Positions 1 through 64,000 of a DNA stretch of 64,000 nucleotides are shown piece by piece. The DNA comes from a virus. How positions within the stretch are numbered: position 1 is the stretch's first letter; each line of letters begins with the position of its first letter. The stretch spans positions 64,001-128,000 of IMG/VR virus record IMGVR_UViG_3300025660_000003, one strand, 5' to 3'. The position numbers were made by a program, and so were the translations under genes. The notes under the pieces were generated by a model. The model did not search any database. It saw only the letters and a program-made list of their open reading frames with translations, and was not told the origin of the DNA.

Positions 1-1369
1 CGACGACGTGTACCAGGGCAGCTACCGCTACCGCACGTCCGACAAGTTCGTGATGACCCGCCAGCCCGTCATCTCGGTGACCAGCTTCGTCGGTGCGCAG
101 ACCGGAGCACTGGTCGAGGGCGTCTACGACCTCTTCCGGGCGTCTGACCCGCTGGAGCTGGGCCGCTCCACGAACGCAGGCGACTACGTGCAGGTCACGG
201 AGCCCCTGACATCCGGGGCCACCATCCCCTCATCCACGCCGATCACGGTGCCCGGCGAGGCCCACACGATGCTCGACGGCATCGAGTACCTGGGCAACCT
301 GGGTGCCAACTTCTTGACGGTTCGGGTGTGGAACACCGAGCGGACCATCGAGTACAACGGCCCGCTTTCCACGGCGACCCGGGACTTCACCATCATCGAC
401 GGGGATGAGACGACTCCGCTCGGCCTCCAGCTCACGGACGGCAGCCGCATCGTTGAGGGTCAGTCGGTGCTGGTGGCCTACTCGCACGACGAGAACTTCG
501 TCATCGAGTATCTGAGCAACGCGGTCGTCCGTGTCGTCCAGGAGAACATCGACAACGACTCCCACATCACGGCGGACGCCATCGCCAAGTGGGCGGTCGA
601 TGTCCCGGTGAACTTCACCGCCACCATCGTCCTGCTGGCGAACACGGACGCCAACGTGGTGGACGGGCTCGTTCGTACAGCCCTGGCTCGCCTGTTCAAC
701 ACCTTCGGCCTGGGCACGGCCGTCCGGCAGTCCGACGTGATTCGCGCGATTGATGCCGTCGTCGGGGTGAGCTACGTCATCACCCCCTTGACGCTCATGG
801 TCCGGGGCGACGGAGCCCAGATCGTCCGCGAGGTGGTCACCACCGATACGGACACCGACGCGACGCTGGTGACGACATGGTCATCTCCCACCGTCTCCGT
901 CTACCTCCTCGTCAACGCTCTGGACGCGGCAACTTCAAACGCAGGTGGGCTGGTCAAGGAGTTCAGGGGTGTTTTCCAGGACGAAGTTCGGCTCATCCAC
1001 CACGAGACGGCCCCGAACGTCAACGGCTTCCCGCTCCGGGGCTCCACAGGCGGCAGCTTCATCATCGGCAAGGACGGGCTCAACATCCCCGGCATCAGCG
1101 ACGACACGACCATCACGGCCGACAACGTCCTGCCGACCAACCCCGACGAGAAGGCCGCCGAGATCCTCCGCATCCGCAAGGCCCTGACGGCGAACCGGGT
1201 GCTGGCGAGCTTCGTGCCTGGTGGCGACATCCCGGACAGCCCGAAGCAGCACGACTACACGGTGACCTACGTGGTCAACGGCGACACCGGGGTCAAGAAC
1301 ATCGAGCCCGGCCCCATCGAGTACCTGGTCATCGGTGACCTCAACTTCGTCTACGACGAGCGGACCTGA
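1..1369 (+). CDS. Baseplate wedge protein (baseplate J / T4 gp6-like), 5'-truncated
   Basis: Reading frame continues to the window edge; segment VRTALARLFNTFGLGTAVRQSDVIRAIDAVVGVSYV resembles the baseplate J C-terminal domain. Confidence 0.7.
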   Translation, partial: DDVYQGSYRYRTSDKFVMTRQPVISVTSFVGAQTGALVEGVYDLFRASDPLELGRSTNAGDYVQVTEPLTSGATIPSSTPITVPGEAHTMLDGIEYLGNLGANFLTVRVWNTERTIEYNGPLSTATRDFTIIDGDETTPLGLQLTDGSRIVEGQSVLVAYSHDENFVIEYLSNAVVRVVQENIDNDSHITADAIAKWAVDVPVNFTATIVLLANTDANVVDGLVRTALARLFNTFGLGTAVRQSDVIRAIDAVVGVSYVITPLTLMVRGDGAQIVREVVTTDTDTDATLVTTWSSPTVSVYLLVNALDAATSNAGGLVKEFRGVFQDEVRLIHHETAPNVNGFPLRGSTGGSFIIGKDGLNIPGISDDTTITADNVLPTNPDEKAAEILRIRKALTANRVLASFVPGGDIPDSPKQHDYTVTYVVNGDTGVKNIEPGPIEYLVIGDLNFVYDERT

Positions 1370-2775
1370 TGGCGGACAAGCCGACTACCCCGACCCTGCT
1401 GCCGACGCTGCTGGAGCAGAACCCTGCTCCCGTGGGCGGGTCGGGCCAGGACCGGATCACGACGCGACGCGAGCAGGTGGACAGCATCATGTCTGTCTTC
1501 ATGCAGGTGCTCCCGTCGAACTACGTCGCGCAGGTGCAGGGGCCGTTCTACACCGTCCAGTTCCAGGCAGCCGCAGAGGCCATCGCCGACTTCCAGATCA
1601 CCGCGCAGGAGGCCTTCAGCGACTCCGACTACGACTTCATGCGCGGCGAGTTCCTGTTCCAGCTCCTCGGCTCCCTCGTCTTCCCCGATGCGTCGAGCGA
1701 CGGCTACCCCACGCTCAAGGGCGACCTGACCTACCGCGAGTTCCTGAAGCGGATGGTGCTCCTGCTGCTCCAGGGAGCCACCAAGGACACGGTAGAGAGT
1801 GGCCTGGAGCTGCTCTCGGACGCGACGTTCGCGGTCATCGAGAAGGTCATCGCGGCCCGGGACACCAAGAAGAGGGTCTTCAACGAGGCCACGGGCTCCT
1901 ACGACGTGGTGCCCGGCTCCGCGTGGGGCCTGGACGACCAGTTCGAGTTCGAGATCAACGTCACCCACGTCGATCCGACCACGGGGCTCCAGCGGTTCCC
2001 CGAAGAGCCCTTCGTCCTCTCGGAGAACGTCCGCATCGTCATGCGGGCTTTGAAGCCTGCCCACACCCTCTACGAGTACCGGCACCTCTTCACAGAGGCA
2101 TTCGGAGCCATGTTCGACGGCTCCGTGTCATGGGATCTGTCGAGCTACTACTACGCCGACTTCCGCCGCTTCTGCTGCGGGGCGAAGAATGTGACCGGGA
2201 CCACTGGCATCACCTGGGCTGACCGGACGCTCTTCAGCGATTCATCCCGCGAGTTCGACCAGATCAAGGCCGGAGCTGACCTGGTGGTCACGACCGGGCC
2301 GAACAGTATCCACGCAGGCGGGACCGAAGGCACGGTGGCGTCCACAGACCGCCGCCACATCGGCCGCTACCGGGTCAAGGACGTACTGACCTTCCCGGTA
2401 GGCACGGACACCACCGCGAGGGCCTACACGACCTCTGGTGGCCTCTCAGGCACCGCCACGGTGGTCGGGAACGTGGTCGAGGACACAGCTCAGGACTGGA
2501 GCCTGGCGGCCAAGGGCGCGACCTTGACGTTCACGGAGGGGCCGAACGCAGGGACGTACCGGCTCAAGGCTGTGCTGGGGAACTTCGGAGGTCCCGTGGG
2601 CGAGGCTCCTGGGCCAGGGACACGGGTACAGGTGGCTTCGAGCCTCCTGCGAATCGAACGACGAATGAAGCAAGCGACATCGGGTCAGAGCTACACGGTG
2701 ACGGTAGACCGTCTCGGTGTGCAGGAGCCCCATGCGGTGACGGGGGAAGATGCTTCCATCTACTTCGTCCTGTAG
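1369..2775 (+). CDS. Putative baseplate protein (P2 gpI / tail-associated-like), 468 aa
   Basis: TGATG coupling to baseplate J-like gene; YREFL..LLLQGATK and ALKPAHT segments resemble wedge partner proteins. Confidence 0.55.
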   Translation: MADKPTTPTLLPTLLEQNPAPVGGSGQDRITTRREQVDSIMSVFMQVLPSNYVAQVQGPFYTVQFQAAAEAIADFQITAQEAFSDSDYDFMRGEFLFQLLGSLVFPDASSDGYPTLKGDLTYREFLKRMVLLLLQGATKDTVESGLELLSDATFAVIEKVIAARDTKKRVFNEATGSYDVVPGSAWGLDDQFEFEINVTHVDPTTGLQRFPEEPFVLSENVRIVMRALKPAHTLYEYRHLFTEAFGAMFDGSVSWDLSSYYYADFRRFCCGAKNVTGTTGITWADRTLFSDSSREFDQIKAGADLVVTTGPNSIHAGGTEGTVASTDRRHIGRYRVKDVLTFPVGTDTTARAYTTSGGLSGTATVVGNVVEDTAQDWSLAAKGATLTFTEGPNAGTYRLKAVLGNFGGPVGEAPGPGTRVQVASSLLRIERRMKQATSGQSYTVTVDRLGVQEPHAVTGEDASIYFVL

Positions 2776-2788
2776 CTGCCAAGAATCA

Positions 2789-2795
2789 GCCTATA
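2789..2795 (+). promoter_or_regulatory. Putative late promoter element GCCTATA
   Basis: Same GCCTAT core as in three other intergenic gaps; lacks the upstream CGGT. Confidence 0.45.
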
Positions 2796-2838
2796 CGGCA
2801 GGAGAAGGTGAGGGCCTCGTGCTCCAACGGAGGATCGA

Positions 2839-5800
2839 ATGCCTGCGGTAATCGAAAGCACCCTGTACGAGTCTCCTGGTGGAGCGGTCGTCGCAGGTTC
2901 CACACAGCAGAACAGCCGGGATGATCTCCGGCTGGGCTACCAGGTCACGTTGAACTCGGTGCAGGCGGGCACCACGTACTCCTGGACGCTCGCCTTCGCA
3001 TCGGACTCGCCTGGCACGACGGTTCCGGGCACCCCGTTCGACGGCACCGACTCCGCGTCGTCCCTGCTGCCGCCAGAGGGCAGCACCAGCAAGACCGCGA
3101 AGTTCAACGTGGACTTCGAGGGCACCTACCTCATCCGCCTGACCGTGGACGCCGGGCTCCCGACAGAGTCATCGCAGTTCGTCCGGGCTCGGGTGCTGAC
3201 CCTCTTCGGCTCGCTCAAGCTCATCGCGGCTGGCGAACGACGGGACGAGAACGGCGTCATCCCGGTCGATGCGACCCCAGAGGGCTGGGCGAACGACCAG
3301 AACGCGAACATGCAGCGCATCGGGCTGCTTCTGCGACGGCTCTCGCACTCTGGCCGCATCCTGTTCGTGGACAGCAACCGTGGTCGGGACTTCACCGAAG
3401 ACCAGGACGACTACGACAACGTGCTCTCCCTCCCCGGGCCGGACACGGCCCGGCCGGAAGCGACGGGCATGAAGCTGCGGGCGATGGCCCACGGCGACTT
3501 CTCGTCCATCAACTCAGCCATCGCCTACGCGGCTGCTGCGACAGCTCGCGGCGAGGCGGCTCTGAGCCAGGAGCAGCCTTACGTCATCGTGGTTCGCGAG
3601 GGTCTGTATCAGGAGGACCTGAACCTCACGTCCTTCGTCCACATCGTCGGGGACACCGACACCTTCATTGACATCGACCAGGGCGCGGCCGGGTTCAACA
3701 CCCTGAAGGGCGGGGTCAGCATTCGTCCGGCCCACGTTGCCGGGACTGGTACCCACAGGTTCAACCCGCTCCAGAATGGCGAGAACGCGGAGTGCTACCT
3801 CCTGAACCTCGTCCTGATCGAGATGTCGAACACGACCCTGCCGCTCCTGGAGCAGTTGGGCGGGGCGATGAAGCTCTCCAACTGCATCGTCATTTCGTTC
3901 GGTGATGCCGTCAATCAGGGCGAGGCTCTCCGCTGCGTCGTCTCCAATCCGGCTCACGCCCCCGGCCTCCGGCTGGAGGACAGCTATGTGATGACGCAGG
4001 CCACCACGGCGGACCGGGTCGCTCTGCGGTTCGATGCGACGGGTGGCTCCTGCTACCTCGATCACAGCCAGGTGGTCGCCCCCCAGTGTCAGGGCGTGCT
4101 CGTCAACGAGTCGCTCTACGAGGTCTGCGAGTTCTACGCTCTCCGTCAGACGGAGCTGGGCGCTGTTGCCCCGTACATCGGGTACGCATCCCACCAGTCC
4201 TTCCAGGACAGCGTGGTTGACCCCTTCGGTGGCGGGAACCCCGCCATTGACGTGAGTGCCTTCGGGGCCGGACCTGGCAGCAAGCCTGGGGATGTCATCG
4301 TCGGGGTCAGCGGATGCACTCTGATGGGTGTGGTCTCCTTCGAGACGGCGGCTGCCGTGGGGAACACCCAGCTCATCGGGGCGGGCACCAGCAACGTGCT
4401 GGGTGTGGGTGCCGGTGTCCCCCACATCGTCTTCCCGGATGCTCCTGGCGACATGCCGGACGGCTACGTCGCCATCTTCGATTCGGAGACGGTGAGGTAC
4501 GAGCCCGCCCACGCTGACCCCCTGAAGGGACCGGGTGGGGCCGCAACCATCCCCGGCCCCAACCAGCTCCCGAAGTCGAACGTCCAGGAGGCCATCGACA
4601 TCCTGGTGCAGGCGGTCTTCCCCATCGTCGGGAGCCCCTTCTACTCGCTGCACTCGGCCTACTCCGGCCTGGCGACCCTCAACCCGCCCACGCTGGGCAC
4701 CGGGCTCGGCCGGACCATCATCGCCAACGGTGGTGCGGTCCAGATCACCGGGGGTGTCGCCCCGTTCGCTCTCGACAACGAGCGTAAGGACGGCGGGCTT
4801 CAGACCGAAGGCGTCGTGGACATCGGCGGCCTCATCGGTGGGCCGGGCACCACCCCTCTGGGTCTGGTCGGGCACTCTGAGATCAGCCTCAACCCGAACA
4901 TGATGGGCGTCGGCCCCGTCATCGCTCTCGGGCGGGCCGTATGGACCACTGGTGTCAACGGTGGCGACCGGGGCTTCCCCGGTGCCGTCATCCGTGCGGA
5001 CTCAGCGACAGCTCCGGCACTCCCGACGTTGTCGCCCTACCACCTCCACCTCCGCACGCTTTCGGGGCTGAACTCGAACACGGGTCAGCTCGGGAACATC
5101 TACATCGCCGCAGGCAGCATCGGCGACCCCGCCAGCCCCGACAACCCGGGCCATGTCCACATCAACGGCGGTGGGAACGTCAATGTGGGTGGGAGCACAG
5201 GCGACATCTGGCTCGCTCCTGGTGACCTGTTCGGGGCGGCTGGGTTCGGCAAGGTCTGGTTCGCAGGCACCAACGGCACCCCTACGGTGCTTGTGGCGGG
5301 TGGCCCCTGGATCGGAGGCGTAGGCGGGAACATCGCTATCGGCACGCCGAACGGCGTGGAGTTCTTCACCTTCACGGGTGCAGAGGCCAACATCGCGGCA
5401 GCCATCGCTGTGTTCAACGCAACGGCCAGGGCGTTCATCGCGACAGTGGGTCCTCCGGGCACCATCGCGCTTGTGATGGCCCCCAGCCCGGCCAACGACA
5501 TCGTGTGCCTCGGAGACGACGGCAGCGGGGTGAACGTCAACCTCGGTGACTTCCTCCCGACATCGGCGACATTCACGCCAGGGGCCTACGGCGATCTGGT
5601 CTCTGTGGACGTGCCCCAGAACGGTCGTCTGCGGGTGGACGGTGACCTGGAGGTCACCGGAGCCATCATCGGAGTGATGGACTCCGGCTACAAGTTCATC
5701 ACGGCCGGGATGTCCCCGTTCAGCACGACCACTGAGCACCTGATTCTCGGGGCACAGCTCATCGCTACGCAGGACATCGACATCATCTTGACAGCGGCCT

Positions 5801-5997
5801 ACCCCACGGGGGTCAAAGTCGTCATCAAGGACGAGAACGGCATCGCCAGCGCCTTCCCCGCCCCGATTGGGCAGAGGGTTCACATCACGGACTTCGGCGG
5901 GGCACTGTTCGACGGGGCCGCCGCGTTGAATCTCACGACCAACTTCGCGGCCGTGACGCTCTACAAGAACAGTGCGGGCAACTGGTCGCTCATCTAG
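2839..5997 (+). CDS. Virion structural / tail fibre-like protein, 1052 aa
   Basis: GGAGG RBS; N-terminal PKD/Ig-like segment (GTYLIRLTV), pectin-lyase-like entry (FSSINSAI..IVVREGLYQEDL), SNVQEAIDIL fibre motif, Gly-rich C-terminus. Confidence 0.65.
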   Translation: MPAVIESTLYESPGGAVVAGSTQQNSRDDLRLGYQVTLNSVQAGTTYSWTLAFASDSPGTTVPGTPFDGTDSASSLLPPEGSTSKTAKFNVDFEGTYLIRLTVDAGLPTESSQFVRARVLTLFGSLKLIAAGERRDENGVIPVDATPEGWANDQNANMQRIGLLLRRLSHSGRILFVDSNRGRDFTEDQDDYDNVLSLPGPDTARPEATGMKLRAMAHGDFSSINSAIAYAAAATARGEAALSQEQPYVIVVREGLYQEDLNLTSFVHIVGDTDTFIDIDQGAAGFNTLKGGVSIRPAHVAGTGTHRFNPLQNGENAECYLLNLVLIEMSNTTLPLLEQLGGAMKLSNCIVISFGDAVNQGEALRCVVSNPAHAPGLRLEDSYVMTQATTADRVALRFDATGGSCYLDHSQVVAPQCQGVLVNESLYEVCEFYALRQTELGAVAPYIGYASHQSFQDSVVDPFGGGNPAIDVSAFGAGPGSKPGDVIVGVSGCTLMGVVSFETAAAVGNTQLIGAGTSNVLGVGAGVPHIVFPDAPGDMPDGYVAIFDSETVRYEPAHADPLKGPGGAATIPGPNQLPKSNVQEAIDILVQAVFPIVGSPFYSLHSAYSGLATLNPPTLGTGLGRTIIANGGAVQITGGVAPFALDNERKDGGLQTEGVVDIGGLIGGPGTTPLGLVGHSEISLNPNMMGVGPVIALGRAVWTTGVNGGDRGFPGAVIRADSATAPALPTLSPYHLHLRTLSGLNSNTGQLGNIYIAAGSIGDPASPDNPGHVHINGGGNVNVGGSTGDIWLAPGDLFGAAGFGKVWFAGTNGTPTVLVAGGPWIGGVGGNIAIGTPNGVEFFTFTGAEANIAAAIAVFNATARAFIATVGPPGTIALVMAPSPANDIVCLGDDGSGVNVNLGDFLPTSATFTPGAYGDLVSVDVPQNGRLRVDGDLEVTGAIIGVMDSGYKFITAGMSPFSTTTEHLILGAQLIATQDIDIILTAAYPTGVKVVIKDENGIASAFPAPIGQRVHITDFGGALFDGAAALNLTTNFAAVTLYKNSAGNWSLI

Positions 5998-6015
5998 GCA
6001 GGGGTACGGTGACGA

Positions 6016-9000
6016 ATGGCTTTCACGCCGCCAACGAACCCCGAGGACAGCTACGCACTGAGCCCCTTTGGGTTCGGTCCGTTCCCGCTCCCAGGGGAGT
6101 CGGTTGACGTAGCTCCTCCGCACCCGGTCGGAGGCGGCTACGGCGGTGTCGGCTTCTTGTCGGCGGGCGATCTCCCGGACAACGGCAGCCCCTACGGCCT
6201 GGGCTCCTACGGCTCCCGGTGGTTCAGCCGTCCCAAGGTCAACATCAGCGGCGGCTACGGTGGTGACCCCTACGGCCTGGGCGGCTACGGCAGCACAGAG
6301 GTCACGCCCCCCTACATCTCATCGGCCATCTCGCTCGACGGGTTCACCATCGAGATCTTCTTCAGCGAGGAGGTGGACACCACCAACCCCGCGTTGACCG
6401 ACCCGACCAGCTACACGCTGGAGCCCATCACAGGGGCAGCTCCCGCGACGGTGCTCTCGGTTCACATCGAGAAGCTGGGGTCACTCAATCTGGCGGCTGG
6501 TGACACCATCGTGGGGGCAACCTCCGTCGTCATCACCCACACAGGGACGACCCAGGGCGGGATGTACAAGGCCCACGCCACGGGCCTGACCGACATCGCT
6601 GGCAACCCGATCATCGACGCTGACGCCCCGTTCCTGGCGAAGGGTGAGCCCCCGACCTTCACGGTCAGCCTCCCGGCCCCGGATGCGGGCAACGAGCTGC
6701 TGGTCACCTTCAGCCACCCGATGTTGCAGAATGCGGGTGGCTTCCCGGCCATGGGCAGCTACGACTTCGCGGTAGCCGCCAGCAACCCCTACCCCATCGA
6801 CCTGGTGCCGACGAGCATCGTCGTGGTCAGTCCGACCCAGGTTCGGCTCGGGGTCAAGGGCATGACCTCGTTGAACTACGACCTGACGGTCAGCGAGGCG
6901 TTCGCCTTCGCCTTCGACACGACGCTGGGGCTCCGCAACTGCACCATCTACGAGCAAGGGGCCGGGACCATCACGGAGTCGGCGGGCTACCTGGTCTGGT
7001 CAAGGCCGAAGAATGCGGGCTCATTTGGCCGAGAGTGGCGGGACACCAGCGGCACCATCACCCCGCTGACATCGACCCTGCGAGGTGACTGCACCTTCGA
7101 CTTCAGCAACGCGGCCTTCGACCCGCCGATCTCCATGTTCCCGGCCCCGGAGATCTGCGGCATTGCGATCCAGGACGGTGTGCCAGGCAACGGCATCGCC
7201 GTTTACATCACTCTCCAGCAGAGCATCACCGGGGTCGAGCAGATCCGAATGCAGTCGGGCACCTTCGACATGACGGTGGATGCCACCTGGTCGGACGCGG
7301 TTCACACGATCTCCTTTGTGCGGAACATGCAGGCGGGCATCGTCACCTTCTTGCTAGACGAGCAGCCGCTCACCTCCACTGCGATTGCGAACGTGGACGG
7401 CCCGGCAGATTCCCAGGCGGCCATCCGCTTCGGCTTCTACGGTGGCGGATGGGACATCAGCGGGGTGCGGCTCCACAGCGTCATCCTCACCAGCTCCACG
7501 ACGGTCTTCTCGTCTGCTTGGAACTTCCTGCACGGCCAGATCGGTCAGTTCCTTGGCTCCGACGTACTGACCCGTGACCGACTGCTGACGCAGCGAGGCC
7601 CGCTGGTCAAGGGCTGGGGTGACGCGACCCCAGCGACCGAAGCTGATGTCGCTGTGGTCATCAACGGCACGGCGGTCTCGGTAGCCGAGGTGAACCCCTA
7701 CATCGGCGGCATCGTCATGGCGGTCCCGGTGCCGCTCCTCCCGCTAGGCGACCCGCAGAGCAGCGTGGCGGTGGACTACAAGTGGTTCAAGAGCCCCGTC
7801 ATGGAGCTGGCCGGGTTGAACACCCTCGGCCTGGTGCTCAACAAGTTCGACTGCGCCCGCAGAGGCCACCACGACCCGGCAGCCCACGGCGATCAGGTCC
7901 AGGTTCTTCCGGGACAGCCCGACTTCATGGCGAATCCCGGCGAGCCCAAGGGAGCCGTGGACATCCACCGCTTCCCGATGAGCGTGGTCCTCGGGCCGAT
8001 GAGCCGGAGCGAACCGCTCTACATCGGCCACCGCTACATGGGGTTCGAGCGGGCGTACTCAGCTCTGACCAACAGCCCGACCACCCTGCTGCTCAACCAG
8101 GCCCCAGGGCGCGTCTCCGTGCCCGGCTTCGAGCGGGAGGTAGCAGGGGTCAGTGTGGCCTACGAAGGGCTCGTGAAGCCCGTAGACGCCGCTCCTGCGT
8201 GGGCTCTGGATGGAGCTGACTACGGGGCGGTGGACCACGATGCCGACGCCGGGATCGACCTTGGGACCTACACGATCATCGACCCCATCGTGGGGGATGC
8301 AGGGCCGACCGAGACGGCAACGGTCTACCACCGGGGCCTGGATCTCACATACCCGTCGAGCATCAACCTGGTGGCCCGCTTCCAGACGGCAGCTACGGCC
8401 TTGTTCGACACGGACCACGTCGCCCCTTCCCCGGCTCCGACCGGGCTGGTGACGGTCCCCACGGCTGATGGTGTGTTCACGGGGGTCGGGTTCGGCATCC
8501 ACGACAACCGGCACCTGTACTTCTGCGGGGTGCTCCTGATCAACGGTGTCGAGCACGTCGGCCTGCTGCTCAACCCGAAGCGCATCCACGAATGGGAGTC
8601 CTGGGCCATCGGGCCGAAGTCCATCCTGACGGCCTCCTCGCAGAGTCGAGGGGTCTTCCCGTCCTCGCAGGTCCCCACGGGGTTCAAGGTCGGGTCGAAG
8701 TTCCAGCGGCTCACGGGCACACAGGTCGGGGTCTACACGGCGACGAGCGTTGTGGCTCAGAGCGACGGCACAACCACCGTGGATTTCACGCCCGAACTTC
8801 CGTCGCCCTGGGACATCTACGGAAACAAGTACACGGAGGTCGTATTCGAGACGCGGGCGAGCCTCAAGCCGTTCACCTATCGGCTCGACCTCGACACGGA
8901 CCAGCAGGTCGCAGAGCTGCGGATCTCCGGGGAGACGCGGGGGGTGGTCACCCGCATCGACGGCAACGTGCCTCCGGTCCCCGTGGCAGCTCAGACATCG

Positions 9001-12000
9001 CTCCTGCTCCCGGAGGAGATCGTCGGCCAGGTCTTCTGGGGGTCGTTGAGCAGGCAGGCGGCGAGCAGGGCCACCTGGTCCTTCATGCGCTACGGCCTCG
9101 TACCCGACCAGGTGTTCATTCAGGGCCACGCGGTCGTCAACAACACGGAGATGTCCGATCTCCCCGAGGACAACCCGGCGGCCGGAGGCGGTCAGTGGTG
9201 GCCGTTGCAGACGTTCGGGACGGCAGAGATCCTGCCGAACGTGGACACCTTGCTGCTCAAGGCCACGTCGGCGAGCAGCGTCTACGACCTGAACTACGGC
9301 TACGTCCGGGTGGAGCCATTCTTCACCCCGGACGCCATCTTCGACTACCGGGCAGGCATCCAGCTCGACTCGACCACCATCGGGGCGGGTGGGGCAGAGC
9401 TGCTCCTAGACGACACGCAGCGACAGACCGTCATCCGCAGCCTCATGGTGCTGGAGAACCTGTCTGCTGACCCCACGGCCTACCGGGGCCTGGTGTCGCT
9501 GCCGCAGGTGAGCCACACCGGGCTCTTCCCGCCCTCCGAGATGGGGTGGGCGGTCGAGTCAGGTGCGACCGTGGTGGGGACGCACGAAGGCGCTCAGATG
9601 GTGGTGGTGCAGAACGCCACCCAGCGGGGCCGATGGACCAACAACCTAGTGTTCGACGCCACCGACCCCAGCATCGTCGATGCAGATGAGGGGCGGGTCT
9701 TCGAGGCACGGCTGGAGGTCAAGGCCCGGACGACCAACGCCAACGGTGACTCCGGCATCGTCTTCGGCGGTCAGGTGCAGGGGGCCGGGGCGGTCTTCGC
9801 GTACATCCGGGTCGAGCTGGCTGGAGCTGTCGGCAGCGAGGTGGTCCGGCTGCGGACGGCTACTGGTGTGCCCATCGGGGAGTACACCTTCGACTGGACG
9901 GGGGAGGCCCACACGTTCCGGCTCCTCGCCAACCGGGTAGCGGACACCGTCACCCTGCTCATCGACGACGTGGTGCAGACCCCAAGTGTCGCGTTCACGG
10001 CCTTCTCCGGGGGCACGAACAACACGGAGGCATTCTTCGGCTGCACGGGTCGGGACGCTGCTGATGTCTTCGACACAGCTCTGACGGCCACGGTGGAGTG
10101 GCATCACGTTCACGCCCACGTCCAGGCTCCGGCAGGTGTCGTGCGGACCATCGGTGTCCTGCGAGGGGTGACGGCCAACGCCTACTCGCAGGACATCAAC
10201 GACTACGAGATCCCCCGCACGGACTCCTCGACGGCTCCGAACTCGTGGGCGACCGGGCCGGTCATCGAGTGGTGGGACTGGCGGCAGCCCATCGAGCTGC
10301 GGGTCTACCGCGATCCCGGCTGGGGCGTCACGGTCTTCCGGCCTGACCTGCCCTTGCCTCCCTACTACGTGCCAGAGGACGGCACGGCCGGGGTGGGCTT
10401 CATCACGGAGTCCAACGAACCTTCGGCGGGCTGGATCAACGTCGAGTACAAGAACCTGCCCCCGACCATGGGTGAGCAGCTCGGGTTCGTGGGCTTCGGC
10501 AGCCTGATCCCCGACGACATCAGCCAGGCCCGGTGGGACTGGGTCCGCTACCGGATGTTCAAGCACCCGACCGAGGACCGCATCGCCCCTGAGCACATGG
10601 TCCTCAACCAGTTCAACGTCATCACGAGCGGGGAGCGGACGCAGGACGTGACCCTGGAGTCGGTCATCGTTCAGACGATGGACAAGACGCGGCTCTCCTT
10701 GCTGCCGACGCACCTGTACGCCGAGTCCATCTACAAGATCATCGACGGTGTGACGATCTGGACGCGGGATTTCTGGACCTTCGATCCGGCATCGCAGCTC
10801 GTCACCCTCCAGCCTGATCCGCTGACGGGAGCCGCACGGGAGTTCTCGGCAGAGCACGCCAACGTCACGGTGATGTTCACGCCCGGCCTGCCGGTCACGA
10901 ACACCTACCTGGGTCTCCAGCCGCTCCTGGACGGGGTGACGCTGCTCAACGAGGGCACGCCTCCGATTCCGATGAGCCAGACGGCCGAGAGCGAGATCGA
11001 GACGGTCTACGGCTCGCATTTGAACGACCCAGAGGACGTGCTCAACGACGACCCGGACTTCGTGCTCAACGACCCGCACAGGACGATCCGTCACAACGAC
11101 GTGGACGGCTCGCTCTACGAGGCCCTGGAGTTCATCGAGGTCAACAACGGCGGGCAGACCGATCTCCTCGCAGCCATCTGCGAGCGTGGTCCCGGCACAG
11201 GCTTCTCCGGGCACTCGCCCACCGAGGGGGAGGACATCTACTCCAAGACCGGCGGTGGAGCAGATCTCGGTGGCGTGGGTGATGTCGCTGACCTGTTCGC
11301 CACGGGCGACAAGGTCGGGATGGCGGTCGGGGCAGAGGTCTTCGACTTCAGCGGGACGATGTTCTGGCACGACACGGCCTTCTTGCCCCAGCCGGACTGG
11401 CAGCAGAAGGGCGGGATGCCTGGCGGGATGCTCTTCGCCTCGGGCGGCAACTTCGTCAACCCGGTGGTGGACGCGAACGGCGACATCATCCCCGGAGCTG
11501 TCGTCGCAGGTGGCGGCACCCTCGGACCAGGCTCAGCAGTCCTGTTCCCCACCTTCCCGGCCAGAGGGCCTGTGGGTGGCGACCAGGGGCGTATCTACCA
11601 GCGCACGGACTGGTACATGAGCCTCCGCTCTGTGCTGGCGACCGGCTCCGGTGGTTCGGCAGGTTCGGCAGGCTCCGCAGGTTCGGCAGGCTCCGCAGGT
11701 GGTGGTGGTGCGGTCGAAACTCCGCTGGACGAAGACTGGACGGCATCCGGGTGGGACACCGACGCCCCGAGCGGTCCCGACACGCAGGTCGTCAACCCGA
11801 CCGGGGTGACCAATCCCCTTGGTGCGGCTATCGGGTACATGCTCGGGGCAGGCGACTACTCTCGCTACGGTCCGTGGGGTGGTCTGGGTGCTCTGTCGGC
11901 CGCCAGGGACAGCGGGAGCTTCGTGTTCGTGGTCTCGCTCGAAGAAAACGACCGGGTCATGCTCTGGAACCGGACCACCCTCAGTCCACATCCCTTCGTT

Positions 12001-12447
12001 GCGAAGGCGGTCCCCACGAACCCGAACCACCACTTCCAGCGAGGGCCGAACGAGCACATCGCCCTGGCGAACGCCATCAACGGCTCCAGCATCCGTGGCG
12101 ACTACTTCGCTGTTGCGGGTCTGACCCTCAGCGGCCAGCTCAGCGTCACGGTCTACACGCTCGCTCCGGCTCTGCCGAACAGCAACCCGGACACGGCGGT
12201 CATCGGCACCAACACCCTGAACATCGCCCTGGCCGACACCCTCCCGACCGAGAACGTGGCCCCGCCGGGCTGGACCCTTGGAGTCCCCTGGGGCGGCTCG
12301 GGGCTCCAGCAGTCATCTCTGCTGGCTGGTGGGGACCAGACCATCGACCACTTGAACGCCTACGACGCCCGCTTGGGTATCGTGGCGAACGGCGGCCAGT
12401 TGCTCCCCTTGGGGTCGAGAGTCAAGTTGATTTTCCAGCCAGCTTGA
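6016..12447 (+). CDS. Very large virion structural protein, 2143 aa
   Basis: Long ORF with strong GC3 bias; YG-rich N-terminus, Ig-like and lectin-like beta segments; located in tail module. Confidence 0.7.
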   Translation: MAFTPPTNPEDSYALSPFGFGPFPLPGESVDVAPPHPVGGGYGGVGFLSAGDLPDNGSPYGLGSYGSRWFSRPKVNISGGYGGDPYGLGGYGSTEVTPPYISSAISLDGFTIEIFFSEEVDTTNPALTDPTSYTLEPITGAAPATVLSVHIEKLGSLNLAAGDTIVGATSVVITHTGTTQGGMYKAHATGLTDIAGNPIIDADAPFLAKGEPPTFTVSLPAPDAGNELLVTFSHPMLQNAGGFPAMGSYDFAVAASNPYPIDLVPTSIVVVSPTQVRLGVKGMTSLNYDLTVSEAFAFAFDTTLGLRNCTIYEQGAGTITESAGYLVWSRPKNAGSFGREWRDTSGTITPLTSTLRGDCTFDFSNAAFDPPISMFPAPEICGIAIQDGVPGNGIAVYITLQQSITGVEQIRMQSGTFDMTVDATWSDAVHTISFVRNMQAGIVTFLLDEQPLTSTAIANVDGPADSQAAIRFGFYGGGWDISGVRLHSVILTSSTTVFSSAWNFLHGQIGQFLGSDVLTRDRLLTQRGPLVKGWGDATPATEADVAVVINGTAVSVAEVNPYIGGIVMAVPVPLLPLGDPQSSVAVDYKWFKSPVMELAGLNTLGLVLNKFDCARRGHHDPAAHGDQVQVLPGQPDFMANPGEPKGAVDIHRFPMSVVLGPMSRSEPLYIGHRYMGFERAYSALTNSPTTLLLNQAPGRVSVPGFEREVAGVSVAYEGLVKPVDAAPAWALDGADYGAVDHDADAGIDLGTYTIIDPIVGDAGPTETATVYHRGLDLTYPSSINLVARFQTAATALFDTDHVAPSPAPTGLVTVPTADGVFTGVGFGIHDNRHLYFCGVLLINGVEHVGLLLNPKRIHEWESWAIGPKSILTASSQSRGVFPSSQVPTGFKVGSKFQRLTGTQVGVYTATSVVAQSDGTTTVDFTPELPSPWDIYGNKYTEVVFETRASLKPFTYRLDLDTDQQVAELRISGETRGVVTRIDGNVPPVPVAAQTSLLLPEEIVGQVFWGSLSRQAASRATWSFMRYGLVPDQVFIQGHAVVNNTEMSDLPEDNPAAGGGQWWPLQTFGTAEILPNVDTLLLKATSASSVYDLNYGYVRVEPFFTPDAIFDYRAGIQLDSTTIGAGGAELLLDDTQRQTVIRSLMVLENLSADPTAYRGLVSLPQVSHTGLFPPSEMGWAVESGATVVGTHEGAQMVVVQNATQRGRWTNNLVFDATDPSIVDADEGRVFEARLEVKARTTNANGDSGIVFGGQVQGAGAVFAYIRVELAGAVGSEVVRLRTATGVPIGEYTFDWTGEAHTFRLLANRVADTVTLLIDDVVQTPSVAFTAFSGGTNNTEAFFGCTGRDAADVFDTALTATVEWHHVHAHVQAPAGVVRTIGVLRGVTANAYSQDINDYEIPRTDSSTAPNSWATGPVIEWWDWRQPIELRVYRDPGWGVTVFRPDLPLPPYYVPEDGTAGVGFITESNEPSAGWINVEYKNLPPTMGEQLGFVGFGSLIPDDISQARWDWVRYRMFKHPTEDRIAPEHMVLNQFNVITSGERTQDVTLESVIVQTMDKTRLSLLPTHLYAESIYKIIDGVTIWTRDFWTFDPASQLVTLQPDPLTGAAREFSAEHANVTVMFTPGLPVTNTYLGLQPLLDGVTLLNEGTPPIPMSQTAESEIETVYGSHLNDPEDVLNDDPDFVLNDPHRTIRHNDVDGSLYEALEFIEVNNGGQTDLLAAICERGPGTGFSGHSPTEGEDIYSKTGGGADLGGVGDVADLFATGDKVGMAVGAEVFDFSGTMFWHDTAFLPQPDWQQKGGMPGGMLFASGGNFVNPVVDANGDIIPGAVVAGGGTLGPGSAVLFPTFPARGPVGGDQGRIYQRTDWYMSLRSVLATGSGGSAGSAGSAGSAGSAGGGGAVETPLDEDWTASGWDTDAPSGPDTQVVNPTGVTNPLGAAIGYMLGAGDYSRYGPWGGLGALSAARDSGSFVFVVSLEENDRVMLWNRTTLSPHPFVAKAVPTNPNHHFQRGPNEHIALANAINGSSIRGDYFAVAGLTLSGQLSVTVYTLAPALPNSNPDTAVIGTNTLNIALADTLPTENVAPPGWTLGVPWGGSGLQQSSLLAGGDQTIDHLNAYDARLGIVANGGQLLPLGSRVKLIFQPA
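11644..11709 (+). repeat. Imperfect 9-bp tandem repeat encoding a (GSA)n linker
   Basis: ggttcggca/ggctccgca units translate as GSGGSAGSAGSAGSAGSAGGGG. Confidence 0.85.
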
Positions 12448-12449
12448 CC

Positions 12450-12464
12450 CGGTATCCAGCCTAT
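12450..12464 (+). promoter_or_regulatory. Putative late promoter CGGT-N5-GCCTAT
   Basis: cggt atcca gcctat in an intergenic gap; identical spacing at 20569 and 38831. Confidence 0.55.
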
Positions 12465-12508
12465 GAGACGCGGAAGATGAGCAACCGGCCTTGCCCCGGG
12501 AGGAGCTG

Positions 12509-13141
12509 ATGCCCCAGTACAGCGAGCAGATGAAGCGACAGCGGCAGCAGGTCAAGATGGGCCTGGCGTTGCAGTTCGCTGATGCTCCCCTTCGAGCAAA
12601 GAAGGGCACCTTCATCTTCGACATGAAGGACGCGGAGACGGGCGAGCAGCTCGCCTACTTCGAGAAGGACAACATCATCACCCTGGACGCAGGGATCGCC
12701 GGGGCTGCCCACTTCAAGGGCGACATGACCGGCGGGCTGAAGATGCTGGCCATCGGGACGGGTGCGACGGGCAACCTGCTCTCGCCGGATGCCCCGCAGA
12801 ACACCCAGCGCAAGCTCAACAACGAGATTCAGCGCAAGGCGTTTTCGTCAACGACGTACCGCACGGCCGAGGGTGTGGCGGTCAGCTACCGCACGCACAT
12901 CGTTGACTTCACCACGACCTACGGCGAGGCCGAGGCGGTGGGTGCCCTCAACGAGATGGGGCTGCTGGTCCCGGCATCGATCAACCCGGCGACGCTGAAC
13001 CCCATCAACAACGGGCCGTCCAACTACGACGCGAGCATCGACGTGGCCGGACTGGACTTGATGGTCAACTACCTGACCTTCAGCGTCATCTCCAAGCCTG
13101 CCACGGCGGTCCTCGCGATCACCTGGCGCTTGACCTTCTAA
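12509..13141 (+). CDS. Baseplate / tail-fibre attachment-like protein, 210 aa
   Basis: GGAGG RBS before ATG 12509; NIIT..G...LAIGTG...L.NEI.RK...GALNEMGL...FSVISK...ITWRLTF pattern typical of tail-collar/baseplate proteins. Confidence 0.6.
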   Translation: MPQYSEQMKRQRQQVKMGLALQFADAPLRAKKGTFIFDMKDAETGEQLAYFEKDNIITLDAGIAGAAHFKGDMTGGLKMLAIGTGATGNLLSPDAPQNTQRKLNNEIQRKAFSSTTYRTAEGVAVSYRTHIVDFTTTYGEAEAVGALNEMGLLVPASINPATLNPINNGPSNYDASIDVAGLDLMVNYLTFSVISKPATAVLAITWRLTF

Positions 13142-13151
13142 GGGGCTGACG

Positions 13152-16100
13152 ATGGCGGTCAAGGACCACACACAGCACTTCGCGGCTGTCCAGGCGTCTC
13201 CCACGCCTCCTGACAACCAGGTGCCGAACACCGTGTCCCGCTCGCCTGGAACTGGTGAGCGTGCGTTCATCGGTGTCGTCGCTGAGTCCGGCAAGCCGGT
13301 CCTCGACGCTGAGCTGAACCTGCACCAGAGCGCACAGTGGATGGAGGACTTCCTCCTCCGTCGCTGGCAGACGCCTTCGGGCTGGCTCCGGGGCCGCACA
13401 CACCTCGACGCCTACTGCGACTGGAGCCTGGAGACGGCCCCTGCTGGCGTCACCGACGACTCCGGCCTCGTAGACCCCGGTGGTTCCGGCGGCTCCGGCG
13501 GTTCCGGCGGCTCCGGTGGTTCCGGCGGCTCTGCTGGTGGTGGCAACCTCATCGCTGACGACGGAACGCTCCTGGACTCCGTGATTCTTCCGAGGCTCGA
13601 AGCCACGGTCGCCGGACATCCGGTGGTGGTCGAGTACACGAACACGAAGACGCCGGGCTACAACCTCATCGGCCTGACGCCCGCGAAGATCTACGACGGC
13701 ACGAACGCGACGGTGAAGCGCACCGACATGATCTTCCTGGAGGTCTGGCGGGCGCTGGTGGCCCCCTCGCCCTTCGCCACAGGTGCGATCCAGGTCAATG
13801 ACAACGGGTCGGTGGCCCCAGGCGACTGGTTCCGCATCAATGGCATCTCCCTAACGGCGACGGCGGGTGTGCCTGCTCTCAACCAGTTCACCATCGGGGC
13901 CACGGCCGACATCACAGCCGCGAACATCGCCGCCGCGCTCAACCTGGCCGCCAACTCGTTCGACACCATCCTCACGGCCAGAGCGACGACCAACGTGGTC
14001 CTCCTGACTGCTGACCTGCCTGGTGCTGGCGATGTCATCAGCCAGACGGGCAACTTCATCACCTTGCTGGTCCTGGTGGCTACCCCGGGCTCGATGGTCA
14101 TTTCGGGAGCCACGCTGGTCGGTGGTGCTGACCGTCCGAACAAGCCGGAGAGCGAGCAGGACAAGATTTTCCGGCACGGCAACGTGCTGTCCCCGAGTCC
14201 CGTGTGGCTCGATGACGAGCTGGTCGATCCCATCATCGCGGTCGAGAGCAGCCAGCGCATCCAGCTCCACTACCGCATCCGCACGACGAGCGATGCGGAG
14301 GCCCTCAACTACAAGAAGCACCCGGACGGCTTCTCGAACCTCATCGCAGGTGGTGGCCCGAACGACGCGGCCATCTTCGCGCAGGGCAACCGCAGCGTCC
14401 CGGTGTGGGCTGGCAACGGCGTGGACACCGTGTCCTACCCCTTCGTCCCCGCCGACAAGACGAAGACCTGGCTCCAGTCGTCCGCCGTGGCCTACGGCTG
14501 GGAAGACGACGGCCTGTACGTCGCGGGCGACGGGTCGGCTACCGCAGCAGCGAACCTCGGAGCCCTCGACGGCTTCGTGTTCGCCATCCCCATCGCCTTC
14601 GTCCACCGGCACAACAACGTCAGCGACATGCTGGCGGGCTTCAAGGGCTTCGACCCGGAGAGCAACGCCAACGGTGCCCCGAAGTACGGTCACACCGGCT
14701 ACGTCGGCCCGCTGGGCAACATCCCGGCAGGTGACTCCGACCGCCCGGACGGCGAGTTCTGCAACGTCATCACGACCAACAACCTGCTGGACCTCCGCAG
14801 GCACGTCATCTTCCCCGGTGTGGATCTCGCGTCGGAGCTGAAGTATCAGGTCCAGAGCCTCATGGACGGCACCTTGCGGAGCTGGTCGGTGGACACCGCC
14901 AGCAAGCAGACCCTCGGTGGTGACTCCGGGGATGTCTCGACCCGCTACCTCATCTGCAACGAGGTCGGCCGCACGGAGTCCGAAGGTGCGACGCCCCCTC
15001 TGGCGGGCGAGAACACGGAGCGGGGCGAGCTGATCCGCAGCTACGACCACATCTGCCGAAGGTTCGCTGACCAGCCGGTCATCGAGCGGGTGCTCATCGC
15101 CTTCTGGCCGGGCGACCGCAATGGGGTCCCCGTGCTGCCCGGTACGGACAATCCCGGCAAGTACATCGTCAAGGACCCAGCAGACGCGGCCACCTGGTAC
15201 GAGGGCGACGTGCTCAACCTCGATCTGGAGTTCCTGAACTCCACGACGCTCGGTGGTCTGTTCGACTCGCGGCCGGGTGCCGGGCTCAACGTGGGCTCCG
15301 GCACGGGCATCCCGGATCAGAACTTCCTCCAGTTCGCTCCGGCGGGCACGGTCATCACCGATGTCCTGAACGCCTGGCACGACGACGGCCACTACAACCA
15401 GGTGACCAACCAGAACGTGCAGCTCGGCATCGTCAAGGGCCTGGGCACGACGCACCTCGAAGTCACCCTGGATGCCAACGACACGCTGACGACAGAGGGG
15501 CAGCCCATCGGTGTCGAGCACAAGATGGTCGGTTCCGGGGCGCTGGCCGGAGCTGAGACTTTCGGCTCTCCGAGGCGCATCTTCTTGGAGGTCGAGATCA
15601 CCTACCCCATCGGGGTGGGTACGACCGACACGCCCGACCACGAGATCACCCCGGACACCGATGTCTACACGGACAGCGTCCTGACGGTCACTGGCCCCGG
15701 TCCGCTCATCGAGAACGACGTGCTCCAGCGGCCTGCTGACTTCGAGAACCTCCTGGCAGCTCGCTACCGCAGCGGCTTCCGCGAGGTGCAGACGGAGTAC
15801 GTGGCGAACGACACCATCAACATCGCGGCTCCCCTGGCAGGTACGGCCATCGGGGTCGCGACGGTCGAGCAGATCGTCTCGACCGACCGGAACACCCTCC
15901 GGTTCCCCCGCCGGGTCTACGGCGACAAGGTGGCAACGGGCCTGTACGTCAACGACGTGCCTGGTGGGGTCGTTCAGACGGTGAACCCGACCACCTCAGA
16001 GTTCGGCTCTTCCAGCCGCATCGTGGAGCTGGCCGGGGGCGGGGGCATTCCCCTCTCTGGGGTGGGCCACACGCTCTGCGACATCCGGTACTTCGCTCAG

Positions 16101-16877
16101 GACCCGATCCCGAACTACGGGGTCAACGGTGGCGGCTACCAGGTGGCCTACTACTTCCGATCGAACTCGCCCCAGACGGCGGGGACGAAGGAGGGCGACA
16201 TCACCTCGACGGGCGACGGCACCTTGCCGACGAGCCTGCTGGTGGAAGCTCTGCTCGTCAGCCCGAGCATCTGGACCGGCCAGGTCGGGATGGGTGGTCA
16301 CGAACTGGCCTTCCCTTACGAATCCCCCCTGGACCAGATCCCCATCAACGACGGGACGCTGGTTCCGGCGGGCTCGCAGCAGATCAGCGGGACGACGGAG
16401 GAGTGGTACTTCGCAGCGACCGCAGAGGTGGCACTCGACCACTTCGATGCGGACACCGGGCTGCTCAACCTGCACGCCTTCGTCCAGATGGATGTCCAGG
16501 ACGACTTGAGCTTCGGCGGGTCGGACAACGAGCACAAGCCTCGGAAGGACGCGGAGTTCCGGGCCTACTACCCGTTCGCGGACGACGAATCCTACCGGCC
16601 GACGCTCTTCGCGCAGCCGCTCTTCGGGGCGACGCGGCACAAGTCGTTCACCCCGTTCCTGGCGAGGGCCGTGGAAGACGTGCCCGGAGTCGCTGGTGGT
16701 CTGCTGTTCCGCAAGTCGGAGCTGCTGCTCATCGTGCTCTCCCGGTTCGCGGAGCTGGACGATGACAACAACGTGCGGTTCATCGACCCGCAGAGCAGCA
16801 ACAGGACGCTGGCGGCGGTCTACCGCACCCGCAACCTTCTTCTGACCGTGGGAGATCGCACATGCCTCGGATCGTAA
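13152..16877 (+). CDS. Virion structural protein with DUF4815-like N-terminus, 1241 aa
   Basis: GKPVLDAELN motif; paralogous to the N-terminal part of 27055..32739. Confidence 0.65.
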   Translation: MAVKDHTQHFAAVQASPTPPDNQVPNTVSRSPGTGERAFIGVVAESGKPVLDAELNLHQSAQWMEDFLLRRWQTPSGWLRGRTHLDAYCDWSLETAPAGVTDDSGLVDPGGSGGSGGSGGSGGSGGSAGGGNLIADDGTLLDSVILPRLEATVAGHPVVVEYTNTKTPGYNLIGLTPAKIYDGTNATVKRTDMIFLEVWRALVAPSPFATGAIQVNDNGSVAPGDWFRINGISLTATAGVPALNQFTIGATADITAANIAAALNLAANSFDTILTARATTNVVLLTADLPGAGDVISQTGNFITLLVLVATPGSMVISGATLVGGADRPNKPESEQDKIFRHGNVLSPSPVWLDDELVDPIIAVESSQRIQLHYRIRTTSDAEALNYKKHPDGFSNLIAGGGPNDAAIFAQGNRSVPVWAGNGVDTVSYPFVPADKTKTWLQSSAVAYGWEDDGLYVAGDGSATAAANLGALDGFVFAIPIAFVHRHNNVSDMLAGFKGFDPESNANGAPKYGHTGYVGPLGNIPAGDSDRPDGEFCNVITTNNLLDLRRHVIFPGVDLASELKYQVQSLMDGTLRSWSVDTASKQTLGGDSGDVSTRYLICNEVGRTESEGATPPLAGENTERGELIRSYDHICRRFADQPVIERVLIAFWPGDRNGVPVLPGTDNPGKYIVKDPADAATWYEGDVLNLDLEFLNSTTLGGLFDSRPGAGLNVGSGTGIPDQNFLQFAPAGTVITDVLNAWHDDGHYNQVTNQNVQLGIVKGLGTTHLEVTLDANDTLTTEGQPIGVEHKMVGSGALAGAETFGSPRRIFLEVEITYPIGVGTTDTPDHEITPDTDVYTDSVLTVTGPGPLIENDVLQRPADFENLLAARYRSGFREVQTEYVANDTINIAAPLAGTAIGVATVEQIVSTDRNTLRFPRRVYGDKVATGLYVNDVPGGVVQTVNPTTSEFGSSSRIVELAGGGGIPLSGVGHTLCDIRYFAQDPIPNYGVNGGGYQVAYYFRSNSPQTAGTKEGDITSTGDGTLPTSLLVEALLVSPSIWTGQVGMGGHELAFPYESPLDQIPINDGTLVPAGSQQISGTTEEWYFAATAEVALDHFDADTGLLNLHAFVQMDVQDDLSFGGSDNEHKPRKDAEFRAYYPFADDESYRPTLFAQPLFGATRHKSFTPFLARAVEDVPGVAGGLLFRKSELLLIVLSRFAELDDDNNVRFIDPQSSNRTLAAVYRTRNLLLTVGDRTCLGS
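13479..13544 (+). repeat. 9-bp tandem repeat encoding a (GGS)n linker
   Basis: ggtggttcc/ggcggctcc units translate as GGSGGSGGSGGSGGSGGSAGGG. Confidence 0.85.
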
Positions 16878-19800
16878 ATCCCGGCACCCTGACGACAGGG
16901 CACGGCAAGGCGGCTCCTGACGAGATCGCCAAGCGCCCAGAGCTGACCGGGGTGGCTGGCCCTGTGCCGAACATCGGGGAGATCGAACAGACGATCCCCT
17001 CGCTGCCTGGCCAGCTCGCCGTCCAGTCGGTCATCGCCCACATCGACGACCCCAAGGAGGCCCACACCGCCTCTGCCATCGAGCACGACGGTCACCCGGA
17101 CATCCTGTGGTCCAGCAACGTCGAGGGAGCCCTGGACGAGCTGATCGGCACGGTGCTGAAGCGTCCGCCCATGCTCGGCGAGTGGTCGCCGGACACGACC
17201 TTCTCGGGCATCGCGGACTGGGGCTTCCTCAAGCTCCGTGATGGTGGTCTGGAGAACTACACGGGCTCTGGCCTCACGTTCACCGACGCCACGGTGCAGA
17301 ACGACGCGAACGTCTACCCCTACTTGCAGACCTTGACGGGACCGCCACGGGACACTGAGTTCGCCGTCCCGATGACCGACCCCCGGACCGACCACCTGTT
17401 CAACTGGGGCATGGAGTCGCTCGGTGAGCCCGGCATGGGCTACGGCCGGACTCACATCGGGGCCTACACCCGGACCGGCCACATCGCCGTCCCGAATGCG
17501 GCCATCTTCCGCACTGCACGGCTCATTGCCCGTCCGGCAGCGGAGGCTGCGGGCACGGGACGCAACGAGCGTGTTCCGGTGACCATCTCCGGCACCATCT
17601 TCCCGGCAGACCGGGGGGTGCTGGCCCTCATCCACTTCGTCGTGCCTCGCGGCGAAGACCCATCGGACGTGCCGATCTCGTTCCTGGCACAGCCGCTCGT
17701 CACCGATGAGACCAATTTCATGGCCACTCAGGGACGGGTGGTCGCGGCCATCCTCCTGGGCAACGGCATCATCGGCGACAAGTGCCAGGGGGTAGACCCC
17801 TGTGACGATGCCCACCTCTGCGACGGCGACCCCGGCGGCATCTTCGGCCCCGGTGTGGATGCGAGTGGCAACTACGACCCCTTCCAGTTCCCCGGCAGGG
17901 CGAGCGGCCAGTACGACCTGCTGGAGCTGCACCTGGGCGTCAACTCCGATGGCGACGCCCTCAAGACTCCGTGGGACGACCTCGACGGTGACACGGTGGC
18001 AGGAGCGCAGCGGACGCCCACGGCGGTCATCCCGGCTCCCGGCCAGGTCCGCCTCGGCACCGACCCCGACGCAGCTCCCCTGCTCGCGGTGGTCCCGAAC
18101 GGCATCCCCATCCTCGGTGGCACGGTGGACTGTTTCACGGTCCCGCCCATCGCACAGGTGGGCAGCCTGACCCTCCCGATCCACGGGGATGCCATCGTCC
18201 GATCCTCGAACTTCTTCCGCTACCGCCTGCCGGTACTGAAGGACTACTCGCCTGCGACCGGGTTGAAGTGGACTCCCAGAGGCGAACTTCCGACATCCAC
18301 CTTCGAGACGAGCAGGTTCTTCGACGTGGCGGCCCCCTCGTCAGCCACCTACGAGGACGGCACGGTTGTAGGCGCGAGCCTGCGGTCGGCAGGGGTCTAC
18401 GACGACTTCGACGAGGACTACTGGGTCTGGCAGATCGCCCGCTACCGGCAGACGTTCCTGATGCCATCCCTCGCGCTCAAAGACACACGCGAAGAGGCGG
18501 GCACCTACATGCTCGTCCACTTCAAGCGGGAGACCGACTTCGAGTCCTTCGTGCGTGACGCCAGCTTCCCGTGGGACACACCGGCCCCCTACGAGGTCTA
18601 CGGAGCGTCCATCGTGGATCGCCCAGAGTCGGTGGACAACCTGGCGAACGACTGGCCCGCAGCGACGGTCCCGGTGGCCCCGGACGGTCCGGCTCCGGCC
18701 TACGGCTACGCCGCGAACCCGTGGCACAACATCCGCAACCGCATCTACCTGGACCCCCTGGGCGCGGCCGTCCCAGCCCCAACCTCATCGGCCCTCACGT
18801 GGACATCCGCATCAGCTCCGGGTGGGGCGACGGAAGAGGTCATCTGGGTGTCGGGCATCGCCTACTTCACCCCCCGTGACATCGCGACCGGGGCGTCCAG
18901 CGTCACGCTCACCGCCTGCGACATCGACCTGCCAGCGGGCTTCTGGACTTCGTACCGCACGGACTACGCCGACCTGGAGACATGGCCGACCACCGGCCCG
19001 GCTGTCGTGGCTTCGCAGAACCCGGCGATGGTGGCACTCGCTCAGTGGGGCTACGGCCCCGCTCCCGGTGGCCTGCCGCTGAGTTCCCTGACCGTCCCGG
19101 TGGGCGTTTCCCCCGGCGGCTTCATCCCGGCGACGACGTACCAGGAGCAGTTCCGAATCGAAATCCCGTTCACGCACTTGGGCACCGCTGGCGCTGGCCC
19201 GTTCAGCGACATCAATGCACCGCTGGAGATCGACCCGGCATTCTTCACCCTCACCGGAACCATCGTCCTGCTGGGCGATGACACGGACCCGTCCTTCTCC
19301 AGCAACGCGGTCGCGCGGGTTCACTTCCGCCGCCCGCTCAACCACACAGCCGTCGCCTCTGTGAACCTGCCGTACACGGCGGTAGACGGTCACGGGCAGC
19401 TCTTGACCCACACGACCCCCGGCCCGGTGCTGCTGCACACGACCCGGTGGTCCGCTGCGACCCTGGTGGGCGACTACGGCAACTTCCTGGTAGGCGGCCT
19501 AGGTGCGGTGGGGTTCAACACGGCCGCCAAGGACTACACAGAGAGGTTCCTGGACGAGGGCCACCGCTACGTCGCCCTTGCTCCAGGGGGCCTCATCGGT
19601 CACGGCCCCTACACCGCAGCCACCCTCGTAGCTCTCGACGGCCCCGGCATGGGCGGCTGGGCCGGTGGCCCGGTGGAGACCCCGGTGCGGATCTCGCTGG
19701 CAGCAGCAGTAGATCAGTGGGATGCCTCATCGTGGCTGCTGCAAGGACACAACCTCCTCGACCTGTCCGGTCCGACCCCGAGCCACGACGCTCTCCAGGT

Positions 19801-20566
19801 GGCCGGGCTGCCTGACCGGAACCCGCAGATCAAGGACGTGAACACCGTCCCGTTCCCCTCGGCAGGGGTGCTCATCTACCCCCGGACCGACTACTTCGGG
19901 GACGGCTACTTCCCGGACAACACCTTCATCACGGCCAACCAGTTCGACTACAGCGCGGCGGCAGGGCAGCGCAGCTACATCCGCTGCTTCGATGCGGCCT
20001 TCTCCAACCACGCGACCCCTGTGGCCGTGGCAGGGAAGTCGGATCTGGTCATCCGCCTCGATGGCATCACCCTTGCCGACATCACCTACGCGGCTCCTGG
20101 CCCCGGTGGTCTGGCCGTCAACCGCCCCGCCGTGGCCATCAAGGTGCCCGGCCTGACGACGTGGATGGACGCAGGGCGACAGGATGGTGCTGGCCCGAGC
20201 AAACAGGACAACCTGCTGGACGGTGCTGGTTGCCTGGTGTTCGGGAGCGAGACCTACACGTTCACCGACCCGGTGACGGGCTACAAGGGCTGCTACCTCA
20301 AGATCAACGTCGGCCCGGTGGCAGGCTTGTTCATCAACCCGGCCCTGTGGTCGAGCTACACCGTGGGTTCGCCTCTGGGCGAGGCTCCGGTGCTCGTCAA
20401 GGTGTCGATGGATGCCGGGGCGCTGTCCTACAACTTGGAGCACCGGGCCACTGGCGTCGGTACCTTCGAGGCCGGTGTGCGGCCCGGCGGCGAATCCGAC
20501 CAGGTACGAGGTCTGTTCACCATGCGGCTGGTCCACCCCACCGACACCCTGATCGCGTCCGACTGA
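16862..20566 (+). CDS. Virion structural protein, 1234 aa
   Basis: Long ORF; HIDDPKEAHTASAI...SNVEGALDEL motif typical of fibre/baseplate trimers. Confidence 0.65.
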   Translation: MPRIVNPGTLTTGHGKAAPDEIAKRPELTGVAGPVPNIGEIEQTIPSLPGQLAVQSVIAHIDDPKEAHTASAIEHDGHPDILWSSNVEGALDELIGTVLKRPPMLGEWSPDTTFSGIADWGFLKLRDGGLENYTGSGLTFTDATVQNDANVYPYLQTLTGPPRDTEFAVPMTDPRTDHLFNWGMESLGEPGMGYGRTHIGAYTRTGHIAVPNAAIFRTARLIARPAAEAAGTGRNERVPVTISGTIFPADRGVLALIHFVVPRGEDPSDVPISFLAQPLVTDETNFMATQGRVVAAILLGNGIIGDKCQGVDPCDDAHLCDGDPGGIFGPGVDASGNYDPFQFPGRASGQYDLLELHLGVNSDGDALKTPWDDLDGDTVAGAQRTPTAVIPAPGQVRLGTDPDAAPLLAVVPNGIPILGGTVDCFTVPPIAQVGSLTLPIHGDAIVRSSNFFRYRLPVLKDYSPATGLKWTPRGELPTSTFETSRFFDVAAPSSATYEDGTVVGASLRSAGVYDDFDEDYWVWQIARYRQTFLMPSLALKDTREEAGTYMLVHFKRETDFESFVRDASFPWDTPAPYEVYGASIVDRPESVDNLANDWPAATVPVAPDGPAPAYGYAANPWHNIRNRIYLDPLGAAVPAPTSSALTWTSASAPGGATEEVIWVSGIAYFTPRDIATGASSVTLTACDIDLPAGFWTSYRTDYADLETWPTTGPAVVASQNPAMVALAQWGYGPAPGGLPLSSLTVPVGVSPGGFIPATTYQEQFRIEIPFTHLGTAGAGPFSDINAPLEIDPAFFTLTGTIVLLGDDTDPSFSSNAVARVHFRRPLNHTAVASVNLPYTAVDGHGQLLTHTTPGPVLLHTTRWSAATLVGDYGNFLVGGLGAVGFNTAAKDYTERFLDEGHRYVALAPGGLIGHGPYTAATLVALDGPGMGGWAGGPVETPVRISLAAAVDQWDASSWLLQGHNLLDLSGPTPSHDALQVAGLPDRNPQIKDVNTVPFPSAGVLIYPRTDYFGDGYFPDNTFITANQFDYSAAAGQRSYIRCFDAAFSNHATPVAVAGKSDLVIRLDGITLADITYAAPGPGGLAVNRPAVAIKVPGLTTWMDAGRQDGAGPSKQDNLLDGAGCLVFGSETYTFTDPVTGYKGCYLKINVGPVAGLFINPALWSSYTVGSPLGEAPVLVKVSMDAGALSYNLEHRATGVGTFEAGVRPGGESDQVRGLFTMRLVHPTDTLIASD

Positions 20567-20568
20567 TG

Positions 20569-20583
20569 CGGTGGGGAGCCTAT
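20569..20583 (+). promoter_or_regulatory. Putative late promoter CGGT-N5-GCCTAT
   Basis: cggt gggga gcctat in an intergenic gap. Confidence 0.55.
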
Positions 20584-20614
20584 AGCCACGCAGAGGCAGA
20601 CGGAGTGAAGTCTG

Positions 20615-23600
20615 ATGGCTGATTACCCACTGACGAAGCTGGACAAGGCGCTCGCACGTCGAGCAGCCACGTCATCGTCGAGGACTGCCTGGCAAGAGCT
20701 GATGGAGCGGTACGACACCGTGCCGTCATCCAAGTCGATTCAGGCTCCTGATGCCATCACGGGCTTCAGCGGCTCGTGGGCGGCCAGCTACGACCTGGGC
20801 GGGGCGCTGCGGGACATGGCGATGGGCGAGAGCCCCGCGCAGATCCAGCGACGCACGAACTTGCTGGGCCAGCCCGGCATGGCCGAGATCAACTTCCGCC
20901 CCTACGACCACGGCACCAACCGGCACGGCAAGTACGGCCCCTCCCTCCTGGGCCACCCCATCTCCTTCCAGGTGGTCGGCCCGACCGCCAAGACTCGCGG
21001 CCTGGTCCACCAGTGGTGGATCTCCGAGGCGGGTGGCATCGACACGTTGAACCTCGACGTGAGTGCAGACATCAACTCGAACGGGGGCTCCCCCAGCACC
21101 CTTCCGGCGGGTGCGGACACCATCAATGAGATCTACGGCACCGGGAAGATCCCGGATGAGGGGCTCTACCTCGTCGTCTCGATGACGGGTGCTGAGGGCG
21201 TCGTCACCGACAACGCCGATGGCTTCGGTGGTACGGACGGCGGACTCGGTGATGGGTTCATCGGTACGAACCCAGGCGTACCCGGCGGGATGGCCGCTCG
21301 TCTGGCGGTCGTCCCCCGCACGGAGTCGGCGAAGTACGAGATCTTCCGCGTCACGGCAATGACGGCGACGACCCTGGTGCTCGACAACGCCAAGCGGCTG
21401 TCCACCTACTTCGACTACAACATCGGAGCGAACGCCCCGGTCATCCGGGCCATCACCCTCATCCGGCCCGCAGCGACTCGGCTGGTGGCGGTCCCCGGCT
21501 CCGGCAGCAAGCAGGGCAGCGAGCAGACATTCGCCTTCGTGCCCCCGGCGACGGCCCTCAACGCGGACTGGCAGCCGGTCTACTCAGAGATCACTGTCGC
21601 GGGCCTCGTTGACCCGTGGACCAGCGGCAAGAGCATGACCGCGAACCCCGCGTGGGGCTTTGCGGCAGATGCCAAGGACTACGACCAGGCGGTCGCACTC
21701 CCGATCCCGGCCCCCGTCAACCGAGGCTCTGGACGGCTCCAGGGCATCAATGGGGAGACGCCACAGCAGCTCCCGCTCGGCCGATTCCGCCTCATCCTGG
21801 ATGCGGCGAGCTACTTCGGCAGCACGCTCGATCTCGGCAAGATCATCCGCATCAACGACATCCGGCGGGTGCTGGGCGGCAACTGGGAGACCTTCGACTC
21901 CGCTCCGGCGACTCATCGAGGCCACCCCCTCCTGGATCGGATGCTTGGGTACTTCGAGATCTACAACACAGGCAACGGCGATCAGGGCGTCGGGGCGAAC
22001 AACTTCTACGACCTGAAGTTCGTCACACAGGTTGACCCCGACACGGGCGTCCCCTTCCTTGGTGGTGCCTCGACCTTCGTGATGGCGACGGGCAGCGGGG
22101 CCGGGGAAGAGGTCCGGTTCCAGTGGACGGTGCATGAGCCCATTTCGACTCTGTGGACTGGCACCTACCTGCACCCGACGCGGCTCGACTCGGCCCGGCT
22201 GAAGAACCTCATCGACCCCCGGTGGGTCAAGCCGACCTTGAAGGGCCGGGAACTCGACGACATGGCCGGTCACACGGCGTTGCCGGACCGGGCCATCTTC
22301 GACACGAGTTCGAGCAACGACGGTGCTGCGGGCAGCAACGCGAATCCGGGCAACCTGATGGACCTCGGTTTCCGGGTGGTCCTGTTCCCCGGCAAGCTCA
22401 GCGATGCTCCCGGCAACGACGTGATCCCGGACTTCGACAACCCCATCGACGCGAACGAGGTCATCCTCGACCCGACGAAGCTGGATGAGAACCAGTTCAT
22501 CGAGGTGGACTACTCCGCAGGGCTCGTCCACCTGTCCCACCCGCCTGTGGTGGGCAGCCAGCTCGTCCCGGTCGCAGGAATCCTGACGGCGGACAACAAC
22601 CCCCGTGGCGAGGCAGTGTTCTTCGCGGCCTGTGTCCCCTTCAGCCGCGAGCCCGGCCAGATGGGCGTGAACCCCCGCCTGACGGCGGGCCGGAGCCTTG
22701 ACCGTGCGGGGAGCTTCTGCGGGCTGGACAGCCCGGAGCCCGTGGATGTCTACGGTGGCCGCATCTTCTGGCCGGGAGACACCGATCCCACACTCCCCAG
22801 TGGTCCCCAGGGCAAGATCCTGCTGAACGCGGAGCTGTCGCCCATCGACCTGCCCCTGACGGGCTTCGTGGACGTGCTGATCGGGGATCTCAACCCGGCG
22901 GGCGACCCCCTCTTCTCCAACAACGCAGAGGAACGGCTCTGCACCTTCGGCTACAGCACCGTCAACTACGCCGACGCGGGCCACGGTTTGCGGACGACCC
23001 TGGAGGGGACGTTCGGCGGTGCCGACCCCACGGCGACCTATGCGGTCGTTCCGGGCATCACCCCGGTCACGGTGGTGCTCCGCAAGAACATCGTCATCCC
23101 GAACACCCCGGACGGGCGTGCTGGGACCGACTACCAGTTCGACACGACCTACGGTCACGCCAAGCGGCCAGCGGCCCTGCGCTTCACGCATGGGGGCCTG
23201 ACCCCTGAGCACGACGGCACGGTCAGCATCTCGACGAAGGACCCCCGCACGGACGCCCATGAGGCGCTGTTCAGCGAGCTGTTCTCGTCATGGTGCATCA
23301 GCGGCGGCATCAACACGACGGGCTTGCCTATCGGCGGCGACACGCTGCACTTCAGCTCTGCGGTCGTGCTCATCCAGGGCATCCGTACCGTCATGCCCGA
23401 GCAGGATGTGACTCTCGCGGTGGCCCCGAACTCGCGGTACGTCTACATCGACGGCAGCACCCCGGCCTGCCCGGTCTGGGCCAGCACGGACTTCTTGCCC
23501 CTGCCCACCGACAACGACGTACTCATGGCGTCGTACACGCACGCAGGCGGGGGCATCCAGACGCTCATCGACCTTCGCGACCCGCTCGTGGACATCGACA

Positions 23601-26203
23601 AGCGGCTGGAAGTCACGGTCGGCAACCCGCAGGGCCACGGACAGCCGGGCGACGCCCACTTCAACGAGCTGGCCGATGCCGTCGCGTTCGTGACGGAGAC
23701 CTACCGGGCCTTCCAGATCTCCGGTGCTCCCGGTGAAGAGGGTCGGGCTCGCCGCATCAAGGTCATCGGGCCGACGCGGGAGGACAACGCCAAGCTCCCC
23801 ATCTCGCCTGCTGGGCTCAACGGGATCATCATCGAGGGTGCCGCCAGGGCTCCTGACGACACCGAGGCGAACCCTCTGTCGATCACCTGGGGAGGCGACG
23901 GAGCCCCTCCGCTGTTCGACCTCTCGGATGTCGCGGGCTGGACGTTCCGCGACCTGGCCTTCCGCTTTGTGCCGGACGGTTCTACTTCGGCGGTGGTGGC
24001 AGAACGCTGCCTGTTCATCACGCGGGATGGCTCGACCCGGAACTGCATCTTCGAGAACATCTACCTTCTCGGGAAGGCCCACGGCTTCTACTACTGCGAC
24101 GACACGACGACCCCAGGTAGCTCGGCCTACGACAACCTGCTGTTCCGCAACTGCGACGCTGGTGAACTGACCGACTTCGCCCTCCGGGTCGAGGACAACA
24201 TCGACGCCAGCAACGCCGACGTGATGAAGGTCGAGGGCTGCGACTTCACGGTGTCCAAGCTGGGCTCCCGTGAGCTGGACGCGACGATCACCAATGGGGC
24301 CATCGTCCACATCGGGACGACCCACGCGGATCGGCTGACCCTCCGTGATTGCAGGCTCATCGGTGGCAACCTCGGCGTCTTCTCGGCTGGCGAAGGCAAC
24401 GTCGTGGACGGCTGCCTCATCCAGAACACCGATCTCCCGGCGATCTGGGCGAAGTCGCACTTCTGGGAGATCAACAACAACGACATCGTGCTCGTCCACA
24501 CTGAGCCAGCAGCGTCCGGGCCGTTGAACCCGGCGAAGGTGGCCGTCTACATCGAGGCAGCCGGGGCTGCGAGGAACGAGATCCACGTCATCAACAACCG
24601 GATCGGACTCAGCGCAGGCGGTGGTCACGTTGACGACGCAGCCATCTACAGCACTGGCACATCGATCAACTGCATCTTCTCCGGCAACTTCGTTGACTAC
24701 AACATCGAGACTGCCACGGCCGTCCACGTCCTCGACAACGACATCGCGGTGGGCGATCTGAGGCCGGGTGCCGGTTGCACCGTCCGGGGCAACGCCGTGG
24801 TCGGCAACATGACCCCCACGGCGGGTCTGTCCAACATCAGCAACAACAACGTCGCTGGCCTGCTGCTGGGTGCTCTCGGCATCAACTGTCGGTACAGCAA
24901 CAACTTGTTCCTCCAGGGCGACGACAACCGCCACATCACGGGAGCGGGCAGCACGTTCCACGGCGACTGGTTCGGAGACCCCACCGACGTATCCTCGGGT
25001 GGTCGGGTCTCTCGTTATGACGACAACACCTTCGTCGGTGTTCACTTCGCAGACGGGTTTGACGACGCTGATGCCACTCGGAAGGACCGCAACATCTTCG
25101 ATGGCTGCGAGATCAACCTCTGGACCGACATCACGATCATCGGGAACTCCACCGTCTTCGTCGGCAACATCATCCAGGCCCAGGACGCCGATCAGGACAT
25201 CTACCTGAAGGGCAACGACAACTCGTTTGTCGGCAACCAGCTCACCATCGACACCCTGTTCCTGGAAGGTCTGGGGGGTGACCCGGACAGCATCACGGTG
25301 GTCGGCAACCACTTCCACCAGAACCCGATCGACCCTGGTGGCCTCTACCTGCTAGCCGACCAGAGCACCGTCAGCGGCAACGTCATCGAGGGCTGGGAGA
25401 CCCGCTCCGGCAACCCGAACAAGTTCTCCATCTTCGTGGAGGGCGACGGGAACGTGGTCACGGGGAACCGCTGCAACAAGGGCATGATGCTCTCGGGCAG
25501 CTCGAACATGGCTACCGGGAACCACGTCGTCACCAACCTGTATCTGGACATCAACGAGAACGCCACGGCGTTCAAGGCCAACACCGTCGATGGTACGGTC
25601 ACCATCAAGGGTGCGGCTGCGGTGCTGGAGTTCAACGACAACCACGTCGGCGGGGCCTTGGCCTACGACGCGGTGGGGAGCTACCTCAACGCCTCGACCT
25701 TCTGTGGCAACCGCATGGGGTCCACCACGATCTTCGCCCCAGACGCGGGGCTCACCCCCTCGCTCAAGGACACGGTCGTCAACGGCAACCACTTCAACGA
25801 CTTCTCCGCTCAGGAGTCCTTGGACTGCACCTTCACGGGGAACCGCTGTCTCGGGAACGTGATCTTCACGAAGGCGGCCGGGCTGCTCTGCAACAACAAC
25901 CGCATCGGCACCAACGGTGCTGCGAGGAACCTCGGCGTCACCGACAGCGACGACTACGTTTGCAACGGCAACTACGTCACGGGCGACATCGTGGTGGACG
26001 ACGCGGGCACGGTGGGCACTGGAGCGGGCATCCTGGTGGGCAACCGGGCGGAAGTCATCGCACAGGGCGGGGCTCCCCGCACGAGTCAGGTCGCCATCGG
26101 CAACCGGACGACCGACGACATCAGCAACACCATCTTCAACACTGCACCGGGCACGGGCGAAAAGGGCATCGCCACACCCTCCAACCTGAACGTCGAGGTC
26201 TAG
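20615..26203 (+). CDS. Tailspike-like protein with long C-terminal right-handed beta-helix, 1862 aa
   Basis: C-terminal ~800 aa made of repeated xxGNxx / xxNNxI strands (parallel beta-helix, pectin-lyase-like). Confidence 0.7.
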   Translation: MADYPLTKLDKALARRAATSSSRTAWQELMERYDTVPSSKSIQAPDAITGFSGSWAASYDLGGALRDMAMGESPAQIQRRTNLLGQPGMAEINFRPYDHGTNRHGKYGPSLLGHPISFQVVGPTAKTRGLVHQWWISEAGGIDTLNLDVSADINSNGGSPSTLPAGADTINEIYGTGKIPDEGLYLVVSMTGAEGVVTDNADGFGGTDGGLGDGFIGTNPGVPGGMAARLAVVPRTESAKYEIFRVTAMTATTLVLDNAKRLSTYFDYNIGANAPVIRAITLIRPAATRLVAVPGSGSKQGSEQTFAFVPPATALNADWQPVYSEITVAGLVDPWTSGKSMTANPAWGFAADAKDYDQAVALPIPAPVNRGSGRLQGINGETPQQLPLGRFRLILDAASYFGSTLDLGKIIRINDIRRVLGGNWETFDSAPATHRGHPLLDRMLGYFEIYNTGNGDQGVGANNFYDLKFVTQVDPDTGVPFLGGASTFVMATGSGAGEEVRFQWTVHEPISTLWTGTYLHPTRLDSARLKNLIDPRWVKPTLKGRELDDMAGHTALPDRAIFDTSSSNDGAAGSNANPGNLMDLGFRVVLFPGKLSDAPGNDVIPDFDNPIDANEVILDPTKLDENQFIEVDYSAGLVHLSHPPVVGSQLVPVAGILTADNNPRGEAVFFAACVPFSREPGQMGVNPRLTAGRSLDRAGSFCGLDSPEPVDVYGGRIFWPGDTDPTLPSGPQGKILLNAELSPIDLPLTGFVDVLIGDLNPAGDPLFSNNAEERLCTFGYSTVNYADAGHGLRTTLEGTFGGADPTATYAVVPGITPVTVVLRKNIVIPNTPDGRAGTDYQFDTTYGHAKRPAALRFTHGGLTPEHDGTVSISTKDPRTDAHEALFSELFSSWCISGGINTTGLPIGGDTLHFSSAVVLIQGIRTVMPEQDVTLAVAPNSRYVYIDGSTPACPVWASTDFLPLPTDNDVLMASYTHAGGGIQTLIDLRDPLVDIDKRLEVTVGNPQGHGQPGDAHFNELADAVAFVTETYRAFQISGAPGEEGRARRIKVIGPTREDNAKLPISPAGLNGIIIEGAARAPDDTEANPLSITWGGDGAPPLFDLSDVAGWTFRDLAFRFVPDGSTSAVVAERCLFITRDGSTRNCIFENIYLLGKAHGFYYCDDTTTPGSSAYDNLLFRNCDAGELTDFALRVEDNIDASNADVMKVEGCDFTVSKLGSRELDATITNGAIVHIGTTHADRLTLRDCRLIGGNLGVFSAGEGNVVDGCLIQNTDLPAIWAKSHFWEINNNDIVLVHTEPAASGPLNPAKVAVYIEAAGAARNEIHVINNRIGLSAGGGHVDDAAIYSTGTSINCIFSGNFVDYNIETATAVHVLDNDIAVGDLRPGAGCTVRGNAVVGNMTPTAGLSNISNNNVAGLLLGALGINCRYSNNLFLQGDDNRHITGAGSTFHGDWFGDPTDVSSGGRVSRYDDNTFVGVHFADGFDDADATRKDRNIFDGCEINLWTDITIIGNSTVFVGNIIQAQDADQDIYLKGNDNSFVGNQLTIDTLFLEGLGGDPDSITVVGNHFHQNPIDPGGLYLLADQSTVSGNVIEGWETRSGNPNKFSIFVEGDGNVVTGNRCNKGMMLSGSSNMATGNHVVTNLYLDINENATAFKANTVDGTVTIKGAAAVLEFNDNHVGGALAYDAVGSYLNASTFCGNRMGSTTIFAPDAGLTPSLKDTVVNGNHFNDFSAQESLDCTFTGNRCLGNVIFTKAAGLLCNNNRIGTNGAARNLGVTDSDDYVCNGNYVTGDIVVDDAGTVGTGAGILVGNRAEVIAQGGAPRTSQVAIGNRTTDDISNTIFNTAPGTGEKGIATPSNLNVEV

Positions 26204-26207
26204 CCAA

Positions 26208-27044
26208 ATGAGAATCCTCGTTGACCTGCGCAGCCACCTGTCGGATGCACCGGAGATCATCCAGGTGCAGCGGGTTCCCGTGGAGGGCTCCACTGGTGGC
26301 GAGACCATCAACGGGAAGTACGCCATCCCGGTCCCGTTGAACATGGAGTTCCCCATCGACGGGACGAACTACATCCTGGACGGGGCTGGGGAGATCGACG
26401 GCGGGGACGTGGTGAGCATGAGCTACGCCCACCTCCTCGCCCTCTACCTGCCCTTCGAGAACGTCTACTTCAACCCGCTGCTGACCAGCGACCACGTAGG
26501 CGAGCTGGTCCTCGACCAGTCGTTCCACTTCACCGACCGCAGCGTCTCGCCCCCCGTCCAGTTCTTCCCCCGCTTCCAGACGGGACGGGAAGAGGGCGTC
26601 AGCGACGACGGGCAGATGCCCACGCACACGGCGATGATGCCCGCGAACGCGGCAATGACCCCGGAGCGGCCGGGGCTCATCATCACGGAGCCCATCGACA
26701 TCGGGCCGTTCACGCTCGACTGCGACGACGTGGCGGTGGGTGCCGACGAGTTCATGGTCTTCTGGAAGCTCTACGACTTCACCATCGGGCACGACATCGC
26801 TGGCAACGGGGGTGGGGCACACGCGGGCGTCAACACCCCGGCAGCTCGCCTGCTGGAGGAAACGGATCAGGAGCCCGACGACCTCTCTGTCTTCATCAGC
26901 ACCGACAACGGGGCCAACTGGTGTCAGGTCGGCCTGCTGGAGCCCATCGCCTTCTGCGACAAGACGACCACAGTGCGGCTGGCGTTTATGAACGACTCCC
27001 TCACGGACAAGCTCTTCCTCGCCAGCTTCGCGCTGCTGTTCTGA
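26208..27044 (+). CDS. Hypothetical virion protein, 278 aa
   Basis: ORF in tail operon; Asp-box-like ISTDNGANW near C-terminus. Confidence 0.6.
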   Translation: MRILVDLRSHLSDAPEIIQVQRVPVEGSTGGETINGKYAIPVPLNMEFPIDGTNYILDGAGEIDGGDVVSMSYAHLLALYLPFENVYFNPLLTSDHVGELVLDQSFHFTDRSVSPPVQFFPRFQTGREEGVSDDGQMPTHTAMMPANAAMTPERPGLIITEPIDIGPFTLDCDDVAVGADEFMVFWKLYDFTIGHDIAGNGGGAHAGVNTPAARLLEETDQEPDDLSVFISTDNGANWCQVGLLEPIAFCDKTTTVRLAFMNDSLTDKLFLASFALLF

Positions 27045-27054
27045 AGGTAGGAAA

Positions 27055-30000
27055 ATGGCACTCGACCACGGAACCGGCGTCTCTCGGACCTTGAGCCCTC
27101 TCGACAGGGCCTACGCATCGGTCATCTGGCAGAAGGGCAAGCCGCCTCTCGATGCCGAGCTGAACCTCATGTCCTCGCTGGACCAGGAACGGCTGCGTGA
27201 GTACGTCGCGGGCCTGATGCCCTCCGGGTTCTTGATGGACCCGACGCGCTCTGAGTTCGACTTCAAGTTCGATCCGCTGTGGGTCAACCACTTCCACCTG
27301 GGCGTGCCCCGGTCTGCCACCGGCAGCCTCGACGCAGACGAGACGCAGCCGGTCGTGTGGGCCAACGTCAACGGCTGGATGGTCCCGGTCGCTGGAACGG
27401 ACATCACTGGCACGGCTGATGTCCACAACGTCGTCAAGCTCTACCCCGCCCCCGGTTCCGATACCCGCGTGGACTTCGTGTTCCTGGAGGTCTGGAACTC
27501 CCTGGTCCAGCCGAACCCCTCGACGCTGAACAAGCCCACGCTCTCGACCGTCTGGAAGTACGGCAACGTCCAGCACGGCGGCACGAACATCACGGACGAC
27601 CTCGAAGACCCGACCATCGGCTTCGAGACCAGCAAGCGAGTGCAGGTCCAGTACCGCATCCGTGTCTACGGCCAGGGCCTCGGCGGTGGAGCCAGCGTGA
27701 ACCTCGCTGTCCACCCGGACGGCTTCGGTGACCCGAACATCCTCGGCCGTGGGGCCAACGTGTCCGCCCCGGTCGCCGGGATGCAGTGGGCCAACATGCG
27801 GGAGCAGCTCGGTGACCCCTCCCTGTGGCGAGCAGGCGACGGCGACCCGAACAACGCCCTGGGCACCATCGACGGCTACACCTACGCCATCCCGATCTGC
27901 GCGGTCTTCCGCCGGAGCCGCGAGACCTACGTGGCCGTCAAGACCAGCGGCAACCCCACGCAGAACGGAGCGACCCTCCGCACGCCTGGCGTCTACCTGC
28001 TGGTCGATCCCCTGACGGGTGCTGTGCCCCTGCTCCAGGCGTCCCTTGGTGCGGCTCTGGGGCCGGACGACGGCAAGCTGGCCCCCTTCACCATCGCGGT
28101 AACGAACATCAACGGGTCGGGCCTCGAAGACACGGCCCACACGCTGTCGAGCATCTACCTCCAGATCGAGGATGAGATCGTCGGCATCTCGGCTGTGGAC
28201 CTGGTGGGCAACACCATCACCATCCCGGCAGGTGGCCGTGGACGGTGGGGAACGGCTGCTGCGGGGCACGCGACGGCGACCCCCATCAACCAGTTCAACA
28301 CCCGCCCGGACGGCCTGTACGCGGACGAGGTGGCCTCTCAGGACGTGCTGGACCTCCGCAGGGCGGTGAACCCGGGCGACTGGGACTACAACCGCATCCT
28401 GTCCCACAACGTCGCAGCTCTGGCCAAGGGCACGCTGCGGACGGCGTGGAAGGAGAGCAACCCCGGTGACACCGAGGGTCCGGTCGTCCACGAAGTCGTG
28501 GACATGTACGCCGGGGACGAGACGCACCCGAACCACACCGACGCGGCGGACGGCTCTGACGGCGTCCGCACGGTCTGGTCGGACGGAGCCACCATCCAGC
28601 CGGATGTGACGCTCCTCCTCAAGCACGACGCCACCCGCGACGCGGACGGCATGGTCGGCTTCACGAACACCGGGTTCGATGCCCTGGTGGAGTGGGATGT
28701 CGGTGCGAGCTTCAACCCCATCGGCTTCCTGAACACGGGCGGCGGGGCGACGGGTTGGTACAACGGCTCGTCGGTCCACCTGTTCATCGGCGGCACCACG
28801 GGCGAGCTGGGTGCGCGGGCGACCTTCCGTGCCGCCAACGTGCGGGACGTGCGCTTCGTCACGCCGGGCGAATACTGGAAGACGGGCTATCCGGTCGTTG
28901 ACCCGAACACCGGCAACCAGCACCCCGTCTCCCTCCGGTTCATTGCCGAGAAGAGCATGGTGGCCCCGCCGTCCTCCCTGGCCGCAGCCGACAAGCTCAT
29001 CGCCCCCGGTCCGCAGTACCCGTGGCGGGAGGAGTCGTTCGAGCGACCCTTCATCGTGCTCGGTGGGCTGCTGCACAGCAACCTGCGGATCACGGCTCTC
29101 GATGTCAGCGCCCTGACCATGGCGGTCGATGCCTACGGCACGACCCGCTTCTACCTCGACCTGACGAGCAAGGGCTTCGACTTCGACGCGGCTGGCGGGT
29201 TCAACAACGCCAGCGGTGGTGTGTTCCCGAATGACCCGTCGCAGGTGGCGACTCCGTTCCTGCGGGGCCAGCGCACCTTCTTCGGGATGCTGACCGATGA
29301 CGGCCGGGACCAGACGGGAGCCTCTTCCGAGGTCTACCTGATGACCTTCGGTGACCCCACGGGCCGCAACAACAACGGTGCCTTCAAGGTCATCGGTGCT
29401 GGCACGGTGGGCTACACCAACGTCCCCGGCATCAACGCCGGAACGCTGGTGCTGGAGCCCCGGTCGGCGGACTTCGCTGGCTGGTCGGCCACTGGCTCCG
29501 GCAACGAGATCACGGTGGACTTCCGGTCGCAGTTCCACAACGCAGACGACATCAGCACCTACGCAGCTCGCATCGCCGACCTGGCCATCGTGCTGACCGA
29601 CATCGGTGGCGAGTCCGGTGACGGAACCCCGTGGGACCTGGCGAACGTGGGCGCGAATGCTCTGGCCCAGTCGGGCGGTGCGTACTACGCCCCGAGCAAG
29701 ATGGTCCTCTCGACCACGCTGCTCTACCACCCCGGCCGTTCGGCAACGACGCGAGTGGCCGACGAGTTCGTGCGCTTCGCCATGCGTGGCGGTTCGGAAG
29801 AAACGCTCGGGACGTACCTGCGACGGTCGCCGTCGAGCATCGACACGACCTTCTCGGCCATCGGGACGGCAACGGACGAGACGTACTGGCCGACCATCCA
29901 CGTCGGCACCTGGAACCGGCTCTCCGGTCTCGGCTGGCACGCTCCCCTCGCCCCGGCCTACGGCGGCACTGTGGTGGGCTTCACCGAGCAGGACCGCGAG

Positions 30001-32739
30001 GCCGAGTGCTTCGTGGACCGTGGCAGCAAGACGGCCATCTTCCGGCCGTTCCGCAACCGGGACATGACGCTCCAGGCGCTGACCTGGCCGGACCCGGAGA
30101 TCCCCGCAGGGAGCTGCCTGCTCGGTCCGTATGTGTACCCGGCCCCGGACTCGTCGGAGAAGGATGCTCTCCAGATCCTCACGGGCAACGACGGAGCCCC
30201 GCACGGCACGACGGGCAAGCGGATGGGCTTCATGGTCCCCCGCGAGTTCATGCCGCGCTTCGGTCGCCAGGACATCCCGTTCCGCCAGCTCAACCCCGGC
30301 ACGGCCCCCACGGCTGCCGGGTTCATGCCGGGCATCAACCACCTGTTCACCGACGTGACCGACCTGACCAACCCGGTGTTCAACATCATCGGTGGTGAGC
30401 GGAACGCCGGAGGCGCGGAGGTCAACTCCCTGTTCATGGTGACGCGAGCCAGCGAGATCGTGTACGGCCACGGCAACAGCAGCTACGGCCCGAAGAACAT
30501 CGGTGCCTACGGTGCTCGCAAGACGACCGACATCAACCCGGCTCTCGGGCCGAACCCTGCTGCTGTCGTCGCTGCGCTCCGGGCGGTCAACTCGTCCGAC
30601 CTGGGCCGTGGGCTCAAGGGCATCCAGCTCCCGCCCTACATGGGCATCGCCCGGCTGTACGGCGTCTACGAGTTCGCGGACTACACGGCCAAGGGCGGCA
30701 CGGCGTTCAAGGTCAACCGCTACGAGATGGAAGCGGCTCCGGTGTCGATCAACCTCCTCCGCGAGGATGCCGACCAGCAGACGCTCTTCATCCTCCAGGA
30801 CGGTGCGCTGGACCTCACGGGGGCCGTGGGTGACCACACCTACATCATCCCGTCGAACGTGCTCGACCTGTCTCGCATCCCGACCTACACCGCTGGGGAC
30901 GCCTTCGAGGACTACGACTACGTCGTCGAGGCGACGGTCTTCTTCTTCGCCCGGGGCTTCATCAACGAGAACAACGTGGTCCTCGTGCGCAAGCGGGACG
31001 GCTCCTACGCCCTCAACACCGATGGGGACGACGCAGAGCTGGAGAACGTGCCGATGTGCATCCCGTCTCCGGCGGGCATCAACGACCGGCTCTACAGCGC
31101 CTACAACCGCACCGTGTACCAGGGCGACCCCTACATGACGCGGGACGGCTCGACGCGGCAGGAGGCCGACTACGAGAACCGCTACGGGCGGCTCAAGCCC
31201 TCGCAGGCGTGGCTGCTCCGCACGGCAGTCCAGCAGTTCGACTCGGCGGGCGACTTCGTCCCGCAGATGGACAACGAGCGTGGCTTTGAGGTGCTCGCCT
31301 CGATGGACTTCTACACGACGCTCGGCACGGGCAAGGTCGGCGGGATGCTGTTCCCCGGCACCCCGCTCGACGTGGGGCACATCTCCGACACGCTGCTGGC
31401 CTCCAGCCGGATGCCGCTGACGGAGACCGCAATCGACTGGCGGATCGACGTTCGGGCCTTCACCGAAGGTCAGAAGATGAACCCCAGCCGGGCAGCGGCC
31501 TCTGTGGAGATCCTGGACGCTGCGTCCATGGCAAACGCCAACGAGCACGGCCGTGCCTTCCGCGTTCGGGTGACCCACCTCGACGCCACGGAGACGACCC
31601 TCTACGGCATCACCGCTGCACGGAACGGCGTGTTCGTGGCCAACCTCGTTCCGGCGGCGGACATCTTCGAGGTGGACGCCGGGGCCGATGAGCAGGCCAC
31701 GGCGGACAACCTCGCCGTGCTCATCAACGACCACGTGGCCCTCTACCGCACGCTGACGGCAGCCGACGACGGCACCCCGAAGGTGACCCTCACGGCGATC
31801 CCGACCGGAGCAGAGGGCAACGGCATCCGGGTGACGGTGGATCTCGTGACCGTGGCTGGCGTAGGCGACCTGGTGCCTGGCCCCCCGGTCGAGACGCTGG
31901 TGCAGGAGACGCTCCGCATCGAGGTCCCGCACGACAACATGGTGGTCACTCCGCACGTCACCTCCAGTTTCTTGCTGGGCGGCATCGACGTGCCGGTGAA
32001 CGCGGGCATCGGGACGAGCCAGATGGCTCTGACCGGCATGACCGAGCGCCTCCCGCTCGGCGTCCTGGTTCAGGACAGCGACTTCATGTGCGAGAACCCG
32101 CTGGGGGACGAGGCTTCGGCCATGAACTCCAGCCCGGCTCCGCTGCGGCCCATCCAGACGCTCATGCCGCTCATCGGTGGCGAGGAGTACAGCCGATTCA
32201 TGGGCGCTCCCGGAGAGCTGCTGGCCCTGGCTGACGTGCAGATCGCCCCGTACTCCTGGGCGGCCTGGACCGACACGGCACCGGACGGTGCGACCCGCAA
32301 GTTCCGCATCTACCGGGGCGGTGCTGCCGCCTACGTGCTCTCCGGGGACAACCCCGGTGGCCCGGTGGACTGGGTGAGCGAGAGCTTCCCGAAGTCGGCA
32401 CAGCCGGTCCTCAAGGGCGGCGTGCTGGCCTGCAAGGCGATGCTCGTCCGCAACTACTACGAGGAGGCGTTCGCTGGTGGGAGCCTCGCAGCCCCGAGCC
32501 AGGGCGACGAGATCCAGATGGTCATCCTGACCCACGCCCACCTCGGCGATGGCCTGACCGTGCTCAACGGGGTGACCCTCGACGGGATCATCAGCCCCAG
32601 CGGCTACGGCGAGGGCTACTCGGCAGCCGACCGCTACCGCTGCATGGGACGACCGATGTTCCGTGGGTACAGTCGCGTCATCCCGGACCCGGCCACCGTC
32701 ACTCTGGCGGTGTACCCGGAGGACCAGCGAGGCGTCTGA
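27055..32739 (+). CDS. Virion structural protein with DUF4815-like N-terminus, 1894 aa
   Basis: QKGKPPLDAELN motif; paralog of 13152..16877. Confidence 0.65.
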   Translation: MALDHGTGVSRTLSPLDRAYASVIWQKGKPPLDAELNLMSSLDQERLREYVAGLMPSGFLMDPTRSEFDFKFDPLWVNHFHLGVPRSATGSLDADETQPVVWANVNGWMVPVAGTDITGTADVHNVVKLYPAPGSDTRVDFVFLEVWNSLVQPNPSTLNKPTLSTVWKYGNVQHGGTNITDDLEDPTIGFETSKRVQVQYRIRVYGQGLGGGASVNLAVHPDGFGDPNILGRGANVSAPVAGMQWANMREQLGDPSLWRAGDGDPNNALGTIDGYTYAIPICAVFRRSRETYVAVKTSGNPTQNGATLRTPGVYLLVDPLTGAVPLLQASLGAALGPDDGKLAPFTIAVTNINGSGLEDTAHTLSSIYLQIEDEIVGISAVDLVGNTITIPAGGRGRWGTAAAGHATATPINQFNTRPDGLYADEVASQDVLDLRRAVNPGDWDYNRILSHNVAALAKGTLRTAWKESNPGDTEGPVVHEVVDMYAGDETHPNHTDAADGSDGVRTVWSDGATIQPDVTLLLKHDATRDADGMVGFTNTGFDALVEWDVGASFNPIGFLNTGGGATGWYNGSSVHLFIGGTTGELGARATFRAANVRDVRFVTPGEYWKTGYPVVDPNTGNQHPVSLRFIAEKSMVAPPSSLAAADKLIAPGPQYPWREESFERPFIVLGGLLHSNLRITALDVSALTMAVDAYGTTRFYLDLTSKGFDFDAAGGFNNASGGVFPNDPSQVATPFLRGQRTFFGMLTDDGRDQTGASSEVYLMTFGDPTGRNNNGAFKVIGAGTVGYTNVPGINAGTLVLEPRSADFAGWSATGSGNEITVDFRSQFHNADDISTYAARIADLAIVLTDIGGESGDGTPWDLANVGANALAQSGGAYYAPSKMVLSTTLLYHPGRSATTRVADEFVRFAMRGGSEETLGTYLRRSPSSIDTTFSAIGTATDETYWPTIHVGTWNRLSGLGWHAPLAPAYGGTVVGFTEQDREAECFVDRGSKTAIFRPFRNRDMTLQALTWPDPEIPAGSCLLGPYVYPAPDSSEKDALQILTGNDGAPHGTTGKRMGFMVPREFMPRFGRQDIPFRQLNPGTAPTAAGFMPGINHLFTDVTDLTNPVFNIIGGERNAGGAEVNSLFMVTRASEIVYGHGNSSYGPKNIGAYGARKTTDINPALGPNPAAVVAALRAVNSSDLGRGLKGIQLPPYMGIARLYGVYEFADYTAKGGTAFKVNRYEMEAAPVSINLLREDADQQTLFILQDGALDLTGAVGDHTYIIPSNVLDLSRIPTYTAGDAFEDYDYVVEATVFFFARGFINENNVVLVRKRDGSYALNTDGDDAELENVPMCIPSPAGINDRLYSAYNRTVYQGDPYMTRDGSTRQEADYENRYGRLKPSQAWLLRTAVQQFDSAGDFVPQMDNERGFEVLASMDFYTTLGTGKVGGMLFPGTPLDVGHISDTLLASSRMPLTETAIDWRIDVRAFTEGQKMNPSRAAASVEILDAASMANANEHGRAFRVRVTHLDATETTLYGITAARNGVFVANLVPAADIFEVDAGADEQATADNLAVLINDHVALYRTLTAADDGTPKVTLTAIPTGAEGNGIRVTVDLVTVAGVGDLVPGPPVETLVQETLRIEVPHDNMVVTPHVTSSFLLGGIDVPVNAGIGTSQMALTGMTERLPLGVLVQDSDFMCENPLGDEASAMNSSPAPLRPIQTLMPLIGGEEYSRFMGAPGELLALADVQIAPYSWAAWTDTAPDGATRKFRIYRGGAAAYVLSGDNPGGPVDWVSESFPKSAQPVLKGGVLACKAMLVRNYYEEAFAGGSLAAPSQGDEIQMVILTHAHLGDGLTVLNGVTLDGIISPSGYGEGYSAADRYRCMGRPMFRGYSRVIPDPATVTLAVYPEDQRGV

Positions 32740-32745
32740 TAGCCC

Positions 32746-33084
32746 ATGCCCTTCCTGAACCGACGAGACATCGCCCTCAAGACGAGGACACAGGCTGAGA
32801 AGGACTACCGGGTACAGCTCCGGGCGGCCCTCTCAACCCCTGGTCTGCCTGCTGAACAGCGGGTGGAGATCCAGCGTCGGCTGAAGAGCGTGGGGAAGCC
32901 CCGCGTGTACGACGCCAACTCGCCAGCCCCTCCTGGGGCCATCGAGTTCACTACCCCGGAGGTCGCCACGGAAGCGTCCCTGAAGGGTCTGACGAAAGCA
33001 GCTCTGGTTGCGCTCGCTGGAGGGCGGGGACTTCCCACCTCTGGCACAAAGGCCGTTCTGGTCGGGCGTCTGCTGGGTCGCTGA
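32746..33084 (+). CDS. Small protein with C-terminal SAP domain
   Basis: LKGLTKAALVALAGGRGLPTSGTKAVLVGRLL matches SAP consensus (L..L...L..RGL..SG.K..L..RL). Confidence 0.7.
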   Translation: MPFLNRRDIALKTRTQAEKDYRVQLRAALSTPGLPAEQRVEIQRRLKSVGKPRVYDANSPAPPGAIEFTTPEVATEASLKGLTKAALVALAGGRGLPTSGTKAVLVGRLLGR

Positions 33085-33099
33085 ACCAAGGAGGCAGCC

Positions 33100-33633
33100 A
33101 TGCGCTACCTGACACTGATCCTGCTTGCCCTGTCGCTGACCATCGCGGTCCCCGCATTCGCAGAGCCCACCGAACCCGCAGTCGCAGTCGAGCCCGCAGA
33201 CGATGACGACTCGGCAGCCATCCCGGAGGCCCCGGAAGCCGACGACGACGATGCTGTCCCGACAGTCGATGACGACGACTCGGCAGTCGTCGCTGTCCCT
33301 GAGACCGACGAAGAGGCCATGCTGCTCATCAGCAAGCTCCTCGACGCGGCCAACAACGGGCACTGGACCGTCTTCGCGGGTCTCCTGATCCTGCTCATGG
33401 TCTTCGGCATGAACCGCCTGGGCCTCGCAGCGAAGATCGGCGGCAAGTGGGTTCCCTGGGTCACCCTCGGAACGGGTGCTGCGGTCGCCATCGCAATCGG
33501 CCTGGCCACGGGTGCTGGGGTGGGCGAGTCCATCGCAGCCGGGCTTCTCGAAGGCACCGTCGCCATCGCTCTGTGGGAGCTGCTCGCCAAGCACGCCACC
33601 ACCAAGAAGGCGGACGGCACCGACCGCGCCTAG
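33100..33633 (+). CDS. Membrane protein with signal peptide and acidic repeats (possible holin-like lysis protein)
   Basis: AGGAGG RBS; signal peptide ending AFA, DDDD(S)A repeats, about 3 TM segments, basic C-terminal tail. Confidence 0.55.
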   Translation: MRYLTLILLALSLTIAVPAFAEPTEPAVAVEPADDDDSAAIPEAPEADDDDAVPTVDDDDSAVVAVPETDEEAMLLISKLLDAANNGHWTVFAGLLILLMVFGMNRLGLAAKIGGKWVPWVTLGTGAAVAIAIGLATGAGVGESIAAGLLEGTVAIALWELLAKHATTKKADGTDRA

Positions 33634-33654
33634 CCCTGAACGTCTACTCGACTG

Positions 33655-33683
33655 GCAACGCCTCCCGAATCGGGAGGCGTTGC
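33655..33683. terminator. Hairpin between convergent operons (likely bidirectional terminator)
   Basis: Perfect 13-bp stem gcaacgcctcccg-aat-cgggaggcgttgc. Confidence 0.75.
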
Positions 33684-33692
33684 TGCTTGGGC

Positions 33693-34124
33693 TCAGACGA
33701 CGTTGTACCGCTGGACGAGGTCGACGACCCCGCCGACGCCACCAGCGAGGATACTGAACCAGCAGGCGTAGTAGAGGAGGTTGCTGAACAGGATGATCCC
33801 GCCGGACTCGCTCACCACCTTGCGCTGGGCGTTGATGCGTCGGTCAGCTTCAGCGAACTGAGCATCGAACCCGCCACCGAAGAGACTGCCTCGTGACGGG
33901 CCACCCCCAGCCGGGTAGACCCGGCGACCGATGACGACATTCTGGGTCCGGGGCGGGGGAGCCCCGGCTTCGGGCTTCGGGGGCCGGAGCGAGGCAGCGA
34001 CCTTGCTCTGGATGATGGAGCCCGCGATGAGCTTGATGAGCAGCATCCCGATGATGCCGCCGACGAAGAGGCCGATGGAGAGGTAGAAGAGGTTCGGGTT
34101 CGCTCCGGTCAGCAGTTCGTTCAC
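33693..34124 (-). CDS. Hypothetical membrane protein, 143 aa
   Basis: Two hydrophobic segments; GGAG RBS; GTGA overlap with upstream gene. Confidence 0.65.
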   Translation of the reverse strand: MNELLTGANPNLFYLSIGLFVGGIIGMLLIKLIAGSIIQSKVAASLRPPKPEAGAPPPRTQNVVIGRRVYPAGGGPSRGSLFGGGFDAQFAEADRRINAQRKVVSESGGIILFSNLLYYACWFSILAGGVGGVVDLVQRYNVV

Positions 34125-34285
34125 GGTCGTTTCTCCTTCAGGACTTTGTCGTAGGCGGCTTCGGCCTGCTCTTGGGTGGTGGTGATGCCCTCGCGGGCCT
34201 GTATGGCGATGATGTTCCGCACCATCAGCCTCCGGCGAGTGACCGGGTTGGCGAGGATGGCCTTGATGTCCACGCGGCGTCTCAC
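34121..34285 (-). CDS. Hypothetical protein, 54 aa
   Basis: GTG start overlapping the upstream stop (GTGA); good codon bias. Confidence 0.55.
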   Translation of the reverse strand: MRRRVDIKAILANPVTRRRLMVRNIIAIQAREGITTTQEQAEAAYDKVLKEKRP

Positions 34286-34530
34286 AGTCCCACCCCTTGC
34301 CGGACAGAGCGTTCCGTTTCGCGTCGAAGTCGCTGGGAGATGGCCTCCAACTCGAACATGGTGAGAGGCGTGTCGTTGTGGGGGACGAAGCGGGACCTCC
34401 GGTCGGGGTGCCACTGGATCGACCCGATCTTCGTGGAGCTGCCGTCGATGACCCCGCCCTTGGCCGGGTTCTCCCGCATCACGTCACGGGCGTGGGGGTC
34501 AGCCGTCATGTGGAAGGCGAGCTTGGCCAT
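34282..34530 (-). CDS. Hypothetical protein, 82 aa
   Basis: Coupled ORF in minus-strand operon. Confidence 0.6.
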   Translation of the reverse strand: MAKLAFHMTADPHARDVMRENPAKGGVIDGSSTKIGSIQWHPDRRSRFVPHNDTPLTMFELEAISQRLRRETERSVRQGVGL

Positions 34531-35717
34531 CAGGTGCGGGCCAGGGTGGGATTGCTCGCCTCGACTTCCGCAGCACGCTTGGCGTCGTACTCCTTCGCCC
34601 GTGCCATGCCAGCGACGCGAGCGTCGTACTCAGCCTGCTGCTTGGCGAGGTAGGCGGCACGGGCGTCGCGGGCGACCTGGGGGTCGATCTCGAAGGACCA
34701 GCCGTTCGCTTCGACCAGGGCCTGTGCGGTCTTGTTGATGGCCGGGCCACCGCCGCAGTCGAACTGGTTGTCCCGGTAGTGGTAGCCGCAGTTGCCGCAG
34801 CCGGTCGGCATGATGGAGTCACCGCAGAGTGCGCAGTAGGTGGTGGGGGCTCCGCTGATGCGGTCGTTGGCTCCCTTGACCTCGGCCCACAGGAGCCGCT
34901 GGCGGCTGTGGATGATGAGGTCGCAGTCGGCCTCCTCGGCTTCCCCGTTGCTGTGGGTCTGGCGGTCGTTCGGCCCCATGCCGACCTTGAACACGAAAGC
35001 GAGGGCGGCGACGTGGACGGGGCGACCGTCCTGCATCCCCTTCGCGACCGGCTTCGGGGCCGGGTCGGCTCCCGCCTTGACGGCGTAGTGGTCGGGCCGA
35101 CGACGGCTAGGGTCCATGACACTGTTCGCGCAAAACCAGCCCCAGCGAGGCTGACGGAGACCGTGGCCCGCCGTGGGGTCGATGAGCTGAGGGTCCACGG
35201 GCCAGGTGCCCGGGTCGATGTGCTCGCGCTGCCAGGCGTGGGCCTCGGCTCCGAAGTCGGGGACGGTCTTCTGGCCGATGCGGAGGTTCGAGCAGTAGTC
35301 GCCCGTCATCTTCGATCCGTGGTCGGCGGACCAGGACAGGTTGAAGTTGTAGACGGCCCCATCGACGTGAACGCCGGGGACGGCGAAGTACCAGCCGCGA
35401 TGCTTGGTGTCCGAGATGGCCTTGCCGATGGCCCTGACCCGCGCCCGGATGTCGTCCGGGATGCTCGCGTCCAGCGTCCGGTACCCGTTGTCCTTCCAGA
35501 GCTGCTGGGCCTGGGCCTCCTGCTCGTCATCCAGGTCGGAGAGGATGGCAGCGACCCCTTCCGGGACGGGCGCGACCCCGTTGATGATCTCGTCGTACTT
35601 CGCGGCGATCACGTCGTCCGGGATGTGCGGGGTCACTGCCTGCACCTGCTCCAGGGTCGGGTTCAGCACCTTGCGGGAGGCGATCAGGATGGCGACGAAG
35701 GGATGGGGCTGGGTCAT
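34530..35717 (-). CDS. Hypothetical protein with C-terminal Zn ribbon, 395 aa
   Basis: CALCGDSIMPTGCGNCG motif; coupled ORF. Confidence 0.7.
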   Translation of the reverse strand: MTQPHPFVAILIASRKVLNPTLEQVQAVTPHIPDDVIAAKYDEIINGVAPVPEGVAAILSDLDDEQEAQAQQLWKDNGYRTLDASIPDDIRARVRAIGKAISDTKHRGWYFAVPGVHVDGAVYNFNLSWSADHGSKMTGDYCSNLRIGQKTVPDFGAEAHAWQREHIDPGTWPVDPQLIDPTAGHGLRQPRWGWFCANSVMDPSRRRPDHYAVKAGADPAPKPVAKGMQDGRPVHVAALAFVFKVGMGPNDRQTHSNGEAEEADCDLIIHSRQRLLWAEVKGANDRISGAPTTYCALCGDSIMPTGCGNCGYHYRDNQFDCGGGPAINKTAQALVEANGWSFEIDPQVARDARAAYLAKQQAEYDARVAGMARAKEYDAKRAAEVEASNPTLART

Positions 35718-35721
35718 GGGA

Positions 35722-36870
35722 CTAGACGGCTCCGTTGAAGTGGGCGGCGACCAGCGTGACCAGTCGCGGCTGGAGGCTCATGGAGAAGACCGTCCAGCAG
35801 CCGTTCTCGCGGTTCCAGGTGCGGTTCCGACCGGGGACCAGGGCCTTCAGTTCGGCCACGAACTTGAAGTTGCGGCGCGGGGTGTAGAGGTCAATCACGT
35901 CCATCTGACCGTTGTTCCGCACCCGGAGGATGGTGGCCTTCGGAGCGGCCTTCGAGGCGACCGGCTTCGGGTCGTAGGCGGCTCGGAACTCGTCGCGGAC
36001 GTTGTACCAGGTGGCCGTGTCCATCTTGACGACGCGGCTGGGGTTGCCAGCGATCATGCCGGGGACCGTGACCCACTGGCCGCCGAAGTCCTCACCGAGG
36101 ATGGCCCACACCAGGGACTTGCGGATGAGGGGGAAGCGCCAGCCGTAGGTGAAGCGACCCTCACGGGCGACCGTGGTGGCCTCCTTGACGTTCCGCATGT
36201 TGCGGCGGACGTGGGCCTTGCTGCGGCAGCGGACGATGTAGAAGTTCGCGTCCGTGGGGTCGCGGCTGATGATCACGTCGGTGTTGCGCTCGCGGAGCCG
36301 GTCACCGAGACCGACGAAGCCGAGAGCGGTGACGATGCTCGCGCAGTCGAGGACGACCTGCGTGTTGTCGAGGTGGGCCGAGGACCACCAGATGAGGATG
36401 TTGCAGAGGTCGCGGGGCTTCGACTTGAGACCCTTGGCGGCGATCTTGACCAGCCGGTCCAGCTTGCTCGCCTGGAGCAGGCCGAGGGCCTCCTCGAACA
36501 TCGCGGAGGTGATGTCGAAGTCGATCTCGTAGTGCTGGCGGGAGCAGTCCGGGCCGATGCCTCTGGACACGCTCACGGAGTCGCGCAGTGCGGTCCCGCA
36601 GCAGGTACAGCGGGTCGCGGTCAGCGTGAAGACCTTCTGCCACTCGCGGATGATGCCGAGTGCGTCAGCAGCCGAGTGGGCTGCGCTGGACGAGGTTCCC
36701 GTCCCGGCGGCGATGACCACCTTGGGGCTGCGGTTGGGGCCAAGGTCGGGGGCGTCCAGCAGGGCGTCCACGTTGGCGATCAAGCGGCCCGACGCGGGGT
36801 TCGCGCTCGCCGGGGGGGTGCTGGTGCCGAATGAGGCAAAGGCAGCTTCGATTTCGGGGTCGGTTCGCAT
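35722..36870 (-). CDS. DUF6011-like Zn-finger protein with C-terminal HARP-like domain, 382 aa
   Basis: RCTCCGTALRDSVSVSRGIGPDC (DUF6011-like) and FVAELKALVPGRNRTWNRENGCWTV (HARP-like). Confidence 0.6.
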   Translation of the reverse strand: MRTDPEIEAAFASFGTSTPPASANPASGRLIANVDALLDAPDLGPNRSPKVVIAAGTGTSSSAAHSAADALGIIREWQKVFTLTATRCTCCGTALRDSVSVSRGIGPDCSRQHYEIDFDITSAMFEEALGLLQASKLDRLVKIAAKGLKSKPRDLCNILIWWSSAHLDNTQVVLDCASIVTALGFVGLGDRLRERNTDVIISRDPTDANFYIVRCRSKAHVRRNMRNVKEATTVAREGRFTYGWRFPLIRKSLVWAILGEDFGGQWVTVPGMIAGNPSRVVKMDTATWYNVRDEFRAAYDPKPVASKAAPKATILRVRNNGQMDVIDLYTPRRNFKFVAELKALVPGRNRTWNRENGCWTVFSMSLQPRLVTLVAAHFNGAV

Positions 36871-36890
36871 CGTGTTCTCCAGTCGATCTG

Positions 36891-36919
36891 ACTACTCGCC
36901 AGTCTGAGTTTCTGAGCCC
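36891..36919 (-). promoter_or_regulatory. Putative early promoter P1
   Basis: GGGCTCAGA-N14-AGTAGT on minus strand, upstream of RBS and ATG 36870. Confidence 0.7.
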
Positions 36920-37053
36920 TAGAAGTTCCGGCAGAGAGCATGGCCGACACGGCGGCGGGCCTTGCTGGCACCTCGCTTGCCCTTGCCCTTGCGGGCATGG
37001 CCGTAAGCCTTGGACTGCACCATCAGGCGTCGCATCGCGGTTCGGGTTTCCAT
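36919..37053 (-). CDS. Small basic protein, 44 aa (METRTAMRRLMVQSKAYGHARKGKGKRGASKARRRVGHALCRNF)
   Basis: Not in ORF track; lies between promoters P2 and P1 with a GGAGAACACG-ATG leader. Confidence 0.6.
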   Translation of the reverse strand: METRTAMRRLMVQSKAYGHARKGKGKRGASKARRRVGHALCRNF

Positions 37054-37074
37054 CGTGTTCTCCATCCTTCACCC

Positions 37075-37105
37075 CTACTACGGGGCACGATGCGGTTCTG
37101 AGCCC
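37075..37105 (-). promoter_or_regulatory. Putative early promoter P2
   Basis: GGGCTCAGA-N14-CGTAGTAG on minus strand. Confidence 0.75.
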
Positions 37106-37174
37106 CCAATCGCAGGAATCGAAAACGCCTGCGTTTCCGCCCGCCTGGGGAAAAATCTGGATTTCTCAGAAAGG

Positions 37175-37205
37175 GGGCTCAGAACGTCGAGGCCACCCGT
37201 AGTAG
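37175..37205 (+). promoter_or_regulatory. Putative early promoter P3
   Basis: GGGCTCAGA-N14-CGTAGTAG, divergent from P2. Confidence 0.75.
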
Positions 37206-37248
37206 GGGTGAGCGAGAGAACCCTGAACGACAGGTGGCCACGCCACCG

Positions 37249-37279
37249 GGGCTCAGACGACAAGCCCTTCCAGTAGTAG
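37249..37279 (+). promoter_or_regulatory. Putative early promoter P4
   Basis: GGGCTCAGA-N14-AGTAGTAG, tandem to P3. Confidence 0.75.
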
Positions 37280-37306
37280 GAATGGACGCACGACGGAGAG
37301 ATCATC

Positions 37307-38194
37307 ATGGCGAAACTGACACTGGCAGATGCCCGCAGGACGATGGGCAAGGGCCGACCCTGGACCTTCCGACTGGAGTTCTACGGGCAGACGGCCGCAG
37401 GCAACCCGAGCCAGAAGTTCTGGCTCTGCACGGGTCGAGCCCGCAACGAGCCGGTCGAGATCCACTACGGGGCCATCGGGGCGAAGTCGCAGATCCTCGT
37501 GAAGACCTGGGACTACGTCGAGAAGACCGCCCCGGAGAAGATCGCCAAGGGCTACGACTACGCGGACACCCCGTTCGTTCGCATCCGCAAGGCAGTCATC
37601 GACACCTTCGCCATCGGCGGCATGGTCGCTGCCATCGCCTACGGAGCGAAGACCCCCGCGAAGCCACGGCACACCGTCCAGAACACTCCCCGAAGGCCCG
37701 CCCAGGCACCAGTGCCTACCCCTGCCAAGCCCAGCCCAACGACCTGGCGATGCAACACGGGTGGGGTGTCGATGCGGATCAGAGGGTCGAACATCGAGAT
37801 CACGTTCGACAAGTTCCCCGCCGACTGGCAGGGGGCCGTCTTCGGCACCTTCAAGGGTGAACTGGCCGACTTCTGCACGAAGCAGATGGGACGCACCATC
37901 AGCATCTACTGGGGCATCGGCAGCGAGAACTTCGCCGTCCAGAACTGCCCGGACAAGGGCTTGTTCCAGGCGCTCGTGAAGTGGCTCCAGAGCCAGATCG
38001 GAGCCGCTGCGACGCCGCTGGTGCCCCCCACGAAGCTGACCGGCCCCTACGCCTCCATCGTCATCGTCAAGCCGATGGGCAAGGGCGTGTGGGCTGCTCT
38101 CAACGGACTGGGCAGCAAGGTGCTGGACCTGACCGCCAAGGGTGCCCGAGACCTCGTGGCCGACTACCCGAGCATCAAGGTGGCCGGACTGTGA
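37307..38194 (+). CDS. WGR-domain-like protein, 295 aa
   Basis: SQKFW...VEIHYGAIGAKSQ...EKIAKGY resembles the WGR domain. Confidence 0.6.
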   Translation: MAKLTLADARRTMGKGRPWTFRLEFYGQTAAGNPSQKFWLCTGRARNEPVEIHYGAIGAKSQILVKTWDYVEKTAPEKIAKGYDYADTPFVRIRKAVIDTFAIGGMVAAIAYGAKTPAKPRHTVQNTPRRPAQAPVPTPAKPSPTTWRCNTGGVSMRIRGSNIEITFDKFPADWQGAVFGTFKGELADFCTKQMGRTISIYWGIGSENFAVQNCPDKGLFQALVKWLQSQIGAAATPLVPPTKLTGPYASIVIVKPMGKGVWAALNGLGSKVLDLTAKGARDLVADYPSIKVAGL

Positions 38195-38406
38195 GCGTCT
38201 ACATCATCGTCCTCTGCCAGATCGACGACTTCTACTACTACATCCTCGACGAGCCCAACTGGGACGCACTAGGCGACGGGCCGCTCTGCGAGAGCACCCA
38301 CAAGGTCGAGCTGCTGCACGAGCCGGACACCCTCAAGGAGGCCTTCGATCTCGTGGACATTCACGGATACGAGGTCGAGGGAACCGGCCAGGGAGTCATG
38401 TACTGA
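38191..38406 (+). CDS. Hypothetical protein, 71 aa
   Basis: GTGA coupling; codon bias. Confidence 0.6.
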   Translation: MSVYIIVLCQIDDFYYYILDEPNWDALGDGPLCESTHKVELLHEPDTLKEAFDLVDIHGYEVEGTGQGVMY

Positions 38407-38828
38407 TGGACCTCGACGCACAAGTAGCCTTTGCCGACGCCGTGCGGGCGCTCTTCGAGGGCGTGCCGAACAACGAGGGCAAGGAGCCCGAGATCATCGC
38501 CCTGATGGACAAACACCTCGGAGGCCGCATCAAGGCCGCCGGGCTCATCGACGACCTCTGGCCGTTCCTCGGCATCGTCAACGACTACGAGAGCCTGCGG
38601 ACGCGAGCCCACGTCGAGGAGATGGAGGCCCGGCAGGTGGAGTGGCAGGCCGAAGTCGCCGCCCGCAAGGGTGAGGTGGACCCCCTGGAGGACGCCTTCC
38701 GAACGGGCTGGCAGCGTGGCCGGACCTACGCCAGGGACCAGGACGGTGACGCCGAGGACGACGAGTGGTCCGCGATGGAGCTGGACGGCCACGTCCTCGA
38801 ATGGAAGGCAGGAGAGCAGGGCGACTGA
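38406..38828 (+). CDS. Hypothetical protein, 140 aa
   Basis: TGATG coupling; codon bias. Confidence 0.65.
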   Translation: MDLDAQVAFADAVRALFEGVPNNEGKEPEIIALMDKHLGGRIKAAGLIDDLWPFLGIVNDYESLRTRAHVEEMEARQVEWQAEVAARKGEVDPLEDAFRTGWQRGRTYARDQDGDAEDDEWSAMELDGHVLEWKAGEQGD

Positions 38829-38830
38829 TG

Positions 38831-38845
38831 CGGTAGCGTGCCTAT
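38831..38845 (+). promoter_or_regulatory. Putative late promoter CGGT-N5-GCCTAT
   Basis: cggt agcgt gcctat upstream of the PG-binding protein gene. Confidence 0.55.
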
Positions 38846-38868
38846 GAACCCGAAGGGGTGGAGGCACG

Positions 38869-39615
38869 ATGCACCGGATTCGCCTGACCACGCACCACGG
38901 CCTGATCGTCGCCCCCGACGTTGCAGACGCCATGCGTGCGCTGGAAGTGGCAGCCAGCAACAACGGCAAGTGGCGAGTCCGCTTCACCGCCCCCGACCCC
39001 CAGCCCTACAGCCCCACCTCCCTCCTCCCCGCTGGCCGTGAGGTCACCTTCGTCTTCGAGAAGGACGGCGTAGACCCGCTGGCGGCTCTGCACGCGGCCT
39101 GGGGTGCGGCCATCCCGCTGGGGTTCACCCCCCGGCTCCGCGACCCCCTCATCGAGCCCGGCTGCACGGTCTTCAGATTCTTCGGTCCCTGGCAGTCCCT
39201 CTACGGGAAGCTCCTGGCCGAAGGTCGTGGGCACCTGGCATGGCCATCCGTCTGTGCGGCTGCACAGGTGGACGTGGGCGAGTGGAAGGGCGACAAGGAG
39301 GAGCCCCGCTTCGTCCAGGCCCAGCTCCACCGCATCGGCAGGAACCCCGGCCCCATCGACGGCATCATCGGTCAGCGGACGGCGGCGGCCATCGAGAGCC
39401 TGACCGTGCCCCGTGGGTCGCTGACCATCGTGGCGGACCACCTGCGGACGGCCGAGGGCCACAAGAATCTGGACAAGGTGACGCGGGGTCACCTGCACAT
39501 CCCCGGACAGCAGCTCGTGGTCGAAGGCTACGGAGGGGTCAAGGCATGGCCGATGGACAACGGGGCGGGCTTCGAGGTGACCGGACCGGGTCGCATCGTG
39601 GTGGACGTGCGCTGA
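38869..39615 (+). CDS. Peptidoglycan-binding-domain protein (endolysin-like, catalytic residues apparently lost)
   Basis: VQAQLHRIGRNPGPIDGIIGQRTAAAI matches PG_binding_1. Confidence 0.6.
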   Translation: MHRIRLTTHHGLIVAPDVADAMRALEVAASNNGKWRVRFTAPDPQPYSPTSLLPAGREVTFVFEKDGVDPLAALHAAWGAAIPLGFTPRLRDPLIEPGCTVFRFFGPWQSLYGKLLAEGRGHLAWPSVCAAAQVDVGEWKGDKEEPRFVQAQLHRIGRNPGPIDGIIGQRTAAAIESLTVPRGSLTIVADHLRTAEGHKNLDKVTRGHLHIPGQQLVVEGYGGVKAWPMDNGAGFEVTGPGRIVVDVR

Positions 39616-40181
39616 TGCGGAAGCTCAAGACCAGCTCCAGAGCTGAGAACGCTCTGATGGAAGGGGTCGGCAAGGCCCTGGACTCCAAGCTCACCGACAT
39701 CGGCCATGCGGCTGTGCGGGAGATCGTCACGCAGGGCAACCACCTGTCGGTCAACCCCAAGCACCTGCCCTACGTCTTCTGGGCCCTGGCCAACAACGCG
39801 GGGCTCCCCCGGCTCGGGCAGAAGGAGCAGAAGGCGTTCGACTTGATGATCAGCATCATGGCCCGCACTGGGACGATGCCGCCGTACCAGGGCAGCTTCC
39901 AGCCTGGCTCCGATGACGCCACGGACTCCGCTATCGACGCCACCGCTACCTACATGGGCCGCTGGGCCATGCGAACCATGTTCCCCGCGCTCCTGACGGC
40001 CTACAAGGCAGCTCTCACCTCGCAGGTGCGGGACGTGCCCAGGGCCACGAACGGCCAGGTGTCGCAGGCCAAAGCCTTCGACTTCCTGCGCTTCGCCTTC
40101 CGCTCGACCGTGGACATCTCATCGAGCATGTTCCGCGATGGCGAGCTGCTGCGTAGGGTCGTCCGCGTTCTCCCGATCTAG
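39615..40181 (+). CDS. Hypothetical protein, 188 aa
   Basis: TGATG coupling; codon bias. Confidence 0.65.
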   Translation: MRKLKTSSRAENALMEGVGKALDSKLTDIGHAAVREIVTQGNHLSVNPKHLPYVFWALANNAGLPRLGQKEQKAFDLMISIMARTGTMPPYQGSFQPGSDDATDSAIDATATYMGRWAMRTMFPALLTAYKAALTSQVRDVPRATNGQVSQAKAFDFLRFAFRSTVDISSSMFRDGELLRRVVRVLPI

Positions 40182-40235
40182 GGGACTCATCGTCAGCTTG
40201 ATCGGGTAGTCCGGGGGCATCCCTGCGGAGACGGC

Positions 40236-41852
40236 ATGGCAGACGATCGAGTAGCGCGAGTCGCGGCAAAGCTGAAGGCCATCCGATCGCGGGAGGACCT
40301 GAAGCTCAAGCCGACGCCCCACCTCAAGACGACCTTCACGGACTTCTCCGGCAACGAGAAGGAGCTGAAGATCCGCTACTACCAGGTGCAGGGAATCCTC
40401 CACCTGATCTTTATGAAGCGGTTCCTGCTGGGCGATGACACCGGCCTCGGCAAGACGCTGGAGAGCATCGCAGCCCTTTGCTACATCTGGGAGAAGGACC
40501 CGGGCCGCAAGGTCATCGTCCTGACCACGAAGTCGGCAACCCCACAGTGGGCCAAGGAGTTCGCGAAGTTCACCAAGGGCGTCCGGGTCATCATCGCCTC
40601 TGGCACTCGCAAGCACCGCGAAGCGGCCTACGCGACGTGGCGGAAGGGCTCGATGCCGACCGTCATGGTCATGGGCTACCGCTCTGCCGTGAACGACATT
40701 CGCAAGCTCCAGAGGGACGAGGGCTACATCCTCATCTGCGACGAGGCGACGGCGTTCAAGAACCCGAAGACCCAGGTGCATCAGGCCATCCGGCACATGA
40801 GCGAGATGGCGGACCGGACGTGGGCTCTGACGGCCACCCTCATCAAGAATCACCTGATGGAAGGCCACGGCATCTACCAGGTCGTCGTCCCCGGCCTGTT
40901 CGGGACGGCCAACAACTTCATGTACTACTACTGCATCGTCGAGATGATGCAGATCGGCAGGGGTCGCAAGGTCCCCCGCGTCGTCGGCTACTACCCCGAG
41001 AAGGTGGCCGAGTTCCGCAAGCACATCGAGCCGTACTACTACGGACGCCCCAAGCACGAAGTCGCCAAGGAGCTGCCCACCCTGACCCGTGAGCTGTTCG
41101 AGGTCAGCCTCACACCGGCCCAGGAGAGCAAGTACAACGAGGCCCTGACCGGGTTCCTTGAAGTGGGGGAGAAGCGAGCAGAGGGGCCGGAGGAGAAGGA
41201 GGTCACCAAGCTCACGGCGATCTCCTACTGCCAGCAGATCGTCAACCACCCGTCGCTCATCGAGTGCCCCGGCGGCTCCGGCAAGCTGGAAGCCCTGCTG
41301 GAGATGCTGACAGAGGGGGACCTGGCGGGCGAGAAGGTCATCATCTTCAGCCGGTTCAAGAAGATGGTGAACCTGCTGATGCCCGCCCTGAAGGCCAAGA
41401 AGATCATCGCGGTCAGGGTCACCGGGGACGAGAACGAGAATCAGCGGCAGGCGGCACAGGACGCCTTCCAGAACCCGGAGGACGACACACGGGTCATCTG
41501 CATCACGTCGGCAGGTGGGGAGGCCATCAACCTCCAGGCGGCGAAGGCCATCATCTTCTTCGACACCCCATGGTCGGCGGGCGAGTACCTCCAGATCCTC
41601 GGTCGGATGATCCGCATCGGGTCAGCGCACGCGGCGGTCCTGGCCATCCACCTGGTCACCAAGCTCAAGACCGGCAAGCCCACCATCGACCAGCGGGTCA
41701 TGGACGTGATCGGCAGCAAGATGAAGCTCATCGAGGCGGTCCTTGGGGAACGCCTCAAGGGTACTGAGAAGGTGAAGGGCAAGAAGATCGAGGTCCGCAG
41801 CGAGATCAACGACATCTTCGATGCCTTGCGGGAGGATGCGAAGCCCAAATGA
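40236..41852 (+). CDS. SNF2-family (SF2) helicase
   Basis: GDDTGLGKT, ICDEAT, LTATLIKN, KVIIFSRF, GGEAINLQAA, FFDTPW, QILGRMIRIG motifs. Confidence 0.9.
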   Translation: MADDRVARVAAKLKAIRSREDLKLKPTPHLKTTFTDFSGNEKELKIRYYQVQGILHLIFMKRFLLGDDTGLGKTLESIAALCYIWEKDPGRKVIVLTTKSATPQWAKEFAKFTKGVRVIIASGTRKHREAAYATWRKGSMPTVMVMGYRSAVNDIRKLQRDEGYILICDEATAFKNPKTQVHQAIRHMSEMADRTWALTATLIKNHLMEGHGIYQVVVPGLFGTANNFMYYYCIVEMMQIGRGRKVPRVVGYYPEKVAEFRKHIEPYYYGRPKHEVAKELPTLTRELFEVSLTPAQESKYNEALTGFLEVGEKRAEGPEEKEVTKLTAISYCQQIVNHPSLIECPGGSGKLEALLEMLTEGDLAGEKVIIFSRFKKMVNLLMPALKAKKIIAVRVTGDENENQRQAAQDAFQNPEDDTRVICITSAGGEAINLQAAKAIIFFDTPWSAGEYLQILGRMIRIGSAHAAVLAIHLVTKLKTGKPTIDQRVMDVIGSKMKLIEAVLGERLKGTEKVKGKKIEVRSEINDIFDALREDAKPK

Positions 41853-43084
41853 GCAACAAGAAGGACAACCGCCCGGACATCAACCAGGACCACCCCCTGC
41901 TTGACTTCCCCCAGGGCAACGGCGACCCCGATTGCCCCAACTGCAAGGGCCGGGGCGTCGTCCCGGTCATGGTGGACCTCGGCGGCGGGAAGATGTGGCC
42001 CGGCGGTGGCACGCAGAACTGCGACTGCATGTTCAAGCGGGACCTCATCGCCAACGTCAAGCGGGTCTGGAAGGTGCTGCTCAACGTCGAGTCGGCGGAG
42101 GAGTCCGAACTGCTCGGCATGACCAACCAGAACCTCTGGATCACGGCGTCGAACTACGACATCCGGCGGCACCTCCGCTACGTCGCCTTCCGCATGGGAA
42201 CCCGGTGGGACGCACGGGTCATCGCTGATGCCACCCTGGTCACCGCATGGCTCTCCAGCGTCAAGGACGTGTACGACGCCGACGTGCTGCTCGAACGCGA
42301 CGGGTTCAACCGGGAGCGGCCATCGGAGCACTACTTCACCCTGGTCGATCTGGCCGTGCCCTTCGACCTGCTCATCATCCGTCTGGGCGTGAAGGCAGCG
42401 AAGAATCGCGAGATGCCGAACGTGCTGGCAGAGGCCGTCAACGAGCGGGAGCAGCAGGGCAAGCCGACGTGGATCGTGGACTCCCCCATCAAGCCGCTGG
42501 CTCCGGGGCACATTTGCTACAACGATGCCGTCGTGGAGATGCTCGATGGCTTTCGCCGGGTCATCCTCTCGGACGGGGTACACGTCCCCGCTGGCGTGAA
42601 GACAGCAGCACAGCAGTACAAGGCCCCCAGGACCGCCAGAGCGACCGCAGGGGCGGCTAGTGCGGCTCCTGCCTCGCCGTACACCCGCCGCAAGGCAGGG
42701 ATGGCCCAGGCGGCTCCTACGACCGCTCCGGCAACCCCACCACCGGAGCCAGTGGGCAACATGCCGATGGACGACTACGAGGGGGACCCCTCAGAGGTCT
42801 CGCTGGCGGACGATGACGAGTTCAGCGTGGACTCCCTGCTATCAGACGCCCACACCCCGCACCTCACGGATGGCGGTGAGGGCTTGCTGCCAGAGGATGA
42901 GGTCAACGTGGAGGAGCTGTTGTCGGACTTCCCGACCGCTGGTGAGCTGGGCGGCAACGCGAGGGAGCTGCCCTCGTTCCTGCGTGGTCCGCTGACGAAG
43001 GAGGACCGACAGGCCAAGGAGAAGGCGGCGAAGCGGCAGAAGCGGCGGGACAAGAAGTTCGGCCCGAAGGGGGGTGGACGATGA
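41849..43084 (+). CDS. DnaC/IstB-like helicase-loader homolog with Zn finger and degenerate ATPase motifs
   Basis: CPNCKGRG...CDC, FDLLIIRLG, EREQQGKPTWI; immediately upstream of DnaB; long acidic tail. Confidence 0.55.
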   Translation: MSNKKDNRPDINQDHPLLDFPQGNGDPDCPNCKGRGVVPVMVDLGGGKMWPGGGTQNCDCMFKRDLIANVKRVWKVLLNVESAEESELLGMTNQNLWITASNYDIRRHLRYVAFRMGTRWDARVIADATLVTAWLSSVKDVYDADVLLERDGFNRERPSEHYFTLVDLAVPFDLLIIRLGVKAAKNREMPNVLAEAVNEREQQGKPTWIVDSPIKPLAPGHICYNDAVVEMLDGFRRVILSDGVHVPAGVKTAAQQYKAPRTARATAGAASAAPASPYTRRKAGMAQAAPTTAPATPPPEPVGNMPMDDYEGDPSEVSLADDDEFSVDSLLSDAHTPHLTDGGEGLLPEDEVNVEELLSDFPTAGELGGNARELPSFLRGPLTKEDRQAKEKAAKRQKRRDKKFGPKGGGR

Positions 43085-44637
43085 AGTCCCTACTGCGGTC
43101 CCTGTTCATCGGTGACGCTGGCGACAACGGGCAACTGCTTCTGAACAACTACCAGTTGTTCAACGGGTCGGGGCTTGGGTTCGACGTGCCCGAGTACAAC
43201 GCGATCTGGAAGTACATCCAGGAGTTCGTGCGGACGCACAACCACGTCCCGGCCATCCTGACCATCCGGTCGCACTTCGAGTACAGCAAAGAGGACAGCG
43301 TCCTCGACCAGCTCAAGGCCCTGGAGGGGCTGAAGGCCCGAACGAAGGGTGACTTCCAGGGCGTCCTCGAAGACAGGGCGAACGACCGCCGCCAGCGGTT
43401 GTGGTCGGAGGCTCTCAAGGAGGCGTCGATCATCACCTCGACCGGCATGGAAGTGCAGGAGGGCCGGGAGAAGAAGCTGCTCATCGGGCCGGTGATGTCG
43501 GCCCGGTACCTGATGGACAAGGCCCACGACGTAGTGGCTCCGACCATCGGTGGTCGGCTCTCCGGCGAGGTGACCAAGGACGGGGTGGCGGTCAGGGAGG
43601 AGTACGAGCGGGTGGAGTCTGACCCGCTGGCAGGCATCGGGCAGTTCTCGTTCCTGAAGCAGATGGACGATGCCCTGGGTGGGGCGAAGCGGCATGAGCT
43701 GTGGATTCACGCGGCCTTCACGGGCGGCATGAAGTCCACCCTGATGCTGAACTGGGCCTACAACCAGGCCGTCCTGTACGGCCACAACGCCCTGATCTTC
43801 TCGCTGGAGATGCCGTACAGCCAGTGCCGTCGCATCCTCTACGCCATCCACTCGATTCACCCGAAGTTCCGTGAGATTCGGATGCGGTTGGGGCTCCAGC
43901 AGGACTTGGAGTCGGACGTGGGGCTGGCGTACACGGAGATCCGTGACGGCAAGCTGAGTGGCCCGGCCAAGCGGTTCTACTTCGACTTCGTGATCCCGGA
44001 CTTCAACGGGACCGACGTGGTCAAGCACCCGTACATGGACTGCGACTACGGGAAGATCCACATCGAGGTAGCCGATCCCGACAAGGACGACTTCACGATG
44101 CACGATCTCCGGTCGATGGCCGAGATCATCTACTCCAAGGAACCGTTCTCGATGATCTTCGTGGACCACTGCGGGCTGATGAGCCCCCGGCGGCACCGCA
44201 ACAGCACCACCGAGAACTTGAACGAGGTCATCCGGGACCTCAAGAAGCTGGCCCTGGGGTTCAACCGGGGCATGGGCATCGCCGTCGTGGGCCTCTTCCA
44301 GATCAGCCGCGAGGGGTACAAGAGCGCCCTCAAGGCCAAGGAGAAGACGGGCAAGGCGGGCTACAACCTGACCCACCTGTCCTACGCCAACGAGGCAGAG
44401 CGGTCTGCCGACGTGGTGACGACGACGTGGCTCGACGACGACCTGAAGAACCAGAGCAGGGTGCAGTTGAACTGCCTCAAGTCGCGCGACCAGGCTCCGT
44501 TCGACCCCTTCATCGCGCGGGTAGAGTGGCCCTGTCGTCGCCTGTTCTCCTGCTTCGAGGTGGCACGGACCCCGGAGGAGAACGCCAAGATGGGGGCCGA
44601 GATCGACAAGGCAGGCAAGGAGCTGGACGACGACTGA
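43081..44637 (+). CDS. dnaB: Replicative DnaB-like (SF4) helicase
   Basis: AAFTGGMKST Walker A variant, IFSLEM, IFVDHCGLM, FQISREG, ERSADVV, LKSRD. Confidence 0.85.
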   Translation: MKSLLRSLFIGDAGDNGQLLLNNYQLFNGSGLGFDVPEYNAIWKYIQEFVRTHNHVPAILTIRSHFEYSKEDSVLDQLKALEGLKARTKGDFQGVLEDRANDRRQRLWSEALKEASIITSTGMEVQEGREKKLLIGPVMSARYLMDKAHDVVAPTIGGRLSGEVTKDGVAVREEYERVESDPLAGIGQFSFLKQMDDALGGAKRHELWIHAAFTGGMKSTLMLNWAYNQAVLYGHNALIFSLEMPYSQCRRILYAIHSIHPKFREIRMRLGLQQDLESDVGLAYTEIRDGKLSGPAKRFYFDFVIPDFNGTDVVKHPYMDCDYGKIHIEVADPDKDDFTMHDLRSMAEIIYSKEPFSMIFVDHCGLMSPRRHRNSTTENLNEVIRDLKKLALGFNRGMGIAVVGLFQISREGYKSALKAKEKTGKAGYNLTHLSYANEAERSADVVTTTWLDDDLKNQSRVQLNCLKSRDQAPFDPFIARVEWPCRRLFSCFEVARTPEENAKMGAEIDKAGKELDDD

Positions 44638-45875
44638 TGCCGGCCCTGACCACCATCCACGTCGCCCGTAAGCCCCTCGACGGGACGGTGGCAGAGAACG
44701 CCATCAAGCACGGCACTGGCTCCCTCAACATCAAGGAGACCCGGGTCGGCTACCAAAACGAAGCGGACATGCGCCTGGAGACACGGGGGGTCCATGTCGG
44801 TGGTGCCTATGAACATCCAGAAGGCACTGCGTTCAAGAAGGAAGTCAACCGCGTAGCACCCCCTGATACGGGGGGCCGCTGGCCCGCCAACGTCATCCTC
44901 CAGCACCTGGCCGGCTGTGAGCGGGTGGGTGAGCGGGAAGTGACCTCCGGCAACGGTGCCGACACCATGACCCCCACCACGCACGAGGGGCCGGCGAAGT
45001 TCGGATACAGCCCGGAGCGGCACCAGTTCAACTACGGCAAGGAGACGGTCGATCACTGGGACTGTGCAGACGGCTGCCCTGTGGCCGATGTCGATGAGCA
45101 GAGCGGGGTGTCGAAGGGGACTGGGGGCACTATCTCCGGGCAGACGGCTTTCGGACAGAACCTGGGCTGGAACCCCCACCAGAACCGACCCACACCTATC
45201 GTCCGGCAGAACGACGAAGGCGGGGCCTCTCGATTCTTCAAGCAGGTCACCACAGATGAGGATCTCGACATGCCGGCTTTGAGCACCGTCCACATGGCCA
45301 GGAAGCCCCTCGAAGGGACGGTGGCCGCCAACGCCCTGAAGTACGGCACCGGCTCCCTCAACATCGGGGCGACCCGCATCGGCAGCTCCGGGGGGACCAA
45401 GCGAGTCGGACAGGCCACCACACCGACACCTCAGGGGTGGGCCAACATGGGCGGCCACGACATCGCATCGCTGCCTGATGGCCGCTGGCCGGCGAACGTC
45501 ATCCTCGAACACCTGCCTGACTGCCAGTGCGACGGGACACGGAAGGTGAAGGGCGTCAAGGGTGGGTTCACCCCCGGGAGCACGGGGGCCTTCGGCCACA
45601 ACTCGACCTACGGCCTCGCAGAGGGGGTCGAGGGCGACCCTGCTGAGGGCACCGGGTACACCGACGCAGAGGGCAACGAGGAGATTGACCACTGGGTGTG
45701 TGCCCCTGGCTGCCCCATCGCTGACATCGACGAGCAGAGCGGGGTCACGGTCGCCAAGAAGTCCATGCGTGGAGTGGGCTACTCCGACAGCGATGTCTAC
45801 GGTCAAGGTGACGGGGAGTTCGACACCGTTCGGGGGTTCGACGACCAGGGGGGAGCCTCCCGCTACTTCAAGCAG
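44637..45875 (+). repeat. Tandem ~0.6-kb domain duplication within the methyltransferase
   Basis: Copy 1 from ATG 44637 (MPALTTIHVARKPL), copy 2 from in-frame ATG 45270 (MPALSTVHMARKPL). Confidence 0.85.
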
Positions 45876-46652
45876 TCGCAGTACGACCTGATCGAGTACC
45901 TCCGGGCGATGATCTCGACCCCGACCCACCGGGCCTTCGTCATCGACATGGAGACCTACCCCCTCTGGCCCGGGGACCAGCTTCTCGCGAAGCCGGGCTC
46001 GGTGGTCGGCCTGGTGGTCCGGGGAGCCATCGAGCAGGAGCACGTTGACGAGTTCATGCGCCTCCTGCCTCCCGGCGGCCACGTCCTTCTCATCGCTCCC
46101 GACTCGCAGCCCACCGGACACACGGGGGCGATTCTTCTGGAAGATGGCGGCTTCGAGATCCGGGACGCCATCCTTGTCGTTCGAGGCCCGGGACGAGCGC
46201 ACTACGTCGCGAAGGCCGGGCGAAGGGAGCGGGAGGCCGGCTGCGGGCACCTCAAGGGCAAGGCCGGGCACGAGGCCGTGGAGCGCAAGGAAGGCTCCGC
46301 TGGGGTGGACAACCCCAGGGCAGGAGCTGGGCGGACGGCAGAGCACGTCAAGAACTTCCATCCGACCGTCAAGCCCATCGCGGTGATGGAACGACTGCTC
46401 GCTGATGTCCCCGAGGGTGTGACGGTGCTCGACCCCTTCCTCGGCTCCGGGACGACGGGGATCGCCTGCTCGAAGACCGGACACAGCTTCATCGGCATCG
46501 AGCGGGAGGCGGAGTACCTGGAGATCGCGGACGCCAGGGTGAGGCACTGGGACCGAGCCCACGTCGGCTGGCAGGGGGCGGACATCGAGTCGGACCACAA
46601 GGTGCCGGAGGTCGAAGTGGAGCCGATGGACCTGATGGACCTCTTCGGATGA
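44637..46652 (+). CDS. DNA amino-methyltransferase C-terminal-half protein (duplicated middle domain plus SAM-binding domain), 671 aa
   Basis: Two ARKPL...GTGSLNI...GRWPANVIL...ASR(F/Y)FKQ units, then HPTVKP and VLDPFLGSGTTG...FIGIERE; no DPPY. Confidence 0.8.
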   Translation: MPALTTIHVARKPLDGTVAENAIKHGTGSLNIKETRVGYQNEADMRLETRGVHVGGAYEHPEGTAFKKEVNRVAPPDTGGRWPANVILQHLAGCERVGEREVTSGNGADTMTPTTHEGPAKFGYSPERHQFNYGKETVDHWDCADGCPVADVDEQSGVSKGTGGTISGQTAFGQNLGWNPHQNRPTPIVRQNDEGGASRFFKQVTTDEDLDMPALSTVHMARKPLEGTVAANALKYGTGSLNIGATRIGSSGGTKRVGQATTPTPQGWANMGGHDIASLPDGRWPANVILEHLPDCQCDGTRKVKGVKGGFTPGSTGAFGHNSTYGLAEGVEGDPAEGTGYTDAEGNEEIDHWVCAPGCPIADIDEQSGVTVAKKSMRGVGYSDSDVYGQGDGEFDTVRGFDDQGGASRYFKQSQYDLIEYLRAMISTPTHRAFVIDMETYPLWPGDQLLAKPGSVVGLVVRGAIEQEHVDEFMRLLPPGGHVLLIAPDSQPTGHTGAILLEDGGFEIRDAILVVRGPGRAHYVAKAGRREREAGCGHLKGKAGHEAVERKEGSAGVDNPRAGAGRTAEHVKNFHPTVKPIAVMERLLADVPEGVTVLDPFLGSGTTGIACSKTGHSFIGIEREAEYLEIADARVRHWDRAHVGWQGADIESDHKVPEVEVEPMDLMDLFG

Positions 46653-46658
46653 CAAGGG

Positions 46659-47441
46659 TCAGCGACCCAGGGCCATTCTCACTGATTTCTCGGGGTCGGC
46701 TTTGAAGTCTATTTCCCACACTTCCACTACAGGGACACCTTGAGCAGCGAGGAACGCGAGCTTTCTTTTGTACCTGGAGGCGGTGCGCTTCTGCGAAGAG
46801 TATTTGGGGCCGTTGGGGTAAGCGCGGGGGTCGGCGTGCCAGAAGGTCCCGTTGAACTCCAGGGCGGTGTTGATGATGGGCAGGTAGTAGTCCACCACAG
46901 CCGCGAATCGTCCGTGATCCCCCCTCATCCGATGCTGTGCCTGGTACGTGACGCCGAGCTGGTCGAGAATGGGGGCAACCTGCTGTTCCAGCTTGGACAC
47001 GCGAGGGATGCGGCCCTCGCTGATAGCTCTGGCGACGGACAAGGAGATTTTGGCCTTGGTCTCCTCTGTGTGGGCATAGCGGCCCTCGGCTTTCCTCCGG
47101 GTGTTTTGCCTGATCATCCGCAAACCCTGAGCTTGTCGGGTGGCCTCTGGGACGACATAGGGCTTGGTGACGACTCGCTGCACCAGCCCAGTCGATCGGG
47201 CCTTGTAGGCGCAATCGGGGGAACACAGCAAGACATCGGTCTTCGACCTGGCCACCCGGGATGGCGGGCGGGTCACAGGAACTCCACAGACTCCACACGG
47301 TTCAGTAGATGAGGTGGACTTGTTGGAGGCCCGTAGCGAGTAAGAGCAGGTACGAGAGCAAGTCGTCTGCCGGCCATGTTTGAGGCGGGTAGGGTCGGCT
47401 TCGTAGGGCGTCCCGCAGACGGGACATCGACGTTTAACCAA
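46659..47441 (-). CDS. Free-standing Vsr/DUF559-like (putative homing) endonuclease with Zn fingers and NUMOD3-like motif
   Basis: CPVCG...CSRTC, CGVCG...CSPDC, HTEETKAKIS, SKLEQ, VVDYYLP...LEFNGTFWH; lower GC; start uncertain (TTG 47441 or ATG 47513). Confidence 0.75.
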   Translation of the reverse strand: MVKRRCPVCGTPYEADPTRLKHGRQTTCSRTCSYSLRASNKSTSSTEPCGVCGVPVTRPPSRVARSKTDVLLCSPDCAYKARSTGLVQRVVTKPYVVPEATRQAQGLRMIRQNTRRKAEGRYAHTEETKAKISLSVARAISEGRIPRVSKLEQQVAPILDQLGVTYQAQHRMRGDHGRFAAVVDYYLPIINTALEFNGTFWHADPRAYPNGPKYSSQKRTASRYKRKLAFLAAQGVPVVEVWEIDFKADPEKSVRMALGR

Positions 47442-47451
47442 GGAGCACCCC

Positions 47452-47580
47452 GTGGGTGAAGGAGAACACAGCCGTAGGGCGCAGGTGATCCGGCTCCGAC
47501 TCGGAGATTGCATCAGGGTGCTTCGTCACCTCGATGCAGAGTCGGTTGATGCCGTGGTCACTGATCCGCCCTACGGTTGA
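47452..47580 (+). CDS. DNA methyltransferase N-terminal fragment with catalytic DPPY, 42 aa
   Basis: Not in ORF track; AAGGAG RBS; MGEGEHSRRAQVIRLRLGDCIRVLRHLDAESVDAVVTDPPYG then TGA. Confidence 0.8.
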   Translation: MGEGEHSRRAQVIRLRLGDCIRVLRHLDAESVDAVVTDPPYG

Positions 47581-49337
47581 CCATACCTGGACTGGAGTTC
47601 ATGGGGAAGGACTGGGACGCCCCCTGGAAGCTCGGGGCCGGGATGATGAAGCCTGGCATCGGCGACCGGGACATCCCCTGGCCTGCCTACGGAGCCCAGA
47701 AGTTCGGGGGCTCGAACCCCACCTGTCAGACCTGCGGCGGTCGGGCGAGGGGCAGCAACAGGTGTTCCTGCGAGGAGCCTGACTGGCACGTCAGCGGGAA
47801 GCCCCTGTCTGACGACGTGAACGACTCTGCCAGCCCGGTAGTTCAGCGACAGCGGTTCCAGGCCTGGTGCGTCCTCTGGCTGGTGGAGGTCTACCGGGTG
47901 CTCAAGCCTGGTGGGGTCATCAAGGTCTTCGGAGCGACCCGGATGTTCCACCGGATGGCGGCGGCGATGGAGGAGGCGGGGTTCTTCCTCCCGCCTGAGC
48001 ACAGCCTGGAAGCCTGGATGTATGGGTGCCTGTCTGAGGACACTGAGGTATTGACCGAGGACGGGTGGGCTCCCTACCATAGAGCCACGGTTGGAACGCT
48101 GGTGATGGGGTTCGACCCTGTGACGGAGCGGTTCATCCAGCAGCCTGTGGAGGAGACCTTTGAGTACCCCTACGACCGAGAGGCTTTCCGAATCCACGGA
48201 GACGGAACTGACCAGATCGTTTCCGTCAAGCACCGCTGTCTCGTCGGGCGAGACGGTAAGTGGGAGGTCGTCGTCTCGGGCGACCTGGCGGAAACTGAGA
48301 CAATGCCCTGCCTGCAAAGCGGAGTTCATTCCGAAGGCGTCGGGTCAGAAGGCATGTGGGCGCTCCTGCTCGAACCGGCTGCGGGTCTACAAGAAGAAGC
48401 CCTTGTCCGAGCGGAAGGGCCGGATGGTGGCCTGCTCGGTCTGCGGGACCGAGAAGTGGTACGCGGAGGCGTGGCTGCGGAAGGGCATCAAGCAGCCGAC
48501 GTGTTCCAGGAGGTGCAACGGAGTGCATCGGGGGCAGGACTGGGCGAAGCACGGGCACAAGGGAGCGGAAGCCAGAACACCAGAGAGCTACCAGCGTGCC
48601 GCCCAGAAGATGACCGGCTCGAAGAACCCGGCATGGAAGGGCGGGGTGACGTACGTGTCCCACAGAGGGAACTACAAGCGGACCAAATGCGTCCGTTGTC
48701 CGCCGGAGTATCGGTCGATGGCTCGGTCGAACGGGTACGTCGCAGAGCACAGGCTCCTGGTGGCGAGGGAACTGGGCCGAATGTTGACGAGGACCGAAGT
48801 GGTTCATCATGTGAACCACGACTCTCAGGACAATCGGCTGGTGAACCTGATGCTGTTCGCCTCGAATCGGGATCACAAGCTGTTCGAGCACCACGGAGCA
48901 CCAGCCCCGATCTGGTGCGGGTCAGCGCACGAGTCGAGCGTATCCACTACACCGGCACCGTCTGGTGCGTGAGGGTGCCTACCGGGGCTTTCGTGGTCCG
49001 CCGCAAGGGCATGGCATTCGTCACTGGCAACAGCGGCTTTCCGAAGTACCTCAACACCAGCAAGGCCATCGACAAGGCGGCTCGTGGGGTGCCACAAGGA
49101 GGACCCGACGAGACCAGCCCGAACCACGGCAAGTACAAGACACAGGCCACTGAGGGTTCCCGTGGGTCGGCTGATGTGGGTCAGGGGTACGGTGCCGGTC
49201 CAGGGGCCTTCATGCGTGAGGCCGGGACTCTGGTGGACCTCCCGTTGACGACGCCCGATGCAGAAAAGTTCGACGGATGGGCCACGGCTCTGAAACCAGG
49301 GTGGGAGCCATTTCTGGTAGGAGTGAAAGCAGAATGA
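47577..49337 (+). CDS. DNA methyltransferase second fragment, intein-containing
   Basis: GLEFMGKDWD...EVYRVLKPGG...FGATRMFHR...WMYG|intein|SGFPK...SKAIDK...GWATALKPGWEP. Confidence 0.8.
   Translation: MTIPGLEFMGKDWDAPWKLGAGMMKPGIGDRDIPWPAYGAQKFGGSNPTCQTCGGRARGSNRCSCEEPDWHVSGKPLSDDVNDSASPVVQRQRFQAWCVLWLVEVYRVLKPGGVIKVFGATRMFHRMAAAMEEAGFFLPPEHSLEAWMYGCLSEDTEVLTEDGWAPYHRATVGTLVMGFDPVTERFIQQPVEETFEYPYDREAFRIHGDGTDQIVSVKHRCLVGRDGKWEVVVSGDLAETETMPCLQSGVHSEGVGSEGMWALLLEPAAGLQEEALVRAEGPDGGLLGLRDREVVRGGVAAEGHQAADVFQEVQRSASGAGLGEARAQGSGSQNTRELPACRPEDDRLEEPGMEGRGDVRVPQRELQADQMRPLSAGVSVDGSVERVRRRAQAPGGEGTGPNVDEDRSGSSCEPRLSGQSAGEPDAVRLESGSQAVRAPRSTSPDLVRVSARVERIHYTGTVWCVRVPTGAFVVRRKGMAFVTGNSGFPKYLNTSKAIDKAARGVPQGGPDETSPNHGKYKTQATEGSRGSADVGQGYGAGPGAFMREAGTLVDLPLTTPDAEKFDGWATALKPGWEPFLVGVKAE
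48027..49031 (+). mobile_element. Intein (335 aa) in the methyltransferase
   Basis: Starts CLSEDTEVLTEDGW, block B VSVKHRCLV, ends YTGTVWCVRVPTGAFVVRRKGMAFVTGN followed by Ser; removal restores WMYG-SGFPK. Confidence 0.9.
48160..48972 (+). CDS. HNH homing endonuclease encoded in the +1 frame inside the intein
   Basis: Two Zn fingers, GSKNPAWKGG, GYVAEHRLLVARELGRML...EVVHHVNHDSQDNRLVNL; GGAGGAG 4 nt before TTG 48160. Confidence 0.85.
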   Translation: MSTPTTERLSESTETELTRSFPSSTAVSSGETVSGRSSSRATWRKLRQCPACKAEFIPKASGQKACGRSCSNRLRVYKKKPLSERKGRMVACSVCGTEKWYAEAWLRKGIKQPTCSRRCNGVHRGQDWAKHGHKGAEARTPESYQRAAQKMTGSKNPAWKGGVTYVSHRGNYKRTKCVRCPPEYRSMARSNGYVAEHRLLVARELGRMLTRTEVVHHVNHDSQDNRLVNLMLFASNRDHKLFEHHGAPAPIWCGSAHESSVSTTPAPSGA

Positions 49338-49687
49338 GCGACGAGAACAAGCCGAACGACATGGACCACCTCTGCCCTGGCATCGAGAAGACGGTCCACT
49401 GGCTCCAGAGCCACGGGTTCAAGACCACCGACTCCGGTGATGGGGTGAGCAACGAGGGGATGGAGTGCGCCATCGACTTCCCGAACGTCTTCATGGTCAC
49501 GGAGCCCCAGCACCTCATCCCCGAGTGCAAGAGGCTGATGAAGGTGCTCGCCGAGAAGGGCATCCAGTGTGGGGGCATGACGATGGACGGGGCACCGAAG
49601 CCGCACATCGAGGGCTCCTACGACCCCTCGGACGGCAACGCCATCATCAGCCTGTTCTATGTGGACGACAAGAAGCTGTTCGGGTAG
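49334..49687 (+). CDS. Hypothetical protein, 117 aa
   Basis: ATGA coupling; codon bias. Confidence 0.65.
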   Translation: MSDENKPNDMDHLCPGIEKTVHWLQSHGFKTTDSGDGVSNEGMECAIDFPNVFMVTEPQHLIPECKRLMKVLAEKGIQCGGMTMDGAPKPHIEGSYDPSDGNAIISLFYVDDKKLFG

Positions 49688-49719
49688 GCACAATCCCCGT
49701 CCACAGCACTGAGGAGCCC

Positions 49720-50070
49720 ATGCGTCTACGTCCTGATGAACAGCCTGTGTGGAACGATGACGGCACCTGGTCGTGTCGCCGTCACATCCCGCAGCATCGC
49801 TACCACGCGACCGCACCCCGCTGCCTGATGGGCTGTCCCATCGAGCGACCGGAGCGGCCTGGGGCGAAGCTCACGGTGGTCCCGGAGCCGGTGGAACTAC
49901 CCTGGCAGGACTTCGACCAGCTCGACGCAGATGCCCTGGCGACCTACGACATCCATCGGCTGCGGAAGTACGCGGCGAACGTGCTGCTCATCCGGGGTGC
50001 ATCGAAGATCAGGGGCGGCAAGCCCGTCCTGATCGCTCGCATTCTGAAGCACCGCAGGGCTGTGGCCTAG
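49720..50070 (+). CDS. Hypothetical protein with C-terminal HeH/Rho-N-like helical motif, 116 aa
   Basis: GAGGAG RBS; LATYDIHRLRKYA...IRGASKIRGGKPVLIARIL. Confidence 0.55.
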   Translation: MRLRPDEQPVWNDDGTWSCRRHIPQHRYHATAPRCLMGCPIERPERPGAKLTVVPEPVELPWQDFDQLDADALATYDIHRLRKYAANVLLIRGASKIRGGKPVLIARILKHRRAVA

Positions 50071-50957
50071 AGCCAGTCGAGCGTCACACCATGCAGGCGG
50101 ATTCCGTCGCCTCTGCACCACAGGATCTTCTCTTTCCGCCAGCCGTCCGGCATGACGACCTCTCCGTGGAGCCGGGTCAGAGCCTTGGAGCCGGTCGAGA
50201 GGATGCCGAAGTGGTCCCACCCGTGCTTGATCTGCTCGGCCCACATCCGGTCGAAGCGGGCTTGCGGGGTGCTCGGCCCGTTGTGGCGGACGCCCATCCA
50301 GACCGTCTTGATCTTGCCGTCCACCCTGGCCCGCCCGAGGTAGATCCTCTGCTCGTTCGATCCGAAGACCTTGAACTGGTAGACCCCACCGACCACCAGA
50401 TCCTTGACGCGGATGGTGACCACCTTGGGCTTCGCGGCCCTCTCCTTGGCCTTCACCTTGGTCACTTCGTCCGCCGGGGTGTAGAGCGCATGGGCCTTCG
50501 ACCCGACCTGCTCCAGCCGGAGCTGTGAGCCGTTCTGGCACCACTGGAATGAGGCCGGGATGATGCCGCTCTTCGGGAGCCCCTTCGCCAGCAGGATGGG
50601 CAGGAACACGTCTTCCCGCAGGTCCACAAGGTAGCCCTCGGGGCTGACGACCTTCCAGGCCCGACCACCCTCGCCCCGCTGCTCGGCGTCCACGATGCGG
50701 TAGCCCTTCTTGGGGGTGTTCTCGACCTCGACGCCCTGCACCTGGGCCAGCTTCCGCTGGTTGCCACTGGGATACCAGTGGATGCCGGAGGACCAGCTCC
50801 TCGCCTTCAGCAACGTCTTGCTCTTCGGGTTCCCGGCCACGCGGTCAGACAGGGGAAGGCGGGGGTGAACGTGCCATAGGCCGGGGTGGTCTGAGTTCGC
50901 CCACAGAAGACGACGACCTTGTTCGGGATGTAGCCCTTCATCCGGCCTCCTCGTCAT
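50067..50957 (-). CDS. Hypothetical protein, 296 aa
   Basis: Long ORF with codon bias at the end of a minus-strand operon. Confidence 0.65.
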   Translation of the reverse strand: MTRRPDEGLHPEQGRRLLWANSDHPGLWHVHPRLPLSDRVAGNPKSKTLLKARSWSSGIHWYPSGNQRKLAQVQGVEVENTPKKGYRIVDAEQRGEGGRAWKVVSPEGYLVDLREDVFLPILLAKGLPKSGIIPASFQWCQNGSQLRLEQVGSKAHALYTPADEVTKVKAKERAAKPKVVTIRVKDLVVGGVYQFKVFGSNEQRIYLGRARVDGKIKTVWMGVRHNGPSTPQARFDRMWAEQIKHGWDHFGILSTGSKALTRLHGEVVMPDGWRKEKILWCRGDGIRLHGVTLDWL

Positions 50958-51711
50958 CCGGCTGGACGATGACCTTGCCGATGGGTGCCGGGGCCTCGTA
51001 GCCCTCCGGCTTTTTCAGGTACGCGGCCACCAGGAAATCAGGGACCAGGAGGCAGTGCTCGATCAGGTTGAGGTTGCGACGGATGTACCCCTGCCGCTGC
51101 TCATCCGTGAGCCACGGGCAGCGTCGTGCGAGCCGGTGGCAGTCGCGGAGGAGCCGGTCGATGGCGGCGTGACGGTCGCGGCTCTCGTGGGGGCTGGAGT
51201 GCCACATCTGCTCGGTGGCCTCCTTCAAGGCGACCTTGTCGAAGCCCTTGGAGCCGTTGCACGCGATGAGGCGGCACCACATCTCGCCGTAGTCGTGGGT
51301 CGAGTCGTCGATGATGATGAACGGGGTGCCGATCAGGTCGTTCTCGATGAGGTACTCACGGATGGGGTGGCCCCCGCCGCGAGTGCTGCTGGTCTGGCCC
51401 ACCAGACACTCCGGGTTTTTGAAGCCCGCCGCCGTGAACATCACCTTCATCTCGTCCAGCGTGTTCGTGTTCCATGCCGTGTTGAATACGATCCGGGTGT
51501 CGAAGCGATGCCGCTGGATGAGGCGTCCGATGTGCCCCACGAGATCCGGGTTCAGCTTCCCGTGGTGCGGGCCACCGTGCTTGTTGCACACCCCGTCGAT
51601 GTCGAGGAACACCAGCACCTTCGTCGCCCCGTAGCGGTGGTGGTGCGGCGGCTGCCAGGTGGTGAACCCTTGGGCGGGGGTGCCGGGTGGGGGGGTGATG
51701 ATGGGGCTCAC
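50938..51711 (-). CDS. HAD-superfamily phosphatase (HAD_SAK_2-like)
   Basis: VFLDIDGVCN, IVFNTAW, FIIIDDS motifs. Confidence 0.75.
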   Translation of the reverse strand: MSPIITPPPGTPAQGFTTWQPPHHHRYGATKVLVFLDIDGVCNKHGGPHHGKLNPDLVGHIGRLIQRHRFDTRIVFNTAWNTNTLDEMKVMFTAAGFKNPECLVGQTSSTRGGGHPIREYLIENDLIGTPFIIIDDSTHDYGEMWCRLIACNGSKGFDKVALKEATEQMWHSSPHESRDRHAAIDRLLRDCHRLARRCPWLTDEQRQGYIRRNLNLIEHCLLVPDFLVAAYLKKPEGYEAPAPIGKVIVQPDDEEAG

Positions 51712-52223
51712 AGAGCGTCCTCTGGACCGAGGCAGAGGGAGCCTCGGAGATCGAAGTTGGCGTAGAACTCAGCATCCGGCGAGCAGGAGACGTAGCCGGG
51801 CTTGAGTCCGGTGCTCTGCAAGCCATACGCCCCCAGGGTGCCCAGCAAGGCCCCCTCGTTGCGCTTCAGCCAGGCGATGACCAGCGGGACCGTGAAGTCC
51901 TTGTGGGTCAGGACGCGGAGGGCCGCGAACAGGCGGTCGAGCTTGATGGTCTTGAAGGGCGGGTCGAAGACGATGAGCTTCGGCTTGTAGGACAGCGGCT
52001 CCGGGTGGTGGATGTCCCACACCTTGAACCACGGGGCTCCCTCGAACCGGGTGTCGATGTCGAGCACGGTCGGGGGGCGGACCTTCCGCTCCTCGGCCAT
52101 GTACTCGCCGAGGCGGGGGCAGCAGAGGGCGACGGCATGGTCGTACTGCCAGACGAGCTGCCCGAGGCGGGCCAGGGTCGGCTCATCGAACCAGTATTGC
52201 TCTCGCTGGTGGTTCTCTTCCAT
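51708..52223 (-). CDS. N6-adenine methyltransferase-like protein (ZCCHC4 / EEF1AKMT1-N6AMT2 family-like)
   Basis: EQYWF..TL, ALCCPRL, LDIDTRF, IVFDPPF motifs. Confidence 0.6.
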   Translation of the reverse strand: MEENHQREQYWFDEPTLARLGQLVWQYDHAVALCCPRLGEYMAEERKVRPPTVLDIDTRFEGAPWFKVWDIHHPEPLSYKPKLIVFDPPFKTIKLDRLFAALRVLTHKDFTVPLVIAWLKRNEGALLGTLGAYGLQSTGLKPGYVSCSPDAEFYANFDLRGSLCLGPEDAL

Positions 52224-52705
52224 CAGGCCACCAGCCGGAGAGGCTTCAGACAGTGCTGGAAGTAGTCGCGGTACTTCTCACGGCGGGCCTTGGCGGCGGT
52301 AGTCGTTACGTCGTGGACGACGTACCAGGCCCTGTAGGTCATCTCACAGAGGGTGGCTCCGAACACCGCCTCCGTGGTCCAGACAGGGTTTTTGTCGTGG
52401 AACCCACTGGTGAGCCCGGGAACCCGCCTTCGGATTTGGACGACTTCACCGGAGCCGGTCTCCAGGGTGACAGCTTGACCCTCCAGGGAGACCCAGGCGT
52501 CCGGGCCGACCTTGCTCCAAACCGCCATCGTGGAGCCTCTGGAGGAACTCCAGCCGTCGAAGACCTGGAGCGAACTGCCTACGGGCAGCGCACGGAGACG
52601 GTCGGGCATGGTGTCGGCCAGGTGGATGCGGTCTTCCGTGCAGGAGGGGCAGCCCTCGCTCGGGTCGTCAGTCTCGTGGTCGCAGTTGCGGCAGATCCAG
52701 CCCAT
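52223..52705 (-). CDS. Hypothetical protein with N-terminal Zn ribbon, 160 aa
   Basis: MGWICRNCDHE...GCPSC. Confidence 0.6.
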   Translation of the reverse strand: MGWICRNCDHETDDPSEGCPSCTEDRIHLADTMPDRLRALPVGSSLQVFDGWSSSRGSTMAVWSKVGPDAWVSLEGQAVTLETGSGEVVQIRRRVPGLTSGFHDKNPVWTTEAVFGATLCEMTYRAWYVVHDVTTTAAKARREKYRDYFQHCLKPLRLVA

Positions 52706-52707
52706 GA

Positions 52708-53136
52708 CTATCCCAGGACGATCAGTGGTTCGTGCGTGGGCATCGTGTCGCCGTTCGACATCACCTCGATGATGGAGTCGTGGACTCCCTCGCCGGGCTC
52801 GCACTTGAAGTTCGGGCTGGTCGATCTCATCAGCCGCATGGCCAGGTCTTCGTCGGTGGCCCAGACGATGCCCAGACTGGGCGTGCCGAAGATGGTCCCG
52901 TGCAAGGCGTAGAGCGTCATCGGCAGGGCGACTTGCTCGGCGTTGCGGACCCAGCGGTCCCACGTCAGGGGGGAGCAGTTGCCGAAGTCGGGGCCTCGCA
53001 GCTTGTCCATCCGCTGCCACCGGACGGAGAGGATGGTGAACTTGCCGTCGATGTCCATGAAGTCGATGGACTTCACCCGGCGGATGCTGCCGTCTAGGCG
53101 CTTCCACACCTGTCCTGTTCGGGGGTCAGGCCTCAT
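52708..53136 (-). CDS. Hypothetical protein, 142 aa (paralog of adjacent gene)
   Basis: MRPDPRTGQVWK...WQRMD...TWDRW. Confidence 0.65.
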   Translation of the reverse strand: MRPDPRTGQVWKRLDGSIRRVKSIDFMDIDGKFTILSVRWQRMDKLRGPDFGNCSPLTWDRWVRNAEQVALPMTLYALHGTIFGTPSLGIVWATDEDLAMRLMRSTSPNFKCEPGEGVHDSIIEVMSNGDTMPTHEPLIVLG

Positions 53137-53350
53137 CGGGGGCCTCCGGGGGGACGATTTCGGCGTTGCGAGCCCAGCGATCCCACGTCTTGATGGAGCA
53201 CTCGCCGAAGCCAGGGCCGGGGAGGATGTCCATGCGCTGCCAGTGGAGGTCGGGCCATGATGGGCTGCGAGTCTCTGACATCCGCAGCACCTTGCGGATG
53301 GTGCCGTCCTTGTGCTTCCACACCTGTCCGACTGTGGGGTCTGGTCTCAT
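53126..53350 (-). CDS. Hypothetical protein, 74 aa (paralog of adjacent gene)
   Basis: MRPDPTVGQVWK...WQRMD...TWDRW. Confidence 0.65.
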   Translation of the reverse strand: MRPDPTVGQVWKHKDGTIRKVLRMSETRSPSWPDLHWQRMDILPGPGFGECSIKTWDRWARNAEIVPPEAPDEA

Positions 53351-53351
53351 G

Positions 53352-53660
53352 TCAGCCCCCCAGGAAACCGAGGATGGTGATGGCGGCAACCGTGCAGACG
53401 ACGGCTACGCCTGCGACGGCGAAGATGATGTCGGCCATGCCGCTCATGCCGCCCGTGCCGCTGCCGCCGCCTGTCGGCTGGCAGATGAACCACACGACGA
53501 CGGCGATCACGATGGTGATGACCACTCCGAGAGCCGGGAAGGCGAAGGCTGCACAGAGGCTTCCCAGAATCGCGGCGACAACAGCGATCCTTGGGAACCA
53601 CTTGCGAAGCCTTCGGAGCCCACGCTGCTCGACCGTATCGAACTCGGTGTTTCTCGCCAT
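53352..53660 (-). CDS. Small membrane protein, 102 aa
   Basis: Three hydrophobic segments; TGATG coupling. Confidence 0.65.
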   Translation of the reverse strand: MARNTEFDTVEQRGLRRLRKWFPRIAVVAAILGSLCAAFAFPALGVVITIVIAVVVWFICQPTGGGSGTGGMSGMADIIFAVAGVAVVCTVAAITILGFLGG

Positions 53661-54079
53661 CAGTGGCCCGCCAGGGCAGCGGCTTCGGCGGCTTCGCCGA
53701 TGGCCTGTGCGTGGCCCGAAAGCTGGTCGGAGAGCCAGAGCATCGTGAGGTGGTTGAACACCTCGGCGATGGTGTCGTGGGTGACTCCCAGCACGTCGGG
53801 GGAGGCAAGGTGGTCGTTGCTGGTGCGGTTGTCGGTCGTGATGTGGAGCATCCACTCGACCACTTCGACGGGTCCGACGATGCTCGGACGGGAGCCGAGG
53901 ATGGGGATGGCCTCGAATGAGCCACCGTCGATGACGAGGTACTCATTGCCGAACATCTCGAAGTCGCCGTCGAAGTCCTGCTCCCGGACCTCGATGGTCG
54001 GGGGCGTGACGAGCACCAGGGCGAGAAGCGCCGTGTACTCGGCTGCGGTCTTCGACAGGGGGTCCATGCGAGGGCTCAT
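53660..54079 (-). CDS. Hypothetical protein, 139 aa
   Basis: GGAG RBS, downstream of promoter P5. Confidence 0.65.
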   Translation of the reverse strand: MSPRMDPLSKTAAEYTALLALVLVTPPTIEVREQDFDGDFEMFGNEYLVIDGGSFEAIPILGSRPSIVGPVEVVEWMLHITTDNRTSNDHLASPDVLGVTHDTIAEVFNHLTMLWLSDQLSGHAQAIGEAAEAAALAGH

Positions 54080-54420
54080 CGGTGCTCCATTCGTCCGTGC
54101 GTACTACTGGTGGGTGGCGTCGTCTGAGCCCTGTACGCCCGGATCATGGCGGCCATGTGGTCTCTGGTGACGGTGTAGGCAGCCACGCTCCTGCTGCCCA
54201 TGACGTTCCCGTAGGCACGGCTGACGATGTTGATCGTCTTGGTCGTCGGCTCGATGCGATTCCAGCCATTGTCCGTGTCGAACACCTTGTCGGCGGTCCT
54301 GCGGACCTTGGCGGGGGACCAGCTCAGGGCGGCTGAGATCTCCTTGATGGACATCGCTTCACCCTTGGCGATGAAGTGCTCGACAATCGCTTCCACGGCT
54401 CTGTCTGAATCGCTAGGCAT
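54076..54420 (-). CDS. Putative winged-HTH DNA-binding protein, 114 aa
   Basis: AIVEHFIAKGEAMSIKEISAALSWSPAKVRR; GAGGAG RBS. Confidence 0.55.
   Translation of the reverse strand: MPSDSDRAVEAIVEHFIAKGEAMSIKEISAALSWSPAKVRRTADKVFDTDNGWNRIEPTTKTINIVSRAYGNVMGSRSVAAYTVTRDHMAAMIRAYRAQTTPPTSSTHGRMEHR
54102..54131 (-). promoter_or_regulatory. Putative early promoter P5
   Basis: GGGCTCAGA-N14-AGTAGTA, inside the 3' end of the wHTH gene. Confidence 0.7.
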
Positions 54421-54442
54421 GGCCCTGTCTCCTCGTTCACCC

Positions 54443-54473
54443 CTACTACTGATGAGCACGACGTTCTGAGCCC
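54443..54473 (-). promoter_or_regulatory. Putative early promoter P6
   Basis: GGGCTCAGA-N14-AGTAGTAG. Confidence 0.75.
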
Positions 54474-54482
54474 CAAAGATCG

Positions 54483-54513
54483 GGGCTCAGAACCGGGCAG
54501 GCGTCCGTAGTAG
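54483..54513 (+). promoter_or_regulatory. Putative early promoter P7
   Basis: GGGCTCAGA-N14-CGTAGTAG, divergent from P6. Confidence 0.75.
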
Positions 54514-54545
54514 GGGTGCAAGAGAACAAAGCGACGGAGACGACG

Positions 54546-54860
54546 ATGGGCTACCCCGACACGCAGCAGGTACAGGCGACAGCAACGGACGGCACGGTGG
54601 TGAACCTCACGGTCCCCAAGTACGTCCCGGTGAGCGACGAGCGAGTCGAGCTGTTCCGCGAGCTGTACCGCAAGCACGTCAAGACGGTGAAGCCGGACGA
54701 GTCCTGGAAGGGTGCCTGCTACGCCATCGTCCCTGCGGCTCTGGTCGCTGACATGACGGCATCCATGGACTTCATGGGCAGCATCGTGGACGAAGAGGAG
54801 CCCGTCGAAGGCGGCATGGTGCGGCTGGAGAGCGACGGCTACTGGGCGCACGGCTTCTAG
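54546..54860 (+). CDS. Hypothetical protein, 104 aa
   Basis: GGAG RBS, downstream of P7. Confidence 0.65.
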   Translation: MGYPDTQQVQATATDGTVVNLTVPKYVPVSDERVELFRELYRKHVKTVKPDESWKGACYAIVPAALVADMTASMDFMGSIVDEEEPVEGGMVRLESDGYWAHGF

Positions 54861-54888
54861 GGCTCAGGACGACAGACGGCCCCGTAGT
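54860..54888 (+). promoter_or_regulatory. Putative early promoter P8
   Basis: GGGCTCAGG-N14-CGTAGT. Confidence 0.65.
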
Positions 54889-54908
54889 GGCCCCGGACGG
54901 AGACGACG

Positions 54909-55091
54909 ATGAGCACGAAGACTATCCACATCTCCTTCGAGGTCCCCGAGACGCTGGACACTCCCAGCGAGGTGCTGGCCTCTGCAAAGGAACTCCTGAT
55001 CGAAGCCCTCCGACAGCACGCAGAGAACGAGAACTACGACTTCACCGATGAGCAGCGGGCGATCATGGCCGCGCTGCTGACGGAGAGCTAG
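54909..55091 (+). CDS. Hypothetical protein, 60 aa
   Basis: GGAG RBS, downstream of P8. Confidence 0.6.
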   Translation: MSTKTIHISFEVPETLDTPSEVLASAKELLIEALRQHAENENYDFTDEQRAIMAALLTES

Positions 55092-55613
55092 ATGAGCCAG
55101 TCCCACCGCGACCTTGAGGCCCTGTTCGACTCAGAGGCCCTGTGCGGTGCCAAGCAGCAGGCTCTCGCCCGGCTGCTGGCGTCTCTCCTGACGACCGACA
55201 TGAACGGTCGTCCCTTCATCATGTCCCCCGGCGAACTTCGATCAGCCATCCGCATCGCGGAGAAGGCCGCTGATCTGCCGCAGGGCGACGGGGTGCTCAA
55301 CCACAGGCACGCCCTCCTGCCCGACCCGGTCGTTTCCTGTGCCTCCGAGGACCAGCTCCTCATGCACCTGGAGCATCGGTTCCCCCGCGAGAAGCATGTG
55401 GTGGTCTTCGACGGGTTCGACACCCCGGAGCAGGCCCGTCACTTCGCGGGCTGGTACTCCGGCTCCGGCGAGCAGCAGTCGGACATCTGGATGGAAGAGC
55501 ACGCAGGCCTGTCCTTCGTGGGCACGAACGGCATCAAGCCCGGTCCCAGGCAGGAGGTCGTGGTCACGCTGCGGCTGACGTACCCAGGCTCAGATGAGCC
55601 TTCAAGCGAGTAG
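55092..55613 (+). CDS. Hypothetical protein, 173 aa
   Basis: Abutting ORF with codon bias. Confidence 0.65.
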   Translation: MSQSHRDLEALFDSEALCGAKQQALARLLASLLTTDMNGRPFIMSPGELRSAIRIAEKAADLPQGDGVLNHRHALLPDPVVSCASEDQLLMHLEHRFPREKHVVVFDGFDTPEQARHFAGWYSGSGEQQSDIWMEEHAGLSFVGTNGIKPGPRQEVVVTLRLTYPGSDEPSSE

Positions 55614-55616
55614 TAG
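55586..55616 (+). promoter_or_regulatory. Putative early promoter P9
   Basis: AGGCTCAGA-N14-AGTAGTAG overlapping the upstream stop codon. Confidence 0.65.
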
Positions 55617-55623
55617 GAGCACG

Positions 55624-55830
55624 ATGACCCGCCCCCACCACAGCACCGTCGCCGGACAGAAGGACATGCTGCGGACCGCCACAGAGCGGACCGCTGATGT
55701 CTGCCGGACCTTCAACGAGATCCAGACCGGGCCGAACCCCATCACGCCCGTCGAGATCCGAGCCCTCATCACGAAGCGTCCGGGCGTCTATGGCGTCCTG
55801 GAAGCCCACGCATCCCCCAGGAGCCTCTGA
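55624..55830 (+). CDS. Hypothetical protein, 68 aa
   Basis: AGGAG RBS. Confidence 0.6.
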   Translation: MTRPHHSTVAGQKDMLRTATERTADVCRTFNEIQTGPNPITPVEIRALITKRPGVYGVLEAHASPRSL

Positions 55831-56042
55831 TGCTCGCAGTCCTCAGCTACCTGCTCCCCAAGCCCCTCTCGGGTAACGAGTACCTCTCCCCCAAGGGCGA
55901 GAGGCTCACGGTGAAGACCATCCTGACCACGACGCGGGGCGTCTTCGTCGCCGTCTCCGGTCGAGGGCTCAACTCGTACAACATCCCCCTGGTGAAGTTC
56001 ACGCTCCGCTACGGCCGCGTCATCTCGGACCGGACCGTCTGA
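55830..56042 (+). CDS. Hypothetical protein, 70 aa
   Basis: TGATG coupling. Confidence 0.6.
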   Translation: MLAVLSYLLPKPLSGNEYLSPKGERLTVKTILTTTRGVFVAVSGRGLNSYNIPLVKFTLRYGRVISDRTV

Positions 56043-56407
56043 TGATCGTCCGGTGTACCTACTGCCAGGGCAAGTTCGAGTCCAAGGAGGCTCTCAAGGC
56101 CCACAACCCCGGAGTGATGGCCTGCAAGGACTCCCTCGGCCCCATCACCGATGACCGCGAGGTCACGATGACCTACGGCGAGTTGCGCGAGCTGACCCGT
56201 CTGATTCAGGAACGCAACGAGGTGAAGCGCGTCGAGGGCCATGCCGACTTCGGGACGCCCACGGTGTCGGCCGACATCGGAGGCGAGCAGGTCGAGATCC
56301 CCGCTCAGATCGTCTCGCAGTACATGGGACAGCGGCGGATGGCCCTGGACGACAAGATCCGCCTCTTCGGCGTCGAGCCGCAGACCTTCTGGAGAAACGA
56401 ACGATGA
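56042..56407 (+). CDS. Hypothetical protein with N-terminal Zn finger, 121 aa
   Basis: CTYCQGKFESKEALKAH...C. Confidence 0.6.
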   Translation: MIVRCTYCQGKFESKEALKAHNPGVMACKDSLGPITDDREVTMTYGELRELTRLIQERNEVKRVEGHADFGTPTVSADIGGEQVEIPAQIVSQYMGQRRMALDDKIRLFGVEPQTFWRNER

Positions 56408-56871
56408 CCACCCCCATCCTCGCCTTCCTCGGTGGTTCCGGGCTCGACAACGCGGGCCGCACCTGGGCCAGCTACTTCGACTTCGATGACGCCGCGTGGG
56501 AGGAGTGCCACCAGCACATCCAGTGGATGTTCCCGCTGCCCGAAGCATCGAAGATGCAGCCGTCCAGCCCCATCGCCACCCAGGCCGACTACGACGAGAT
56601 CGCCGGGAGCCCCATCCTGCGAGCCAAGATGGTGATGAGCCTCTGTCGCTACCTCCTGTTCCTGCACCGGACCTCGCAGTGGCGGGTGGCTCGCGACCAC
56701 AACCACCTCCGCATCACCCGCGTCATCCGCTGCCTGTCGTGGTGCGGGCTGAACGATCAGGCCATCGACTTCTGTGACTACGTGGTCGGCCAGGTCGGGG
56801 ACATCGTCGGCAAGCGGACGGTCTGGTACTGGGAAGAGGCCCTCAAGCGCGACCCGGCGTGGCTGGACTGA
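56404..56871 (+). CDS. Opioid growth factor receptor (OGFr_N)-like domain protein
   Basis: EECHQHIQWMFPLPEAS...P and DHNHLRITRVIRCL match the OGFr conserved region. Confidence 0.8.
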   Translation: MTTPILAFLGGSGLDNAGRTWASYFDFDDAAWEECHQHIQWMFPLPEASKMQPSSPIATQADYDEIAGSPILRAKMVMSLCRYLLFLHRTSQWRVARDHNHLRITRVIRCLSWCGLNDQAIDFCDYVVGQVGDIVGKRTVWYWEEALKRDPAWLD

Positions 56872-57386
56872 TGGAGCCCCGTCGCATCAAGGTCCACGAA
56901 CTTCGCACGGGGGACACCTTCCGGTTCGACCCGGAGCCCTGGTACGGCTCCGGTGTGCTCCGTGAGCCAGTCAGCATCCGCTACGAAGAGAACCCGGCGG
57001 ACCCGACCGGACCGACGATCCCCGTGGCTCCGACCCGCCTGAAGGACATCCATCATCCGGGCGTCCCCCACGGCTGGGTTCAGAAGGCCGACCTGGTGAA
57101 AGTCGAGTTCGACAACCTCAAGGTCGTCAACCCGCCCGGCGTCAACTACATGCGCTGCGACATCGAGGTGGTCCTCCTGGACCGGCCCCCCATGACGCAG
57201 GAACAGTGGCTCAGAGCGTTCCCCGCCCGCGTAGTGACTGAGAAGCCGGTGGACCCGCTGGCCTTTGCCAGCGACCAGTGGACCGTCGAGCAGGCCAAGG
57301 ACCATCGAGAGCAAGAGAGCGAGCACGGCGGCATGGAAGTCGTCAGGTTCGAGGACACGTACTACCTGGTGTGGAGCGACGAATGA
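56871..57386 (+). CDS. Hypothetical protein, 171 aa
   Basis: TGATG coupling. Confidence 0.6.
   Translation: MEPRRIKVHELRTGDTFRFDPEPWYGSGVLREPVSIRYEENPADPTGPTIPVAPTRLKDIHHPGVPHGWVQKADLVKVEFDNLKVVNPPGVNYMRCDIEVVLLDRPPMTQEQWLRAFPARVVTEKPVDPLAFASDQWTVEQAKDHREQESEHGGMEVVRFEDTYYLVWSDE
57207..57235 (+). promoter_or_regulatory. Putative early promoter P10 (intragenic)
   Basis: TGGCTCAGA-N14-CGTAGT, about 150 nt upstream of the PNKP gene. Confidence 0.55.
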
Positions 57387-58366
57387 GCAGCCCGACCCCC
57401 GAGATCGTCATCACCGTGGGCTACCCCGGCTCCGGCAAGGGCACCTACGTCAAGCCGCTGCTCGCAGCGGGCTACCAGTGCTTCAACCGCGACACGGTGG
57501 GAGGCTCGACCAGCAAGACCGACAGCCTCATCTACCGGGCTGCCCGAGCAGCCCACGCCGCCGGGTGCCGCCAGTTCGTGTTCGACAACACCTACGGCAC
57601 CATCGCCTCCCGCGAGCCCGTCATCGCGCTCGGCAAGGAGCTGGGAATCCCCGTCAGCGTGCTCTGGCTCCAGACGACCCTGGAGCAGGCACAGGTCTTC
57701 GCCTCGCGTCGGCAGGTCCAGCAGACCGGCGGACTGCTCCGCAAGGCCGAGTACAAGGCCCACCGTGGCAACCCCAACATGTTCCCGCCCGGAGCGCAGT
57801 ACGCCTACCGCAAGCGGTTCGAGCAGCCGACCCTGGCCGAGGGCTTCGCCGTCATCACGGCGGTCGAGATCGAAACCGTCTGGGGGCCGGAGTACACGAA
57901 CCGGGCCGTCATCCTCGACCTCGACGGCACCGTCCGGGTGGTCCCGGACGAGAAGGTCTGCCCGTGGCCCCGCACCACCGCAGAGGTCACCATCCTCGAC
58001 GGCTGTGGGGCGCTCCTCCAGCGCAAGCAGCGCGAGGGGTTCCTGATCCTCGGTGCGACCAACCAGAGTGGTGCGAGCCGCAAGCCGGACGACGAGAAGT
58101 ACGTCAGCGAGGCGAACATCGAGGCGTGCATCCAGGCCACCAGCGACGGCCTGGGGGTGGACATCGACTGCCTGTACTCGACCGACCGGGGTGGCCCGCC
58201 GTCGAGCTTCTGGCGGAAGCCCTGTCCCGGCATGGGCGTCGTGCTCATCGAGAAGTACAAGCTCGACCCGAGCAAGTGCATCTACGTCGGTGACATGACC
58301 AGCGACAAGACCTTCGCCGAGCGGTGCGGCTTCCAGTTCGCCTGGGCCGCCGACTACTTCCGATAG
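57383..58366 (+). CDS. Polynucleotide kinase/3'-phosphatase (P-loop kinase plus HAD-IIIA)
   Basis: GYPGSGKGT, NRD, DNT; DLDGT, TNQSG, RKPCPGM, YVGD..SD..FA. Confidence 0.85.
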   Translation: MSSPTPEIVITVGYPGSGKGTYVKPLLAAGYQCFNRDTVGGSTSKTDSLIYRAARAAHAAGCRQFVFDNTYGTIASREPVIALGKELGIPVSVLWLQTTLEQAQVFASRRQVQQTGGLLRKAEYKAHRGNPNMFPPGAQYAYRKRFEQPTLAEGFAVITAVEIETVWGPEYTNRAVILDLDGTVRVVPDEKVCPWPRTTAEVTILDGCGALLQRKQREGFLILGATNQSGASRKPDDEKYVSEANIEACIQATSDGLGVDIDCLYSTDRGGPPSSFWRKPCPGMGVVLIEKYKLDPSKCIYVGDMTSDKTFAERCGFQFAWAADYFR

Positions 58367-58369
58367 CCG

Positions 58370-58621
58370 ATGGGGGAGCGCACCTACTTCTGCAACAGCA
58401 AGGACGGCGGGCTGACCCTCCCGGCGAATGCCGAGTCGGTCCGCCTGATCGAGCACACGCGGGGGATGCTCGCGCAAGCGGCTGAAGCCCGCGACCGTGC
58501 CAACACCGTCATCACCGAGTACACGGCTGGGTGCAAGCACCCGTTCTTCTACGACGAGCCCGGCCACCCCCACGACATCCGCCACTGTGCCGCGTGCAAC
58601 GCCATCATCGGGACCATCTGA
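58370..58621 (+). CDS. Hypothetical protein, 83 aa
   Basis: Coiled coil plus CKH...CAAC. Confidence 0.6.
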   Translation: MGERTYFCNSKDGGLTLPANAESVRLIEHTRGMLAQAAEARDRANTVITEYTAGCKHPFFYDEPGHPHDIRHCAACNAIIGTI

Positions 58622-58773
58622 TGCTCCGGGAGCTGGCCATCATCGGAGGCGTCTGTGCCCTAGGAGTGGTGCTGATGCTGCTAGGGCTCCCCCAGGACTG
58701 GTGGGTCTTCATCGTCGTCGCCGTCGTGGTCTGGCAAGTGGTCCGGGCCATCCGACAGAATCGAGACACCTGA
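58621..58773 (+). CDS. Small membrane protein, 50 aa
   Basis: Two hydrophobic segments; TGATG coupling. Confidence 0.55.
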   Translation: MLRELAIIGGVCALGVVLMLLGLPQDWWVFIVVAVVVWQVVRAIRQNRDT

Positions 58774-59144
58774 TGCCGCAGATCACAGTCCTTCGACGCG
58801 ACGGCAAGCTCTACGTCCGGCTCGGCCTCGTGACGGGGCCGCACGACGGCGAGAACTTCTCCCCGGAGCTGATGGCGACCTTCCGCGAGGTCAACCACCT
58901 GGAGAAGGGCATCTGCCCCTCCGTCAACGGCGACTGGTTCACGAAGGACTGGCCGTTCCTCCCCGGCAAGCCCCAGGAGCCCGGTGCCTACTGGATTCTG
59001 TTCAGCCACGGCTGGCGTCTGGCTGAGGTTTTCGAGGCGCAGGGGAGCCTCTGGTACTCGAAGACCGGCCATGGTCGCCCCGCCCCGCTCCGGGGCACCA
59101 TCATCCGGGGCTACCTCCCCATCGAGACGCCCGAGGACTGCTGA
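58773..59144 (+). CDS. Hypothetical protein, 123 aa
   Basis: TGATG coupling. Confidence 0.6.
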   Translation: MPQITVLRRDGKLYVRLGLVTGPHDGENFSPELMATFREVNHLEKGICPSVNGDWFTKDWPFLPGKPQEPGAYWILFSHGWRLAEVFEAQGSLWYSKTGHGRPAPLRGTIIRGYLPIETPEDC

Positions 59145-59323
59145 TGGCAGGTACGACCCTCCGGGCTGGTGACTGCTGGACCTGTGATCGGAGCAGGCCC
59201 CCGATCCCCATCGGGTCGCCGCCGGAGTCCTGCAAGACCCAGGAGCCCACGCGGGAGTGGCTGCGGTGCTTCCGCAAGAATCGCCAGCAGAACAAGCCCT
59301 GCCCCGACTGGAGACGTGAGTGA
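59144..59323 (+). CDS. Cys-rich hypothetical protein, 59 aa
   Basis: MAGTTLRAGDCWTCDR...CPDWRRE; coupled at both ends. Confidence 0.55.
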   Translation: MAGTTLRAGDCWTCDRSRPPIPIGSPPESCKTQEPTREWLRCFRKNRQQNKPCPDWRRE

Positions 59324-59556
59324 TGGATGAGCCCGAAGAGGTGAATACCCTCCCTGCTGACGCGACGCATATTGTTCTCGTCTACTACCCGGACCCCCCA
59401 GGCTGGATGGATTGCAGCGGCCCCATCACGCTCGTACACGCGAGGGCCGAGTTCCAGTCCCACACCGACAATGGGAAGGCCCTCACAACCCCCGAGGAAG
59501 GCACCTACTTCAAGGTCTGGGACATCTCAGACCCAGACCTGCCGGAGTACACCTGA
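59323..59556 (+). CDS. Hypothetical protein, 77 aa (paralog of 60312..60554)
   Basis: GWMDCSGPI...TDNG...EGTY. Confidence 0.6.
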   Translation: MDEPEEVNTLPADATHIVLVYYPDPPGWMDCSGPITLVHARAEFQSHTDNGKALTTPEEGTYFKVWDISDPDLPEYT

Positions 59557-59765
59557 TGGCTGGTGAGCCCGCACCACCCCTCCGCATAGGCGACAACCTC
59601 GTGGGCTACTGCGCTGGTGTCTTCGGACGTGACGCCTACGGCGAGAAGCGCGTCGAGGCCATCGGCTGCGACTGGGTCATCGCCCGGGAGCCTGATGGTC
59701 AGATCCGCATGTACGAGGGACCGCCCGAGTACCTGTGTCAGTTCGTGGTGAAGGGGAAGCGGTGA
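59556..59765 (+). CDS. Hypothetical protein, 69 aa
   Basis: TGATG coupling. Confidence 0.6.
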   Translation: MAGEPAPPLRIGDNLVGYCAGVFGRDAYGEKRVEAIGCDWVIAREPDGQIRMYEGPPEYLCQFVVKGKR

Positions 59766-60319
59766 GAAAGCTGGTCCTCATCGACATGGACGAGGTGCTG
59801 GTGGAGTTCGTGCGCCCCTGGATGCTGGAGTACCGCCCGACCCTGCCCTACGCCGCGTTCCTGCTAGACGACTGGAAGGGGGCACGCAACGTCCAGGACC
59901 GCCTGGGGATGCCCCAGGACGAGTGGTGGGCTCTGTGCAGCGCCCTGACCGTCGAGTGGTGGGCGGACCTCCCCTGGACGACCTGGGGCCGCGACCTGCT
60001 GGATCTCGTGGAGGGCTTCGGGGTGGAGTGGGCTCTGCTCTCGGCTCCGGGCCTCTGCCCGAACTCCGCGACCGGCAAGGTGCTGTGGGTCGAGAAGAAC
60101 CTGGGCGACCAGTCGAAGCTCATCCTGGCGAACCGGAAGGAGCTGCTGGCCCGACCCGGTGTGCTCCTCATCGACGACATGCACCACAACGTCGATCGGT
60201 TCCGTGCGAATGGCGGTCAGGCCACCCTGGTCCCGCAACCCTGGAACGACGAAACCCGCGACCCACTGGAGTGCGTTCGCGTTGCTCTGTGGCAGCTCAT
60301 GGAGGCCCCCTGTGGCTGA
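59762..60319 (+). CDS. 5'(3')-deoxyribonucleotidase (NT5C-like HAD)
   Basis: LIDMDEVLVEF, LSAP, GKVLWV, LLIDD...NVDRF...GG, PQPWN. Confidence 0.8.
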   Translation: MRKLVLIDMDEVLVEFVRPWMLEYRPTLPYAAFLLDDWKGARNVQDRLGMPQDEWWALCSALTVEWWADLPWTTWGRDLLDLVEGFGVEWALLSAPGLCPNSATGKVLWVEKNLGDQSKLILANRKELLARPGVLLIDDMHHNVDRFRANGGQATLVPQPWNDETRDPLECVRVALWQLMEAPCG

Positions 60320-60554
60320 CGAGCCCCTTGACGTAGAAGCAACCACCCACCCGCAGTTCATCGTTCGGCTCTACGACATGTTCGATGGCTGGATGGACAT
60401 CAGCAAGCCGATCCCGAAGGAGGAGGCCGACGAGCTGCTGGCCGAGAAGACCAAGAACGGCACGCAGAACACGAAGTACGCGGACGGCGACTACTACGCG
60501 ATCTTCCCGGCCGACACGAAGATGCTCCACACGCCGGAGTTCAGAGGCCGCTGA
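60312..60554 (+). CDS. Hypothetical protein, 80 aa (paralog of 59323..59556)
   Basis: GGAGG RBS; GWMDISKPI...TKNG...DGDY. Confidence 0.6.
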   Translation: MADEPLDVEATTHPQFIVRLYDMFDGWMDISKPIPKEEADELLAEKTKNGTQNTKYADGDYYAIFPADTKMLHTPEFRGR

Positions 60555-60559
60555 TTCGA

Positions 60560-60590
60560 GGGATCAGAATCCCGAAGTTGTCCGTAGTAG
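60560..60590 (+). promoter_or_regulatory. Putative early promoter P11
   Basis: GGGATCAGA-N14-CGTAGTAG. Confidence 0.65.
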
Positions 60591-60611
60591 GCATGAAGGG
60601 ACGACGAGACC

Positions 60612-61289
60612 ATGACCATCCGCATCGCACACGCCAGTGACACCCACAACCAGCCGAGCATCGTTCGGCAGGTCGCGGACCTGGATGTCGATGTGCTGCT
60701 CCTGACGGGCGACATGATGGGCAACAAGGTCAACCGGATGTACGGCGAGACCGTGGACGCCATCACCGAGCGGGCGTACCAGACCGGCTGGTTCCGCAAG
60801 CACGCAAAGAAGTGGGCGCAGGACCTCAACGGTCGGCCCGTCATCAGCGTCCCCGGCAACCACGACTTCATCAGCATCACCACATGGCTCCGGCACTACG
60901 GCGTCACGGTCCTGGAGATCACGGACGAGAACCCGATGGTCGAGTTCATGGGCGTCCGGTTCGCTGGCTTCCGGCAGGTCGAGTACCTGGCGGGTGAGTG
61001 GGTCGGCGAGGTCCGGGACTTCGACGGCATCATCGACCGGGTCTTCAACTGCAACCCTCGGGTGCTGGTGGGGCACTCGCCTCCGGCGGGCATCCTGGAG
61101 TACGGCGACAACGAGCAGGACCGGCGAGGCATCGGGGCGCTCAACACGGCCCTGTTCCGCACGCGGGACCACAACGTCACGGACCACTTTTTCGGCCACG
61201 CCCACGAGTCCGGTGGGCAGTCGGTGACCCTCGGGGGCATCAACTTCCACAACGGGGCCGGACACATCAAGGTCCACACGATCGGCTAG
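60612..61289 (+). CDS. Calcineurin-like metallophosphoesterase
   Basis: SDTH, TGD, PGNHD, HSPP, FGHAHE motifs. Confidence 0.85.
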   Translation: MTIRIAHASDTHNQPSIVRQVADLDVDVLLLTGDMMGNKVNRMYGETVDAITERAYQTGWFRKHAKKWAQDLNGRPVISVPGNHDFISITTWLRHYGVTVLEITDENPMVEFMGVRFAGFRQVEYLAGEWVGEVRDFDGIIDRVFNCNPRVLVGHSPPAGILEYGDNEQDRRGIGALNTALFRTRDHNVTDHFFGHAHESGGQSVTLGGINFHNGAGHIKVHTIG

Positions 61290-61294
61290 ATGCT

Positions 61295-61318
61295 CCCACC
61301 CGTAGCAGTACGGGTGGG
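61295..61318 (+). terminator. Hairpin after the metallophosphoesterase gene (possible terminator)
   Basis: 10-bp stem cccacccgta-gcag-tacgggtggg; no U-tract. Confidence 0.5.
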
Positions 61319-61352
61319 GGTAGCCCGACCCCCCAGCGGGTAGCCTTGGGGC

Positions 61353-61970
61353 ATGAGCAAGCGCCTCAAGGACAGCGTCAAGCGGATCAACGAGACGGTA
61401 TCCATCGTCCAGATCCTCTCGACGTTGGGCTTCGACGTGCGCGAAGACGCGGGCGACCGCGAGCAGCAGTTCCGCTGCGACCTCCACGGCTCCGGCCATG
61501 ACGACACCCCCTCTGCCCGCGTCTACCCCGACTCGAACTCCTGGTACTGCTTCGGCTGCGGGGTGACCCGTGACGCCATCGAGACGTTGCAGGTCAAGCA
61601 GGGCGTGGCCTTCTGGGCTGCCATCAAGATGCTGGAGGCTGCTCACGGGCTCGACCCCCTCCCCATCGACTACGACGCGGACGAGCAGGGGCAGGGGGCT
61701 CTCGCAGAGGTCCGGGACAACCTCGCCAGCTACACGACGTTCGCGGACGAAGAGACCCGCACCAGGGCTTCCCTGGAGGCCATGACCAGCGACCGGGAGC
61801 TACCGCTCGACCGCCTGCTCTCCTTCTGGGAGGGGTTCGACAAGGCCGTCTTCATGGTCAGAGGCCCCCGTGGTGATGGCGGGGTGTGGGGCGAGACGAA
61901 GGGCCGGAAGGTGCTCGCAGGGCTCCGTGACCGCATGGCAGAGGTGCTGCTGGAACATCGCCGGTCGTGA
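61353..61970 (+). CDS. CHC2 zinc-finger protein (primase Zn-binding-domain-like)
   Basis: CDLHG...DDTPSARVY...WYCFGCG...DAI; no TOPRIM domain. Confidence 0.75.
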   Translation: MSKRLKDSVKRINETVSIVQILSTLGFDVREDAGDREQQFRCDLHGSGHDDTPSARVYPDSNSWYCFGCGVTRDAIETLQVKQGVAFWAAIKMLEAAHGLDPLPIDYDADEQGQGALAEVRDNLASYTTFADEETRTRASLEAMTSDRELPLDRLLSFWEGFDKAVFMVRGPRGDGGVWGETKGRKVLAGLRDRMAEVLLEHRRS

Positions 61971-62434
61971 AGCTCCAGCGGTTCACCATCTACGCGGGCT
62001 CCCTCGGCGGGACCGTGCAGGTCCTCAAGCCGACCCCCAGTGAGACACGCGACGGCGACACGCTGACCATTGACCCGTGGGGTGACCTGGCTCCTCTGCG
62101 GGAGGTGCCGGAGTTCGCCACCCTCATCCCGGTGGTGAGTGGGCCGACGATGAGCCATGCCCTGCACGGGCACATGAGGCCGCTGATGGAGCAGATTGGC
62201 CCAGAGCCGAAGCACCAGCTCATCCGCATCCCGGCCCCCTACGACGTGTGCAGCATGGCAGGCGAGTGCGTGATGTACGACGCGAAGCGGTGCCACCCTC
62301 GCAGCAAGAAACTGCCGGAGTGCTGGTGGCCTGACGCGGAGGAGGGTGTCCGGCGAGCGATGGCGGTCGTGACCCTGGCCTGGGCTGAGAACCGCTACGT
62401 CGTCGTGGTGGAGGGGGACGAGTTCGTGGTCTGA
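61967..62434 (+). CDS. Hypothetical Cys-containing protein, 155 aa
   Basis: GTGA coupling; codon bias. Confidence 0.65.
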   Translation: MKLQRFTIYAGSLGGTVQVLKPTPSETRDGDTLTIDPWGDLAPLREVPEFATLIPVVSGPTMSHALHGHMRPLMEQIGPEPKHQLIRIPAPYDVCSMAGECVMYDAKRCHPRSKKLPECWWPDAEEGVRRAMAVVTLAWAENRYVVVVEGDEFVV

Positions 62435-62475
62435 CGGGTAGTGGTGTCAGAACCCCTGGACGGAGCGACTGGTTG

Positions 62476-64000
62476 ATGCAAGGACTGTTCGACATCCTCG
62501 ATGACCGGAAGCAGATCGAGTTCCAGCCCTGGATGGAATCGGGGGACTTCAACTTCATCCTGGTGACCCCCGAGAACATCGGGGAGTGCATCGACGCCTG
62601 CATCAACGGGGTGAACGGGCGCTTCGCCCTCGACCTGGAGACGACGGGCATCGACAACCGGGTGGACCGGGCCACCAAGTCCACCAAGGACAAGATCGTC
62701 GGCGTCTGCCTCTCCGGGGACGGGATCACGGGCTGGTACATCCCGCTGTTCCACAAGGTAGGCGAGGAGCACAACGTCCCGTGGTCGGTCTTCGAGCCAG
62801 AGTTCCGGCGGCTGATGGCTGCGGTGGACGCCAACGAGGCCGTGGCGATCTTCCACAACGGCAAGTTCGACATGGAGTTCCTGGAGTTCCATGGCGGCGA
62901 GCCCTTCGGCAAGTGGGACGGCGTGGCCCGCTGGGAGGACACGCTCATCCTCGCCTACCTGCGGCACAGCCGGTCCCGCCGCAAGGGGCTGAAGCCGCTC
63001 TCAGAGGCCCCGACCGACGCGGACAACTCCCACGCCTGCGGTGGCCCCGGTCTCGGCATGAAGATGCTGGAGCTGAAGGACCTCTTCCCAGATGACCACC
63101 CCAAGTCGAAGTACGACTACTCGCTGGTGGACCCCTCGGCGAAGGGGCCGCTCATCTACGGCTGCTCCGACGCGATCTGCACCTACCTGCTGTGCGACCT
63201 GCTGCTGCCGGAGATCGTCAGCCCGAAGGACGGCTTCAGCCAGCTCCAGATCTACCGCGTCGAGAAGGCGTGCGTGATCTCCTGTCGCTGGATGGAGCGC
63301 AACCTCATCCCGACGAGCCCCGAGAAGGTCATGGAGCTGATCAAGCTCGGCCAGCAGGAGTGGTTCGACTCGATCATGGAGGTCTACCGGGCCGCCAGTG
63401 AGATCCTCGACCGTGACGTGATGCCCGGCTACTACAAGGTGCTGCGGGACAACTGGGTCCACGACGACCCGCTCAACCTGCTGCCTGATCAGGTGCTCCG
63501 GGCCAAGAGCCTTCAGGACCGCTTCTACCCGAACCCGGTCGGCAAGGCGGACACGCGGGGCGAGGTGTGGCCTCTCATCTACGACGTGAACGCCCCCCAG
63601 AAGCTCGGGATGATGTTCGATGAGATGGGCGTCCCGAACCTGGTCCGCACGGAGAAGTCCGGCCAGGTGAAGACCAGCAAGGACGTGCTGGAAGGGGTCA
63701 TCAAGAGCGCAGAGGGCCGGTTCCCGTTCATGGGGCTCATCAAGCGGTTCCGCGAGACCAACAAGGCCCTGACGAACTACCTGTTCCCGATGCTGGAAGA
63801 CGTTGACCCCAACGACTTCACGATGCGGATCAACTTCAACGGCCACAAGGTAGACACCGGCCGCTTCTCGACACCGGCAAAGGGTCGGGAGCTGGCGTCG
63901 GCCCGGACGAAGCGCATCGCGGGCTGGCCCGCCATCAACCTCCAGTCGATGCCCGCCACCTACGACCCCCGCCGCCCGGCCTGCATGACCCGGCTCCGGG
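62476..64000 (+). CDS. polA: Family A DNA polymerase (3'-5' exonuclease plus start of polymerase domain), 3'-truncated
   Basis: FALDLETTG (Exo I), FHNGKFD (Exo II), YGCSDA (Exo III), DTGRFS, INLQSMP; open to the window end. Confidence 0.9.
   Translation, partial: MQGLFDILDDRKQIEFQPWMESGDFNFILVTPENIGECIDACINGVNGRFALDLETTGIDNRVDRATKSTKDKIVGVCLSGDGITGWYIPLFHKVGEEHNVPWSVFEPEFRRLMAAVDANEAVAIFHNGKFDMEFLEFHGGEPFGKWDGVARWEDTLILAYLRHSRSRRKGLKPLSEAPTDADNSHACGGPGLGMKMLELKDLFPDDHPKSKYDYSLVDPSAKGPLIYGCSDAICTYLLCDLLLPEIVSPKDGFSQLQIYRVEKACVISCRWMERNLIPTSPEKVMELIKLGQQEWFDSIMEVYRAASEILDRDVMPGYYKVLRDNWVHDDPLNLLPDQVLRAKSLQDRFYPNPVGKADTRGEVWPLIYDVNAPQKLGMMFDEMGVPNLVRTEKSGQVKTSKDVLEGVIKSAEGRFPFMGLIKRFRETNKALTNYLFPMLEDVDPNDFTMRINFNGHKVDTGRFSTPAKGRELASARTKRIAGWPAINLQSMPATYDPRRPACMTRLR

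Follow-up and report, generated by a model that had tools for sequence, protein, structure and literature searches.

Some methyltransferases need more than one polypeptide for activity: in M.AquI and M.EcoHK31I (alpha/beta), the Type I HsdM/HsdS enzymes and METTL3-METTL14, specificity sits in a part of its own or one partner is an inactive paralogue. In the multispecific C5-methyltransferases of the Bacillus phages SPR, phi3T and rho11s, tandem target-recognition domains serve one catalytic core. Contiguous homologues of the enzyme described here are the beta-class methylases of actinophages (Awesomesauce gp76 and the Dorothy gp75/ShiLan gp65 family; PF01555), which share with it an intein site and the motifs DPPYG-LEFMGK, RVLKPGG, YG|SGFPK, TALKP-EP, ARKPL..GRWP.N..SRFF, H.TVKP and FxGSG (PMC9957025). 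Phage methylases of this family also carry hidden HNH insertions of the ShiLan type, in which the endonuclease uses a different frame or strand and leaves the host frame free of stops (Arsenault et al. 2025, PMC11855218); so do the antisense VSR-like endonucleases, and the out-of-frame ones, that actinophage inteins contain (bioRxiv 10.1101/2025.01.02.630785). In phage T4, the homing endonuclease MobA adjoins the conserved gene 60, and slightly into that gene lies a short non-coding insert that opens with a stop after a Gly take-off codon, closes at a matching codon and blocks self-cleavage (Manning & Atkins, bioRxiv 10.1101/2022.08.31.505936). Bypassing of this insert is described as having stayed a case by itself, with all examples being homologous copies of a single element in topoisomerase genes (bioRxiv 10.1101/2022.08.31.505936).

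Here, we describe a DNA methyltransferase of a 142-kb phage, located in a 64,000-nt stretch of its DNA (the window), which is probably a naturally split, multi-gene, beta-class amino-methyltransferase; its activity and its assembly in trans are what we infer. Whereas each actinophage methylase is one polypeptide, the chain is broken here behind TALKP-WEP: recognition modules, present in duplicate, are joined to a DPPY-less half and a SAM-binding half, and a gene of its own, further downstream, encodes the catalytic half. The C5 enzymes of SPR, phi3T and rho11s likewise differ in being one polypeptide, as the core here is split over two proteins. From M.AquI, M.EcoHK31I, HsdM/HsdS and METTL3-METTL14 it differs in class and split point, with motif IV and motif I on different proteins, and here the SAM-half protein also holds a dead copy of the other half. 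In the literature searched, we found no natural beta-class amino-methyltransferase with motifs IV and I on different proteins.

The open reading frames and motifs listed in an earlier note on this DNA were all recovered: modules C and C' and half D in one plus-strand ORF (ORF1, 44637-46652), an antisense endonuclease ORF (46659-47513), a short piece A ending in DPPYG and a stop (47452-47580), and a piece B (47577-49337). ORF1 encodes 671 aa, and its start ATG overlaps the stop of the preceding DnaB-like gene. It contains two ARKPL..GRWPAN..SRFF modules, a DPPY-less stretch, and then HPTVKP and FxGSG. The first recognition (TRD-like) module, C (44637-45269), is 52% identical to the second, C' (45270-45872), and has no close counterpart in the syntenic phage L004 (47-50% identity); C' shares 68% identity with module 2 of L004 and opens with its own ATG, with GAGGA 8 nt upstream. 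The modules are followed by B' (45873-46199), a degenerate half without DPPY that is related to the catalytic half, and by D (46200-46649), the SAM-binding half with helix X, HPTVKP and FxGSG; these parts, like A and B, all lie on the plus strand. Over 76-78 aligned residues, D shares 44-46% identity with the C-terminal half of M.BceJIV. PF01555 matches ORF1 at residues 569-631 only, with 62.5 bits against a gathering cut-off of 26.7, and B stays under that cut-off at 22.2 bits. Nucleotide comparison with 50,697 phage records gave no close match. At the protein level, relatives (P0004-P0049) align over 68-100% of ORF1, and ORF1-like architectures with 1-3 modules were seen in many phage contigs. 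Across loci, 0 to 3 modules are fused and up to five are free-standing; this varying number fits the proposal, made earlier, that the C modules are interchangeable.

FxGSG and HPTVKP are invariant among ORF1-like proteins, and motif IV (DPPY) is absent from ORF1 and from every ORF1-like relative. No single polypeptide here has motif I (FxGxG) C-terminal to motif IV, as FxGSG lies in ORF1 and DPPY in the downstream gene. The 5' part of that gene, A (47452-47577), has 42 codons from a GTG start with AAGGAG at 47440-47445; it ends with DPPY (47563-47574) and, as its last codon, a Gly codon, GGT (47575-47577). The catalytic half resumes at a second Gly codon, GGA (47589-47591), and continues through LEFMGK, a Cys-rich insertion and RVLKPGG up to an intein (47589-48026); its C-terminal extein (49032-49337) runs from SGFPK to TALKP-WEP and the stop. 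ORF B (47577-49337) reads in a different frame from A and is open for 586 codons, intein included. It reaches this length only because of the intein (residues 151-485), which the earlier note missed and which holds an HNH ORF in the +1 frame. The sole difference from uninterrupted homologues at the A/B junction is a 14-nt insert (47578-47591). By this comparison A and B form a single catalytic-half gene, broken up by an insert that contains a stop and is linked to a homing endonuclease; the idea that they are separate designed subunits is not supported.

The order C, C', D, then A, B had been described as scrambled. It is the normal gene order in syntenic relatives and not a rearrangement of one gene: in phages L004 and L006 an ORF1-like gene is followed by an intact catalytic-half gene that overlaps the preceding stop and has the shared end motif TALKP-WEP-x-VG-x-K. 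In Awesomesauce gp76, the contiguous homologue, the ancestral order A-B-C-D is seen. An ORF1-like gene also stands beside one or more separate catalytic-half genes in L007, L008 (which carries five catalytic halves), the P0009 contig, L020, L188, L189 and L190, and it adjoins at least one separate DPPY-half gene in 10 of the 11 loci read, with every one of these genes stopping at that end motif. Among the top catalytic-half matches, all 11 inspected proteins of 160-278 aa end at TALKP-WEP-x-VG-x-K, and three of these are called from the Met of FMGK. The split between ORF1 and a separate DPPY half, as first noticed in this phage, is thus kept at the same point in relatives whose genes are intact.

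Purifying selection acts on every part (dN/dS about 0.1-0.55), in agreement with the earlier view that the pieces are not decaying. Values are 0.18-0.26 for B'-D, 0.32-0.45 for B' and 0.3-0.55 for the C modules; for the exteins of B the ratio was 0.23-0.39 in comparisons with uninterrupted relatives and 0.18-0.28 in those with other interrupted genes. Pairwise comparison of interrupted genes gave 0.11-0.28, with synonymous sites close to saturation.

The beta-class motif set is complete only across two proteins, and co-folding of the minimal natural pair, P0009 and P0218, scored 0.87 against 0.00 for the best of three controls (the co-fold mark is reached by 58 of 80 solved complexes and by 2 of 110 mismatched pairs). 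Between runs 66% or more of the contacts recur, and the partner pLDDT is 73 or higher. In the predicted model the canonical fold is rebuilt in trans, with the DPPY strand set against the FxGxG strand; the lowest-error contacts join catalytic-half residues 23-25, just before DPPY, to residues 413-415, just before DPFxGSG, and further ones join 4-5 to 434-436 and 184-188 to 104-108. When the two chains are halves of such a familiar fold, however, resemblance to solved methyltransferases can be enough for a co-fold to pass, whether or not it reflects binding. The model is consistent with the assembly in trans suggested earlier as far as ORF1 and the catalytic half are concerned; A and B drop out as partners, not being separate subunits. 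We propose that ORF1 gives two alternative recognition modules and the SAM-binding half, and that the separate downstream gene gives the DPPY half. The N-terminal strand and the DPPY strand of the catalytic half would lie on either side of the beta1-beta2 pair in the C-terminal half of ORF1, so that strand insertion would rebuild one Rossmann active site in trans, and the TALKP loop of the catalytic half would contact the GRWPAN loop of a recognition module. Should the split enzyme work as proposed, motifs IV and I of a natural beta-class amino-methyltransferase would lie on separate proteins, with modular, shuffled recognition domains. It would offer large phages a way to methylate against restriction with several specificities, and would be a ready-made scaffold for engineering split methyltransferases.

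ORF1-type proteins might instead be self-contained, catalytically dead DNA or SAM binders (regulators or decoys), with the DPPY proteins serving another partner or idle and the adjacency reflecting shared ancestry. ORF1 retains the full secondary-structure set of a minimal methyltransferase, its profile match to M1.HpyAVI spanning from B' into D, motif IV has been lost in every ORF1-type member, and the stand-alone B'-D gene of one locus, L108, lacks a catalytic half within 6 kb. We nevertheless hold this to be very unlikely, given the co-occurrence in nearly all loci read, often with stop and start overlapping, the invariance of FxGSG and HPTVKP, and the confident co-fold. In addition, in class I methyltransferases a catalytic half without motif I is unable to bind SAM by itself.

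In the split enzyme as proposed, B' would be a degenerate copy of the catalytic half and may act as a placeholder or a pseudo-dimer partner; this B' half of ORF1 could itself fill the place assigned to the catalytic half. The degenerate B-like core that had been seen in ORF1 is upheld by hhalign against catalytic halves at E 1e-4, though weakly, with a probability of 58% and 35 columns in register. In predicted models, B' matches halves of Rossmann methyltransferases that comprise beta4-beta7. Patterns drawn from B' lacked specificity when run over viral contigs: they picked up ordinary methylases via the ED-GFE motif, and only 1 of 80 loci (L108) had a true B'. Foldseek aligned an ORF1-like model to solved beta-class enzymes with an rmsd of about 20 Å, VIA-align matched D and B' each on its own, and a B'-D-only model (pLDDT 70, nine sequences) reached a Z of about 6 with a partial joint alignment; the monomer models are therefore ambiguous on how B' packs.

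A putative Vsr-like homing endonuclease with N-terminal zinc knuckles is encoded antisense at 46659-47441, back to back with the start of the catalytic half; its likely start is the TTG at 47441, and the ORF is open to 47513. It matches phrog_3339, annotated as homing endonuclease, at E 5e-9, and Pfam Vsr matches relatives only, under the cut-off (L018, E 6e-4; L020, E 5e-3). About 97 related endonuclease loci were fetched, and in those read in detail the gene is antisense at the DPPY site of methylase genes, either directly behind DPPY(G/E)L or immediately upstream of a gene that bears a mini-insert. The family occupies the same codon site in dozens of loci and is missing from L004 and L006, a patchy presence at one conserved target site. 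Its presumed target is the DPPYG|LEF codons, where the 14-nt insert lies, and the insert would then protect the phage's own DNA. The endonuclease is free-standing and upstream here, whereas the VSR-like endonucleases of actinophages lie inside inteins (bioRxiv 10.1101/2025.01.02.630785). With regard to T4 gene 60, the likenesses are the homing endonuclease next to a conserved gene, the short insert slightly into that gene, its opening stop after a Gly codon and closing match, and a conserved N-terminal extension of the interrupted genes, which here is basic, is absent from uninterrupted ones and is a candidate nascent-peptide signal. The differences are the host gene (a topoisomerase in T4, an unrelated methyltransferase here), the endonuclease (HNH MobA compared with Vsr-like) and the gap, 50 nt in T4 compared with 3-17 nt here, where a take-off stem-loop was not detected and bypass is a prediction.

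The junction reads Gly codon, stop, 8 nt, Gly codon: the coding gap (47578-47588) consists of a TGA stop (47578-47580) and 8 nt, and with the landing codon makes up the 14-nt insert. An exact 29-nt pattern across it had no matches in viral contigs. An assembly artefact is unlikely because independent assemblies hold analogous inserts; we found 21 distinct interrupted sites of this kind, with gaps of 3-17 nt. A stop (TGA, TAG or TAA) directly follows the codon after DPPY at 20 of the 21, and this choice of all three stops rejects a reassigned stop codon. In 17 sites with matched flanks a synonymous codon stands just before the resumed frame, with all four GGN codons in use and one pair GAT/GAC; take-off and landing codons are identical in 7 of these 17, and in the window GGT and GGA are synonymous and differ. 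In three sister sites the landing codon differs at position 1 (AGT, CGC, TGT). The downstream ORF is intact to the family end motif in 12 of 15 interrupted genes, and the conserved downstream frames therefore imply some form of recoding. Group I or II introns were considered as a vehicle of endonuclease and insert, but Rfam families stayed below threshold in nine loci, and the sole Rfam match at 44000-50000 of the window is a chance snoRNA (E 0.48).

A ribosome hop from GGT to GGA is the favoured reading of how the insert is crossed: peptidyl-tRNA-Gly would leave the first codon and land on the second, yielding canonical DPPYG-LEFMGK. Short ribosome hops are inefficient in E. coli. Folds of 91 nt at 12 interrupted sites did not outdo those of shuffled sequences (z -1.4 to +1.4) and had no common hairpin that might act as a stimulatory structure or take-off stem-loop, and the 64-kb window has no tRNA gene that might aid hopping. 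Alternatively, the gap could be translated by a -1 shift or stop readthrough, adding Leu-Thr-Ile-Pro-Gly after DPPYG, or translation could restart at an overlapping TTG to give separate A and B peptides. The lengths of the 20 stop-bearing inserts (0 or 2 modulo 3, never 1) and the six positions at which the gaps of the window and L058 differ, all synonymous in the downstream frame, would fit translation of the gap. So would a downstream frame that is open through the gap in all frame-shifted cases but one, and the in-frame insertions of about 290 aa tolerated at the DPPY site in class I loci. Against it, the gap of L061 holds a stop in that frame, a -1 slip of tRNA-Gly onto CGG would probably pair poorly, and the stop right after the take-off codon at nearly every site goes unexplained if a sense insert would do. 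A TTG overlaps the stop in the window, L086 and L099, but in most loci the junction codon is TTA, CTA, ATA or CTG, which is no start codon; restart as a general mechanism is thereby rejected, and the translational coupling of A and B that had been proposed is not supported. Overall, we regard shift, readthrough or restart as rather unlikely.

A further reading is that the split enzyme works in relatives and the catalytic-half gene is dead in this phage, the insert being a frameshifting scar and ORF1 persisting alone or inactive. The stop and frame change directly after DPPYG, the non-identical Gly codons and the lack of a detected stimulatory RNA structure would agree with this, as would the phage's own genome, in which only two PF01555 places and no second catalytic half were found. 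The long open downstream frame and the low dN/dS of the exteins speak against it, as does the same kind of insert kept in 21 diverged loci with intact downstream ORFs, and we consider a dead gene unlikely. Returning to the hop, we suggest tentatively, as a joint reading that falls short of probable, that the 3-17-nt inserts are a second, independently evolved case of endonuclease-linked ribosome hopping and that the enzyme is a hub-and-spoke system, in which several catalytic halves and recognition modules, either fused or free-standing, interchange around one shared SAM subunit. Such hopping, if true, would be far more compact than in T4 gene 60, and the hub-and-spoke arrangement, if true, would give the phage combinatorial methylation specificities. 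The insert family offers about 20 diverse natural sequences for testing hop against shift and readthrough, and allows the protection of a homing endonuclease's own genome by bypass inserts to be tested in a second system.

The catalytic-half gene thus appears to have been colonised three times, by the Vsr-like endonuclease, the 14-nt insert and an intein, and the locus would stack three ways for selfish nucleases to inhabit a gene without killing it. The intein (48027-49031, 335 aa) begins with Cys1 at 48027 and ends with Asn followed by Ser+1 (49029-49034), and would splice out of the catalytic half. It occupies YG|SGFPK, a known methylase intein site (PMC9957025), and its site and end motifs are those of Mycobacterium phage Awesomesauce gp76, including a penultimate Gly in place of His. 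Pfam Hint had no match in B at E 0.01, and relatives carry PF13403. Within the intein, an HNH endonuclease ORF (48160-48972; PF13392, 29.8 bits) is read in the +1 frame; in both the window and L006 no stop interrupts the host frame across this ORF. Unlike in ShiLan-type insertions, which have no self-splicing domains around them, the HNH ORF is flanked by splicing ends and lies inside a bona fide methylase intein; non-canonical intein endonucleases have been listed in four other host proteins only (bioRxiv 10.1101/2025.01.02.630785). Substitution phase follows this layout, as both intein ends are constrained in the intein frame and, between about 48300 and 48926, constraint passes to the HNH frame.

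The most surprising content of this locus is a modular split enzyme together with endonuclease-linked inserts that carry stop codons, and the functions given here for enzyme, insert, endonuclease and intein are those that we infer. The window has a G+C content of ~65% and the locus directly follows a replication block (SNF2 helicase, a 411-aa protein and a DnaB-like helicase); a nucleotide search of 50,697 phage records returned no near-identical phage record. The ORFs and motifs listed in the earlier note were all found in place. ORF1 (44637–46652, plus strand, 671 aa), whose ATG overlaps the DnaB stop, contains, on the same strand, two recognition modules reading ARKPL..GRWPAN..SRFF, C (44637–45269) and C' (45270–45872), which are 52% identical, then a stretch without DPPY, B' (45873–46199), and the HPTVKP/FxGSG half, D (46200–46649), the only part of ORF1 with a Pfam match. 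Further downstream on the plus strand, A (47452–47577) terminates with DPPYG and then TGA, and B, in reading frame −1 relative to A, runs to 49337. ORF1 and B are the only two places with PF01555 in the whole 141,696-base record, of which the window spans bases 64001–128000. A 171-aa ORF at 51708–52223 (minus strand) is syntenic with genes of the related loci L003, L004 and L006 that have precomputed PF10237 (N6-adenineMlase) matches; it would give the phage another methyltransferase, small and unrelated to the first.

Using tblastn with B, 163 mycobacteriophage methylases were found. Awesomesauce gp76 (817 aa) has the order A-B-C-D within one chain, with LEFMGK directly after DPPYG, TALKP-x-x-EP passing straight into ARKPL and an intein between YG and SGFPK, and it is by comparison with this contiguous protein that the anatomy of the window was redefined. 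The earlier note had proposed an enzyme cut into pieces and scrambled. Scrambling finds no support in the syntenic 130–143-kb contigs L004 and L006, in which an ORF1-like gene follows DnaB in exactly the order of the window. Intact catalytic-half (DPPY) genes follow downstream with overlap of stop and start; L006 has one, L004 two (248 and 261 aa), and each terminates in TALKP-WEP-x-VG-x-K and then a stop. The same pairing occurs in L007, L020, L188, L189, L190 and the contig of P0009, an ORF1-like relative with a single module. Full-length relatives of ORF1 have one to three C modules, all with FxGSG and all without DPPY, and separate catalytic-half proteins are common, with the same end motif in 11 of 11 inspected among the top matches; several come from contigs equal in length to contigs with ORF1-like matches. 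Locus L008 encodes a single C-B'-D protein alongside five each of catalytic halves and free-standing C modules. In L108, free C modules come after a B'-D gene that stands alone; among 11 loci read, L108 is the only one whose fetched DNA contains no catalytic half. The split is no clean partition of one ancestral gene: at the cut, about ten homologous residues are present in both proteins (WEP-x-VG-x-K versus T-I-H-x-ARKP).

In the L008 cluster (L008:3552-11129, 326-kb contig) the halves alternate with free modules of 142–200 aa, with overlapping stops and starts, and in L108 (5986-8107 and 11174-11803, 257-kb viral contig) a 280-aa B'-D without a fused module is followed by at least three free module genes. 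The ORF1-like gene of L006 (8001-9947) contains recombined partial modules, with an SRYF end running straight into the latter half of a different module, which suggests shuffling among tandem recognition modules. The catalytic half at L007:7704-8858 extends further than usual, into a domain that has a precomputed match to Pfam RE_Eco29kI, and may be a fusion of a methyltransferase half and a restriction endonuclease. In L190, the ORF1-like gene begins inside the gene of a 198-aa MT-A70 family protein (DPPW; 5450-6046). A second recurrent break in catalytic-half genes is seen in L189 (9649-12333) and at the end of the B ORF in L058: past the SGFPK region the frame stops at a common ..W-S-T-D-H-E, with the TALKP end encoded ~750 nt downstream by an ORF of its own. 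This break may be a further inserted element.

That a methyltransferase is built from separately encoded parts, as the earlier note held, is backed by this conservation together with selection and modelling. Intact genes in relatives combined with neutrally evolving fragments are not what we find, because dN/dS (Nei-Gojobori) is well under neutral for the ORF1 parts and the B exteins (0.18–0.55). Against L004, L006 and L007, values were 0.18–0.26 for B'-D, 0.32–0.45 for B' alone and 0.3–0.55 for the C modules, C' being orthologous to module 2 of L004 and C having no close partner; the B exteins of the window gave 0.23–0.39 against uninterrupted genes. The catalytic-half profile matches B' weakly (E 1e-4), in register across the PGG strand, helix and GF(E) strand. 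As a PDB profile match to M1.HpyAVI spans B' into D, B'-D is probably the descendant of a minimal complete methyltransferase after loss of motif IV.

An AlphaFold2 model of P0009 has a pLDDT of 75 overall and >90 across B' and D. Its D resembles the C-terminal halves of CcrM, M.RsrI and M.BceJIV (Z 5.6–6.4, rmsd 1.7–3.3 Å, 76–90 residues), and its B' matches, separately from D, the beta4–beta7 halves of other Rossmann enzymes; a model of B'-D only has lower confidence and does not settle the packing of B'. Co-folding P0009 with its adjacent catalytic half, P0218 (197 aa), scored 0.87; among solved complexes 58 of 80 reached that mark, and among mismatched pairs 2 of 110. The best of three controls scored 0.00; contact agreement between runs was at least 66% and partner pLDDT at least 73. 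In the lowest-error contacts, the strand before DPPY packs on the strand before DPFxGSG, the N-terminal strand neighbours the strand of D that comes next, and TALKPGW touches the GRWPAN of the recognition module. As modelled, two chains together restore the canonical beta-class sheet. The model supports binding of an ORF1-like protein to a catalytic half, although resemblance alone can give high scores to halves of a familiar fold.

The three-piece reading of the earlier note is not supported for A and B. Aligned with L006 and the two L004 genes, the window differs at the junction only by 14 extra bases (47578–47591): the order is TAC, GGT, TGA, eight bases, GGA, CTG GAG TTC ATG, and a skip from GGT to GGA gives back the exact DPPYG-LEFMGK. 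On this alignment, A and B are a single gene carrying a 14-nt insert. We found 21 distinct inserts, with gap sizes of 3–17 nt, 20 of which open with TGA, TAG or TAA. In 17 of the 21, the codons on either side of the gap, one ahead of the stop and one leading into the resumed (L/I)-x-F-M frame, are synonymous: 16 are Gly pairs, which between them include all four GGN codons, and one, in L020, is a GAT/GAC pair, the residue there being a different one; in three, the codons differ only at position 1. Interrupted genes share a basic N-terminal extension, which uninterrupted genes lack. The region after the stop appears to have been translated over long periods, because downstream ORFs reach the normal end of the family in 12 of 15 cases and dN/dS among interrupted genes is 0.11–0.28 with synonymous sites near or past saturation. 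The insert of L190 (8 nt, with a stop) is flanked on both sides by identical GGC codons, and the second insert of L191 lands on TGT, not Gly.

Sequence comparison supports that some recoding is required and occurs at the inserts; of the routes across them we favour a hop. Restart after termination is an improbable general route, since start codons are missing from most junctions. A −1 shift or readthrough may instead cross the insert: one mod-3 length class is missing, lengths being 0 or 2 mod 3 except in L089 (7 nt, the sole insert without a stop), and the gap changes between the window and L058 are synonymous in the downstream frame, but the L061 gap has a stop in that frame. Folding of 12 interrupted sites revealed no common RNA hairpin. 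In T4 gene 60 and MobA, an insert with a stop right after the take-off codon prevents self-cleavage (bioRxiv 10.1101/2022.08.31.505936). The methylase inserts would follow a similar logic, being endonuclease-linked with a stop after the take-off codon, but the lack of a common hairpin and their very short gaps count against a strict T4 gene 60 parallel.

The antisense ORF downstream of ORF1 matches PHROG homing-endonuclease families. It probably starts at a TTG at 47441 (minus strand), which shares bases with the ribosome-binding site of A (AAGGAG, for the GTG at 47452; region 47439–47454). Relatives of the endonuclease, from 45 loci on viral contigs and 52 on metagenome contigs, fall into two classes. 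In class I, the endonuclease lies antisense within the methylase gene, directly after DPPY(G/E)L, and the methylase frame runs through it without stops for ~290 codons (ORFs of 606–818 aa, AT-rich loci included). No intein ends or Rfam intron matches were found at class I loci, and the peptide encoded antisense to the endonuclease presumably forms a loop that the methylase tolerates. Examples are L017, L018 (2993-4894, minus strand), L019, L021, L028 and ~20 more loci. The window belongs to class II: endonuclease and catalytic-half gene start back to back, and the codon after DPPY is followed by a short insert. An insert also occurs in L190 and L193, where no endonuclease is nearby. L011 shares the back-to-back arrangement, with an 11-nt spacer, and L191 (161-3208, 418-kb contig) has two antisense endonuclease cassettes in tandem, each followed by a short DPPY piece.

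B also contains an intein (48027–49031, plus strand, residues 151–485; Cys first, Asn last, then Ser) at the site used in gp76 and L006, a methylase intein site already published (PMC9957025). Within it lies an HNH ORF (PF13392) in the +1 frame. The window and L006 inteins differ by 206 substitutions and a single 9-nt indel. Substitutions fall mainly at third positions of the intein frame at the intein ends, and at third positions of the HNH frame from ~48300 to 48926; by this phase, both frames are judged functional. Hidden out-of-frame HNH genes are known in this methylase family (PMC11855218), as are antisense or out-of-frame nucleases in actinophage inteins (bioRxiv 10.1101/2025.01.02.630785), and the combination of a methylase intein with an out-of-frame HNH is a new variant of these reported hidden nucleases.

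Follow-up and report, generated by a model that had tools for sequence, protein, structure and literature searches.

How does a phage methyltransferase gene stay in use when a stop codon stands directly behind its catalytic motif? The window analyzed here, a 64,000-nucleotide stretch of giant-phage DNA (positions 64,001 to 128,000 of IMG/VR virus record IMGVR_UViG_3300025660_000003), carries a gene for a PF01555-type (N6_N4_Mtase), beta-class DNA methyltransferase with the catalytic motif DPPY. Immediately after the DPPY codons the gene is interrupted by 14 nt that include a stop. An earlier note on this DNA had offered three readings of the interruption: a ribosome hop, a stop-start split into two polypeptides, and the scar of an element.

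The interruption and the gene family

The two parts of the gene and the layout of the gap between them are as follows.

47440-47445, + strand: Shine-Dalgarno (SD) sequence AAGGAG, 5' of the GTG start
47452..47577, + strand: methyltransferase ORF1, with a GTG start and 42 codons, ending in DPPY and the putative take-off Gly; its N terminus aligns with homologs (IRLRLGDC...VDAVVTDPPYG)
47575..47577, + strand: putative take-off codon GGT (Gly42)
47578..47580, + strand: UGA stop adjoining the take-off codon; the next base is C
47581..47588, + strand: spacer CCATACCT, without G and without a possible early landing site
47589..47591, + strand: putative landing codon GGA, the first GG past the take-off codon
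47592..49337, + strand: methyltransferase ORF2, resuming at CTG (LEFMGKDWDAPWK...), containing an intein and ending ...ALKPGWEPFLVGVKAE-stop
48027..49031, + strand: intein in ORF2, 335 aa, running from Cys1 (CLSEDTEVLT) to VTGN, with the +1 Ser at 49032

The DPPY codons occupy 47563-47574, and reading on from them gives GAT CCG CCC TAC GGT TGA CCATACCT GGA CTG GAG TTC ATG GGG AAG GAC TGG GAC. The ORF at 47452..47580 terminates as DPPYG-stop, and the frame open from 47577 reads (MTIP)GLEFMGKDWDAPWK. As the earlier note had claimed, removal of 14 nt (47575-47588 or, equally, 47578-47591) yields DPPYGLEFMGKDWDAPWK, a junction identical to that of annotated mycobacteriophage methyltransferases and of 78 of 80 related viral loci. 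DPPY-G-LEFMGKDWD is unbroken in ~160 homologs, among which the length of DPPYGLEFMGKDWD is invariant. Decoding straight through the TGA would give PYLDWSSWGRTG, which has no homology; this agrees with the note, and simple readthrough was rejected for the window on that ground.

ORF2 scores 22.2 bits against the Pfam profile PF01555, under the cut-off of 26.7, because the gene carries only part of the domain. Its dN/dS is 0.11-0.28 in comparisons with related loci L165, L141, and L155, and its intein is inserted at the position that the mycobacteriophage and L005 inteins also use. As a separate observation, the methyltransferase family is already divided between genes, both in mycobacteriophages and in the window.

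To find further genes with such a break, we used an unbiased pattern scan for DPPY codons followed by 7-37 nt and EFMG codons, with the exact codons of both motifs required. The scan returned 54 unique family sites, plus L119/L172, giving 55 distinct phage or metagenome genes broken at one codon. The earlier note had proposed an alignment of homologs to see whether insert length and stop are conserved; in this set the break stays at one codon, the stop is kept, and the insert length ranges over 4-24 nt. Recurrence in 55 genes that come from separate assemblies puts the layout far beyond chance. Dozens of phages share the gap, which is conserved and passed on by descent. In the tree, 40 of 44 gap-bearing rows fall in one deep clade (9 changes versus 40 in shuffles; 0/500). 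The site sequences are kin, and the counts given here overstate the number of independent events. The same pattern scan of cellular genomes gave 52 matches and no family member, and no second gap of this kind or second copy of the endonuclease described below was found elsewhere in the 141.7-kb record.

The layout TAY GGN-stop-spacer-GGN-YTN is present at 48 of the 54 unique sites. Five of the remaining six have the stop after a Tyr or Leu codon, and a rare TTA also occurs; a stop-free insert was not seen among the family sites of the scan. Gap lengths are 4, 5, 6, 7, 8, 9, 10, 11, 12, 13, 14, 15, 16, and 24 nt, and they differ even inside tight subclades (e.g., 8, 10, and 14 nt), which is the expectation for untranslated sequence. 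The 14-nt layout of the window recurs in L005/L086/L113, L165, L141, L122, L194/L206, L169, and L112. By length modulo 3, 28 gaps belong to class 2, 12 to class 0, and 8 to class 1, and the in-frame gaps hold one or two stops (L087 reads GGT TAG TCACTC TAA GGT). With all three phases represented and stops inside the in-frame gaps, neither a single frameshift nor readthrough explains the whole set. The earlier note had also remarked that CCATAC in the insert echoes the upstream CCCTAC, as an insertion scar might. The echo is real, but it is no private scar of this genome, being common to the 14/16-nt gap class (CCATACCT, CCATACCATA, CTATACCA, and CATACCAC).

We examined the base composition around the gap across the family. 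The spacers contain 3 G in 213 nt. A GG earlier than the landing codon was found at 1 of 44 sites, compared with 22 expected, and a G immediately 5' of the landing codon at 0 of 42, compared with 14 expected (0/2000 simulations). The landing codon is GGN at 44 of 48 sites, the other four being AGC, AGT, CGC, and GAC. The Gly and Leu/Ile codons that follow the gap are conserved with synonymous changes, and the scan did not require this Gly and Leu. GGU and GGA are normally decoded by different tRNA-Gly species; the take-off GGT and landing GGA of the window match at two of three bases and differ at the wobble base. The caveat in the earlier note that these codons are not identical stands, and exact identity is not enriched family-wide (20/48, expected 33%, p=0.15). 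Pairs compatible with a single tRNA, counted by hand, are likewise not raised (31/48; expectation, ~28/48). A special tRNA-Gly was sought, and no tRNA genes were found in the window or in the whole 141.7-kb record.

The coding sequence on either side of the gap is diverged but maintained. Downstream ORFs of the gap loci are 150-620 aa long and intact in nearly all loci, in-frame inteins included. Gap-bearing pairs have downstream dN/dS values of 0.03-0.28 at dS of ~0.7-2.9, and they have diverged as much in the 5' segment as in the 3' part (74% versus 69% nucleotide identity for the window and L165; 64% versus 78% for L089 and L103). These values point to purifying selection on both flanks of the gap.

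A predicted RNA helix joins the take-off region to upstream coding sequence in the window.

47469..47481, + strand: helix 5' arm CAGCCGTAGGGCG, inside codons 6-10 (S-R-R-A)
47567..47579, + strand: helix 3' arm CGCCCTACGGTTG, covering the Pro-Pro-Tyr codons, the whole take-off GGT, and UG of the UGA

The helix has 13 bp, including one G.U, and forms the base of the MFE structure (-74.8 kcal/mol, z -4.3); the L005 fold has a z of -5.6. Over the family, the best Watson-Crick pairing available to the PPY-Gly codons has a mean length of 10.0 bp among 52 gap-bearing genes, as opposed to 5.1 bp among 157 intact genes. Changes at the wobble positions of the two Pro codons and the take-off Gly codon are matched by compensatory changes in the 5' arm, and the G.U pairs are on the sense strand. 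The helices differ in position among family members, with a near and a far type. Judged from these comparisons, the helix covariation and the G-free spacers indicate selection on translation of the mRNA.

The linked endonuclease gene

The space separating the two methyltransferase genes of the window is occupied by a further gene.

46659..47441, - strand: homing-endonuclease gene, oriented divergently to the methyltransferase gene, with TTG 47441 as its likely start; the mechanical ORF runs to 47513

The encoded protein combines a C-terminal Vsr/I-Bth0305I-like nuclease domain with two Zn-ribbon-like CxxC...C motifs and a weak NUMOD3-like motif. It matches PHROG 3339 ("homing endonuclease") at 6e-10, as well as PHROG 559/1271, whereas Pfam gave nothing above threshold and only NUMOD3 and MTES_1575 below it. 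We turned to a fold search because a sequence search against solved structures found no match. An AF2 model of medium confidence (pLDDT 74.5) was matched by Foldseek to Vsr (1cw0/1vsr) and to the catalytic domain of I-Bth0305I (3r3p), with E values of 6e-4 to 3e-3 and a probability of 1.0. The nuclease domain is thus predicted to have a Vsr-type fold.

Homologs of this endonuclease were found, at an almost constant distance from the gap, beside 13 of the 32 gap loci compared and beside none of the 129 intact loci (Fisher 7e-11). They are 54-66% identical, always lie on the opposite strand, and in seven loci have an aligned N terminus 126 nt from DPPY. Identity between L091 and L162 is 90% at the DNA level past the gap and 54% ahead of it, placing a recombination boundary exactly at the gap. 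Loci whose endonuclease is decayed or lost still retain the gap (L165, L169, L141, L130, and L005), and in the sampled loci of the 8-nt near-helix class no endonuclease is adjacent. Pfam found no HNH domain in the ORFs within 1.7 kb upstream of the 32 gap loci, its matches there being mostly to the other methyltransferase gene; among the downstream ORFs, 5 of 54 have HNH_3. The HNH nested in the window's intein was considered as a partner of the gap and rejected because its homologs also occur in intact loci.

From the linkage and the recombination boundary, the gap is the 3' edge of a mobile homing-endonuclease cassette. The cassette consists of the divergent Vsr/I-Bth0305I-like endonuclease gene together with a re-coded 5' gene segment that bears the helix and the gap. 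The gap splits the most conserved DNA of the gene and, by analogy with the gene 60 gap and MobA of phage T4, its carrier is probably immune to its own nuclease. The target would be the uninterrupted allele, from which the gap would set the carrier apart and so protect it, as for MobA (bioRxiv 10.1101/2022.08.31.505936).

The predicted hop and the rival readings

The hop emerges from these comparisons as the best supported of the three readings in the earlier note, and the 14 nt are probably a programmed translational bypass, a short stop-hop, on a homing-endonuclease cassette. We favor this reading because the Gly-stop-spacer-Gly layout occurs in all phases, the spacers are G-free, the covarying helix takes in the take-off codon, and the flanks are under purifying selection. 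Ribosomes would start at GTG 47452, translate 42 codons, and unwind the long hairpin on the way. There they would pause, the P site being occupied by peptidyl-tRNA-Gly paired to GGU (47575-77) and the A site by UGA-C. By this point the hairpin's 5' strand would lie free behind the ribosome, and the 13-bp basal helix (47469-81 with 47567-79) could re-zip. Re-zipping requires the Pro-Pro-Tyr-Gly codons, so the mRNA would be pulled out of the ribosome; this pulling role is a model only, because the 3' arm would, for the most part, not yet have left the ribosome when it hops 8 nt. Once the codon-anticodon pair breaks, the ribosome would slide across the G-free spacer CCAUACCU, which offers no pairing for the Gly anticodon, until the peptidyl-tRNA re-pairs at the first GG (GGA 47589-91) and decoding restarts at CUG 47592. 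The predicted product is one chain, ...VVTDPPYG-LEFMGKDWD..., in a register identical to that of uninterrupted homologs, from which the intein would then be spliced. Its junction peptide would read ...VVTDPPYGLEFMGK, and ...AVVTDPPYGLEFMGK in tryptic/chymotryptic form.

An unlikely alternative is that the gene is made as two chains, a 42-aa DPPYG peptide terminated at the UGA and a remainder restarted at TTG 47577 or at the ATG of FMGK, which assemble into an active enzyme. The stop-start overlap that the earlier note described is present in the window, where TTG 47577 overlaps the stop as TTGA, and the EFMGK ATG is kept at every site. Homing endonucleases can also leave functional genes in pieces (a Campylobacter case, bioRxiv 10.1101/2022.08.31.505936), and the methyltransferase family is already divided between genes. 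As a general mechanism, however, the overlap is not supported, since 34 of 51 sites offer no ATG, GTG, or TTG in the landing frame ahead of the landing codon. One of these is L005, which shares the window's 14-nt layout with a TTA in place of the TTG. Restart at TTG 47577 was rejected on this lack of conservation. Restart at the FMGK ATG would free the Gly and Leu codons from selection, yet they are conserved with synonymous change. No SD sequence lies at a usable distance (the window has GGAG 3 nt before the ATG, which is absent in L005), and G-free spacers with no G before the landing codon would serve no role in restart.

We consider it quite unlikely that the cassette inactivates the methyltransferase, the gap being an immunity scar and the downstream ORF looking conserved only since each invasion is recent. 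The linkage of gap and endonuclease and the recombination boundary at the gap would suit this account, as would the ability of homing elements to spread despite a cost and the probable dispensability of the enzyme to the phage. Against it, downstream dN/dS is 0.06-0.28 where dS is >1 and the 5' cassette segments of gap-bearing pairs are as diverged as the 3' parts, which means that the ORF persisted long after the gap arose. The intact downstream ORFs and inteins and the survival of the gap beyond its endonuclease argue in the same direction, as do the covarying helix, with G.U pairs on the sense strand, and the near-absence of G from the spacers, both of which indicate selection on mRNA translation. 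The element-scar suggestion of the earlier note therefore holds in part: linkage and recombination place the gap at the 3' boundary of an endonuclease cassette, but it appears to be a maintained device and not a dead scar.

Translation of the spacer is very unlikely. It would involve a -1 (or +2) frameshift at GGU-UGA, giving DPPYG-LTIPG-LEFMGK with the insert as an extra loop, and readthrough in the in-frame relatives. Read in the landing frame, the 14-nt class does give related peptides (L-T-I-P-G, L-R-I-P-G, and L-A-Y-H-G), and the 12-nt class reads G-stop-Y-H-G with third-position changes. Because these 12-nt spacers vary like codons (TACCAC, TACCAT, TATCAT, and CACCAT), readthrough may operate at in-frame gaps. 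Frameshifting was nevertheless rejected: CCC UAC GGU UGA lacks a slippery sequence, neither CGG nor UUG offering a new pairing to tRNA-Gly from GGU, and gap lengths across the family represent every phase, so that those of 4, 7, 10, and 13 nt would need the opposite shift, while L087 would need two readthroughs. Close relatives also differ in gap length, whereas DPPYGLEFMGKDWD is without length variation in the intact homologs. The chance of an assembly or sequencing artefact is negligible, for although the record is an uncultured-virus contig, the 14-nt layout recurs in the independent assemblies listed above, among 55 related sites overall.

Relation to known bypass systems

Returning to the hop, we lean toward the view that these methyltransferase genes form a large heritable family of 4-24 nt bypass gaps at one codon, crossed by a helix-driven hop and spread by a Vsr-like endonuclease. 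A literature search found no paper describing such gaps or linking DPPY or methyltransferases with bypassing. Only a handful of natural bypass systems are known: T4 gene 60 with its homologs, the byps of yeast mitochondria, and the candidate gaps of phage phiHau3.

The closest parallel is the T4 gene 60 bypass with its MobA cassette (Huang 1988 and Bonocora 2011, as cited in bioRxiv 10.1101/2022.08.31.505936 and PMC5009743). That system likewise has a Gly take-off codon followed by a stop, an untranslated gap, and a Gly landing codon, with a helix 5' of or around the take-off site. Its gap, too, interrupts a strongly conserved part of a gene for a phage enzyme, and a free-standing homing endonuclease is linked to it. 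The T4 cassette likewise carries its own diverged 5' gene segment and ends at the gap, and some lineages keep the gap without the endonuclease. The two systems have no sequence homology, and they differ in host gene (methyltransferase here, the topoisomerase II large subunit there) and gap length (4-24 nt here, 50 nt there, or 20 nt in one clade). Here there is no take-off stem-loop within the gap and no SD-like element, and the helix pairs the take-off codon with upstream coding sequence. MobA is an HNH enzyme encoded in co-orientation, unlike the divergently transcribed Vsr/I-Bth0305I-like endonuclease of the window. By these features the window system, with its bypass predicted from sequence, is a non-homologous counterpart of T4 gene 60/MobA, an analogue and not a member.

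The terminase gene of Streptomyces phage phiHau3 has two 10-nt coding gaps (Smith 2013, as cited in PMC10732093), for which a junction peptide was found by mass spectrometry (PMC10732093). In both cases a strictly conserved junction in a phage gene is broken by a short insert (7-10 nt) that disrupts the frame, a slowly decoded codon in the A site is the proposed trigger, local RNA structure is predicted, and the argument draws on homologs of invariant length. The trigger in phiHau3 is a rare UUA codon, proposed as a regulatory sensor, in 3 of 100 terminase genes and without an endonuclease cassette (PMC10732093), whereas here it is a stop codon, in a large family with a covarying helix. Among the relatives, L096 comes close to the UUA type of phiHau3, reading TAT TTA G GGC within DNA of high GC content.

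Synthetic stop-hops in Escherichia coli were low-efficiency laboratory constructs (Weiss 1987, as cited in PMC5009743), in which, as proposed here, the peptidyl-tRNA skips a stop and lands on a similar codon several nucleotides further along; the family members reading GGT TGA GGC, GGC TAG GGT, and CTT TGA CTG have exactly that form. A 2016 review knew of no natural in-frame stop-hop (PMC5009743). The mitochondrial byp elements of Magnusiomyces capitatus (Lang 2014, as cited in PMC5009743 and PMC10732093) are likewise many short frame-breaking inserts tolerated by bypassing and spread as mobile DNA. The byps are 27-55 nt long, mitochondrial, located at many sites per genome, and triggered by unassigned codons, unlike the one fixed site in one gene family here.

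If the hop is real, these genes would be the first natural stop-hop family. After T4 gene 60/MobA, they would also be the second case of a bypass gap joined to an endonuclease in one cassette, and one of independent origin. The pairing of bypass gap and homing endonuclease would then have evolved more than once, and gaps could be a general route by which selfish nucleases enter the most conserved parts of genes without killing them. The family would also supply dozens of natural variants of one minimal hop, differing in gap length, stop codon, codon pair, and near or far helix, which would make the rules of take-off, sliding, and landing testable with simple reporters. Gene callers will label the gap-bearing methyltransferase genes as broken or split.

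The interrupted methyltransferase gene and its relatives

The window belongs to an uncultured virus record, a fragment of 141.7 kb with 65% GC, and a CheckV completeness of 27% for a fragment of this length indicates a very large phage. The DNA-methyltransferase gene in the window is interrupted after the DPPY codons, with the first part ending ...VDAVVTDPPYG before a TGA at 47578-47580:

47452, + strand: GTG start of methyltransferase ORF1, 42 codons, with AAGGAG ahead of the GTG
47589-49337, + strand: methyltransferase ORF2, resuming in the next frame as GLEFMGKDWDAPWK...

The annotated mycobacteriophage methyltransferases Brusacoram gp55, Atcoo gp55, and ShiLan gp65 have an unbroken DPPYGLEFMGKDWDAPWK. 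Relative to these, the window contains exactly 14 extra bases, GGT TGA CCATACCT, and then GGA CTG; the 14-nt stop-containing insert described in an earlier note was therefore right in every detail.

Among related viral loci, 78 of 80 are uninterrupted, and the viral collection alone holds at least 120 uninterrupted family members. The best-scoring related locus (L005; 436-kb contig, 44% protein identity) has a gap of the same length and layout, GGT TAG CATACCAC GGA CTT. We scanned viral, metagenome, and cellular collections for DPPY codons followed, after 7 to 37 unspecified bases, by EFMG codons. After a family filter, this gave 54 unique interrupted sites, which are related to one another and do not count independent events; matches in the cellular genome collection included no family member. 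One further site (loci L119/L172) has a 16-nt gap, GGA TAA CCATACCATA GGA. The conservation check proposed in the earlier note thus shows the window gap to be neither an error nor private, as the layout recurs at the 54 sites and in L119/L172. Family gap lengths are 4 to 16 and 24 nt, and stop-free inserts were absent from the interrupted family sites of the DPPY/EFMG scan. A TAY GGN-stop-spacer-GGN-(Leu/Ile codon) layout is present at 48 of 54 sites. At minority sites the stop follows Tyr (TAC TGA AC GGT; TAT TAA T GGC) or Leu (GGG CTT TGA CTG), and one, in high-GC DNA, carries a rare TTA instead (TAT TTA G GGC).

Variants with a non-Gly take-off codon occur in L155/L205, L149/L183, and L127; GGG CTT TGA CTG among them reads Leu-stop-Leu, and where the stop follows Tyr, landing would be on AAC or AAT. 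The 4-nt TTA gap belongs to a relative of high GC content that falls outside the main clade (L096:8279-8311). There the rare TTA, not a stop, would occupy the A site, and UAG would give tRNA-Tyr a 2-of-3 landing match, reminiscent of the UUA-triggered gaps of phage phiHau3.

Decoding and age of the gap

A ribosome hop is the probable means of decoding. Every phase is represented among the gap lengths (28, 12, and 8), and gaps that keep the frame contain one or two stops, so a single frameshift or readthrough cannot serve all gaps. Stop readthrough is possible where the gap is in frame, as in the 12-nt class, whose spacer varies in a codon-like fashion. The Gly and Leu/Ile codons just past the gap, which the scan pattern did not demand, are conserved with synonymous variation, indicating that translation in the landing frame starts at or ahead of them. 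A restart at a TTGA stop-start overlap (TTG 47577), which the earlier note had offered as an alternative, is not generally supported in the family: L005 has TTA at the position of the window TTG, and any ATG, GTG, or TTG in the landing frame ahead of the landing codon is lacking at 34 of 51 sites.

Spacers contain just 3 G in 213 nt. A premature GG is present at 1 of 44 sites (22 expected), and a G directly ahead of the landing codon at 0 of 42 (14 expected; 0/2000 simulations). This avoidance would be a demand of a peptidyl-tRNA-Gly scanning the spacer during bypass, whereas neither restart nor a dead scar would need it. GGU and GGA are normally read by different tRNA-Gly species, and the earlier caveat that the window take-off GGU and landing GGA are not identical stands. 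Across the family, matching of take-off and landing codons is not enriched, and 4 landing codons are not GGN.

When 200 N-terminal sequences are placed on a tree, a single clade takes in 40 of the 44 gap-bearing rows and just 4 intact ones, and the gap state requires 9 changes, compared to 40 in shuffles (0/500). Close relatives differ in gap length (e.g., 8, 10, and 14 nt within one well-supported subclade). Landing-frame ORFs downstream of gaps encode 150 to 620 amino acids, and an in-frame intein follows the gap in the window, L005, L155, and L141. For gap-bearing pairs, dN/dS of the downstream part is 0.03 to 0.28 at dS of 0.7 to 2.9, and divergence is as great in the 5' segments as in the 3' parts. 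Selection has therefore maintained the ORF past the gap for a long time since the gap originated. By these measures the methyltransferase genes are alive and the gap is old.

A helix including the take-off codon

Gap-bearing sequences carry a perfect upstream complement to the Pro-Pro-Tyr-Gly codons with a mean length of 10.0 bp (n = 52), compared to 5.1 bp in 157 intact homologs. The 5' arm lies 6 to 30 nt away in a "near" form, which includes most 8-nt gaps, and 70 to 100 nt away, within the first ~20 codons, in a "far" form that includes the window (codons 6 to 10):

47469-47481 (CAGCCGTAGGGCG) with 47567-47579 (CGCCCTACGGTTG), + strand: window helix, base of a long hairpin

The wobble bases of the helix covary. 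In the far class, pairs at the Pro1 wobble position are CG (15), AT (6), GC (1), and TA (1), and those at Pro2 are GC (17), AT (3), TA (3), and CG (1). Among 24 sequences, 21 pair the wobble base of the take-off Gly codon and 22 pair the U of the stop; 13 of the latter pairs are G.U, which places the helix in the sense RNA. Across 23 aligned sequences, 85.5% of cells are paired (78.3% in shuffles; 0/500) with a covariation score of 0.234 (0.123 in shuffles; 0/500), and slid controls pair at 32 to 46%. RNAalifold recovers the same helix unprompted. The window hairpin has a predicted energy of -74.8 kcal/mol (z -4.3), and that of L005 a z of -5.6. Re-zipping of the hairpin behind a paused ribosome could pull the take-off codon from the P site, resembling the role in bypassing proposed for the gene 60 5' stem-loop (bioRxiv 10.1101/2022.08.31.505936).

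One sequence (L271_2217) has no gap, yet sits inside the gap-bearing clade and retains a 10-bp helix complement. It is one of four separate matches to the uninterrupted DPPYGLEFMG-coding pattern that lie within 4.2 kb of a single contig (L271; IMGVR_UViG_3300025669_002088, 125.7 kb).

The endonuclease cassette and neighboring genes

The divergent gene at 46659-47441 matches the PHROG annotations "homing endonuclease" and "HNH endonuclease." Its product has no Pfam match above threshold, and the closest structural matches to its AF2 model (pLDDT 74.5) are Vsr and the I-Bth0305I homing endonuclease catalytic domain. Homologs (54 to 66% identity) or decayed remnants adjoin 13 of 32 gap loci, all of the far-helix class, and 0 of 129 intact loci (Fisher 7e-11), in which the sole matches (L062/L345) are 26% identical. 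The homolog is on the opposite strand in every such locus, and in 7 the distance from its aligned N terminus to the DPPY codons is exactly 126 nt. No endonuclease was seen in sampled loci of the 8-nt class. Locus L091 (12-nt gap, endonuclease present) and locus L162 (8-nt gap, endonuclease absent) share 90% DNA identity from the landing codon on, compared to 54% in the 120 nt ahead of the gap, and are unrelated further upstream; the gap is therefore the precise end point of the exchanged segment. The gap is kept with a broken or remnant endonuclease in L165 (internal stop), L169, L122, L141, L130, and L187, and with none in L005. Decay in the former six (including L165:2687-3478 and L169:965-1668) ranges over an internal stop, frameshift, and remnants of 50 to 70 amino acids, a "hit and run" pattern in which gap and helix outlast the endonuclease.

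This architecture is as described for T4 MobA/gene 60, in which the bypass insert shields its carrier from its own nuclease (bioRxiv 10.1101/2022.08.31.505936). The device would function in the manner of T4 gene 60/MobA but is not homologous to it. Host gene and nuclease fold are different, and so are the orientation of the genes, the length of the gap, and the placement of the helix. The gaps also resemble the 10-nt gaps of phiHau3 (PMC10732093) and laboratory stop-hops (PMC5009743). The review cited for stop-hops states that none was known in nature, and no paper in the library searched tied this methyltransferase family to bypassing.

A complete Zn-ribbon and HNH_3 endonuclease ORF (48160-48972, + strand; TTG start at 48160, GGAGGAG 4 nt ahead) is nested in the +1 frame of the intein (48027-49031). 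The intein frame stays open throughout as a ~200-amino-acid "shadow" sequence, with a chance of about 5 to 9% per genome. Double-open frames also occur in L155/L205, and a deletion remnant in L141 retains both. Homologs of this HNH are present in intact loci too, which means that it is not linked to the gap.

In the region 47440-47455, the divergent endonuclease and methyltransferase genes are separated by 10 nt, and the Shine-Dalgarno AAGGAG of the methyltransferase (47440-47445) shares bases with the TTG at which the endonuclease starts (complement of 47439-47441). With this spacing, each ribosome-binding site lies within or overlaps the other gene's start, and any promoters would also have to sit there. 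The methyltransferase is laid out as permuted pieces, 44427/44637-46652 (+) and 47452-49337 (+). The upstream gene encodes two copies of an ARKPL...TVA..GTG.LNI...GRWPANV...GGASRFF module and a C-terminal FxGxG (motif I) part (PF01555 positions 159 to 219). The DPPY part is downstream of the FxGxG part, an order common to L005 and L162 and reversed in mycobacteriophages.
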